Source of the DNA: a phage | Reading direction: 5' to 3' (one strand) | Length of the DNA: 4,221 nt | Sequence record: NC_138367.1 | In this document: positions 1 through 4,221 of the stretch, piece by piece | Layout of the letters: each line of letters starts with the position of its first letter | Numbering within the stretch: the first letter of the stretch is position 1 | Translations under genes and position numbers: made by a program | The notes under the pieces: model-generated | The model's database searches: none | Seen by the model: only the letters and a program-made list of their open reading frames with translations | Told to the model about the DNA's origin: nothing

Positions 1-4
1 GGGG

Positions 5-22
5 GACCCCCCTTAGGGGGTC
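5..22 (+). promoter_or_regulatory. 5'-terminal hairpin of the phage RNA within the 5' UTR (1..61); genome begins GGGGG
   Basis: Seen in sequence: 5-GACCCCC-11 pairs with 16-GGGGGUC-22 (7 bp, loop CUUA at 12..15). A G-rich 5' end followed by a stable hairpin is the characteristic 5' terminus of Qbeta-like genomes, whose complement forms the minus-strand 3' end. Confidence 0.7.
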
Positions 23-53
23 ACCTCACACAGCAGTATTTCACTGAGTATGA

Positions 54-58
54 GAGGA
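54..58 (+). promoter_or_regulatory. Shine-Dalgarno element for A2 (GAGGA)
   Basis: GAGGA at 54..58 lies 3 nt upstream of the AUG at 62..64. An in-frame AUG at 50..52 sits upstream of this SD and so has no ribosome-binding site of its own. Confidence 0.6.
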
Positions 59-61
59 CAT

Positions 62-1324
62 ATGCCTAAATTACCACGTGGTCTGCGTTTCGGAGCCGAT
101 AATGAAATTCTTAATGATTTTCAAGAGCTCTGGTTTCCAGATCTCTTTATCGAATCTTCCGACACGCATCCGTGGTACACACTGAAAGGTCGTGTGTTGA
201 ATGCCCATCTTGATGATCGTCTACCTAATGTAGGCGGTCGTCAGATCAGGCGTACTCCACATCGTGCTACTGTTCCGATTGCCTCTTCAGGCCTTCGTCC
301 GGTAACAACCGTTCAGTATGATCCCACAGCACTATCGTTCTTATTGAACGCTCGTGTTGATTGGGATTTCGGTAATGGCGATAGTGCGAACCTTGTCATT
401 AATGACTTTTTGTTTCGTACTTTCGCGCCTAAGGAGTTCGATTTCTCGAATTCCTTAGTTCCTCGTTATACTCAGGCCTTCTCCGCTTTTAATGCCAAGT
501 ATGGCACTATGATCGGCGAAGGGCTCGAGACTATAAAATATCTCGGGCTTTTACTGCGCAGACTGCGTGAGGGTTACCGCGCTGTTAAGCGTGGCGATTT
601 ACGTGCTCTTCGTAGGGTTATCCAGTCCTACCATAAGGGTAAGTGGAAACCAACTACTGCTGGTAATCTCTGGCTTGAATTCCGTTATGGTCTTATGCCT
701 CTCTTCTATGACATCAAAGACGTCATGTTAGACTGGCAGAAGCGCCATGATAGGATTCAACGCCTCCTTCGGTTTTCGGTTGGTCACGGTGAGGATTATG
801 TTGTCAAATTCGACAGCTTATATCCAGCCGTTTCTTACTTTAAACTAAGAGGGGAGATTACACTCGAACGCCGTCATCGTCATGGTATATCTTACGCTAA
901 TCGCGAGGGATATGCTGTTTTCGATAACGGTTCCCTTCGGCCTGTGTCCGATTGGAAGGAACTTGCCACTGCATTCATCAATCCTCATGAAGTTGCATGG
1001 GAGTTAACTCCCTACAGCTTCGTTGTTGATTGGTTTTTGAATGTCGGTGACATACTTGCTCAGCAGGGTCAGCTATATCATAATATCGATATTGTAGACG
1101 GTTTTGACAGACGTGACATTCGACTCAAATCTTTCACTATAAAAGGTGAACGAAATGGGCGACCTGTTAACGTTTCTGCCGACCTGTCTGCTGTCGATTC
1201 ATTTTACAGCCGACTCCATACGACCAAGCTTCCGTTCGCTACACTCGATCTCGATACTACCTTTAGTTCGTATAAACACGTTCTTGATAGTATCTTTTTA
1301 TTAACCCAACGCATTAAGCGTTGA
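62..1324 (+). CDS. A2: A2 maturation protein (attachment to F-pilus; in Qbeta-type phages also the lysis protein, inhibiting MurA)
   Basis: ORF 50..1324 in frame 2. The start is placed at AUG 62 (MPKLPRGLRFGADNEIL...) because it follows the SD. This gives 1263 nt = 420 aa plus UGA stop at 1322..1324, the size and N-terminus I recall for Qbeta A2. It is the first gene of the genome, as in all leviviruses. Confidence 0.9.
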   Translation: MPKLPRGLRFGADNEILNDFQELWFPDLFIESSDTHPWYTLKGRVLNAHLDDRLPNVGGRQIRRTPHRATVPIASSGLRPVTTVQYDPTALSFLLNARVDWDFGNGDSANLVINDFLFRTFAPKEFDFSNSLVPRYTQAFSAFNAKYGTMIGEGLETIKYLGLLLRRLREGYRAVKRGDLRALRRVIQSYHKGKWKPTTAGNLWLEFRYGLMPLFYDIKDVMLDWQKRHDRIQRLLRFSVGHGEDYVVKFDSLYPAVSYFKLRGEITLERRHRHGISYANREGYAVFDNGSLRPVSDWKELATAFINPHEVAWELTPYSFVVDWFLNVGDILAQQGQLYHNIDIVDGFDRRDIRLKSFTIKGERNGRPVNVSADLSAVDSFYSRLHTTKLPFATLDLDTTFSSYKHVLDSIFLLTQRIKR

Positions 1325-1350
1325 AACTTTGGGTCAATTTGATCATGGCA
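1250..1350 (+). promoter_or_regulatory. Approximate S-site (replicase/S1 binding region just upstream of and overlapping the coat start), placed by positional homology
   Basis: Established knowledge for Qbeta: an internal replicase/S1 binding site lies immediately 5' of the coat initiation codon. Coordinates are transferred from memory and not derivable from this sequence alone. Confidence 0.35.
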
Positions 1351-1746
1351 AAATTAGAGACTGTTACTTTAAGTAACATCGGGAAAGATGGAAAACAAAC
1401 TCTGGTCCTCAATCCGCGTGGGGTAAATCCCACTAACGGTGTTGCCGCGCTTTCACAAGCGGGTGCAGTTCCTGCGCTGGAGAAGCGTGTTACCGTTTCG
1501 GTATCACAGCCTTCTCGTAATCGTAAGAACTACAAGGTCCAAGTTAAGATCCAGAACCCGACCGCTTGTACTGCAAACGGTTCTTGTGACCCATCCGTTA
1601 CTCGCCAGGCATATGCTGACGTGACTTTTTCGTTCACGCAGTATAGTACCGATGAGGAACGAGCTTTTGTTCGTACAGAGCTTGTCGCTCTGCTCGCTAG
1701 TCCTCTGTTGATTGATGCTATCGATCAGCTGAACCCAGCGTATTGA
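1345..1746 (+). CDS. cp: Major coat (capsid) protein
   Basis: AUG at 1345 (MAKLETVTLSNIGKDGKQTLVLNPRGVNPTNGVA...) to UGA at 1744..1746 is 402 nt = 133 aa, matching the levivirus coat protein in size and sequence. The ORF-track start at 1321 is a UUG overlapping the A2 stop and is not the real start. Confidence 0.92.
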   Translation: MAKLETVTLSNIGKDGKQTLVLNPRGVNPTNGVAALSQAGAVPALEKRVTVSVSQPSRNRKNYKVQVKIQNPTACTANGSCDPSVTRQAYADVTFSFTQYSTDEERAFVRTELVALLASPLLIDAIDQLNPAY

Positions 1747-2337
1747 ACACTGCTCATTGCCGGTGGTGGCTCAGGGTCTAAACCCGATCCGGTTATCATT
1801 CCGGATCCACCGATCGATCCGCCGCCAGGGACAGGTAAATATACTTGTCCTTTCGCAATTTGGTCCCTAGAGGAGGTTTACGAGCCTCCTACTAAGAACC
1901 GACCGTGGCCTATCTATAACGCTATCGAACTCCAGCCTCGCAAGTTTGATGTTGCCCTTAAAGATCTTTTGGGCAATACAAAATGGCGCGACTGGGATTC
2001 ACGGCTTAGTTATACCACGTTTCGCGGTTGCCGTAGCAACGGTTATATTGACCTTGATGCGTCTTATCTTGCTACTGATCAGGCTATGCGTGATCAGAAG
2101 TACGATATTCGCGAAGGCAAGAAACCCGGTGCTTTCGGTAACGTTGAGCGATTCATTTATCTTAAGTCGATAAATGCTTATTGCTCTCTTAGCGATATTG
2201 CGGCCTATCACGCCGATGGTGTGATAGTTGGCTTTTGGCGCGATCCATCTAGTGGTGGTGCCATACCGTTTGACTTCACTAAGTTTGATAAGACTAAATG
2301 TCCTATTCAAGCCGTGATAGTCGTTCCTCGTGCTTAG
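1345..2337 (+). CDS. A1: A1 read-through protein (coat protein with C-terminal extension; minor capsid protein required for infectivity)
   Basis: The coat frame continues through UGA 1744..1746 into ...TLLIAGGGSGSKPDPVIIPDPPIDPPPGTGKYTCPFAIWSLEEVYEPP...AVIVVPRA and ends at tandem stops UAG UAA (2335..2340). Total is 330 sense codons including the read-through codon. The Gly/Pro-rich linker after the coat domain is typical of A1. Confidence 0.85.
1744..1746 (+). other. Leaky UGA stop codon of the coat gene (programmed read-through site, decoded at low frequency by tRNA-Trp)
   Basis: The coat ends in UGA followed by A (UGA-A). The same frame stays open with no stop from 1747 to the UAG at 2335..2337, which I checked codon by codon. 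This is the hallmark of Qbeta-type A1 read-through. Confidence 0.85.
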
Positions 2338-2342
2338 TAACT

Positions 2343-2347
2343 AAGGA
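2343..2347 (+). promoter_or_regulatory. Shine-Dalgarno element for the replicase gene (AAGGA)
   Basis: AAGGA at 2343..2347 lies 8 nt upstream of AUG 2356. The AUG at 2347..2349 overlaps the SD itself and is therefore an unlikely start. Confidence 0.6.
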
Positions 2348-2351
2348 TGAA

Positions 2352-2371
2352 ATGCATGTCTAAGACAGCAT
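2352..2371 (+). promoter_or_regulatory. Coat-protein translational operator hairpin at the replicase start (repressor binding site and packaging signal)
   Basis: Seen in sequence: AUGCAUGUCUAAGACAGCAU forms an 8-bp stem with a single bulged A (position 2356, the A of the start codon) and a 3-nt loop UAA (2361..2363). The replicase AUG (2356..2358) lies inside the 5' arm. This matches the known Qbeta operator architecture of 3-nt loop plus bulged A. Confidence 0.8.
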
Positions 2372-4125
2372 CTTCGCATAACTCTCTTAGCGCACAATTG
2401 CGCCGAGCTGCGAACACAAGAATTGAGGTCGAAGGTAACCTCGCACTTTCCATCGCCAACGATCTACTGTTGGCTTATGGTCAATCGCCATTTAACTCCG
2501 AAGCTGAGTGTATTTCACTCAGTCCGAGATTTGACGGGACCCCGGATCACTTTAGGATAAATTATCTTAAAGCCGAGGTCATGTCGAAGTATGACGATTT
2601 CAGCCTAGGTATTGATACCGAAGCTGCTGCCTGGGAAAAGTTCCTGGCAGCAGAGGCTGAATGTGCTTTAACGAACGCTCGTCTCTATAGGCCTGACTAC
2701 AGTGAGGATTTCAATTTCTCACTGGGCGAGTCATGTATTCACATGGCTCGCAGAAAAATAGTCAAGCTAATAGGAGATGCTCCGTCCGTTGAGGGTATGT
2801 TGCGTCACTGCCGATTTTCTGGCGGTGCCACAACAACGAATAACCGTTCGCACGGCCATCCGTCCTTCAAGTTTGCGCTTCCACAAGCGTGTACGCCTCG
2901 GGCTTTGAAATATGTTTTGGCTCTTAGAGCTTCTACACATTTCGATATCAGGGTTTCTGATATTAGCCCTTTTAATAAAGCAGTTACTGTACCTAAGAAC
3001 AGTAAAACCGATCGTTGTATTGCTATCGAACCCGGCTGGAATATGTTTTTTCAACTAGGCATCGGTGGCATCCTACGCGATCGGTTGCGTTGCTGGGGTA
3101 TCGATCTGAACGATCAGACGATAAATCAGCATCGCGCTCACGAAGGCTCCGTTACTAATAATTTAGCAACGGTTGATCTCTCAGCGGCAAGCGATTCTAT
3201 ATCTCTTGCTCTCTGTGAGCTCTTATTGCCCCCAGGTTGGTTTGAGGTTCTTATGGATCTCAGATCACCAAAAGGGCGGTTGCCTGACGGTAGTGTTGTT
3301 ACCTATGAGAAAATATCCTCGATGGGTAACGGATACACATTCGAGCTTGAGTCGCTTATCTTTGCTTCTCTTGCTCGTTCCGTTTGTGAGATACTGGACT
3401 TAGACTCGTCTGAGGTCACTGTTTACGGAGACGATATTATTTTACCGTCCTGTGCAGTCCCTGCCCTTCGGGAAGTTTTTAAGTATGTTGGTTTTACGAC
3501 CAATACTAAAAAGACTTTCTCCGAGGGGCCGTTCAGAGAGTCGTGCGGTAAGCACTACTATTCTGGCGTAGATGTTACTCCCTTTTACATACGTCACCGT
3601 ATAGTGAATCCTACCGATTTAATATTGGTTTTGAATAACCTATATCGGTGGGCCACGATTGATGGCGTATGGGATCCTAGGGCCCATTCCGTATACCTCA
3701 AGTATCGTAAGTTGCTGCCTAAACAGCTGCAACGTAATACTATACCTGATGGTTACGGTGATGGAGCCCTCGTCGGATCGGTCTTGATCAATCCTTTCGC
3801 GAAAAACCGCGGGTGGATCCGGTACGTACCGGTGATCATAGACCACACAAGGGACCGAGAGCGCGTTGAATCGGGGTCGTATCTTTACGACCTCTTTTCG
3901 CGTTGTTTCTCGGAAGGTAACGATGGGTTGCCTTTAAGGGGTCCGTCGAGTTGCGATTCTGTAGATCTATCTGCCATTGATCAACTTATCTGTAGGAGTA
4001 ATCCTACAAAGATAAGTAGATCTACCGGTAAGTTCGATATACAGTATATCGCGTGCGGTAGCCGTGTTCTGGCACCCTACGGGGTTTTCCAGGGCACGAA
4101 GGTTACATCTCTACACGAGGTATAA
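2356..4125 (+). CDS. rep: RNA-dependent RNA polymerase, replicase beta subunit
   Basis: AUG 2356 (MSKTASSHNSLSAQLRRAANTRIEVEG...) to UAA 4123..4125 is 1770 nt = 589 aa. The catalytic YGDD motif is encoded at 3424..3435 (TAC GGA GAC GAT, in ...SSEVTVYGDDIILPS...). Size and sequence match the Qbeta replicase. Confidence 0.93.
   Translation: MSKTASSHNSLSAQLRRAANTRIEVEGNLALSIANDLLLAYGQSPFNSEAECISLSPRFDGTPDHFRINYLKAEVMSKYDDFSLGIDTEAAAWEKFLAAEAECALTNARLYRPDYSEDFNFSLGESCIHMARRKIVKLIGDAPSVEGMLRHCRFSGGATTTNNRSHGHPSFKFALPQACTPRALKYVLALRASTHFDIRVSDISPFNKAVTVPKNSKTDRCIAIEPGWNMFFQLGIGGILRDRLRCWGIDLNDQTINQHRAHEGSVTNNLATVDLSAASDSISLALCELLLPPGWFEVLMDLRSPKGRLPDGSVVTYEKISSMGNGYTFELESLIFASLARSVCEILDLDSSEVTVYGDDIILPSCAVPALREVFKYVGFTTNTKKTFSEGPFRESCGKHYYSGVDVTPFYIRHRIVNPTDLILVLNNLYRWATIDGVWDPRAHSVYLKYRKLLPKQLQRNTIPDGYGDGALVGSVLINPFAKNRGWIRYVPVIIDHTRDRERVESGSYLYDLFSRCFSEGNDGLPLRGPSSCDSVDLSAIDQLICRSNPTKISRSTGKFDIQYIACGSRVLAPYGVFQGTKVTSLHEV
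2550..2870 (+). promoter_or_regulatory. Approximate M-site (internal replicase binding region within the 5' part of the replicase gene), placed by positional homology
   Basis: Established knowledge for Qbeta: an internal replicase binding site needed for plus-strand template recognition lies in the replicase gene roughly 1.3-1.6 kb from the 3' end. Coordinates are approximate, transferred from memory, and not demonstrated by this sequence alone. Confidence 0.3.
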
Positions 4126-4133
4126 CCTGGGAG

Positions 4134-4150
4134 GGCGCCAATATGGCGCC
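4134..4150 (+). other. 3' UTR hairpin 1 (GGCGCC / AAUAU loop / GGCGCC)
   Basis: Seen in sequence: 4134-GGCGCC-4139 pairs with 4145-GGCGCC-4150 (6 bp, all G-C, loop AAUAU). It starts 9 nt after the replicase stop. Confidence 0.65.
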
Positions 4151-4151
4151 T

Positions 4152-4175
4152 AATTGTGAATAAATTATCACAATT
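4152..4175 (+). other. 3' UTR hairpin 2 (AAUUGUGA / 8-nt A/U loop / UCACAAUU)
   Basis: Seen in sequence: 4152-AAUUGUGA-4159 pairs perfectly with 4168-UCACAAUU-4175 (8 bp). The loop AUAAAUUA (4160..4167) is exposed and A/U-rich. Confidence 0.65.
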
Positions 4176-4187
4176 ACTCTTACGAGT

Positions 4188-4221
4188 GAGAGAGGGATCT
4201 GCTTAGCCCTCTCTCCTCCCA
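4188..4221 (+). other. 3'-terminal hairpin plus single-stranded CCUCCCA tail (replicase initiation site; terminal A is non-templated in leviviruses)
   Basis: Seen in sequence: 4188-GAGAGAGGG-4196 pairs with 4207-CCCUCUCUC-4215 (9 bp, loop AUCUGCUUAG). The genome then ends ...CUCCCA-3' at 4221. A CCCA 3' end is the canonical Qbeta-type terminus. Confidence 0.75.

Follow-up and report, generated by a model that had tools for sequence, protein, structure and literature searches.

Qbeta is among the best-characterised viruses, and its laboratory form (AB971354.1 Anc(P1); PDB 3mmp, 1qbe, and 5vlz) specifies four products: the A2 maturation/lysis protein, the coat protein, the A1 read-through protein, and the replicase beta subunit. 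Described relatives include TW18 (FJ483840.1, Qubevirus durum); the Enterobacteria phages FrMerlot, FrHibiscus, and FrBurgundy (PP430142-44), sequenced by an independent laboratory; and M11 and MX1 (AF052431 and AF059242), which form a divergent branch of genogroup III. MS2-type Emesvirus, in contrast, carries a separate overlapping lysis gene. At the 3′ end of Qbeta, the loop of hairpin U1 holds the motif UGCUU and takes part in a long-range pseudoknot with a site ~1200 nt upstream (PMC3561173). Here, we compare with these phages a stretch of 4,221 nt, referred to in its entirety as the window.

Identity of the sequence and its place among Qbeta-group genomes

We conclude with near certainty that the window, presented as cDNA, is the complete plus-strand genome of a naturally occurring strain of Escherichia phage Qbeta (species Qubevirus durum, family Fiersviridae); the phage is an F-specific RNA coliphage of genogroup III. 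The best megablast matches (81 records) were all Qubevirus, the full-length ones at 92 to 96% identity (E = 0), and none of the top matches came from a non-levivirus sequence. End-to-end collinear alignment gave nucleotide identities of 95.9% to TW18, 95.6 to 95.8% to FrMerlot and FrHibiscus, 94.7% to laboratory Qbeta, ~92% to BZ1, VK, and BR12, and ~71% to M11 and MX1. Similarity of this extent to Qbeta-group genomes lies well outside what chance would give. Gene order and gene sizes are the same as in annotated Qbeta-group records, and in a neighbour-joining tree the window falls within the Qbeta/TW18/Fr clade. Membership in Qubevirus is indicated by the length of 4221 nt and by the succession of maturation, coat, and replicase genes on a single strand; membership in Qubevirus durum is indicated by 94.7% nucleotide and 96.1% replicase amino acid identity to Qbeta Anc(P1) and by the nearest records, which carry that classification. 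The initial annotation had described an entire Qbeta-type single-stranded RNA phage genome belonging to a known rather than a novel system. Full-length alignment to complete Qubevirus durum genomes bears out the first statement, and the identity to laboratory Qbeta, together with the presence of the proteins in GenBank, bears out the second: the phage type is already known, ordinary, and in the public record.

TW18 shares with the window its gene order, bases 1-38, and the last 16 bases, and its proteins (ACT66729-32, from FJ483840; those of BR12 are ACT66737-40, from FJ483842) are 96.4% (A2), 98.5% (coat), 96.1% (A1), and 97.1% (replicase) identical to those of the window. The accession numbers of the exact A2 and coat matches (ACT66733.1 and ACT66734.1) fall between the TW18 and BR12 series, and the window is very probably GenBank FJ483841; by elimination in a strain table, its strain is presumed to be HL4-9. 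TW18 and the window differ by ~170 substitutions, including position 4205, which is A in the window and U in TW18; an additional Ile codon at about 1798-1800, in the A1 linker, gives the window 3 nt more than TW18. Laboratory Qbeta has the same four products as the window and agrees with it in the operator hairpin, the context of read-through, and the architecture of the 3′ domain; its A1 is 329 aa, versus 330 aa here, and its 5′ start is GGGGACCCCCUUUAGGGGG (four G, C5, three U), versus GGGGGACCCCCCUUAGGGGG (five G, C6, two U). The Fr phages are 95.5 to 95.8% identical to the window in nucleotide sequence (their records are incomplete at the 5′ end and, for FrHibiscus, at the 3′ end as well), and the FrHibiscus coat protein is 100% identical to that of the window. 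They have the C6-UU form of the 5′ hairpin in common with the window and carry three extra residues in the A1 linker (A1 of 332 aa), versus one here. M11 and MX1 share with the window its genome plan, its 3′ CUGCUUUGCCCUC...CUCCUCCCA motif, and its pseudoknot partner, at ~71% nucleotide, 65 to 68% A2 protein, and ~70% replicase identity.

Genes and RNA structures of the window

All features described here lie on the plus strand. The A2 maturation/lysis protein (62-1324, 420 aa; Pfam PF03863, E = 1.6e-137) matches Qbeta A2 in PDB 5vlz and 5mnt at E of about 1e-282 and is identical to GenBank ACT66733.1. It is followed by the coat protein (1345-1746, 133 aa; PF01819, E = 2.7e-61), which ends at a UGA (1744-1746) predicted to be leaky, is identical to ACT66734.1, and matches PDB 5kip and 1qbe. 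The replicase beta subunit, an RNA-dependent RNA polymerase (2356-4125, 589 aa; PF03431, E = 4.7e-216), aligns with the Qbeta replicase structures 3mmp, 3agp, and 4q7j at 1312 bits and has its YGDD motif at residue 357. The program-made open reading frames open upstream of the real starts of A2, coat, and replicase (50 versus 62, 1321 versus 1345, and 2347 versus 2356, respectively). dN/dS was 0.07 to 0.10 for A2, 0.07 to 0.09 for replicase, and 0.05 to 0.23 across every gene; all four products are under purifying selection.

The A1 read-through protein (1345-2337, 330 aa) consists of the coat protein plus an extension at 1747-2337. Its frame contains a single in-frame UGA (1744-1746), followed by 196 codons that match the Pfam Read-through domain (PF16814, E = 2.1e-94). 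The context of the coat stop, UAU UGA ACA, is the same as in Qbeta, and read-through is predicted on this basis. As revealed by alignment of the linker, A1 is one codon longer than that of Qbeta because of the extra Ile codon. The length of the A1 linker differs among other strains too.

Product sizes of 420, 133, about 330, and 589 aa had been expected from the outset and proved correct (420, 133, 330, and 589 aa), whereas a coding share of 97 percent had been stated and the genes in fact cover 4026 of 4221 nt (95.4%). A separate lysis gene was also sought, and no alternative-frame open reading frame over the coat/replicase junction is open in all ten genomes; a 75-aa frame at 1946-2173 is broken in TW18, M11, and MX1. 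Thus, unlike MS2-type Emesvirus, the window has no visible lysis gene of its own, and by analogy A2 is presumed to be the lysis agent.

The 5′ untranslated leader (1-61) begins with a G-rich terminal hairpin, in which GGGGGACCCCCCUUAGGGGGUCACCUC (1-27) folds at −21.3 kcal/mol (z = −2.1). The C7-C11/G16-G20 stem of this hairpin shows no variation across 8 genomes, and the first 22 bases are the same in four complete Qbeta-group records (TW18, BZ1, VK, and BR12). Both the fold and these common bases sustain the earlier reading of a 5′ GGGGG hairpin. The number of 5′ G residues appears to be five in the window record and four in laboratory Qbeta, as read from the sequence records only; for other strains, a later paper by the authors of the window record reports sequencing by "primer walking" as described earlier (PMC3499819). 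The first and last bases of the window coincide with those of other complete records and probably mark the physical RNA ends.

Around the replicase start, a coat-protein operator hairpin is predicted by the minimum-energy fold at 2349-2375. Its core, AUGCAUGUCUAAGACAGCAU (2352-2371), in which A2356 of the AUG is bulged, is the same in all seven Qbeta-clade genomes and is equal to the Qbeta operator, with 8 bp, a bulged A, and a 3-nt loop.

The 3′ untranslated region (4126-4221), supported by fold and covariation, constitutes the 3′ terminal domain and ends in CCCA. It comprises a closing stem (4128-4133/4216-4221), hairpins at 4134-4150, 4152-4175, and 4176-4187, and the terminal hairpin U1 at 4188-4215, with its loop at 4197-4206. 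The domain folds at −47.8 kcal/mol (z = −7.4), a value that none of 200 shuffles equalled, and of its 34 pairs, 10 show compensatory changes among 9 genomes. The last bases of the window, ...CCCUCUCUCCUCCCA, recur exactly at the end of eight further complete allolevivirus genomes, the divergent M11 and MX1 among them, in agreement with the ...CUCCCA terminus proposed in the initial annotation. A 17-mer from the 3′ hairpin, ATCTGCTTWGCCCTCTC, occurs at 14 loci in IMG/VR; these have no other blastn similarity to the window and were set aside as chance matches.

In the long-range pseudoknot, the 3′ hairpin loop is partnered by UAAAGCAG, invariant in ten genomes and located ~1220 nt upstream of the loop; we infer its exact bases to be 2976-2983. 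UGCUU lies at 4200-4204, and its complement AAGCA lies at 2978-2982. Six contiguous pairs are retained; at the seventh, A4205 leaves an A-A mismatch. A4205 is a private U-to-A change in the 3′ hairpin loop, at a position where the eight other genomes covering it do not vary, and is the sole oddity of the window. It lies only 17 nt from the 3′ end and could even fall within a sequencing primer. We doubt that this change is real, and consider a sequencing or cloning error the likelier source.

Alternative origins of the sequence

Three other origins were weighed against that of a natural RNA phage. A full-length cDNA clone made in the laboratory, or Qbeta sequence engineered into a construct such as a plasmid insert, would be in keeping with a sequence presented as DNA, and Qbeta cDNA plasmids exist. 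However, none of our results points to such an origin, the ends carry no vector sequence and have the same terminal bases as other complete genomes, and a search of 72,556 plasmids yielded no match to the window. Furthermore, the window differs from laboratory Qbeta by ~5%, genome-wide and with a dN/dS of ~0.09, as natural divergence would produce, and the phages nearest to it were isolated from the environment in Taiwan and the USA. We therefore regard a construct as very improbable. An even smaller likelihood, close to nil, attaches to integration of a DNA copy into a bacterial chromosome or a mobile element, for which nothing spoke: none of 5,426 complete E. coli genomes (20,395 records) matched the window, and no relative of the replicase was found in 185,579 species genomes (one genome each). 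Moreover, the exact A2 and coat proteins are recorded together on a 4221-nt contig; therefore, the window comprises that record in full and carries no flanks. These searches uphold the earlier view that this is not a region of a bacterial chromosome or plasmid, and would fit, indirectly, a single-stranded RNA genome that has no DNA stage. When the replicase was searched against IMG/VR and JGI metagenomes, only distant relatives were recovered (≤46% amino acid identity), and their contigs were all 1 to 4.4 kb.

Recombination has been proposed for environmental leviviruses (PMC3499819), and the best-matching strain per 300-nt interval switches back and forth, with TW18 nearest mostly at 1-900 and 2250-3150 and the Fr phages at ~900-2250 and 3150-3900, as might be expected of a chimeric assembly or a natural recombinant of two co-circulating Qbeta-group strains. 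On the other hand, the candidate parents differ by just 1 to 3 percentage points in each such interval, and no segment approaches identity with any strain (maximum, 99.0%; typically 95 to 97%). The pattern, which has no clear breakpoints in 300-nt windows, fits rate variation within one clade, and a mosaic origin is accordingly judged improbable, if somewhat less so than a construct.

We also looked for features expected of DNA. The longest open stretch on the minus strand is 113 codons, a length reached by 70 of 200 shuffles; no conserved long open reading frame pointed to hidden overlapping or minus-strand genes; and promoter-like sites were not enriched (2 seen versus 5.7 expected). It had been held that only the plus strand is informational and that DNA-type features do not apply, and the openness of the minus strand and the promoter-like counts agree with this. 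The minus strand is noncoding yet a functional replication template. An Rfam search of both strands, at E up to 1, returned no family above a chance match to mir-2574, which we rejected (22 bits, where the gathering score is 90; E = 0.36).

Working model and implications

The working model is established Qbeta knowledge applied to the window. As in Qbeta, the genomic RNA itself would serve as mRNA, and A2 would bind the F pilus and bring about lysis. The coat protein would assemble the capsid and, once bound to the operator hairpin that spans the replicase start, repress replicase translation, while a few percent of ribosomes would read the coat UGA as Trp and so produce A1. The replicase beta subunit, together with host EF-Tu, EF-Ts, and S1, would copy the RNA from its 3′ CCCA end, with initiation aided by the folded 3′ domain and by the long-range pseudoknot to the site ~1.2 kb upstream. 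This pseudoknot is reported to be essential for minus-strand initiation.

In practical terms, the window is an RNA phage genome, and a search of it for bacterial DNA features (promoters, terminators, or minus-strand genes) would be misplaced. With Qbeta so well studied and the proteins of this strain in GenBank already, the sequence adds nothing new for biology. Two points are of slight interest: the one-codon difference in A1 linker length and the single-base variant in the loop of the replication pseudoknot. Should A4205 prove real, then a Qbeta strain that is natural and viable replicates despite one pseudoknot mismatch, uncompensated at the partner base A2977, and it would help define the minimum pairing that the pseudoknot needs.

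Gene content and relatives

A megablast search against 50,697 phage records returned 81 matches, every one of them to a Qubevirus and 33 spanning at least 80% of the window, which fits the initial annotation in its expectation of best matches within Fiersviridae. Full-length nucleotide identities to the window, taken from a MAFFT alignment of ten genomes, were 95.9% for TW18, 95.8% for FrHibiscus, 95.6% for FrMerlot, 94.7% for the laboratory Qbeta Anc(P1), 92.3% for BZ1, 91.9% for VK, 91.8% for BR12, 71.1% for M11, and 70.3% for MX1. A neighbor-joining tree placed the window within the Qbeta/TW18/Fr clade, and the annotated records of relatives carry the same four genes at coordinates that agree with those of the window.

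The ORF listing gave three long reading frames on the + strand, each of which begins, in that mechanical list, several codons upstream of the true start. Read from their true start codons, these frames encode the A2 maturation/lysis protein (62-1324, 420 aa), coat protein (1345-1746, 133 aa), and replicase (2356-4125, 589 aa); read-through of the sole in-frame UGA (1744-1746) extends coat to A1 (1345-2337, 330 aa), and the UAU UGA ACA context at the coat stop is conserved. The product sizes proposed earlier (420, 133, about 330, and 589 aa) are thus correct, while the proposal that genes fill 97% of the window is revised to a coding share of 95.4%. The respective products all matched PF03863, PF01819, PF16814, and PF03431 (E values of 1e-61 to 1e-216). 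In a structure search with three proteins, solved Qbeta structures were matched by A2 (5vlz/5mnt), coat (1qbe/5kip), and replicase (3mmp/3agp/4q7j). Compared with four strains, dN/dS was 0.05 to 0.23 for all genes. The Gly/Pro-rich A1 linker, PDPVIIPDPP, contains an extra Ile codon (a 3-nt insertion at about 1798-1800) that Qbeta, TW18, BZ1, VK, and BR12 lack, whereas FrMerlot and FrHibiscus are longer by three residues at this point; the length of the linker between coat and read-through domain therefore varies among strains.

Eighteen ORFs were also compared across the ten genomes. Four unannotated ones of 41 to 47 aa, at 845-988 (-), 2334-2459 (-), 2777-2908 (+), and 3659-3787 (+), are stop-free in all ten, including M11 and MX1; because 18 were examined and these are so short, this may be due to chance.

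Absence from cellular and plasmid DNA

The window had no match across all complete E. coli assemblies or among PLSDB plasmids, and the replicase had no relative across 185,579 species represented by one genome each; the bacterial source that would have spoken against an RNA genome was thus not found in these collections. In IMG/VR and JGI metagenomes, replicase relatives were distant only (at most 46% identity), invariably on contigs of 1 to 4.4 kb. The initial annotation had also regarded minus-strand ORFs and promoters as inapplicable, and the data bear this out: minus-strand stretches free of stops reach 113 codons at most, a length attained in 70 of 200 shuffles, and two sigma-70-like sites were observed versus 5.7 expected. 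As far as these collections reach, the window is not cell or plasmid DNA.

A 428-nt Lactococcus cremoris contig encodes a 137-aa partial "hypothetical protein" (TNU90119.1/WP_218975557.1) that clusters with Qbeta coat at 90% identity; rather than a bacterial gene, it most likely reflects contamination of the assembly with Qbeta or a spike-in.

RNA elements and a predicted long-range pseudoknot

The 5' hairpin claimed earlier is supported by folding: the start, GGGGGACCCCCCUUAGGGGGUCACCUC, is predicted to fold at -21.3 kcal/mol (z = -2.1). At 1-15, this hairpin reads G5-A-C6-UU in the window and the other FJ4838xx strains, in contrast to G4-A-C5-UUU in laboratory Qbeta. The independently sequenced FrMerlot also has the C6-UU form; in the ten-genome alignment, the fifth G occurs only in FJ4838xx records and in none of the independent ones, and may reflect how those records were sequenced.

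Around the replicase AUG, the window and Qbeta share an identical operator hairpin (core, 2352-2371). The 3' UTR (4126-4221), which ends in GCCCUCUCUCCUCCCA, has a predicted fold with a z score of -7.4, comprising four hairpins and a closing stem (4128-4133/4216-4221) predicted to sequester the CCCA end, with compensatory changes in 10 of 34 pairs among nine genomes. This prediction agrees with the 3' domain published for Qbeta (PMC3561173), in which interaction ld IX forms the closure and hairpin U1 comes last. In the window, the loop (4197-4206) of U1 (4188-4215) carries the family-wide UGCUU motif at 4200-4204; the complementary stretch, UAAAGCAG, sits about 1220 nt farther upstream (2976-2983) and does not vary across the ten genomes. 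This pairing matches the long-range pseudoknot that Qbeta reportedly requires for replication (Klovins and van Duin 1999, as cited in PMC3561173), for which we infer the base-level assignment. A scan of the whole window with Rfam 15 matched no family, the operator hairpin, 3' domain, and pseudoknot included, even though 10 pairs of the 3' domain covary among just nine genomes.

A4205 is private to the window; all eight other genomes covering the site, M11 and MX1 included, have U, and the loop reads CUGCUUAG in the window versus CUGCUUUG in those genomes. With the partner base unaltered, A4205 leaves an A-A mismatch in place of one pseudoknot pair, at a small predicted cost to the duplex (-7.7 kcal/mol with A4205 versus -8.9 without it). 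The substitution, 17 nt from the end, could reflect real variation or be an error.

Probable strain and proposed mode of action

Full-length identity, genes, and RNA elements confirm the observation of a complete Qbeta-type genome and support its interpretation; the window is the already known genome of a known virus. Its A2 and coat are exactly ACT66733.1 and ACT66734.1, both listed on a 4221-nt contig. Their numbers lie between those of TW18, which is FJ483840 (ACT66729-32), and BR12, which is FJ483842 (ACT66737-40), whereas FJ483837-39 are genogroup II strains (PMC3499819); the window is thus very probably FJ483841. The genogroup III strains in a published table are Qbeta, BR12, BZ1, VK, TW18, HL4-9, M11, and MX1 (PMC6963950), and by elimination the window strain is probably HL4-9, a hog lagoon isolate. 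Across 300-nt segments, the closest match is at times TW18 and at times an Fr phage, with a margin of just 1 to 3 points, and no segment is nearly identical to any one strain; best-match comparison thus gives no convincing mosaic.

NC_001890.1, labeled "Escherichia phage Qbeta," equals MX1 (AF059242.1) exactly in match coordinates, identity, and score, and its megablast match to the window is at just about 75% identity. It appears to be MX1, not classical Qbeta, and its label is a naming trap if taken as the Qbeta reference.

The mode of action of the window strain can be proposed by transferring established Qbeta knowledge by homology. The genomic RNA itself would act as mRNA, A2 would mediate F-pilus attachment and lysis, and coat would build the capsid and repress replicase translation via the operator, with A1 being made when the coat UGA is occasionally decoded. 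The replicase beta subunit would partner with host EF-Tu, EF-Ts, and S1. The internal binding M-site, which in Qbeta is nt 2545-2867, would lie at about 2549-2871 in the window given a +4 offset. Aided by this site and by long-range contacts, replicase would start at the 3' CCCA (PMC4176380).

What the first reader, a model, noticed from the sequence alone, without database searches (positions are those of the whole stretch)
50..64. In-frame upstream AUG at 50..52 preceding the A2 start
An AUG at 50..52 is in frame with A2 and would add four residues (MRGH) to the maturation protein. It lies upstream of the GAGGA Shine-Dalgarno (54..58), so initiation at 62 is much more likely. From memory the reference Qbeta has no AUG here, which would make this a strain-specific point difference, but I cannot verify that without an alignment.
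Basis: partly seen in the sequence, partly recalled or inferred. Interest (0 to 1): 0.2.

Follow-up and report, generated by a model that had tools for sequence, protein, structure and literature searches.

The report
Incidental upstream AUG in Qbeta leader
The extra in-frame AUG 12 bases before the maturation-protein start of this Qbeta-type RNA phage is real, but it is the by-product of a common, harmless A/G polymorphism at a base-paired leader position and is very unlikely to be a working start codon.

Summary
ATG 50-52 is in frame with the A2 start at ATG 62-64 and would add MRGH. It lies 5' of the GAGGA Shine-Dalgarno at 54-58. The window is a complete Qbeta-clade genome. Its 420-aa A2, read from 62, is exactly ACT66733.1.

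The AUG is not strain-specific, though. Position 52 is G in 6 of 12 Qbeta-clade genomes and A in the other 6. It needs about 4 independent A/G changes on the genome tree. The same mutation (A51G in lab numbering) reached 45% in one published evolution line.

Position 52 sits in a 15-bp long-distance helix (44-58 with 460-475) that buries the A2 ribosome binding site in full-length RNA. It pairs with U467, the invariant first base of a Tyr codon. A-U and G-U give the same helix energy, and pyrimidines cost about 2.6 kcal/mol.

AUG50 has only a GAG one base upstream (-2.2 kcal/mol, against -5.8 for AUG62). No depositor or database records an MRGH-extended A2.

Verdict: ordinary near-neutral variant, low interest.

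The parts
14..16 (+). In-frame TAG that closes the A2 reading frame upstream; the only in-frame ATG between it and the A2 start is 50-52
50..52 (+). Upstream in-frame AUG (the finding); it exists only when position 52 is G
   Evidence: alignment
52..52 (+). A/G polymorphic leader site. G in 6 and A in 6 of 12 Qbeta-clade genomes. Minimum 4 changes on the in-group tree. It equals A51G in Anc(P1) numbering, which reached 45% in lab line 37.2_r1
54..58 (+). Shine-Dalgarno GAGGA serving AUG62 (GAGG core, 4-nt spacer). It is conserved in every Qbeta-clade sequence aligned; MX1 and M11 have C at position 58 (GAGGC)
62..1324 (+). A2 maturation/lysis protein gene, 420 aa plus stop. The product is identical to ACT66733.1. 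Pfam Phage_mat-A, E 1.6e-137
   Evidence: relatives annotated at the homologous ATG
44..58 (+). 5' strand of the long-distance helix that buries AUG50, site 52 and the Shine-Dalgarno once about 475 nt have been synthesised
460..475 (+). 3' strand of the long-distance helix, inside A2 codons 133-138, with G465 bulged. U467, the partner of site 52, is the first base of Tyr136 (UAU) and is invariant in all 16 aligned sequences

Best explanation
The AUG at 50-52 is an incidental by-product of a near-neutral purine polymorphism in the A2 leader. It is not a functional start.

Shown here. Position 52 lies in the 5' strand of a 15-bp long-distance helix (44-58 pairing with 460-475). In RNA longer than about 475 nt this helix sequesters the A2 Shine-Dalgarno. 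Site 52 pairs with U467, which cannot change because it is the first base of a conserved Tyr codon. A52-U467 and G52-U467 give equal helix stability, and pyrimidines at 52 destabilise the helix. The site accordingly flips between A and G in nature and in the laboratory, while the rest of the leader is almost invariant.

Inferred. On short nascent plus strands the 30S subunit docks on GAGG 54-57 and places AUG62 in the P site. AUG50 is 5' of that Shine-Dalgarno and has no usable one of its own. It therefore contributes little or no initiation. Because it is in frame and no stop follows, any rare initiation there would only make A2 with four extra N-terminal residues. This would explain why the allele carries no visible cost.
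For: (1) Alignment of 15 genomes: G at 52 in window, VK, TW18, FrBurgundy, FrHibiscus and GIII_C. A in BR12, BZ1, three lab Qbeta records, FrMerlot and FrSangria, and in one IMG/VR contig.
(2) Alleles are interspersed on the whole-genome NJ tree. Fitch minimum is 4 in-group changes, with 5 including the outgroup in 86 of 100 bootstraps. Site 52 is among the 49 of 4176 most homoplastic sites. The others are almost all third codon positions. The other three variable leader sites in 14-61 each changed once.
(3) RNAalifold and single-sequence MFE of the first 480 and 900 nt both give the helix 44-58:460-475, with P(52:467) = 0.98-0.99.
(4) Duplex energy is -21.8 (G52), -21.7 (A52), -19.0 (C) and -19.3 (U) kcal/mol.
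(5) Pair counts: 86.6% of cells are paired against 36-46% for slid controls, and 4 pairs carry compensatory changes. Pair 52:467 is AU in 8 sequences, GU in 6 and other in 2.
(6) T467 is invariant in 16 sequences including SP and NL95, and it is the first base of TAT.
(7) Duplex with the 16S rRNA 3' end: -5.8 kcal/mol with a 4-nt spacer for AUG62, and -2.2 kcal/mol with a 1-nt spacer for AUG50. The A/G state of 52 makes no difference.
(8) All records of relatives annotate the downstream ATG. The window's own 420-aa product is ACT66733.1. None of six MRGH-extended versions exists among about 15 billion proteins.
(9) A51G (= window 52) reached 45% in lab line 37.2_r1 (PMC7354602 Table 1).
[quoted passage not shown] It cites Beekwilder et al. 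1996.
Against: No protein-level data exist for any G52 strain, so a low level of initiation at AUG50 is not excluded. SD-independent initiation does occur in E. coli, and AUG50 is predicted about 65% unpaired on 80-160-nt nascent chains. Equilibrium folding of nascent lengths 220-460 nt predicts a somewhat less open RBS with G52 in this window (ratio 0.69), so strict neutrality is not proven. A51G rose to 45% in one lab line, and the neighbouring leader sites 47, 52 and 54 also changed. This could mean the segment is under selection rather than drifting. The helix is a prediction supported by covariation; I could not read the primary probing paper.
Confidence: 0.78

Rival explanations
1. The A/G state of position 52 tunes how much A2 is made. 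It would do this by changing transient structures of the nascent plus strand, and so the time window before the long-distance helix closes. The polymorphism would then be selected, for example by temperature or host, and the AUG itself would be irrelevant.
For: Partition-function scans of nascent lengths predict lower SD and AUG62 accessibility with G52 between about 220 and 460 nt in the window. The summed index is 3.39 against 4.76, or a ratio of 0.69. In the lab thermal-adaptation and reversion experiment, four leader sites changed frequency. All four (Anc 47, 51, 52, 54 = window 48, 52, 53, 55) lie in the 5' strand of the helix or in the SD. A52G was major (>90%) in the 45.3 C populations of lines 2 and 3 and reached 72% in line 1. 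When line 1 was returned to 37 C, A52G fell from 72% to 22% while A51G rose to 45%.
Against: Swapping the allele in 12 natural backgrounds gives G/A accessibility ratios from 0.69 to 1.37, with no consistent direction. The G52-specific intermediate pairing (47-53 with 262-268) uses synonymous sites that differ among G-allele strains. The final helix energy is unchanged. Natural helix stability already ranges from -13.7 to -21.8 kcal/mol among viable strains. Both alleles occur in sister strains from the same surveys.
Confidence: 0.13
2. AUG50 is a genuine secondary initiation site. G52 strains would then make a minor MRGH-A2 isoform alongside normal A2.
For: AUG is the best start codon. It is in frame with no intervening stop. 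It is predicted to be mostly unpaired on short nascent chains (P unpaired about 0.67). The allele is common, so an extended product cannot be strongly harmful.
Against: AUG50 lies 5' of the only real Shine-Dalgarno. Its best upstream match is GAG at 1-nt spacing, -2.2 kcal/mol. A 30S subunit docked on GAGG 54-57 occupies the same stretch and selects AUG62. Half of the clade lacks the codon entirely, as do MX1, M11, SP and NL95, so no conserved function can depend on it. No extended protein is recorded anywhere. The same genome carries an in-frame AUG 6 nt upstream of the replicase start, conserved in all 13 Qbeta-clade records aligned, and no record annotates it as the start.
Confidence: 0.08
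3. The G at 52 is a sequencing or assembly error in this record.
For: It is a single-base difference from the laboratory reference, close to the 5' end, where RACE-derived sequence can be poor.
Against: The same base is present in five other independently sequenced isolates from Japan, Taiwan and the USA, produced by different laboratories. It was also seen as a real population variant in a lab line.
Confidence: 0.01

Closest known systems
A2 ribosome binding site of laboratory Qbeta (AB971354, GQ153931, AY099114)
   Same: The leader is identical from 40 to 75 except at position 52 and the synonymous codon-5 site at window 76. It has the same GAGGA, the same AUG start and the same downstream complement UCCUCGUUAUACUCAG.
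   Different: Laboratory Qbeta has AUA where the window has AUG, so it has no upstream start codon.
Temporal control of Allolevivirus A2 translation by a downstream complement of the Shine-Dalgarno (Beekwilder et al. 1996, as summarised in PMC6071253)
   Same: The window has the SD region paired to a segment about 400 nt downstream. The helix is the MFE solution and is supported by covariation with MX1 and M11.
   Different: Nothing differs in kind. The window merely has a G-U instead of an A-U at one pair. I could not read the primary paper to compare pair by pair.
MS2 (Emesvirus) maturation-gene control by an upstream complementary sequence and a kinetic trap (PMC4615214)
   Same: The maturation-gene SD is masked by a long-distance interaction, so only nascent strands are translated.
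   Different: In MS2 the complement is upstream in a 5' cloverleaf and a metastable hairpin provides the delay. Here the complement is downstream in the coding region, and the delay is the synthesis time.
In-frame AUG 6 nt upstream of the Qbeta replicase start (window 2347-2349 versus 2353-2355)
   Same: It is an in-frame AUG inside the ribosome binding site of a phage gene. The mechanical ORF finder picks it, but no record annotates it as the start.
   Different: That AUG is invariant in all 13 Qbeta-clade records aligned and lies 3' of its SD (AAGGA). AUG50 is polymorphic and lies 5' of its SD.
Lab-evolved leader mutation A52G (window 53) in thermally adapted Qbeta (PMC7354602)
   Same: It is the adjacent base, also an A-to-G change opposite a U (U466) in the same helix strand.
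   Different: A52G turns AAGAGG into AGGAGG and strengthens the SD duplex from -5.8 to -10.2 kcal/mol. It was seen in all three 45.3 C populations (>90% in lines 2 and 3, 72% in line 1). The window's change leaves the SD duplex unaltered.

Membership tests
Qubevirus durum (Qbeta clade) genome | Full-length nucleotide similarity and the gene order A2, coat/A1 read-through, replicase | tested here: met
   95.8% identity over 100% of the window to strain TW18 and 92-95.7% to 17 other Qbeta records. The ORFs match the relatives' annotation.
Phage maturation protein (Pfam PF03863, Phage_mat-A) | Profile match above the curated cut-off | tested here: met
   E 1.6e-137, 459 bits against a cut-off of 25. 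The match covers residues 40-424 of the 424-aa ORF.
Functional SD-led bacterial start codon (applied to AUG50) | Shine-Dalgarno complementarity about 5-10 nt upstream of the start codon | tested here: not met
   The best duplex with the 16S 3' end in the 20 nt upstream is GAG 46-48, -2.2 kcal/mol, with a 1-nt spacer. For AUG62 it is GAGG, -5.8 kcal/mol, with a 4-nt spacer.
Functional SD-led bacterial start codon (applied to AUG50) | Start codon conserved among close relatives | tested here: not met
   Present in 6 of 12 Qbeta-clade genomes. Absent in MX1, M11, SP and NL95.
Functional SD-led bacterial start codon (applied to AUG50) | Protein product with the predicted N-terminus observed | not testable with these tools
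   No MRGH-extended A2 of six G-allele strains is in the 15-billion-protein collection. That collection reflects annotation, not proteomics.
Regulatory upstream ORF / leader peptide | A separate short ORF with its own stop, upstream of or overlapping the main start | tested here: not met
   AUG50 is in frame with A2 and no stop follows until 1322-1324. It could only give an N-terminal extension.
Long-distance helix masking the Allolevivirus A2 ribosome binding site | SD region complementary to a downstream segment, and the helix dominant in the folded 5' domain | tested here: met
   15 bp, -21.8 kcal/mol. It is the MFE solution for the first 480 and 900 nt, with SD unpaired probability 0.03.
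Long-distance helix masking the Allolevivirus A2 ribosome binding site | Pairing maintained across relatives, with compensatory changes | tested here: met
   86.6% of cells paired against 36-46% in slid controls. Four pairs have changes on both sides (MX1/M11). 0 of 500 shuffles reach the covariation score. The outer pairs 46-48 carry mismatches in several strains.
Long-distance helix masking the Allolevivirus A2 ribosome binding site | Experimental structure probing and translational effect | not testable with these tools
   The primary paper (PMID 8609616) is not held. Only the review statement was available.

The most novel reading that the evidence does not exclude
Position 52 is a natural two-state switch under fluctuating selection. 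The G allele would lower or delay A2 synthesis through nascent-strand folding, or supply a minor MRGH-A2 isoform. Roughly half of wild Qbeta lineages would then carry a functionally different dose or form of maturation/lysis protein. The repeated A/G flips in nature and in the temperature-shift experiment would be adaptive rather than neutral.
Probability: 0.07. Interest if true: 0.4.

Novelty: already known. Interest (0 to 1): 0.1.

Why it matters
It matters little. The value of the check is practical. Mechanical ORF callers will report a 424-aa A2 for about half of wild Qbeta-type genomes, and the correct call remains the 420-aa protein starting at 62. The case is also a tidy example of how a coding constraint on one strand of a regulatory helix (U467 in a Tyr codon) restricts the non-coding partner to purines. 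That restriction lets a start codon appear and disappear with no apparent effect. If the rare alternative were true, and the allele tunes A2 dose, it would bear on lysis timing, because A2 is also the lysis protein.

Tried and rejected
- Megablast of the whole window found no identical record in 'phages' (best 95.8%). FJ483841 is absent from that collection. Identity was settled instead by exact protein look-up (ACT66733.1).
- Scans of IMG/VR and of the metagenome contigs for AGTATNAGAGGACATATGCC gave only one further Qbeta contig (A allele, the same contig in both collections) and one chance match in a human-gut contig. No larger allele census was possible.
- The Rfam scan of the whole window found nothing relevant, only a sub-threshold miRNA hit.
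- Beekwilder et al. 1996 could not be read. A literature search for FJ483841 gave nothing.
- I tested whether G52 improves or creates a Shine-Dalgarno for AUG62. It does not: the duplex is -5.8 kcal/mol for both alleles.
- I tested whether G52 stabilises the masking helix. It does not: -21.8 against -21.7 kcal/mol.
- I tested whether G52 consistently closes the RBS on nascent chains. The result was inconsistent across 12 backgrounds, so the tuning idea is kept only as a minor rival.
- A regulatory uORF was considered and rejected because the AUG is in frame with no stop.
- Sequencing error was considered and rejected because six independent genomes share the base.
- The six initial annotated-region runs failed on an end coordinate beyond the record and were repeated.

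Full report
**What the window is.** The 4221-nt window is a complete Qbeta-clade (Qubevirus durum) genome. Its best match is strain TW18, at 95.8% identity over 100% of the window. Seventeen other Qbeta records match at 92-95.7%. The 420-aa protein encoded from 62 to 1321 is identical to ACT66733.1, 'assembly/maturation protein', on a 4221-nt record. That accession falls between the protein series of FJ483840 and FJ483842, and FJ483841 is missing from the searchable collection. The window is therefore most probably that record; this last step is inference. The ORF is a Phage_mat-A protein (E 1.6e-137).

**Checking the observation.** The frame reads TAG(14-16)...MRGH-MPKLPRG with no stop between the two ATGs. 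The mechanical ORF list therefore gives 50..1324, 424 aa. One ATG in a 61-nt leader is what base composition predicts (0.96 expected). An in-frame one is expected 0.25 times. The triplet's presence alone is not remarkable.

**Comparison with relatives.** I aligned the 5' ends of 14 related genomes with the window. I later added one IMG/VR contig plus SP and NL95.
- The G is not private to this strain. VK (Japan), TW18 (Taiwan), FrBurgundy and FrHibiscus (USA) and GIII_C (Japanese wastewater) also have AUG.
- BR12, BZ1, FrMerlot, FrSangria, lab Qbeta and the IMG/VR contig have AUA.
- MX1, M11, SP and NL95 have no upstream AUG.
- Every record annotates A2 at the homologous downstream AUG.
- None of six MRGH-extended proteins exists in the 15-billion-protein collection.

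**Evolutionary behaviour of site 52.** On a whole-genome NJ tree the two alleles are interspersed. VK(G) is sister to BR12(A). FrMerlot(A) is sister to FrHibiscus and FrBurgundy (G). TW18(G) sits next to lab Qbeta(A). Fitch parsimony needs 4 in-group changes, or 5 with the outgroup in 86 of 100 bootstraps. Only 49 of 4176 sites are this homoplastic, and nearly all the others are third codon positions. The other three variable leader sites between 14 and 61 changed once each. Site 52 thus behaves like a freely toggling, near-neutral site inside an otherwise frozen leader. Recombination could also scatter the alleles, and I did not test for it.

**The same mutation in the laboratory.** Table 1 of PMC7354602 uses Anc(P1) numbering, in which A2 starts at 61. 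I checked this numbering against the sequence. Window position 52 is therefore Anc position 51.
- A51G was at 45% in population 37.2_r1, which is line 1 after its return to 37.2 C.
- In that same step the neighbouring A52G fell from 72% to 22%.
- G47A, A52G and A54G also appeared. All lie in the same purine-rich stretch.

**Why only purines.** RNAalifold on the first 480 and 900 nt pairs 44-58 with 460-475. So does single-sequence folding of the window. The helix has 15 bp with G465 bulged. It is the MFE solution, with P(52:467) of 0.98 and an SD unpaired probability of 0.03.
- The helix is paired in 86.6% of sequence-by-pair cells, against 36-46% for slid controls.
- Four pairs show compensatory changes, contributed by MX1 and M11.
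- 0 of 500 shuffles reach the observed covariation score.

[quoted passage not shown] 1996). I could not read the primary paper.

Site 52 pairs with U467. U467 is the first base of the Tyr136 codon UAU and is invariant in all 16 aligned sequences, including SP and NL95. The duplex energy is -21.8 kcal/mol with G52 and -21.7 with A52. It is -19.0 with C and -19.3 with U. The coding constraint on U467 therefore leaves the leader partner free to be A or G and nothing else. That is exactly what is seen: AU in 8 sequences and GU in 6.

**Can AUG50 initiate?** The best duplex between the 16S rRNA 3' end and the 20 nt upstream of AUG62 is GAGG, at -5.8 kcal/mol with a 4-nt spacer. For AUG50 it is GAG 46-48, at -2.2 kcal/mol with a 1-nt spacer. 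The A/G state of 52 changes neither value. AUG50 lies 5' of the only real Shine-Dalgarno. A 30S subunit docked there cannot place AUG50 in the P site; this follows from established initiation geometry and is inference here. In full-length RNA both AUGs and the SD are buried or constrained. On 80-160-nt nascent chains both alleles give the same accessibility.

The same genome offers a precedent. An in-frame AUG 6 nt upstream of the replicase start (2347) is conserved in all 13 Qbeta-clade records aligned. No record annotates it as the replicase start.

**Rival readings.**
- **Tuning of A2 synthesis.** In this window, G52 is predicted to reduce RBS accessibility at nascent lengths of 220-460 nt. 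Swapping the allele in 12 natural backgrounds gives G/A ratios from 0.69 to 1.37, with no consistent direction. The G-specific intermediate helix uses non-conserved synonymous sites. Natural strains already span -13.7 to -21.8 kcal/mol for the masking helix. I keep this rival at about 0.13, mainly because of the lab-evolution frequency changes.
- **A minor MRGH-A2 isoform.** This cannot be excluded without protein data. It has no positive support, and I put it at about 0.08.
- **Sequencing error.** Six independent genomes share the base, which excludes it.

**Verdict.** It needs one correction: the AUG is a common, recurrent allele rather than a strain-specific one. It also needs one addition: the allele is structurally silent because of A-U/G-U equivalence opposite a coding-constrained U. 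This is an ordinary, already deposited variant. The correct A2 call is 62..1324.

Noticed in passing
window 2347-2355: The replicase gene also has an in-frame ATG 6 nt upstream of its annotated start (ATG AAA TGC ATG TCT). The ORF lister therefore reports 2347..4125. This upstream ATG is identical in all 13 Qbeta-clade genomes aligned and absent in MX1 and M11.
   Followed up: partly
L011 (GQ153931, 'QB_ancestral') about 2350, aligned to window 2353: This laboratory record reads GTG instead of ATG at the annotated replicase start codon (AAATGCGTGTCT), while the upstream in-frame ATG is intact.
   Followed up: no
window 1798-1800: There is a 3-nt insertion in the A1 read-through domain relative to TW18, lab Qbeta, BR12, VK and BZ1. 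The Fr* phages and GIII_C have insertions at the same place, some of them longer. This accounts for the 4221-nt length.
   Followed up: partly
window 460-475 and homologous positions in L001-L010: The 3' strand of the RBS-masking helix carries synonymous changes in several strains that create mismatches (C472, A471, C466). Predicted helix stability ranges from -13.7 to -21.8 kcal/mol among viable isolates.
   Followed up: partly
window 48, 52, 53, 55 (Anc(P1) 47, 51, 52, 54): Four of the five leader mutations that appeared during the 43.7-45.3 C adaptation and 37 C reversion in the published experiment (PMC7354602 Table 1) fall in the 5' strand of the masking helix or the SD; the fifth is U39C. 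A52G converts AAGAGG to AGGAGG, and the predicted SD duplex goes from -5.8 to -10.2 kcal/mol.
   Followed up: partly
window 1-14: The 5' end reads GGGGGACCCCCCTT, as in the other FJ4838xx records. Lab Qbeta reads GGGGACCCCCTTT, with one fewer G and a C/T difference in the 5' hairpin loop. This could be real variation or an effect of the end-determination method.
   Followed up: no
L016 2499-2518 (human gut metagenome contig USUG01023787): This is an exact 20-nt match to the A-allele leader pattern in an unrelated contig. The surrounding sequence shows no similarity to Qbeta, so it is a chance match.
   Followed up: yes
window 1-200 versus whole genome: The first 200 nt are closest to VK and BR12 (99.0%), whereas the genome as a whole is closest to TW18 (95.8%, against about 92% for VK and BR12). 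The counts are too small to call recombination, and this was not tested.
   Followed up: no

What the first reader, a model, noticed from the sequence alone, without database searches (positions are those of the whole stretch)
62..1324. No separate lysis gene: lysis is expected to be carried by A2 (single-gene lysis via MurA inhibition)
MS2-type leviviruses encode a small lysis protein overlapping the coat and replicase genes. Qbeta-type genomes lack it and use the maturation protein A2 as a protein antibiotic against MurA. The architecture here (long A2, read-through A1, no short overlapping membrane-protein ORF between coat and replicase with a proper start) fits the Qbeta solution.
Basis: established knowledge. 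Interest (0 to 1): 0.4.

Follow-up and report, generated by a model that had tools for sequence, protein, structure and literature searches.

The report
Qβ A2 maturation-lysis gene, already known
The window is a complete genome of a natural strain of the RNA phage Qβ, and its 62..1324 gene is the well-studied A2 protein that builds the virion and also kills the host by blocking the cell-wall enzyme MurA, so the finding is correct but is textbook knowledge.

Summary
The window is a full-length Qβ-type (Qubevirus durum) genome. It is 95.8% identical to Qβ strain TW18 and has the canonical layout: A2 62-1324, coat 1345-1746, read-through A1 1345-2337, replicase 2356-4125. The 62..1324 ORF is real: Pfam Phage_mat-A E=1.6e-137, and 402/420 residues match the lab Qβ A2 whose complex with MurA is solved (PDB 5VM7). 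The literature places most MurA contacts in residues 30-120. That segment differs at only three conservative positions, each also present in other isolated Qβ-like phages. The minimal lytic fragment 1-180 is 177/180 identical, and the C-terminal residues needed for lysis are kept.

No MS2-L homologue exists. Mechanical alternative-frame ORFs with membrane-like stretches do exist (e.g. 1946-2173), but their number and length match codon-shuffled controls. They lack Shine-Dalgarno sites, show no synonymous-site constraint and are broken in close relatives.

It is intact here (2429-2560) but broken in 6 of 11 other Qβ-like strains, so selection does not maintain it.

Verdict: interpretation supported, already known, low interest.

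The parts
54..57 (+). Shine-Dalgarno GAGG of the A2 gene
   Evidence: Sequence read directly. It is conserved in all 12 Qβ-like genomes aligned. The in-frame ATG at 50 lies upstream of it and is polymorphic among strains.
62..1324 (+). A2 maturation/lysis protein gene (420 codons plus TGA)
   Evidence: ORF. Pfam Phage_mat-A E=1.6e-137. 402/420 identical to lab Qβ A2 and full-length match to PDB 5vlz/5vm7. Same coordinates as the annotated A2 in TW18, BZ1, VK and BR12. Annotated 'maturation-lysis protein A2' in FrMerlot and related phages.
149..421 (+). A2 codons 30-120, the N-terminal β-region segment reported to make most MurA contacts
   Evidence: Region definition from Cui et al. 2017 as summarised in PMC12856241. 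88/91 residues are identical to lab Qβ. The changes V62I, V69A and A89T are each present in other Qβ-like isolates.
62..601 (+). [quoted passage not shown]
   Evidence: Definition. 177/180 residues identical to lab Qβ.
1302..1324 (+). A2 C-terminal codons 414-420 plus the stop. T415, Q416 and R417 are retained; residue 418 is Ile instead of the lab-strain Val
   Evidence: Deletions reaching R417 abolish lysis, and V418K, Q416P and T415I abolish or reduce it. The window keeps T415, Q416 and R417. I418 is shared by all natural Qβ-like isolates compared.
1345..1746 (+). Coat protein gene ending in the leaky UGA (1744-1746)
   Evidence: Pfam Levi_coat E=2.7e-61. Annotation of relatives. Stop codon read.
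1345..2337 (+). A1 read-through protein (coat plus read-through domain)
   Evidence: Pfam Read-through E=2e-94 for 1750-2334. TAG TAA at 2335-2340. One extra codon relative to TW18 and lab Qβ at about 1795.
2356..4125 (+). Replicase β-subunit gene
   Evidence: Pfam RNA_replicase_B E=4.7e-216. The ATG at 2356 gives MSKTASS..., as in the relatives.
2429..2560 (+). Cryptic +1-frame ORF near the replicase start (43 codons plus TAA). A shift after GAG of GAGGTCG (2425-2431) would give a 67-aa product. It is the equivalent of the cryptic lysis gene of Nishihara et al. 2004
   Evidence: Literature. Frame and length computed. Open here and in FrHibiscus, FrMerlot, FrBurgundy and lab Qβ. Closed in TW18, GIII_C, FrSangria, BZ1, VK and BR12. 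The UUG of the lab strain is UCG here.
1946..2173 (+). Alternative-frame hydrophobic ORF inside the A1 read-through region (75 codons from TTG, 74 from ATG 1949). Judged a by-product of base composition, not a gene
   Evidence: Broken in TW18, M11, MX1, SP, FI and NL95. Third-position variability is 0.47 against 0.37 for the whole domain. Within the codon-shuffle null. No Pfam or PHROG match.

Best explanation
The 62..1324 ORF encodes A2 of a natural Qβ strain. A2 is a dual-function protein: one copy per virion binds the genomic RNA and the F-pilus, and the same protein acts as the phage's single-gene lysis protein. As A2 accumulates late in infection, its exposed N-terminal β-region binds the closed, UDP-GlcNAc-liganded form of E. 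coli MurA. This blocks the first committed step of peptidoglycan precursor synthesis, so growing cells lyse at the septum as they would under a cell-wall antibiotic. No separate lysis gene is needed or credibly present.

Shown here: the identity and integrity of the gene, near-identity of the reported MurA-binding and lysis-essential segments, and the lack of any conserved embedded ORF. Inferred from the literature on lab Qβ: MurA binding and lysis by this particular variant.
For: The genome is 95.8% identical to Qβ TW18 over its full length and has the same four-gene layout. A2 matches Pfam Phage_mat-A at E=1.6e-137. It is 402/420 identical to the A2 chain of PDB 5vlz/5vm7, the latter being the MurA-A2 complex.

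In residues 30-120, which make most MurA contacts, only V62I, V69A and A89T differ, and each occurs in other isolated Qβ-like phages. Residues 1-180, the minimal lytic fragment, are 177/180 identical. T415, Q416 and R417, which are needed for lysis, are retained. Fifteen of the 18 differences from lab Qβ are shared with other Qβ-like isolates or more distant relatives. A2 is under purifying selection: 13% of its amino-acid sites vary among Qβ-like strains, against 43% of its third codon positions.

Literature accessed here states that A2 expression alone lyses cells and that A2 inhibits MurA.

For the absence of another gene: MS2 L finds nothing by tblastn (best E=0.29). TM-like alternative-frame ORFs number 5 against 5.04 expected in codon shuffles, and the longest is 75 codons against 99 expected. 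They lie in the frame where T-rich third positions (36-46% T) become second codon positions. They have no SD, are not conserved and match no family.
Against: No functional assay was possible, so lysis and MurA binding by this variant rest on 95.7% identity.

Three residues (N252S, A258S, K263R) are unique to the window. They flank position 257, where the substitution U830C changes the latent period in lab Qβ, so lysis timing might differ quantitatively. I could not read the atomic contact list of 5VM7, because Cui et al. 2017 is not held. The '30-120' definition is therefore second-hand.

A cryptic +1 lysis frame is intact in this strain. Kajitani et al. 2026 also report an infectious mutant (V418K) whose free A2 does not lyse, which leaves some room for A2-independent release.
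Confidence: 0.93

Rival explanations
1. A second lysis route contributes. Ribosomes that start on the replicase gene shift +1 after GAG (2425-2427), or start at TTG 2423. They then make a basic 67-aa (or 45-aa) peptide from the +1 frame 2429-2560, which lyses by a MurA-independent mechanism, as reported for a frameshift mutant of Qβ cDNA.
For: Nishihara et al. 2004, as summarised in PMC12856241. The frame is open in the window with exactly the expected length: 24+43 codons and TAA at 2558-2560. It is in the same +1 frame relative to the replicase as MS2 L. Kajitani et al. 2026 invoke it to explain particle release without A2 function.
Against: Lysis was shown only for an engineered or mutant single-base deletion. 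By my own recollection of the 2004 abstract, expression in wild type needs a hypothetical frameshift. The lab-strain site GAGGUUG is GAGGUCG here, so the UUG restart codon is lost. There is no SD before TTG 2423. The frame is closed in 6 of 11 other Qβ-like strains: UAG as the first codon in TW18, GIII_C and FrSangria, and a stop at ORF codon 15 in BZ1, VK and BR12. It is also closed in MX1, FI and NL95. The region shows no reduced synonymous variability (0.27-0.40 against a gene mean of 0.35). The peptide is not hydrophobic (KD19 maximum 0.55) and matches no family significantly.
Confidence: 0.04
2. An embedded membrane-protein Sgl of recent de novo origin, for example the 74-codon ATG ORF 1949-2173 in the A1 read-through region or ATG 2912-3058 in the replicase, is the real or an auxiliary lysis gene, as found for many leviviruses.
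For: These ORFs exist and have TM-like stretches, with KD19 maxima of 2.65 and 2.33. Chamakura et al. 2020 show that such embedded ORFs often are functional Sgls in other ssRNA phages. ORF 1946-2173 is open in 10 of 11 other Qβ-like strains.
Against: Their number, length and hydrophobicity are what codon shuffling gives: 5 against 5.04 expected, P=0.62; longest 75 against 99, P=0.77; maximum KD P=0.19. No SD is present. ORF 1946-2173 is interrupted in TW18, the closest relative, and in M11, MX1, SP, FI and NL95. ORF 2912-3058 has a stop at codon 3 in 6 Qβ-like strains including lab Qβ. Synonymous sites under these ORFs vary as much as or more than elsewhere. No family matches were found. For lab Qβ the literature attributes lysis to A2 alone.
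Confidence: 0.02
3. A2 of this strain is a weak MurA inhibitor, and the phage behaves as a poorly lytic, carrier-state phage like the original isolate 'Q'.
For: The preprint 10.1101/2023.10.16.562596 notes that the original Q isolate was chronic, and that modern Qβ probably gained affinity for MurA. The window has 18 substitutions relative to lab Qβ, three of them unique.
Against: All three changes in the reported contact segment, and V418I, are shared with phages isolated on E. coli (TW18, BZ1, VK and BR12, plus the Fr* series on MG1655 + F912). The unique changes are conservative (N to S, A to S, K to R) and sit in a patch that also varies among relatives.
Confidence: 0.03

Closest known systems
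A2 maturation/lysis protein of laboratory Qβ (PDB 5VLZ, 5VM7, 7LHD, 5MNT; a type I single-gene lysis protein that inhibits MurA)
   Same: Same length (420 aa), same genome position and 402/420 identical residues. Reported MurA-contact segment 88/91 identical, minimal lytic fragment 177/180 identical, and C-terminal lysis-essential residues retained.
   Different: 18 substitutions. Fifteen are shared with other Qβ-like isolates or more distant relatives. N252S, A258S and K263R are unique to the window. I418 replaces V418, as in all natural isolates compared.
Natural Qβ strains TW18, GIII_C, and FrHibiscus/FrMerlot/FrBurgundy/FrSangria (Qubevirus durum)
   Same: 95-96% nucleotide identity over the full genome, identical gene order, and A2 96-97% identical. 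The Fr* records annotate the gene as 'maturation-lysis protein A2'.
   Different: This is a distinct strain: no record in the phage collection exceeds 95.8% identity. It has one extra codon in the A1 linker relative to TW18. The cryptic +1 frame is open here but closed in TW18, GIII_C and FrSangria.
MS2 L (type II Sgl; 75-codon gene overlapping the coat end and replicase start in the +1 frame)
   Same: Both phages lyse with a single gene product. The Qβ cryptic frame at 2429-2560 is in the same +1 frame relative to the replicase as L.
   Different: No sequence similarity to L anywhere in the window (best tblastn E=0.29). No SD-led ORF spans the A1/replicase junction; only a 21-codon hydrophilic ORF lies at 2298-2363. 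L does not inhibit peptidoglycan synthesis, whereas A2 does.
[quoted passage not shown] 2004, Genes Cells 9:877)
   Same: Same position and length in the window: a shift at replicase nucleotide 73 (window 2428), then 43 codons, then the stop at 2558-2560.
   Different: The site is GAGGUCG rather than GAGGUUG. The peptide differs from the lab strain's at several positions. There is no evidence of natural expression, and the frame is not conserved among strains.
A-proteins of MX1/M11 and of the group IV phages SP, FI and NL95
   Same: Same family and gene position. Several records annotate them as involved in maturation and bacterial lysis.
   Different: Only 65-68% (MX1, M11) and 48-49% (SP, FI, NL95) identical overall. 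The 30-120 segment is the most divergent part, at 52-53% and 27-35%. MurA inhibition cannot simply be extrapolated to them, but that caveat does not apply to the window.

Membership tests
Qβ A2 maturation/lysis protein (MurA-inhibiting type I Sgl) | Levivirus maturation-protein fold/family (Pfam PF03863 Phage_mat-A), encoded as the first gene of the genome | tested here: met
   E=1.6e-137, 459.5 bits, residues 36-420. First ORF, 62-1324.
Qβ A2 maturation/lysis protein (MurA-inhibiting type I Sgl) | Close, full-length sequence relationship to the A2 shown experimentally to lyse and solved in complex with MurA | tested here: met
   402/420 identical, no gaps, E=6.6e-283 to 5vlz/5vm7/7lhd.
Qβ A2 maturation/lysis protein (MurA-inhibiting type I Sgl) | Conservation of the β-region segment (residues 30-120) that makes most MurA contacts, and of the minimal lytic fragment 1-180 | tested here: met
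   88/91 and 177/180 identical. The three changes are shared with other isolates. The residue-level contact list of 5VM7 could not be consulted.
Qβ A2 maturation/lysis protein (MurA-inhibiting type I Sgl) | Intact C-terminal helix residues required for lysis (up to R417; no Q416P, T415I or V418K) | tested here: met
   T415, Q416 and R417 are present. Residue 418 is Ile, the natural-isolate majority; that substitution itself has not been tested.
Qβ A2 maturation/lysis protein (MurA-inhibiting type I Sgl) | Expression of the gene alone lyses E. coli; lysis is blocked by MurA resistance alleles or MurA overproduction; direct inhibition of MurA | not testable with these tools
   This needs wet-lab assays. 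It is established only for lab Qβ in the literature.
Qubevirus (Allolevivirus) genome architecture | Four products: A2, coat, A1 by read-through of a leaky UGA, and replicase; no annotated lysis cistron | tested here: met
   Pfam Levi_coat, Read-through and RNA_replicase_B. UGA at 1744-1746 and an in-frame extension to 2337. Same layout in 16 relatives.
MS2-type L lysis gene (type II Sgl) | Short ORF with a C-terminal hydrophobic domain that overlaps the coat end and replicase start, with sequence similarity to L | tested here: not met
   tblastn of MS2 L against the window gives a best E of 0.29 over 17 aa on the minus strand. The only ORF crossing the A1/replicase junction is a 21-codon hydrophilic one.
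Embedded de novo Sgl (Chamakura et al. 2020 criteria: ORF of at least 25 codons with a TMD in an alternative frame) | An ORF with a TMD is present | tested here: met
   Five + strand alternative-frame ORFs have a KD19 maximum of at least 1.6, e.g. 1946-2173 and 2912-3058.
Embedded de novo Sgl (Chamakura et al. 2020 criteria: ORF of at least 25 codons with a TMD in an alternative frame) | Evidence beyond chance: excess over a composition null, conservation of the open frame, reduced synonymous variation in the host gene, a translation start signal | tested here: not met
   Codon-shuffle P values are 0.19-0.87. The frames are broken in close relatives. Third-position variability is not reduced. 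No SD is present.
Cryptic +1 lysis gene of the Qβ replicase (Nishihara et al. 2004) | Open +1 frame of 43 codons starting at replicase nucleotide 74 | tested here: met
   2429-2557 is open, with TAA at 2558-2560.
Cryptic +1 lysis gene of the Qβ replicase (Nishihara et al. 2004) | Maintenance across natural strains, and the GAGGUUG site with its UUG restart codon | tested here: not met
   The frame is closed in 6 of 11 other Qβ-like strains and in MX1, FI and NL95. The site here is GAGGUCG.

The most novel reading that the evidence does not exclude
This strain, unlike its closest relative TW18, keeps the cryptic +1 frame at 2429-2560 open. It could express that frame at a low level, by +1 frameshifting on GAG-GUC-G or by initiation at UUG 2423, as a MurA-independent back-up lysis factor. 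If so, some natural Qβ lineages would carry two lysis functions, and the frame would be a living intermediate between the Qβ and MS2 lysis strategies.
Probability: 0.04. Interest if true: 0.5.

Novelty: already known. Interest (0 to 1): 0.08.

Why it matters
It matters little beyond correct annotation. A2 as a 'protein antibiotic' against MurA has been established for Qβ since 1983-2001 and was visualised structurally in 2017, and this window is simply another natural Qβ strain with a near-identical A2. The comparison does yield two modest points. The reported cryptic +1 lysis frame in the replicase gene is open in only about half of natural Qβ-like strains, which argues against a maintained function. 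And the segment of A2 that contacts MurA is the most divergent part of the protein between Qβ and the group IV phages, so MurA inhibition by those phages should not be assumed.

Tried and rejected
1. I tried to obtain the primary papers with residue-level detail: Cui et al. 2017 (PMC5676892), Reed et al. 2012 (PMC4631118 and DOI) and 2013 (PMC3709820 and DOI), and Nishihara et al. 2004 (DOI). None is held. The MurA-contact region and the cryptic gene are therefore cited second-hand from PMC12856241. A search for 'L138Q' found nothing.

2. I looked for the window's provenance with an exact 36-mer in IMG/VR and found no match.

3. An Rfam scan of the window found nothing at gathering thresholds.

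4. I scanned five alternative-frame peptides against Pfam and PHROGs. Nothing was significant (best E=0.042 to an unannotated PHROG for the 67-aa product).

5. I considered the in-frame ATG at 50 as the A2 start and rejected it. It lies upstream of the SD and is A rather than G in lab Qβ, FrMerlot, BZ1, BR12 and FrSangria.

6. I considered the 21-codon ORF 2298-2363, which crosses the A1/replicase junction and is open in all Qβ-like strains, and rejected it. It is hydrophilic, has no SD, and sits in the region with the lowest synonymous variability, so its conservation is a by-product.

7. A solved structure at 95.7% identity already exists, and those searches could not change the verdict.
Full report
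WHAT THE WINDOW IS

The 4221-base window aligns end to end with Qβ genomes. The best match is strain TW18 (FJ483840), at 95.8% identity over 100% of the query. Next come the FrHibiscus, FrBurgundy, FrMerlot and FrSangria isolates, GIII_C, and laboratory Qβ at 94-96%. The annotated relatives all carry four coding sequences in the same order: A2, coat, A1 read-through and replicase.

In the window the genes are as follows.
- A2 is at 62-1324.
- Coat is at 1345-1746 and ends in UGA.
- A1 is at 1345-2337.
- The replicase is at 2356-4125.

The replicase start is three bases later than in TW18, because this strain has one extra codon in the A1 linker. Pfam confirms each product: Phage_mat-A 1.6e-137, Levi_coat 2.7e-61, Read-through 2e-94 and RNA_replicase_B 4.7e-216.

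CHECK OF THE OBSERVATION

The ORF at 62..1324 is exactly as described. ATG 62 is preceded by GAGG at 54-57, the ORF has 420 codons, and TGA is at 1322-1324.

The mechanical ORF list starts at an in-frame ATG at 50. That codon lies upstream of the Shine-Dalgarno sequence and is polymorphic. It reads TATGAGAGG in TW18, VK, GIII_C, FrHibiscus, FrBurgundy and the window, but TATAAGAGG in lab Qβ, FrMerlot, BZ1, BR12 and FrSangria. So 62 is the start, as annotated in the relatives.

IS THIS A2 THE SAME PROTEIN THAT LYSES BY MurA INHIBITION?

The product matches the A2 chain of PDB 5vlz/5vm7/7lhd over all 420 residues without gaps (E=6.6e-283). 5VM7 is the MurA-A2 complex. Identity to lab Qβ A2 is 402/420.

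The papers I could read say the following.
- Expression of A2 alone lyses cells, and A2 inhibits MurA by binding its closed, UDP-GlcNAc-liganded form.
- Most MurA contacts lie in residues 30-120 of the N-terminal β-region.
- Residues 1-180 form the shortest lytic fragment.
- The C-terminus up to R417 is also needed for lysis by the full-length protein.

The window compares with those regions as follows.
- Residues 30-120 differ from lab Qβ at V62I, V69A and A89T only.
- Residues 1-180 are 177/180 identical.
- T415, Q416 and R417 are kept.
- Residue 418 is Ile, as in every natural isolate compared; only the lab strain has Val.
- The positions I recall as por sites (L28, D52, E125; my own memory of Bernhardt et al. 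2001, not verified here) are wild type.

Fifteen of the 18 differences are shared with other Qβ-like isolates or more distant relatives. Only N252S, A258S and K263R are unique to the window. They are conservative and lie in a patch that also varies in relatives. They flank residue 257, where U830C alters the latent period of lab Qβ, so a quantitative effect on lysis timing cannot be excluded.

A2 is under purifying selection among Qβ-like strains: 13% of amino-acid sites vary, against 43% of third codon positions.

IS THERE ANOTHER LYSIS GENE?

MS2 L, taken from NC_001417, has no similarity anywhere in the window (best tblastn E=0.29 over 17 residues on the minus strand). The only ORF crossing the A1/replicase junction is a 21-codon hydrophilic one at 2298-2363.

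The + strand holds 17 alternative-frame ORFs of at least 25 codons, and five have a TM-like stretch. The most striking is 1946-2173 inside the A1 read-through region. It has 75 codons from TTG (ATG at 1949) and a KD19 maximum of 2.65. I tested these ORFs in four ways.

1. Codon shuffling. In 1000 codon-order shuffles of the three genes, the expected number of TM-like ORFs is 5.04 (observed 5, P=0.62). The expected longest is 99 codons (observed 75, P=0.77). The maximum hydrophobicity is also unremarkable (P=0.19). All the hydrophobic ORFs lie in the frame where the third codon positions of the main genes (36-46% T) become second positions. That alone yields Phe, Leu, Ile and Val-rich peptides.

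2. Start signals. None has a Shine-Dalgarno motif upstream of its first start codon.

3. Conservation. ORF 1946-2173 carries a stop at codon 21 in TW18, the closest relative, and is broken in M11, MX1, SP, FI and NL95. ORF 2912-3058 has a stop at codon 3 in six Qβ-like strains, including lab Qβ.

4. Synonymous variation. Third-position variability under 1949-2173 is 0.47, against 0.37 for the whole read-through domain. No overlapping constraint is visible.

No peptide matches Pfam or PHROGs. These ORFs are by-products of base composition.

THE PUBLISHED CRYPTIC LYSIS FRAME

Nishihara et al. [quoted passage not shown] It encodes a 67-aa product made when one G is skipped after GAG in GAGGUUG, and it lyses by a mechanism distinct from A2.

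In the window the site is GAGGTCG at 2425-2431. Twenty-four replicase codons (2356-2427) plus 43 +1-frame codons (2429-2557) give exactly 67 residues, ending at TAA 2558-2560. So the frame is intact here. It is also in the same +1 frame relative to the replicase as MS2 L.

Several observations argue against function.
- The third base of the Val codon is free to vary (T, C or A). With A, as in TW18, GIII_C and FrSangria, the first +1 codon is UAG.
- BZ1, VK and BR12 have a stop at ORF codon 15.
- MX1, FI and NL95 are also closed.
- The frame is therefore open in only 5 of the 11 other Qβ-like genomes, two of which are lab Qβ records.
- The UUG restart codon of the lab strain is UCG here.
- TTG 2423 has no SD.
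- Synonymous variability across the frame is ordinary.
- The peptide is basic but not hydrophobic.

I conclude that it is a latent reading frame, not a maintained gene. It still deserves mention as the one experimentally documented exception to 'Qβ has no other lysis ORF'.

MECHANISM

Shown here:
- The gene is intact and under purifying selection.
- It is almost identical to the experimentally characterised A2 in every segment reported to matter for MurA binding and lysis.
- No other credible lysis gene exists.

Inferred from established work on lab Qβ: A2 accumulates late in infection. Its exposed β-region binds the closed MurA·UDP-GlcNAc complex. Peptidoglycan precursor synthesis stops, and cells lyse at the septum.

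I put 0.93 on this. About 0.04 goes to a contribution from the cryptic +1 frame, 0.02 to an embedded TM ORF and 0.03 to a weakly lytic A2 variant. These are separate estimates that can overlap, so they are not meant to sum to one.

COMPARISON AND NOVELTY

The protein is a member of the Qβ A2 family by every sequence-level criterion I could test. The functional criteria cannot be tested with these tools. Against MS2 L it fails both similarity and architecture.

The finding is correct but already known: Qβ A2 is the textbook 'protein antibiotic'. The window is a previously uncatalogued strain in the collections searched (no record above 95.8% identity; no exact match in IMG/VR). That is ordinary strain diversity. 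Interest is low (0.08).

WHAT LED NOWHERE

- The primary papers were not held.
- The L138Q literature search was empty.
- Rfam found nothing.
- The IMG/VR exact search found nothing.
- The family scans of alternative-frame peptides found nothing.

Noticed in passing
window 2425-2560: The cryptic +1 lysis frame reported by Nishihara et al. 2004 is intact in this strain (43 codons after the shift site, TAA at 2558-2560). It is closed in 6 of 11 other Qβ-like genomes, and the lab-strain GAGGUUG is GAGGUCG here. The pattern argues that selection does not maintain the frame.
   Followed up: yes
window 50-64: An in-frame ATG lies 12 nt upstream of the A2 start (TATGAGAGGACATATG). It is polymorphic among natural strains (G in TW18, VK, GIII_C, FrHibiscus and FrBurgundy; A in lab Qβ, FrMerlot, BZ1, BR12 and FrSangria). 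It overlaps the purine-rich stretch (GAGAGGA) that contains the SD, so it might slightly alter A2 translation efficiency, which is known to set lysis timing.
   Followed up: partly
window 1785-1800: There is a length-polymorphism hot spot in the linker at the start of the A1 read-through domain. Relative to lab Qβ, strains carry 0 to 3 extra codons (0 in TW18; 1 in the window and FrSangria; 2 in GIII_C; 3 in FrMerlot, FrHibiscus and FrBurgundy).
   Followed up: partly
window 149-421 (A2 residues 30-120), compared with L004-L006, L013, L014: The segment of A2 reported to contact MurA is the most divergent part of the protein between Qβ and its relatives. Identity is 52-53% to M11 and MX1 and 27-35% to SP, FI and NL95, against 65-68% and 48-49% overall. 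MurA inhibition by group IV A-proteins, which some records annotate as 'bacterial lysis', cannot be assumed from homology.
   Followed up: partly
window 815-850 (A2 residues 252, 258, 263): The only three residues unique to this strain's A2 (N252S, A258S, K263R) cluster within 12 residues. They flank position 257, where U830C changes the latent period in lab Qβ (PMC10248866).
   Followed up: no
L009 (LC710219) 1335-1736; MS2 RefSeq L017 130-1311; phrog_4286: Annotation errors in public records. LC710219 labels the coat cistron 'lys: lysis protein A2'. RefSeq MS2 and PHROG 4286 call the maturation protein 'head maturation protease', which it is not.
   Followed up: no
window 2298-2363: A 21-codon ATG ORF crosses the A1 stop and the replicase start. 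It is open in all 12 Qβ-like genomes, in M11 and in FI. It is hydrophilic, lacks an SD, and sits in the stretch with the lowest synonymous variability (0.13-0.23), presumably because of the replicase RBS and coat-operator RNA structure rather than coding.
   Followed up: partly
window 62-150 and 2353-2400: Third-codon-position variability among Qβ-like strains drops to 0.13-0.17 at the starts of A2, coat and replicase, against gene means of 0.25-0.43. This is consistent with RNA-structure constraints on the translation-initiation regions.
   Followed up: no

What the first reader, a model, noticed from the sequence alone, without database searches (positions are those of the whole stretch)
1744..2337. 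Programmed UGA read-through generating the A1 minor capsid protein
The coat gene terminates with a single UGA in UGA-A context, and the same frame is open for a further 196 sense codons to a tandem UAG-UAA. In Qbeta-type phages a few percent of ribosomes read through this UGA to make A1, which is incorporated in a few copies per virion and is essential for infection. The extension begins with a Gly/Ser/Pro-rich flexible linker (GGGSGSKPDPVIIPDPPIDPPPGTG).
Basis: partly seen in the sequence, partly recalled or inferred. Interest (0 to 1): 0.5.

Follow-up and report, generated by a model that had tools for sequence, protein, structure and literature searches.

The report
Qβ-type coat-gene UGA read-through (A1)
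The window is a complete, already deposited genome of a Qβ-type RNA phage, and the finding is the textbook leaky UGA at the end of its coat gene, which lets a few percent of ribosomes make the longer A1 minor capsid protein; it is real but ordinary.

Summary
The coat gene (1345-1746) ends in one UGA (1744-1746), followed by A. The same frame stays open for exactly 196 sense codons (1747-2334) and ends in UAG-UAA (2335-2340). Chance gives this about 1 time in 10,000.

The window is a complete 4221-nt Qubevirus durum genome. Its A2, coat and replicase proteins are exact matches to NCBI entries ACT66733, ACT66734 and ACT66736. The extension matches Pfam "Read-through domain" PF16814 (E=9.5e-94) and the crystal structure of the Qβ A1 read-through domain, 3RLC/3RLK (E=6e-128). 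The UGA sits at the homologous codon in all 20 relatives checked, across both Qubevirus species. Pairwise dN/dS for the extension is 0.06-0.25, so it is a translated protein. The literature documents Trp insertion at this UGA, 3-5% read-through, and the need for A1 in infection.

Two refinements: the Pro-rich "linker" is reported to form a polyproline-II helix, and group IV phages use UGA-G, so +4A is not universal.

Minor extras: an additional Ile codon (1795-1797) lies in a linker-length hotspot. That hotspot coincides with the loop of a predicted hairpin inside a forked stem-loop 15 nt after the UGA. Already known; low interest.

The parts
1345..1746 (+). Major coat protein gene (133 codons plus UGA)
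   Evidence: Pfam Levi_coat PF01819, E=3.3e-60. Exact match to NCBI ACT66734.1 'capsid protein [Escherichia phage Qbeta]'. Homologous CDS annotated in TW18, Qβ, M11 and MX1.
1744..1747 (+). Leaky stop codon UGA plus the +4 base A (context GCG UAU UGA ACA CUG)
   Evidence: TGA at the homologous column in all 15 aligned genomes; +4 is A in group III and G in group IV. UGA followed by A is reported to be especially prone to misreading by tRNA-Trp in E. coli (PMC5289835 citing Engelberg-Kulka 1981).
1747..2334 (+). Read-through extension, 196 sense codons, translated only as a C-terminal fusion to the coat protein (A1, 330 residues counting Met and the residue at the UGA)
   Evidence: No in-frame stop. 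dN/dS 0.06-0.25 against group III strains. Variable sites among group III strains by codon position 1/2/3 = 57/44/125. tblastn identity 91-97% to annotated A1 proteins of close Qβ strains, 87% to VK and BR12, 70-74% to MX1 and M11, and 35-44% to group IV.
1747..1779 (+). Junction and Gly/Ser-rich linker (TLLIAGGGSGS)
   Evidence: Translation. Conserved in group III; Gly/Ser-rich but different in sequence in group IV.
1780..1830 (+). Pro-rich segment KPDPVIIPDPPIDPPPG. It carries one extra Ile codon (ATC, 1795-1797) relative to Qβ.
   Evidence: Alignments. The segment is included in crystal-structure chain 3RLC_A. Reported to form a polyproline-II helix (PMC6526423). Extension length ranges from 195 to 199 codons among isolates. 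Within group III (195-198) all the length differences lie here; group IV also differs by indels further downstream.
1798..2331 (+). Region matched by Pfam Read-through domain PF16814 (A1 residues 152-329)
   Evidence: E=9.5e-94, 312.8 bits, profile positions 5-182 of 182; 3RLC/3RLK 'A1 protein', E=6.2e-128.
2335..2340 (+). Tandem terminators UAG UAA that end A1, 15 nt before the replicase start codon (ATG 2356)
   Evidence: UAG-UAA is conserved in all group III genomes checked; group IV has a single UAA.
1762..1826 (+). Predicted forked stem-loop inside the linker-coding RNA. Closing stem GGUGGUGG 1762-1769 / CCGCCGCC 1819-1826. Hairpin 1: 1774-1777 / 1782-1785. Hairpin 2: 1786-1792 / 1801-1807, with loop 1793-1800 holding the indel hotspot.
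   Evidence: MFE fold, z = -2.2; alifold. The same architecture is predicted in 10 of 12 group III and all 6 group IV sequences folded singly; FrMerlot and FrBurgundy give a shifted fold. Three compensatory pairs in the group IV closing stem. Almost no variation in group III. No role in read-through has been shown.
1880..1883 (+). Loop ACGA of stem-loop RT4 inside the extension. In the Qβ virion it is reported to form a long-range kissing loop with UCGU in the replicase gene (here UCGC, 2848-2851).
   Evidence: PMC8880383. Mapped to the window and checked across group III: C-to-U in RT4 co-occurs with G-to-A in R22 in M11, BZ1 and VK.

Best explanation
This is the coat/A1 gene pair of a Qβ-type (Qubevirus durum) RNA phage.

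Most ribosomes that translate the coat gene terminate at UGA 1744-1746 and release the 133-residue coat protein. A small fraction instead decode the UGA with a near-cognate tRNA. In Qβ this is tRNA-Trp, and the A at +4 favours the misreading. Those ribosomes continue in the same frame for 196 more codons to UAG-UAA and produce A1.

A1 consists of the coat domain, a Gly/Ser linker, a Pro-rich segment and a globular read-through domain. Because its N-terminal part is a normal coat subunit, A1 co-assembles into the capsid in a few copies with the extra domain on the outside. In Qβ, A1 is required for infectious particles.

Shown here: the sequence anatomy, homology, conservation of the UGA, and purifying selection on the extension. 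Taken from the literature on Qβ: the residue inserted, the read-through frequency, incorporation into virions, and essentiality.
For: - Anatomy.
- Genome identity: 95.8% nt identity to Qβ strain TW18 over the full length, and 92-96% to other Qβ strains, all of which annotate a coat plus read-through CDS pair. A2, coat and replicase are exact matches to NCBI ACT66733, ACT66734 and ACT66736 on a 4221-nt record.
- Domains: Levi_coat plus Read-through PF16814; PDB 3RLC/3RLK A1 protein, E=6e-128.
- Conservation: TGA at the homologous codon in all 15 aligned genomes of Q. durum and Q. faecium, plus BR1, HB-P24 and BR12 and two IMG/VR contigs.
- Coding constraint: extension dN/dS is 0.06-0.25, close to the coat gene's 0.03-0.22; third-position variation dominates.
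- No in-frame internal start codon has an SD-like motif upstream.
- Literature: Trp misincorporation at the UGA (PMC6526423); 3-5% read-through (PMC13517186); about 10 copies per capsid, essential, on the capsid exterior (PMC10248866; PMC13114773); UGA-A is prone to tRNA-Trp misreading (PMC5289835).
Against: Nothing in the sequence argues against it. Limits:
- No protein-level data exist for this particular strain.
- The precise function of A1 in infection is still unknown (PMC10248866, PMC13114773).
- Group IV phages use UGA-G, so the +4A cannot be the only determinant of leakiness across the genus.
- The exact A1 sequence written with W at the UGA was not found in the protein collection. This probably reflects how that record is stored.
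Confidence: 0.97

Rival explanations
1. Same read-through, but its efficiency is set partly by the conserved forked RNA stem-loop that starts 15 nt (group III) to about 18-21 nt (group IV) downstream of the UGA. This would resemble the 3' stimulatory structures of eukaryotic-virus read-through sites.
For: A forked stem-loop (window 1762-1826) is predicted by MFE and alifold. The same architecture is predicted in 10 of 12 group III and all 6 group IV phages folded individually, although the two groups differ in sequence. Three pairs of the group IV closing stem change on both sides, and 94% of cells are paired against 28-48% when the partners are slid. A 2026 review lists the downstream structure for Qβ as 'not determined' (PMC13517186).
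Against: - The stem arms are Gly codons (GGN) pairing with Pro codons (CCN), so complementarity follows partly from the protein sequence.
- Group III shows almost no covariation. The shuffle control for group IV is only modest: 14 of 500 shuffles reach the covariation score.
- A 15-21 nt spacer places the stem beyond the ribosome's mRNA entrance when the UGA is in the A site (my own knowledge).
- The general leakiness of UGA-A in E. coli already accounts for a few percent read-through (PMC5289835).
- The hairpins more plausibly serve genome folding and packaging, like the other stem-loops of the Qβ gRNA model (PMC8880383).
Confidence: 0.1
2. The extension is made as a separate protein from an internal start (for example TTG 1969 or ATG 2086), not by read-through.
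For: the ORF listing reports a 122-aa ORF at 1969-2337. Automatic gene callers in public assemblies have called 122-, 194- and 199-aa products from this region (P0027-P0029, P0017).
Against: None of the four in-frame ATG/GTG/TTG codons has an SD-like motif upstream. Homology, frame conservation and purifying selection run without a break from the UGA through the linker. The crystallised domain starts at extension residue 11, far upstream of those starts. The Pfam domain match starts at extension residue 18.
Confidence: 0.02
3. The UGA is recoded by a dedicated mechanism (selenocysteine insertion through a SECIS-like hairpin) rather than by near-cognate tRNA-Trp.
For: UGA is the Sec codon, and RNA structure is predicted downstream.
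Against: No Rfam family matched this region, even at E<=1. The first stable predicted helix starts 15 nt after the UGA instead of abutting it. The literature reports Trp at this position in Qβ (PMC6526423, PMC10248866), and database A1 entries carry W there (P0020, P0026).
Confidence: 0.005
4. The open frame is a chance feature or only reflects RNA-structure constraints, and no protein is made from it.
For: None beyond the fact that this RNA region also carries conserved structure.
Against: P of about 9e-5 by chance. Strong protein-level homology to a solved structure. dN/dS well below 1. The frame is kept through all linker indels, which are multiples of 3.
Confidence: 0.005

Closest known systems
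Bacteriophage Qβ A1 minor capsid (read-through) protein, UniProt Q8LTE1; structure of its read-through domain PDB 3RLC/3RLK
   Same: Same genome position and same UGA-A context (GCG UAU UGA ACA CUG). Same junction sequence NPAY-W-TLLIAGGGSGSKPDPV. Same tandem UAG-UAA. The read-through domain is about 97% identical in the aligned 185 residues.
   Different: One extra Ile in the Pro-rich segment (VIIPDPP against VIPDPP), giving 196 rather than 195 extension codons. Five substitutions relative to the crystallised domain (V>I, E>K, G>S, T>S, I>V).
A1 of environmental Qβ-group strains (TW18, BR12, VK, BZ1, FrSangria, FrMerlot, FrBurgundy, GIII_C)
   Same: Same architecture, same UGA-A and same UAG-UAA. 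87-97% amino-acid identity in the extension.
   Different: They differ mainly at the same linker spot: 195 codons (TW18, VK, BZ1; BR12's annotated CDS has the same length), 196 (FrSangria, VITPDPP), 197 (GIII_C), 198 (FrMerlot, FrBurgundy). The window has its own variant, VIIPDPP.
A1 of group IV phages SP, FI and NL95 (Qubevirus faecium)
   Same: Coat gene ends in a single UGA at the homologous codon. The extension is 197-199 codons with a Gly/Ser linker, a Pro-rich segment and a homologous read-through domain. An analogous forked stem-loop is predicted downstream.
   Different: +4 base is G, not A. A single UAA terminator. Only 35-44% identity in the domain.
Stop-codon read-through in eukaryotic viruses (TMV, MuLV, alphaviruses, coltiviruses)
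   Same: A leaky stop produces a C-terminally extended minor product at a fixed low ratio from one ORF. Qβ was the first viral case described (PMC13517186).
   Different: Those systems depend on defined 3' hexanucleotide contexts and/or a stimulatory structure 2-12 nt downstream, and act on eukaryotic ribosomes with eRF1. For Qβ no stimulatory structure has been established (listed ND in that review).

Membership tests
Qubevirus (formerly Allolevivirus) coat/A1 read-through gene pair | The upstream ORF is a levivirus-type coat protein | tested here: met
   Pfam Levi_coat PF01819, E=3.3e-60, residues 2-133. Exact match to ACT66734.1.
Qubevirus (formerly Allolevivirus) coat/A1 read-through gene pair | The coat ORF ends in a single UGA at the conserved position (after ...NPAY) | tested here: met
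   TGA 1744-1746. TGA in the same alignment column in all 15 genomes. Also in BR1, HB-P24 and BR12 and in L018 and L019.
Qubevirus (formerly Allolevivirus) coat/A1 read-through gene pair | An in-frame extension of about 195-200 codons that ends just upstream of the replicase gene | tested here: met
   196 codons, 1747-2334. UAG-UAA at 2335-2340. Replicase ATG at 2356.
Qubevirus (formerly Allolevivirus) coat/A1 read-through gene pair | The extension is homologous to the A1 read-through domain | tested here: met
   PF16814, E=9.5e-94, above the 27-bit cutoff at 312.8 bits. 3RLC/3RLK, E=6.2e-128.
Qubevirus (formerly Allolevivirus) coat/A1 read-through gene pair | The extension evolves as a translated protein (purifying selection, indels in multiples of three) | tested here: met
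   dN/dS 0.06-0.25. Variable sites by codon position 57/44/125. Linker indels of 3, 6 and 9 nt.
Qubevirus (formerly Allolevivirus) coat/A1 read-through gene pair | Genome layout: maturation/lysis A2, then coat/A1, then replicase, on a ~4.2-kb plus-strand RNA | tested here: met
   Phage_mat-A, Levi_coat plus Read-through, and RNA_replicase_B in that order. Full-length collinearity with Qβ genomes.
Qubevirus (formerly Allolevivirus) coat/A1 read-through gene pair | The UGA is decoded as Trp by tRNA-Trp in a few percent of translation events | not testable with these tools
   Literature on Qβ only: PMC6526423, PMC13517186 (3-5%), PMC5289835. The codon context is identical to Qβ.
Qubevirus (formerly Allolevivirus) coat/A1 read-through gene pair | A1 is incorporated into virions in a few copies and is required for infectivity | not testable with these tools
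   Literature on Qβ only: Hofstetter et al. 1974 as cited in PMC10248866 and PMC13114773.
Bacterial selenocysteine recoding (UGA plus SECIS) | A SECIS hairpin immediately 3' of the UGA | tested here: not met
   No Rfam family matched at E<=1 apart from a chance miRNA hit elsewhere. The predicted stable helix begins 15 nt after the UGA.
Structure-stimulated read-through (MuLV pseudoknot, alphavirus or coltivirus stem-loops) | A conserved RNA structure a short distance 3' of the stop codon that is needed for efficient read-through | tested here: inconclusive
   A conserved forked stem-loop is predicted 15-21 nt downstream in both species, with modest covariation. Whether read-through needs it cannot be tested here.

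The most novel reading that the evidence does not exclude
The forked stem-loop at 1762-1826 is built from Gly codons pairing with Pro codons. It is predicted in both Qubevirus species despite sequence divergence, and natural linker indels, including this strain's extra Ile codon, are confined to one of its hairpin loops. It may be more than a packaging element: it could tune how often ribosomes read through the UGA. That would be a bacterial counterpart of the 3' stimulatory structures of eukaryotic-virus read-through, a point a 2026 review still lists as 'not determined' for Qβ.
Probability: 0.08. Interest if true: 0.35.

Novelty: already known. Interest (0 to 1): 0.06.

Why it matters
The Qβ coat/A1 UGA was the first programmed stop-codon read-through described in any virus, and it underlies Qβ peptide display. 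Finding it in this window only confirms that the scan recognises a known recoding site in a deposited genome.

Two small points have some practical value. First, automated gene callers still miss the read-through and call fragments of the extension as separate ORFs. Second, natural variation in A1 length is concentrated at one spot of the Pro-rich segment, and that spot coincides with an RNA hairpin loop. This suggests where insertions are tolerated at both the protein and the RNA level.

Tried and rejected
- The Rfam scan at E<=1 gave only a sub-threshold miRNA match (mir-2574, 22 bits against a gathering score of 90, at 1927-1999). I treated it as chance.
- The first PDB search failed because the query contained the stop codon. 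I repeated it with the extension alone.
- An exact look-up of A1 written with W at the UGA was not in the protein collection.
- FJ483841 is not in the annotated collections. Rumnieks & Tars 2011 (PMC3218364) is not held. The strain name HL4-9 and that accession are therefore inferences by elimination.
- A profile scan of IMG/VR for distant relatives of the read-through domain returned only 4 loci: two Qβ-like contigs, SP and FI. It gave no new diversity.
- The minus-strand ORF 1999-2310 (103 aa) is interrupted in M11, MX1 and GIII_C, so I rejected it as a gene.
- Internal initiation is rejected: no SD-like motifs.
- A small MFE hairpin that includes the UGA itself was not reproduced by the alignment fold, so I dropped it.
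- I did not run the large protein-database searches or a structure prediction, because a 97%-identical crystal structure already exists.

Full report
**1. The observation**

The window was read in full and translated across the region.
- The coat ORF starts at ATG 1345 and ends at TGA 1744-1746. The next base is A.
- Frame 0 then runs for 588 nt, or 196 sense codons (1747-2334), to TAG 2335-2337 and TAA 2338-2340.
- The other two plus-strand frames of the stretch hold 6 and 22 stops. The three minus-strand frames hold 3, 12 and 20.
- From base composition, the probability that 196 codons stay open is 8.8e-5. Only 2 of 20,000 shuffles stayed open.

**2. What the window is**

Megablast against phage records shows full-length collinearity with Qβ-group genomes. 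Identity is 95.8% to strain TW18, 92-96% to other Qβ strains, and about 75% to M11 and MX1. Each of these records annotates a maturation gene, a coat gene, a read-through CDS that shares the coat start, and a replicase.

Pfam assigns Phage_mat-A to 62-1321, Levi_coat plus Read-through (PF16814) to the coat-extension fusion, and RNA_replicase_B to the last ORF.

The A2, coat and replicase proteins are exact matches to NCBI ACT66733.1, ACT66734.1 and ACT66736.1, all on a 4221-nt record. These accession numbers fall between those of TW18 (FJ483840) and BR12 (FJ483842). Of the eight group III strains listed in PMC6963950, the only one not otherwise matched is HL4-9. The window is therefore most likely that deposited genome. 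This is an inference: the record itself is not in the collections.

**3. Is the extension a real protein, made as a fusion?**

- The 196-residue extension matches the crystallised "A1 protein" read-through domain (3RLC/3RLK) with E=6.2e-128. There is one inserted residue and five substitutions.
- tblastn finds it in 85 phage records. All are Qubevirus, and the match is annotated A1 or read-through protein in all but one listed record, a 25-residue partial match.
- I built a codon alignment of the window and 14 relatives from Qubevirus durum and Q. faecium. All 15 genomes have TGA in the same column. The base after it is A in all group III genomes and G in all group IV genomes.
- BR1, HB-P24 and BR12 and two metagenome contigs from IMG/VR also keep the UGA.
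- Pairwise dN/dS of the extension against group III strains is 0.06-0.25, similar to the coat gene (0.03-0.22). Variable sites fall 57/44/125 on codon positions 1/2/3.
- All length differences are multiples of three.
- None of the four in-frame ATG/GTG/TTG codons inside the extension has an SD-like motif. Conservation runs uninterrupted from the UGA onward.

Together these points show a translated C-terminal extension of the coat protein, not a separate gene.

**4. Mechanism**

What follows rests on published work on Qβ, not on tests made here.
- The UGA is occasionally read as tryptophan (PMC6526423; PMC10248866).
- Read-through is 3-5% (PMC13517186 citing Weiner & Weber 1973).
- UGA followed by A is particularly prone to misreading by tRNA-Trp in E. 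coli (PMC5289835 citing Engelberg-Kulka 1981).
- About ten copies of A1 replace coat subunits, with the extra domain on the capsid exterior. A1 is needed for infectious particles, but its exact role is unknown (PMC10248866; PMC13114773).

The window has the identical 15-nt context GCG UAU UGA ACA CUG, so the same mechanism is the only reasonable reading.

- The Pro-rich part of the "linker" is reported to form a 15-residue polyproline-II helix and is part of the crystallised chain. Only TLLIAGGGSGS is plausibly flexible.
- The UGA-A context is not universal in the genus, because group IV uses UGA-G.

**5. Rivals**

- Internal initiation, selenocysteine recoding and a chance open frame are each contradicted.
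- One variant cannot be excluded: that downstream RNA structure modulates read-through.
  - Folding predicts a forked stem-loop at 1762-1826. Its closing stem is GGUGGUGG/CCGCCGCC, that is, Gly codons pairing with Pro codons, and it encloses two hairpins.
  - The same architecture appears in 10 of 12 group III and all 6 group IV genomes folded singly. FrMerlot and FrBurgundy give a shifted fold.
  - In group IV the closing stem shows three compensatory pairs. 94% of cells are paired, against 28-48% for slid controls.
  - In group III there is almost no variation to test.
  - The hairpins probably correspond to the first read-through-region stem-loops of the cryo-EM genome model, in which RT4 is at 1866-1890 (PMC8880383).
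  - A 2026 review lists the downstream structure for Qβ read-through as not determined.
  - I rate a stimulatory role as unlikely, for three reasons: the spacer is 15-21 nt, the complementarity is partly forced by the protein sequence, and UGA-A leakiness is sufficient on its own.

**6. What is particular to this strain**

The extension has 196 codons rather than the 195 of Qβ, because of an extra Ile codon (ATC, 1795-1797; VIIPDPP against VIPDPP). Other natural isolates carry 195-199 codons, and within group III the indels fall at exactly this spot. At the RNA level the spot is the loop (1793-1800) of the predicted hairpin 1786-1792 / 1801-1807. Insertions there would spare both the stem and the flanking Pro residues.

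**7. Verdict**

The finding is correct and its interpretation is supported. It describes the classic Qβ coat/A1 read-through in a genome that is already in GenBank with this feature annotated in all its close relatives. Novelty: already known. Interest: low.

Noticed in passing
window 1793-1800 (extra codon 1795-1797): This strain has one more Ile codon than Qβ in the Pro-rich segment. Among the group III isolates (195-198 extension codons) all length differences fall at this one spot, which is also the loop of a predicted hairpin (1786-1792 / 1801-1807)..
   Followed up: partly
window 1762-1826; L008-L011, L015, L016 equivalent regions: A forked stem-loop is predicted 15 nt after the UGA. Its closing stem is made of Gly codons (GGUGGUGG) pairing with Pro codons (CCGCCGCC). 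Group IV phages show the same architecture with a different sequence and three compensatory pairs..
   Followed up: partly
window 1880-1883 and 2848-2851: In Qβ a kissing loop is reported between RT4 (ACGA) and replicase-gene stem-loop R22 (UCGU). Here and in FrMerlot the R22 loop reads UCGC. That turns one of the four pairs into an A·C mismatch and changes Tyr to His in the replicase. In M11, BZ1 and VK, a C-to-U change in RT4 is matched by G-to-A in R22, which supports the interaction.; PMC8880383.
   Followed up: partly
window 1999-2310, minus strand: A 103-aa ORF on the complementary strand is open in 8 of 11 group III genomes but interrupted in M11, MX1 and GIII_C. It is most likely a by-product of the codon composition of the plus-strand frame..
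   Followed up: yes
window 1969-2337 and public assemblies (P0017, P0027-P0029): Automatic gene callers in public metagenome and SRA assemblies report 122-, 194- and 199-aa proteins that are fragments of the A1 extension. So the read-through is routinely mis-annotated as a separate ORF..
   Followed up: no
window 50/62, 1321/1345, 2347/2356: The mechanical ORF list starts A2, coat and replicase at upstream in-frame ATG or TTG codons (50, 1321, 2347). The starts annotated in homologous records correspond to 62, 1345 and 2356..
   Followed up: partly
window 2352-2371: AUGCAUGUCUAAGACAGCAU spans the replicase start codon and begins 12 nt after the UAA that ends A1. From memory it is the Qβ coat-protein translational operator hairpin. 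This was not checked with tools.
   Followed up: no
protein cluster 3: The 90%-identity cluster that holds the replicase also holds many 283-aa bacterial EF-Ts proteins. This is presumably a clustering artefact, perhaps bridged by engineered EF-Ts/EF-Tu/replicase fusion chains. It is not a property of the phage.
   Followed up: no
window 2335-2340 versus L008-L011: The tandem UAG-UAA that ends A1 is conserved in every group III genome checked, while group IV phages end A1 with a single UAA..
   Followed up: no

Follow-up and report, generated by a model that had tools for sequence, protein, structure and literature searches.

A hydrophobic out-of-frame ORF inside the A1 read-through domain of a Qbeta-clade phage is very probably a chance by-product of A1 coding

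Introduction

Does the A1 read-through domain of a Qbeta-type phage hide a small lysis gene? The question is raised by an ORF at positions 1946–2173 of the window, which is the whole stretch of 4,221 nt analyzed here. The ORF lies in the +1 frame relative to coat and A1 (start at 1345), and its product would contain a hydrophobic, TM-like segment. The original prediction considered a hidden membrane-active peptide at this locus and judged chance to be the most likely explanation.

Qbeta lyses its host through A2, which inhibits MurA (PMC7693330, PMC12856241). The original prediction had noted that phages of the Qbeta type already have A2 for lysis. A screen by Chamakura et al. (2020) looked through ssRNA phage genomes for sgl genes embedded in other genes (PMC7693330). 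Their candidates had at least 25 codons (AUG, GUG, or UUG start), a proper Shine–Dalgarno sequence, as well as a TMD predicted by TMHMM, and were tested for growth inhibition or lysis on induction (PMC7693330). Most candidates were inactive; activity in E. coli was seen for 33 of 293, the majority of these 33 being in the +1 frame of rep (PMC7693330). Functional embedded sgl genes were mostly in a +1 frame, and some genomes carried more than one (PMC7693330). A few active genes had no recognizable ribosome-binding site (PMC7693330), so a missing Shine–Dalgarno sequence is not an absolute bar to function.

Qbeta itself provides a precedent. A cryptic +1-frame lysis gene close to where rep begins was described by Nishihara et al. 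(2004, Genes Cells 9:877), as cited in PMC12856241. Its product is reported to lyse cells when it is expressed after a frameshift.

Results

Gene map of the phage genome

The window is a complete Qbeta-clade ssRNA phage genome (Qubevirus durum). Its closest full-length relative was Qbeta strain TW18, a natural plaque-forming isolate, with 95.8% identity in an end-to-end alignment. The identity was about 94.6% with laboratory Qbeta and about 75% with M11 and MX1. Genes were mapped with the ORF list and annotated relatives. The A2 maturation/lysis protein (420 aa) is encoded at 62–1324. The coat gene (1345–1746) ends at a leaky UGA (1744–1746). The A1 read-through protein (coat/A1, frame 0, + strand) extends from 1345 to 2337 with the stop codon UAG at 2335–2337, and frame 0 is the one that truly codes here. 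Its read-through domain (1750–2334, + strand) matched Pfam PF16814 with an E value of 2e-94 (family profile, 315 bits vs a cut-off of 27) and the crystal structures PDB 3RLC/3RLK with an E value of 6e-128. The replicase is encoded from AUG 2356 to 4125; AUG 2356 is the homologue of the Qbeta start, and the long ORF opens at AUG 2347. An Rfam scan of the whole window gave no family at the gathering threshold.

Two strain differences were seen in this map. Upstream of the A2 start (62), an in-frame AUG is located four codons away at position 50, and the ORF list consequently gives 424 aa rather than 420. This AUG is due to an A/G polymorphism (UAUGAGAGG vs UAUAAGAGG) and is common to TW18, GIII_C, FrHibiscus, FrBurgundy, and VK. 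Shine–Dalgarno pairing was absent at AUG 50 (0.0 kcal/mol), and the AGAGGA box serves AUG 62. The other difference is in the Pro-rich A1 linker (1780–1815), which lies at the start of the read-through domain after the leaky UGA and varies in length among strains. Compared with laboratory Qbeta (VI-PD), the window (VII-PD) and FrSangria (VIT-PD) each have one extra codon; the number of extra codons is two in GIII_C and three in FrMerlot, FrHibiscus, and FrBurgundy.

Coordinates and product of the ORF

The ORF at 1946–2173 is on the + strand. It starts with UUG at 1946, has its first AUG at 1949–1951, ends with UAA at 2171–2173, and overlaps A1 codons 201–277. The product is 75 aa from the UUG and 74 aa from AUG 1949, longer than the minimum of 25 codons used for sgl candidates and with start codons of the accepted kinds. 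In A1, the letters of this AUG belong to the codons GAU-GUU (Asp-Val). Upstream, an in-frame UAG (1868–1870, + strand) bounds an open +1 stretch of 100 sense codons (1871–2170). The hydrophobic stretch, GLVIPRFAVAVATVILTLMRLILLLIRLCVIRS, is the +1-frame translation of 2003–2101 (+ strand). The A1 Leu codon CUU at 2005–2007 (+ strand) lies in this region, and its synonymous change to CUG creates UGA at 2006–2008 in the +1 frame. Tryptic peptides within the product include FAVAVATVILTLMR and NPVLSVTLSDSFILSR.

The coordinates and hydrophobic translation quoted in the original prediction matched the letters of the window exactly, and the context that it gave upstream of AUG 1949 (CGCAAGUUUGAUG) was also correct.

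On the other strand, an antisense ORF of 103 codons with a UUG start (1999–2310, − strand) overlaps the ORF. Translation of the minus strand is not known in ssRNA phages.

The hydrophobic segment is TM-like on crude scales

On the crude Kyte–Doolittle scale, the segment of the ORF reached a 19-residue mean of 2.65. This was the strongest hydrophobic peak among the +1 ORFs in the window genome. The approximate Hessa sum for AVAVATVILTLMRLILLLI, a crude value calculated with the Hessa 2005 scale, was about −2.2 kcal/mol. The best 19-mer contained one arginine, and three arginines were present across the whole stretch. On these crude scales the segment was TM-like and scored as insertion-competent; the arginines weakened this character and did not abolish it. 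The earlier statement that the arginines are poor for a TM helix holds only in part, because the segment still scored as insertion-competent. The ORF would probably show the predicted TMD that was required of sgl candidates.

The 74-aa peptide was searched against Pfam, PHROGs, NCBIfam, and PDB sequences, and zero matches were obtained. No similarity to a known lysis-protein family (MS2 L-type) was found in these databases.

A segment of this kind could be a latent proto-gene. Its peptide would be unmade in normal infection and under no selection, would be membrane-toxic or lytic if expressed, and would provide raw material for the de novo evolution of sgl genes. The insertion-competent score on the crude scales is in favor of this reading. 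The activity of 33 of the 293 sgl candidates in E. coli (PMC7693330) and the precedent of the cryptic +1 lysis frame within the Qbeta replicase gene (Nishihara et al. 2004, cited in PMC12856241) point the same way. However, most such candidate ORFs were inactive in Chamakura et al. (PMC7693330), and the three arginines are spread along the hydrophobic stretch. We consider a latent activity of this kind unlikely. This reading is compatible with a chance ORF as far as natural function is concerned and differs only in the latent property.

Codon composition accounts for open, hydrophobic +1 frames

The third codon positions of A1 were 43% U and 14.5% A. Beneath the hydrophobic stretch (2003–2101), the A1 wobble positions were 61% U and 0% A. 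Phe, Leu, Ile, Met, and Val together made up 44% of the +1 frame in A2, 43% in A1, and 36% in rep, compared with 25–30% in frame 0 and 18–23% in the +2 frame. The mean hydropathy of these +1 frames was between +0.25 and +0.69. Over the 330 codons of A1, 12 stops were found in the +1 frame and 33 in the +2 frame, so they were about three times rarer in the +1 frame.

These values suggest how the ORF arose. Qbeta-type genomes favor U-ending codons and shun A-ending ones. The A1 wobble base is the middle base of the +1-frame codon, and codons with a middle U are those of Phe, Leu, Ile, Met, and Val. A hydrophobic +1 translation follows from this, since the A1 wobble positions, which supply the middle bases, are rich in U. 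A +1-frame stop requires U at A1 position 2 and then A or G at the wobble position, so +1 stops are rare and long open stretches are common. AUG 1949 itself arises from the conserved A1 dipeptide Asp-Val spelled GAU-GUU. The peptide as a whole in effect mirrors the preference for NNU codons along a conserved piece of A1, YTTFRGCR(G/S)NGYIDLDA(S/T)YLATDQAMRDQKY.

Two kinds of null genomes were made from the three genes. Codons were permuted within each gene, or synonymous codons were shuffled with the proteins fixed. Among the codon-permuted genomes, 88% contained some +1 ORF with a length of 75 aa or more, and among the synonymously shuffled ones, 84% did. When the length limit was 25 aa and the hydrophobic peak had to match or exceed that of the real ORF, the shares were 20 and 25.5%, respectively; for 75 aa or more and the peak combined, they were 7 and 9%, respectively. 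The length and hydrophobicity of the ORF, taken jointly (7–9% in shuffles), are therefore not trivially common. None of these chance statistics is significant, given that the feature was chosen after the whole genome had been read. The window genome contains 16 +1 ORFs of at least 25 aa; five of them were above the classical Kyte–Doolittle value of 1.6, and 5.0–5.6 were expected from the shuffles. One +1 ORF of the same genome, at 3173–3403, is longer (76 aa).

Other +1 ORFs in the genome

The original prediction had called the locus the only place in the genome where a hidden membrane-active peptide could plausibly sit. This did not hold, because a homologue of the cryptic Qbeta rep-frame lysis ORF is present at 2357–2560 (+ strand, +1 frame of rep). 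Further hydrophobic +1 ORFs also lie at 2912–3058 and 567–731. The frame at 2357–2560 is interrupted by stops in TW18 and FrSangria. At this site, the GAGGUUG of laboratory Qbeta reads GAGGUCG in the window, and an in-frame UUG is located at 2423.

The ORF at 2912–3058 (+ strand, +1 frame of rep) encodes 48 aa, has a 19-residue Kyte–Doolittle mean of 2.33, and starts with an AUG with weak Shine–Dalgarno pairing (−2.5 kcal/mol). The ORF at 567–731 has a mean of 2.06. The ORF at 3173–3403 (+ strand, +1 frame of rep) is Leu-rich, starts with UUG, and is without Shine–Dalgarno pairing. The ORFs at 2912–3058 and 3173–3403 belong to the same composition-driven class.

The ORF lacks Shine–Dalgarno pairing at its start

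Pairing with the 16S 3′ tail was −0.2 kcal/mol at AUG 1949 and +0.1 kcal/mol at UUG 1946. At the real starts it was −5.8 (A2), −3.6 (coat), and −5.8 kcal/mol (rep). Of all AUGs in the genome, 85% match or exceed AUG 1949 in the strength of this pairing. The ORF thus does not have the Shine–Dalgarno sequence required of sgl candidates, and the gap between −0.2 kcal/mol and the −3.6 to −5.8 kcal/mol of real starts puts numbers on what the original prediction had read from the upstream context. In a local fold, AUG 1949 was located in a predicted hairpin stem, with UGAUGUUGCCC paired with GGGCAAUACAA; the bases around the AUG were unpaired with a mean probability of 0.38. No ribosome-profiling data set for cells infected with Qbeta turned up in a literature search.

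Ribosomes might also enter the frame without a start codon. A ribosome translating A1 could shift to +1 within 1871–2000, and the hydrophobic tail would then be joined to a coat–A1 fusion, with a predicted size of about 29 kDa. The +1 frame is indeed open from 1871. However, the coat UGA of Qbeta is read through by a few percent of ribosomes, and only these traverse the A1 region. The frameshift product also shares the missing conservation and synonymous constraint described below. Although the cryptic rep-frame lysis product is reported to depend on a frameshift (PMC12856241), we regard such a fusion as extremely improbable.

The frame is interrupted in relatives

An A1 codon alignment was made with 20 relatives. 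In TW18, an A1-synonymous change from CUU to CUG gives UGA at 2006–2008; the ORF is cut to 20 codons, ahead of the hydrophobic stretch. M11 has +1-frame stops at window positions 2006 (A1 CUG here too), 2069, and 2072, and MX1 has them at 2069 and 2105. Both M11 and MX1 read GAC-GU where the window reads GAU-GU, and the AUG is missing in both. The group IV genomes SP, FI, HB-P24, and NL95 contain one to four stops each within the span. Interruption in close relatives had been named beforehand as a result that would refute a function, and stops were found in TW18, M11, MX1, and the four group IV genomes. The open frame and start codon, which a dual-coding gene should keep across relatives, were not conserved.

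Of 14 distinct Qbeta-clade sequences, with nucleotide identities as low as 87%, 13 had the frame open. Two BR12/VK-like environmental contigs had it open (L022 and L021, of which L023 is a duplicate). A search of viral and metagenome contigs for divergent relatives found no lineage at 75–87% identity, and the conservation test within the clade covers about 13 related genomes. Ten codons are at risk in that a synonymous change produces a +1 stop. All of them are NUU or UUG, and NUU needs a transversion. At fourfold U-ending sites across A1, C occurred as a minority base at 31% of sites, A at 8%, and G at 5%. From the A1-wide U-to-A and U-to-G frequencies, about one stop-creating variant was expected at the ten at-risk codons in the Qbeta clade, and one was observed (TW18). 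Shared ancestry and a transition-biased mutation spectrum explain the persistence of the open frame in the clade; selection is not needed.

One SP-like metagenomic contig (L024, MAVO01000006.1, locus 1501–2081) has an A1 read-through frame that is lost near the middle of the domain, owing to an apparent indel or assembly error.

Synonymous variation is raised over the ORF

Synonymous variation was analyzed in 11 Qbeta-clade strains at codons with an invariant A1 amino acid. Over the ORF span, 47% of the codons were synonymously variable, and the mean pairwise synonymous difference was 0.177. The values for the rest of the read-through domain were 26% and 0.086, and those for the coat part of A1 were 28% and 0.082. 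The A1 synonymous diversity in the ORF span was thus about twice that in the rest of A1, and when reduced variation in the span was tested for one-sidedly, p was 0.999. Adding M11 and MX1 did not change the direction, and raw third-position variability behaved likewise. An overlapping function is expected to depress synonymous change in the host gene, so the raised variation in the span speaks against function. The original prediction had also listed unreduced synonymous variation in A1 over this span as refuting a gene, and the observed difference (0.177 vs 0.082–0.086) goes beyond that. Additional constraint at the RNA level may act on the rest of A1, or the segment 1945–2170 may be unusually free of it.

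The peptide was less conserved than its host. The +1-frame, A1, and nucleotide identities to the window were 0.71, 0.87, and 0.87 for BR12 and 0.53, 0.73, and 0.73 for M11, respectively. The +1-frame amino-acid identity was below the A1 identity in every relative compared, because each wobble change in A1 is a second-position, amino-acid-changing one in the +1 frame. It was at or below the nucleotide identity in all comparisons but that with GIII_C, where the two were essentially tied. Judged as a dual-coding gene, the ORF has neither a host frame with reduced synonymous variation nor a product at least as conserved as neutral change would leave it. Nothing indicates that ribosomes start at AUG 1949, and the pattern of changes is that of a frame treated by evolution as non-coding.

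An adaptive Qbeta mutation also falls in this region. C2011A, which is T222N in A1, increased entry, decreased burst size, and left the latent period approximately unchanged, and its authors credited A1 (PMC12469967). After coordinate conversion, it maps to position 2015 of the window, inside the ORF span, where it changes Pro to Thr in the +1 frame.

These data bear on the possibility that the ORF encodes a second cryptic single-gene lysis protein, a 74-aa peptide made at a low level from AUG 1949, inserted in the inner membrane by its hydrophobic segment, and contributing to lysis alongside A2. Its length of more than 25 codons, its TM-like segment (19-residue Kyte–Doolittle mean of 2.65), and the open frame in most Qbeta-clade strains are what such a gene would have, and embedded +1 sgl genes are common in ssRNA phages, with more than one in some genomes (PMC7693330). 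However, Shine–Dalgarno pairing is absent and the AUG lies within a predicted stem. The truncation in TW18 precedes the hydrophobic segment, and the frame is broken in M11, MX1, and all the group IV phages. The A1 synonymous variation is raised, the +1 identity is below the A1 identity, and the peptide has no family match. The Pro-to-Thr change of C2011A left the latent period approximately unchanged, and its effects were attributed to A1 T222N (PMC12469967). A second lysis protein is very unlikely on this evidence.

Discussion

We conclude that the ORF at 1946–2173 is very probably a non-functional chance ORF, a by-product of encoding the A1 read-through domain. We infer that no peptide is made from it in infected cells. 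Chance had been favored from the outset, and the shuffles, the stops in relatives, the raised synonymous variation, and the absent Shine–Dalgarno pairing bear this out.

Several known systems resemble the ORF. Like MS2 L and the embedded Sgls, it is small and out of frame with a hydrophobic segment; its 75 codons equal the length of MS2 L, and it is in the favored +1 frame. It differs from them in that it has no Shine–Dalgarno sequence, is not conserved, and shows no dual-coding constraint. Its location inside A1, rather than at the coat–rep junction or in rep, is also different, and its phage already has a proven lysis protein. That protein, A2, serves lysis in the same phage, but it is a 420-aa soluble virion protein (62–1324) unrelated to the ORF in sequence, location, and mechanism.

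The cryptic lysis frame in Qbeta rep is similar in being embedded in the +1 frame of an essential gene, outside the normal four-protein repertoire, and broken in some strains. It differs in that its lysis has been reported (as cited in PMC12856241) and in that the ORF at 1946–2173 lies in A1 and is far more hydrophobic. From alternative-frame ORFs produced by codon bias, the ORF was indistinguishable: a U-rich, A-poor wobble gives a stop-poor, hydrophobic +1 frame.

A young origin might be considered. The ORF could encode a Qbeta-clade-specific lysis or membrane-active peptide, made at a very low level through a Shine–Dalgarno-independent start or a rare +1 frameshift, and providing some A2-independent lysis. 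If true, it could explain the release of particles by A2 lysis-defective mutants, and TW18 would be a natural knock-out. We give this version very little credence. If it were real, a fifth Qbeta protein would be remarkable, as few genomes in biology have been studied as much as that of Qbeta. Another route to lysis would, in that case, also matter for the de novo evolution of lysis genes in ssRNA phages.

With the ORF read as a chance product, the finding concerns ssRNA phage genomes rich in U at third codon positions, in which the +1 frame by itself has few stops and a hydrophobic translation. Out-of-frame TM-like ORFs are therefore an expected background, about five per genome here. Such ORFs should be judged by conservation and synonymous-site tests rather than by their looks.

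Follow-up and report, generated by a model that had tools for sequence, protein, structure and literature searches.

An additional isoleucine codon in the A1 read-through linker of a Qβ-group phage: a probable natural length polymorphism in the predicted loop of stem-loop 25

Downstream of the leaky UGA codon of its coat gene, the phage sequence studied here carries two consecutive isoleucine codons where classical Qβ carries one, which raises the question of whether this one-codon difference is genuine, how it originated and whether it matters for the phage. The whole stretch of DNA analysed, referred to below as the window, is 4221 nt long and represents a complete Qubevirus durum genome that starts with GGGGGACCCC and ends with CUCCUCCCA.

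The extra codon and the strain that carries it

Positions 1789-1803 of the window read CCG GUU AUC AUU CCG (P-V-I-I-P), with the two Ile codons at 1795-1800, and the linker in which they lie reads ...GGGSGSKPDPVIIPDPPIDPPPGTGKY. The A1 read-through gene (1345-2337, plus strand) was delimited by translation, and its position is homologous to that of A1 in the annotated TW18, Qβ and Fr* records; it consists of 330 codons if the initiating Met and the leaky UGA are counted, and is closed by a UAG that is immediately followed by a second stop codon, UAA, at 2338-2340. In classical Qβ (AB971354, AY099114 and UniProt Q8LTE1) the corresponding linker is ...SKPDPVIPDPPIDPPPG, where Ile occurs once (GTT ATT CCG), and the A1 CDS has 990 nt and encodes 329 aa. 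The sequence-only reading of this locus, which had counted 330 sense codons with AUC AUU at 1795-1800 and had taken the Qβ protein to have 329 aa and a single Ile at this point, was thus correct in both respects. The comparison of A1 with Qβ, M11 and MX1 that it had proposed gave 329 aa for all three against 330 in the window, and TW18, BZ1, VK and BR12 also have an A1 of 329 aa each. Among the tblastn matches listed, the read-through extension has 196 codons in the window and 195 (585 nt) in laboratory Qβ. Either of the two Ile codons could be the additional one, since they lie side by side and the single Ile codon is ATT in Qβ but ATC in TW18.

The read-through linker, TLLIAGGGSGSKPDPVIIPDPPIDPPPG, is encoded at 1747-1830 (plus strand, from translation) and is first Gly-rich and then Pro-rich. 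As in Qβ, it follows a leaky UGA with an A behind it, and its GGGSG and PDPPIDPPPG motifs are identical to those of Qβ; the difference consists of one residue more before PDPP (VII instead of VI). Overall, the extension is 93.9% identical to that of Qβ, with 11 substitutions. It matches the structures deposited as 'A1 protein' in PDB entries 3RLC and 3RLK with E = 6e-128 (6.2e-128 for 3RLC_A, residues 11-196), the single gap in this match being the additional residue, and homologues of the extension carry Pfam domain PF16814. The crystallised Qβ read-through construct begins at SKPDPVIPDPP. An AlphaFold2 model of the extension, computed from an alignment of four sequences, had a mean pLDDT of 36.8. 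The additional codon lies directly before the PDPPIDPPP stretch, in the linker that joins the coat domain of A1 to its globular read-through domain and probably serves as a spacer.

The gene complement of the window is that of a Qβ-like phage: the A2 maturation/lysis gene (ORF at 62-1324, protein at 62-1321), the coat gene of 133 codons (1345-1746, protein at 1345-1743, with the leaky UGA at 1744-1746), A1 by UGA read-through and the replicase gene (ORF at 2356-4125, protein at 2356-4122), all on the plus strand and collinear with the annotated records of Qβ, TW18 and the Fr* isolates. A megablast search of the window against 50,697 phage records matched 81 of them, all from the Qβ group and none identical to the window. 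The best match was TW18 (FJ483840) at 95.8% identity (95.9% over the whole alignment, a value exceeded by no record of the phage collection), followed by three Fr* isolates (95.5-95.7%), GIII_C (95.4%), laboratory Qβ (94.5-94.7%) and BZ1, VK and BR12 (about 92%, and 91.8-92.3% over the whole alignment), while M11 and MX1 reached ~70-71% over the whole alignment and about 75% over its alignable part. The 94.7% identity to Qβ and the ceiling of 95.9% bear out the suggestion, made from the sequence, that this is a Qβ relative and not the reference strain. Gene order, genome identity and the read-through domain all place the window in Qubevirus durum, the F-specific RNA phage genogroup III, but it differs from classical Qβ in the length of A1 (330 rather than 329 aa), in having SKPDPVIIPDPP instead of SKPDPVIPDPP and in genome length (4221 rather than 4217 nt). 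This last difference is accounted for by a 5' nucleotide difference together with the linker codon. The 5' end of the window (1-12) is GGGGGACCCCCC, as in TW18, BZ1, VK and BR12, and that of the laboratory Qβ clone is GGGGACCCCC, 1 nt shorter.

At the protein level, the A2 protein and the replicase of the window are identical to ACT66733.1 and ACT66736.1, respectively, and its coat protein is identical to ACT66734.1 and also to that of FrHibiscus and FrBurgundy. These accessions fall in the series between the proteins of FJ483840 (TW18, ACT66729-32) and those of FJ483842 (BR12, ACT66737-40), while FJ483837-39 belong to group II strains. By elimination, we infer that the strain is very probably HL4-9 (GenBank FJ483841; Friedman et al. 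2009), a genogroup III isolate from a hog lagoon and the one strain of this genogroup in the set to which no other record corresponds (PMC6963950, Table 1). The 90%-identity cluster around the Qβ replicase also includes numerous EF-Ts proteins of enterobacteria, 283 aa long, presumably as a clustering artefact bridged by engineered fusions of replicase with EF-Ts and EF-Tu that is not part of the biology of the window.

Length variation of the linker among isolates

The codons lying between the D-P and P-D-P-P codons of the linker were compared in a codon alignment, with length changes counted relative to Qβ. Qβ itself has GTT ATT, and the same length is found in TW18 (GTT ATC), in BZ1 and BR12 (GTT GAT) and in VK (GTT AAT). 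One codon more is present in the window (GTT ATC ATT, VII) and in FrSangria (GTT ATC ACT, VIT), two more in GIII_C (GTT ATT ACT CCT, VITP) and three more in FrMerlot (GTT ATT ATT ACT, plus a GGT inserted after GAT, giving GPVIIT) and in FrHibiscus and FrBurgundy (GTT GTT GTT ACT, plus a second GAT, giving DPVVVT). The Fr* isolates and GIII_C (PP430142-45 and LC710219) are therefore like the window in having one or more additional codons at the same position, but they have Thr (ACU) in place of its second Ile; GIII_C has a Pro codon beyond the Thr, and FrMerlot, FrHibiscus and FrBurgundy have a further Ile or Val codon as well as a duplicated Asp/Gly codon somewhat upstream, just 5' of the stem described below. 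The proposal, made from the sequence, of an in-frame 3-nt insertion or deletion in a tolerant Pro-rich linker is borne out by these isolates, which carry +0, +1, +2 or +3 codons.

Whole-genome alignment of 12 Qβ-group members showed the linker to be the only site of variation in coding length, and confined this variation to about 14 nt. The internal insertions and deletions found in these 12 genomes were those of the linker (window coordinates 1787 and 1798-1800), one of 1 nt in the 5' UTR and one of 1 nt in the spacer between the A2 and coat genes.

Further forms were found in contigs assembled from sequence reads. Two Logan contigs (L018 and L019) combine the exact coat protein of the window with the FrHibiscus form of the linker. 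Another one, P0001/L020 (Logan SRR33582079, 741-860), reads GENPGPINPKPVDPDPP and is 5 aa longer by virtue of a 15-nt insertion, and P0018/L021 (Logan SRR18186854, 53-170) is 9 aa longer, with GGSGDNPDP-GGSGGNPGP, as a result of a 27-nt tandem duplication whose copies are identical at 22 of 27 positions by our own count. The linker string of the window was absent from IMG/VR in an exact-string scan, and scans of IMG/VR and the JGI metagenomes with gapped patterns rendered two similar BZ1/VK-like phage contigs, both with the short PDPVHPDPP form; one more candidate from these scans (L016) was discarded as a chance match.

Outside the Qβ group, the sister species Qubevirus faecium (genogroup IV, represented by SP, FI, BR1 and HB-P24) also has a Gly-rich and then Pro-rich linker after the UGA, and its A1 proteins, of 330-332 aa, include a one-codon difference in the linker (330 aa in HB-P24, 331 aa in SP and BR1). 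The linker of this species is not alignable with that of the Qβ group, and the tblastn alignments begin at query residue 28.

Stem-loop 25 and the origin of the length difference

At the RNA level, the additional codon falls in a hairpin predicted at 1786-1807 (plus strand), which was placed both by the consensus fold of 12 genomes (RNAalifold) and by the single-sequence fold of the window (RNAfold), and which corresponds to stem-loop 25 of Qβ. Its arms, GAUCCGG (1786-1792) and CCGGAUC (1801-1807), form a perfect 7-nt inverted repeat, and its 8-nt apical loop, UUAUCAUU (1793-1800), carries the variable codon. In a model of the Qβ genomic RNA derived from cryo-EM, stem-loop 25 comprises nt 1788-1800, is classified as 'CP-anchored' and lies within 5 Å of the coat protein, and stem-loops 24 (1773-1784, operator-like) and 26 (1829-1842) are listed as well (Chang et al. 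2022, PMC8880383, Tables S1 and S3). Nucleotides 1788-1800 of Qβ are exactly CCGG-UUAUU-CCGG, matching the predicted hairpin, and the hairpins predicted next to it coincide with the published stem-loops 24 and 26; in the window, the former (GGGU-CUAA-ACCC) is at 1774-1785, plus strand, in both the consensus and the single-sequence folds. The CCGG/CCGG stem of the window and its GAU/AUC extension are identical to those of Qβ, whereas the loop has 8 nt (UUAUCAUU) instead of 5 (UUAUU). No Rfam family was matched by the window, or by any section of it, at gathering scores.

The length differences between isolates fall in the apical loop, which has 5, 8 or 11 nt depending on the isolate, or, in the case of the GAU and GGU codons of the Fr* isolates, directly 5' of the stem, where the inserted GGU is able to replace GAU by means of a G·U pair. 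When 9 Qβ-group genomes were folded in a context of 1.5 kb, 8 of them formed the full 7-bp stem with pair probabilities of 0.94 or more, and FrMerlot kept only the inner five pairs, at 0.98 or above. The predicted free energy of the hairpin is -11.0 kcal/mol in the window, -10.8 in Qβ (5-nt loop) and -9.9 in GIII_C, and ranges from -9.3 to -11.0 kcal/mol at any loop length, with the exception of TW18 (-7.3 kcal/mol), which has a U·G pair. According to these predictions, loop length would be energetically neutral. M11 and MX1 are not predicted to form the hairpin (pair probability of about 0.1); the M11 stem contains one change from A-U to G-C together with an A·A mismatch.

Throughout the Qβ group the stem is invariant except for the one C-to-U change that produces the U·G pair of TW18, and it exhibits no covariation. 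Comparative support for the pairing is weak because of this invariance, and also because the stem is held by the Asp-Pro and Pro-Asp codons, so that the case for the pairing rests on thermodynamic prediction and on the published model. The CCGG/CCGG stem is kept in both of the longest read-level forms; in L020 it is prolonged by AUCAAC/GUUGAU, and in L021 stem-loop 25 encloses an additional copy of the operator-like hairpin of stem-loop 24. The predicted stem is built from the codons for the flanking Asp-Pro and Pro-Asp residues, with the variable codon in its loop.

The reading that we favour, to which we assign a probability of about 0.85, is that the additional codon is an ordinary, selectively tolerated natural length polymorphism at a site that is tolerant in two respects, as a peptide spacer and as an RNA loop, and that it was generated by tandem duplication or deletion. 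Most of the variants are short tandem repeats, as in (GAU)2 and (GUU)3 of FrHibiscus, (UUA)3 of FrMerlot, (CUC)2 of GIII_C and AUC-AUU of the window, to which the 27-nt duplication of L021 can be added, and for this reason slippage or copy-choice by the replicase in the loop is proposed as the mechanism by which such short duplications and deletions may arise. The variants would then persist because both the stem and the folded domain remain unaltered, and are taken to be neutral.

With regard to the history of the codon in the window, the simplest possibility would be that it is shared with the other long forms, as a homologue of the Thr codon ACU present in GIII_C, FrSangria and the remaining Fr* isolates that was converted to Ile by a single C-to-U transition, since the window differs from the AUC ACU of FrSangria by one C/U transition and its sister lineages carry ACU. 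The window groups with GIII_C and three Fr* phages, to which it is 95.2-95.8% identical, with 81% bootstrap support in a neighbour-joining (NJ) tree. It could also be the case, though we consider it unlikely, that an Ile codon was duplicated in tandem privately in this strain (AUY to AUC AUU), independently of the Thr codon found elsewhere. AUC AUU can indeed be read as a tandem repeat with one mismatch, and AUU AUU occurs in FrMerlot; in addition, the length of the site has changed at least three times, and recurrent events are needed on most topologies because the relationships between the clade of the window, Qβ/TW18 and FrSangria are weakly supported (NJ bootstrap of 68%, with strict site patterns distributed 6:3:3 among the three groupings, and a weak disagreement between the NJ topology and these counts on the branching order). 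Nevertheless, an independent insertion is less simple than the one substitution that separates the window from FrSangria, and the sister lineages GIII_C and Fr* all have ACU in the loop. Judging from the sequences, the length difference itself may be either a gain of a codon in the window strain or a loss in the Qβ/TW18 lineage.

RNA constraint on the linker and significance of the variant

The linker might be constrained more strongly at the RNA level. Stem-loops 24 and 25 are enclosed (1771-1817) by a predicted 8-bp closing stem that starts 15 nt 3' of the leaky UGA and in which GGU GGU GG, from the GGGSG motif, pairs with CCG CCG CC, from the DPPP motif. Its 5' arm, GGUGGUGG (1762-1769, plus strand), consists of Gly codons and its 3' arm, CCGCCGCC (1819-1826, plus strand), of Pro codons. 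This stem has a pair probability of 0.65 in the window, with values between 0.12 and 0.96 among relatives, and it is invariant, without covariation. Synonymous variation across 1759-1830 affected 2 of 19 codons, as compared with 36.8% genome-wide, a modest suppression (binomial estimate of about 0.01) that places this region in the lowest roughly 4% of windows of this kind. The lowest synonymous windows elsewhere in the genome are located at the replicase start and operator, inside the M site (2545-2867) and where the replicase gene ends on its 3' side, and these locations suggest that the measure picks up RNA elements. It is conceivable, then, that the Gly/Pro-rich linker of A1 is an RNA element as much as a peptide spacer, that the RNA structure helps to dictate its amino-acid composition and that the loop of stem-loop 25 is the sole site at which a change in length does no damage; we regard this stronger proposal as improbable. 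If it were true, the role of the RNA structure would be in the contact with the capsid or in modulating read-through or the transit of ribosomes.

An adaptive meaning of the length itself, by which the residues of the linker or the size of the loop would tune the stand-off of A1 from the capsid, the contact that the RNA loop makes with coat protein or how efficiently the UGA, 15 nt before the structured region, is read through, seems to us quite improbable. The closeness of stem-loop 25 to the coat protein in the Qβ RNA model (within 5 Å; PMC8880383) and the reduced synonymous change in the region would be compatible with it, and so would the reported first rank in abundance of the HL4-9-type strain among the genogroup III strains of a wastewater plant in Japan (PMC6963950), but the predicted stability of the hairpin is equal for loops of 5, 8 and 11 nt, and the residues added in the different isolates (I, T, P, V and D/G) are chemically unrelated, as drift would give. 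In the literature found, no phenotype was linked to the length of the linker and no paper tied one to this site. A sequencing or assembly artefact in the record is extremely improbable, since, even if the exact 23-nt string of the window occurs in no other record and its exact 330-aa A1 is missing from the protein collection, the difference is of exactly 3 nt and in frame, the independently sequenced FrSangria has the same length, five further isolates and several assemblies from reads carry longer forms, and the genome lengths add up (TW18, 4218 + 3 = 4221).

Taken as a tolerated polymorphism, the variant is ordinary and belongs to a strain whose sequence is already public, and it is only mildly new in that the sole site of coding insertions and deletions coincides with the loop of stem-loop 25. 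It implies that the length of A1, which is 329-332 aa in isolates and more in read-level assemblies, is not fixed in the species, and that the window represents a field strain of Qβ and not the laboratory reference, a point that matters little alone. Of more practical use, the V-I/P-D junction is a naturally validated site that accepts from 1 to 9 inserted residues in viable phages, and it could inform the design of peptide display or tagging in Qβ, for which fusions to the C-terminus of A1 are currently used. The locus also offers a small worked example of how overlapping constraints on RNA structure and protein can confine insertions and deletions to one site in a compact RNA virus.

Two other structured regions of the genome were noted. 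The window at about 3600-3670, within the replicase gene, corresponds to the FrSangria region (3582-3665) containing the stem-loop to which, according to a 2026 preprint, escape of this phage from the HEPN RNase ApeA maps, with a hotspot at nt 3600-3636. The hairpin of the A1 linker was considered as the ApeA escape hotspot and rejected, given that the hotspot is in the replicase gene. In the RT4-R22 kissing loop, located at 1880-1883 and 2848-2851 of the window, the published Qβ pairing is ACGA with UCGU, and it covaries within the group, being AUGA with UCAU in BZ1, VK, BR12 and M11. The partner sequence is UCGC in the window and in FrMerlot, which turns one A-U pair into A·C and changes a Tyr of the replicase to His (RSYG to RSHG).

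Follow-up and report, generated by a model that had tools for sequence, protein, structure and literature searches.

The 20 nucleotides at positions 2352–2371 of the window (the whole stretch of 4,221 nt analyzed here) are almost certainly the replicase translational operator of a Qβ-type phage. We computed the fold of this segment and its stability in context, established that it is identical to the Qβ operator, followed its conservation and covariation among relatives, and examined the conservation of the RNA-contact residues of the coat protein. The element does not differ from the textbook Qβ operator; the finding is real, was already known, and holds no new biology.

The window aligns end to end with the genome of phage TW18 (FJ483840; 95.8% identity, 100% of the window covered) and is 94.6% identical to the Qβ record AB971354. 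On the strength of such end-to-end matches to Escherichia phage Qbeta records, the window is a complete genome of Qubevirus durum, a Qβ-type single-stranded RNA phage of the Fiersviridae, and its + strand is both the genomic RNA and the mRNA. The ORF listing gives three large + strand ORFs, encoding the maturation protein, the coat protein with its read-through extension, and the replicase. The A1 read-through ORF (1345–2337) has 993 nt here. Its length is 990 nt in TW18 and in Qβ, and FrMerlot has 999 nt; relative to the 990-nt form, the read-through extension of this strain thus carries one extra codon.

The replicase start could be placed from its relatives and from the crystallized enzyme. 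The replicase start annotated in Qβ (2352), in TW18 (2353), and in 11 further relatives aligns with the ATG at 2356–2358. Residue 1 of the crystallized Qβ replicase β subunit (PDB 3mmp_G) is the Met encoded at 2356, and the 589 amino acids of that chain equal the length of the ORF opened there. The upstream ATGs at 2347 and 2352 were rejected as replicase starts, as they are present in the Qβ clade only, whereas the ATG at 2356 is invariant and matches the crystallized N terminus. Annotation of this genome should place the replicase start at 2356 and not at the in-frame upstream ATG at 2347. The latter lies inside the Shine-Dalgarno sequence, and mechanical ORF callers open the replicase gene at this position. 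The AUG at 2352 is out of frame, at the base of the hairpin, and begins a mini-ORF, AUG CAU GUC UAA (2352–2363), whose stop codon is the operator loop. The features discussed below are collected in Table 1.

Table 1. Operator, replicase start region, and associated features of the window
Feature	Position	Strand	Basis
Coat protein gene, encoding the trans-acting repressor	1345..1746	+	98% identity to Qβ coat; PDB matches
Coat-gene segment predicted to pair with 2323–2349	1592..1660	+	Whole-genome MFE; p about 0.8 in 1.5–2 kb contexts
Neighboring hairpin CUUAG-UAA-CUAAG (extended form 2328–2350)	2333..2345	+	Folding, covariation, mapping to Qβ 2329–2341
Shine-Dalgarno sequence AAGGA of the replicase gene	2343..2347	+	Read from the sequence; 8-nt spacing to AUG
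Coat-protein operator hairpin AUGC-A-UGUC-UAA-GACA-GCAU, AUGCAUGUCUAAGACAGCAU	2352..2371	+	Folding, identity to Qβ operator, covariation
Replicase AUG start codon, beginning with the bulged A2356 (A+1)	2356..2358	+	Invariant columns A31 T32 G33 of the replicase-start alignment (A1)
Replicase (RNA-directed RNA polymerase β subunit) CDS, 589 aa	2356..4125	+	ORF listing; annotation of relatives; PDB 3mmp, 4r71, and 3agp matches
Three-base loop UAA (U2361, A2362, A2363); A2362 is A+7, A2363 is A+8	2361..2363	+	A+7 and A+8 invariant in 14 genomes
Hairpin GCGCA-CAAU-UGCGC, equivalent to Qβ stem-loop 35, operator-like in the virion	2390..2403	+	Folding, mapping to Qβ

Positions 2343–2371 read AAGGAUGAAAUGCAUGUCUAAGACAGCAU. 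The 20-mer at 2352–2371 adopts the fold ((((.((((...)))))))), in which 2352–2355 pair with 2368–2371 and 2357–2360 pair with 2364–2367. In all folds of the window, including the minimum-free-energy (MFE) structure of the full genome, the stem comprises 4 + 4 bp (8 bp) topped by the UAA loop, and A2356 remains unpaired. The sequence-only reading from which we started had described a hairpin with a bulged A and a UAA loop, the bulged A being the first nucleotide of the replicase start codon. Sequence and folds of 2352–2371 bear out this description, with A2356 opening the ATG at 2356–2358. That reading had also offered folding in genomic context as a check, to which an MFE structure lacking the hairpin would have been unfavorable. 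The hairpin is present in every local and whole-genome MFE structure, being kept in segments of 20, 29, 41, 81, 121, 146, 321, 701, 1461, and 2001 nt as well as in the 4221-nt genome. Ensemble pair probabilities, computed from nested sub-regions of up to 2 kb, are 0.72–0.88 for the operator in a 121-nt context and 0.82–1.0 in contexts from 321 nt to 2 kb.

By itself, the stability of the operator hairpin is unremarkable (−5.7 kcal/mol, z = −2.4), with 7 of 200 shuffled sequences folding as well. A dinucleotide-shuffled genome is expected to hold 0.49 hairpins of the same architecture with A as the last loop base, and the shape is therefore no evidence by itself. At any one fixed position the expectation falls to ~1e-4, so that recurrence of this hairpin at the same site in 14 genomes is not chance. 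In an Rfam search of the whole window (E ≤ 1), no family matched the operator. The only hit, to mir-2574 at 1927–1999, scored 22 bits where the gathering score is 90 and was discarded as a sub-threshold chance match.

The 20-mer is identical to nt 2348–2367 of Qβ and to the Qβ RNA operator as printed (PMC12724129), and the earlier statement that the element is intact in this genome therefore holds base for base. The 20-mer also matches the Qβ operator in fold, in position over the AUG, in the loop adenines A+7 and A+8, and in having A+1 bulged. The element itself shows no difference from Qβ; elsewhere, the genome differs at about 5% of positions. The Qβ operator is described as requiring an eight-base-pair stem and a three-nucleotide loop (PMC12724129), and it has been crystallized with a coat-protein dimer (PDB 4L8H). 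The stem-loop containing the replicase start codon is described as the high-affinity operator of the coat dimer, which suppresses replicase expression (PMC10610835, PMC3561173). The Qβ hairpin is described as the repressor site of replicase translation (PMC10610835, PMC2978339), and late in Qβ infection the replicase cistron is repressed by excess coat protein (PMC2978339). The reading of 2352–2371 as a coat-protein operator hairpin is thus supported both by identity over 20 nt to a characterized operator and by a coat protein 98% identical to its ligand.

The operator of MS2 has a 7-bp stem and a four-base loop with a critical A at −4; its bulged A at −10 is essential, and its AUG lies in the 3′ arm. 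In contrast, the operator of the window has a three-base loop, an 8-bp stem, the AUG in its 5′ arm, and a bulge tolerant of change. An assignment to the MS2/R17 type was rejected on the three-base loop and on the position of the AUG in the 5′ arm. Loop size and stem length also distinguish MS2 from Qβ-type hairpins in the literature (PMC12724129). Despite these differences, the MS2/R17 (Emesvirus) operator resembles the Qβ type in being a hairpin at the replicase start, bound by a coat dimer through unpaired adenines and acting both in repression and as a packaging signal (PMC3561173, PMC10610835). The fold of the MS2 coat protein is likewise related to that of the window coat protein, which gives weak PDB matches to the PRR1 and MS2 coats.

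For the comparison among relatives, we used 60-nt segments anchored on the annotated replicase start from 14 genomes, that is, the window and 13 relatives. The Q. durum rows are the window, Qβ, TW18, BZ1, BR12, FrMerlot, M11, and MX1, and the Q. faecium rows are NL95, SP, FI, HB-P24, BR8, and HB-P22. The core GCAUGUC-NAA-GACA, including the AUG and the loop adenines A+7 and A+8, is invariant or nearly so in these 14 genomes, with loop position +6 being either U or A. The outer stem reads AUGC/GCAU in the Qβ clade, CUGC/GCAG in M11 and MX1, and UAGC/GCUA, AAGC/GCUU, or UUGC/GCAA in Q. faecium. The two outermost pairs change on both sides, from A-U to U-A in 4–5 rows and from U-A to A-U in 5–6 rows. 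The protein code does not impose these changes, since the 5′ partners are non-coding and lie upstream of the AUG. Only these two outer pairs covary; the upper stem shows no variation and is thus uninformative. Part of the conservation reflects protein constraint, as the 3′ arm of the operator is coding sequence.

Standard pairs occupy 94% of the operator cells, versus 23–50% when the 3′ partner is slid by 1–3 columns (a range computed for the two-helix structure as a whole). The covariation score is 0.398 versus 0.154 for shuffled columns, and 0 of 500 column shuffles reach either this score or the number of cells changed on both sides, a control that is indicative only because the rows are related. 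RNAalifold, to which no structure was given, recovers the operator hairpin independently. These data indicate that the operator structure has been maintained in evolution through compensatory changes.

Several relatives depart from the window in detail. The predicted folds of M11 (2348–2369) and MX1 (2347–2368) pair the first AUG base (A) with a U and bulge a C from the 3′ strand, which accounts for the two pairs scored as broken for these phages in the ungapped alignment. The irregularity in the M11 and MX1 stems is at the same height as in the other operators, on the opposite strand. In SP (X07489; 2443–2453), the upper stem is UGCC/GACA, with a C-A mismatch, whereas all other genomes have UGUC/GACA. 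Either the stem is truly weakened in SP or the mismatch goes back to an old sequencing error; at this position the SP-like strain BR8 carries U. The operators of M11, MX1, SP, NL95, and FI are like that of the window in position, 4 + 4 bp architecture, NAA loop, and core, and unlike it in their outer pairs, in the predicted C bulge of M11 and MX1, and in the C-A mismatch of SP. A scan of IMG/VR with the core GCATGTCNAAGACAGC returned 60 loci, nearly all of them chance matches in large DNA-phage contigs. Locus L056 (4184 nt, match at 2366–2381) alone resembles phage FI in size and in match position, and the scan thus adds no new diversity.

The bulged A at the start codon is a true feature of this genome, but it is not a defining, universal, or clearly essential one. 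According to work by Witherell and Uhlenbeck in 1989, it is reportedly dispensable for binding of the Qβ coat protein. That the bulged A is neither universal nor clearly essential follows from the folds of M11 and MX1 and from the tolerance of the Qβ coat protein for bulge changes in vivo (PMC7952577). The same high-throughput in vivo data describe the wild-type Qβ site as sub-optimal and the coat protein as promiscuous (PMC7952577).

A cognate Qβ-type coat protein with the appropriate RNA-contact residues is encoded in the same genome. The coat protein of the window matches PDB entries 5kip, 1qbe, and 4l8h with E values of about 1e-76 to 1e-82. It carries three substitutions relative to the Qβ coat (mature numbering), namely G9S, S34A, and A113V, and both Ser9 and Ala34 are also found in M11 and MX1. 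Tyr89 is present, and the adenine pocket's Ser, Gln, and Lys are invariant among seven aligned coat proteins. In the Qβ complex, the last loop adenine enters this pocket (PMC12724129), and Tyr89 stacks on the bulged A in PDB 4L8H (PMC11724954). Tyr89 is reported to stack on both A+1 and A+7 in the coat-operator complex. At the equivalent position (column 90 of the coat alignment, A2), SP and FI have Phe and NL95 has Ser. The SP, FI, and NL95 genomes, which lack Tyr89, still keep the bulged A and the NAA loop.

The Shine-Dalgarno sequence ends four unpaired bases upstream of the first base of the operator hairpin. The sequence-only reading had the Shine-Dalgarno sequence and the AUG packed into and next to the hairpin. 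This is accurate insofar as the AUG is inside and the AAGGA adjacent; the Shine-Dalgarno sequence itself is outside the hairpin. Part of it lies in the 3′ arm of a neighboring hairpin (2333–2345) that also contains the UAG stop codon of A1. The extended form of this hairpin (2328–2350) has a folding energy of −7.1 kcal/mol (z = −3.9), has p of about 0.17 in a 2-kb context, and covaries across the genus at 5 of its 7 pairs. Its apex corresponds to Qβ 2329–2341, which is stem-loop 33, operator-like in the virion model 7LHD.

Two partners are predicted for the Shine-Dalgarno sequence: 2331–2335 in the local hairpin or 1592–1596 in the coat gene. In the whole-genome MFE structure, the region 2323–2349, which takes in the A1 stop codons and the final part of that gene together with the GGAUG of the Shine-Dalgarno region, pairs with the coat-gene segment listed in Table 1. 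Within this helix, 2345–2349 pair with 1592–1596, about 750 nt upstream of the Shine-Dalgarno sequence, with p of about 0.8. Qβ, M11, and MX1 are predicted to form this long-range pairing too. One compensatory change in the helix, U-A to A-U, distinguishes the Qβ clade from M11/MX1. The replicase initiation site is opened when the coat gene is translated (PMC2978339), and the predicted pairing of the Shine-Dalgarno sequence with the coat gene fits this translational coupling. In Q. faecium, the only upstream structure predicted is the local hairpin, and a long-range helix that reaches the same coat region begins immediately 3′ of the operator. On the other side of the operator, the hairpin at 2390–2403 sits 19 nt downstream. 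With stem-loops 33, 34, and 35, three consecutive coat-contacting stem-loops flank the replicase start.

Binding, repression, and virion contact are taken from the Qβ literature, and we carry this picture over to the strain because its operator is 100% identical and its coat protein 98% identical to those of Qβ; all three would be expected to hold here. In the proposed mechanism, the RNA folds into the 8-bp hairpin with a three-base loop, and the replicase AUG sits in the 5′ arm. At early stages of infection this hairpin, at about −6 kcal/mol, would be weak enough to let ribosomes initiate once translation of the coat gene frees the adjacent Shine-Dalgarno sequence. As coat protein builds up, a coat dimer would bind the hairpin, with A2363 entering the adenine pocket and A2362 and the bulged A2356 stacking on Tyr89 of the two subunits. 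Lying across −4 to +16, the bound dimer would cover the AUG and abut the Shine-Dalgarno sequence, such that the 30S subunit would be blocked and replicase synthesis would stop. The contact between coat and hairpin would then persist in the virion, where the hairpin would be one of about 33 coat-binding stem-loops.

An alternative places packaging first, with the hairpin mainly a nucleation site for capsid assembly, and so the primary packaging signal, and translational repression secondary. The hairpin alone gives foreign RNA preferential packaging into Qβ particles (PMC5399791), it has been termed a strong encapsidation site (PMC10610835), and in the Qβ virion model 7LHD the apical part of the operator, stem-loop 34, is bound to a coat dimer of the capsid. 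However, this model contains 33 operator-like coat-binding stem-loops throughout the genome, the true operator lies on a C/C dimer rather than on the pentamer-forming A/B dimer, and 5′ stem-loops are the proposed starting point of assembly, which would begin during replication. Moreover, translational control, and not packaging, accounts for the fact that the hairpin sits invariably over the replicase AUG in every relative. We therefore regard packaging as an unlikely primary role. The earlier claim that the hairpin nucleates encapsidation keeps its basis in preferential packaging and in the capsid-dimer contact, but is overstated for one stem-loop among 33 in a particle whose assembly is proposed to begin at the 5′ end. 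It is also rather improbable that RNA structure alone mainly controls replicase translation, with the Shine-Dalgarno sequence held by the coat gene or by 2328–2350, the AUG held in the stem, and coat binding adding little. The long-range pairing found in the whole-genome MFE and in partition functions, its prediction in Qβ, M11, and MX1 with a compensatory change, and the opening of the replicase start by coat-gene translation (PMC2978339) are all in keeping with such control. Yet this mechanism is complementary to coat-mediated repression rather than exclusive of it, given that excess coat protein represses the replicase cistron (PMC2978339) and that the coat-operator complex has been crystallized. 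In addition, the Q. faecium Shine-Dalgarno sequence lies in a local hairpin instead while the operator is still conserved, and the virion shows the local stem-loop 33 and not the long-range helix.

A further alternative, a local structure that arose by chance or from coding constraint alone and lacks any specific function, would agree with the modest energy z-scores of the hairpin and with the occurrence of similar architectures in 39% of shuffled genomes. This explanation is effectively refuted by the comparative data and the published complex structure: the hairpin occupies the same position in 14 genomes of two species, its compensatory changes are two-sided with 5′ partners in non-coding sequence, and it is identical to an experimentally characterized protein-binding site. 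The preferred reading thus remains that of a replicase operator bound by coat protein.

We also considered, as a tentative and on balance doubtful extension of the operator reading, a model in which, in place of a single operator, the hairpins at 2333–2345, 2352–2371, and 2390–2403 form a coat-binding cluster coupled to a conformational switch. The region 2323–2349 would toggle between pairing with the coat gene (1592–1660), which is coupled to translation, and hairpin 33, which is coat-bound and packaged; binding at the operator would drive this toggle cooperatively and so link repression to packaging. The individual parts of this model are in the literature, while the switch itself is what we infer here.

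As the strain keeps the classical Qβ replicase operator, tagging and packaging tools built on the Qβ hairpin should work with its coat protein. The minus-strand complement of 2352–2371 also has a predicted fold, equally stable at −5.7 kcal/mol, with an 8-bp stem, a UUA loop, and a bulged U on the 3′ side. Because its loop again ends in A, this minus-strand hairpin formally satisfies the minimal rule of stem, loop, and last A.
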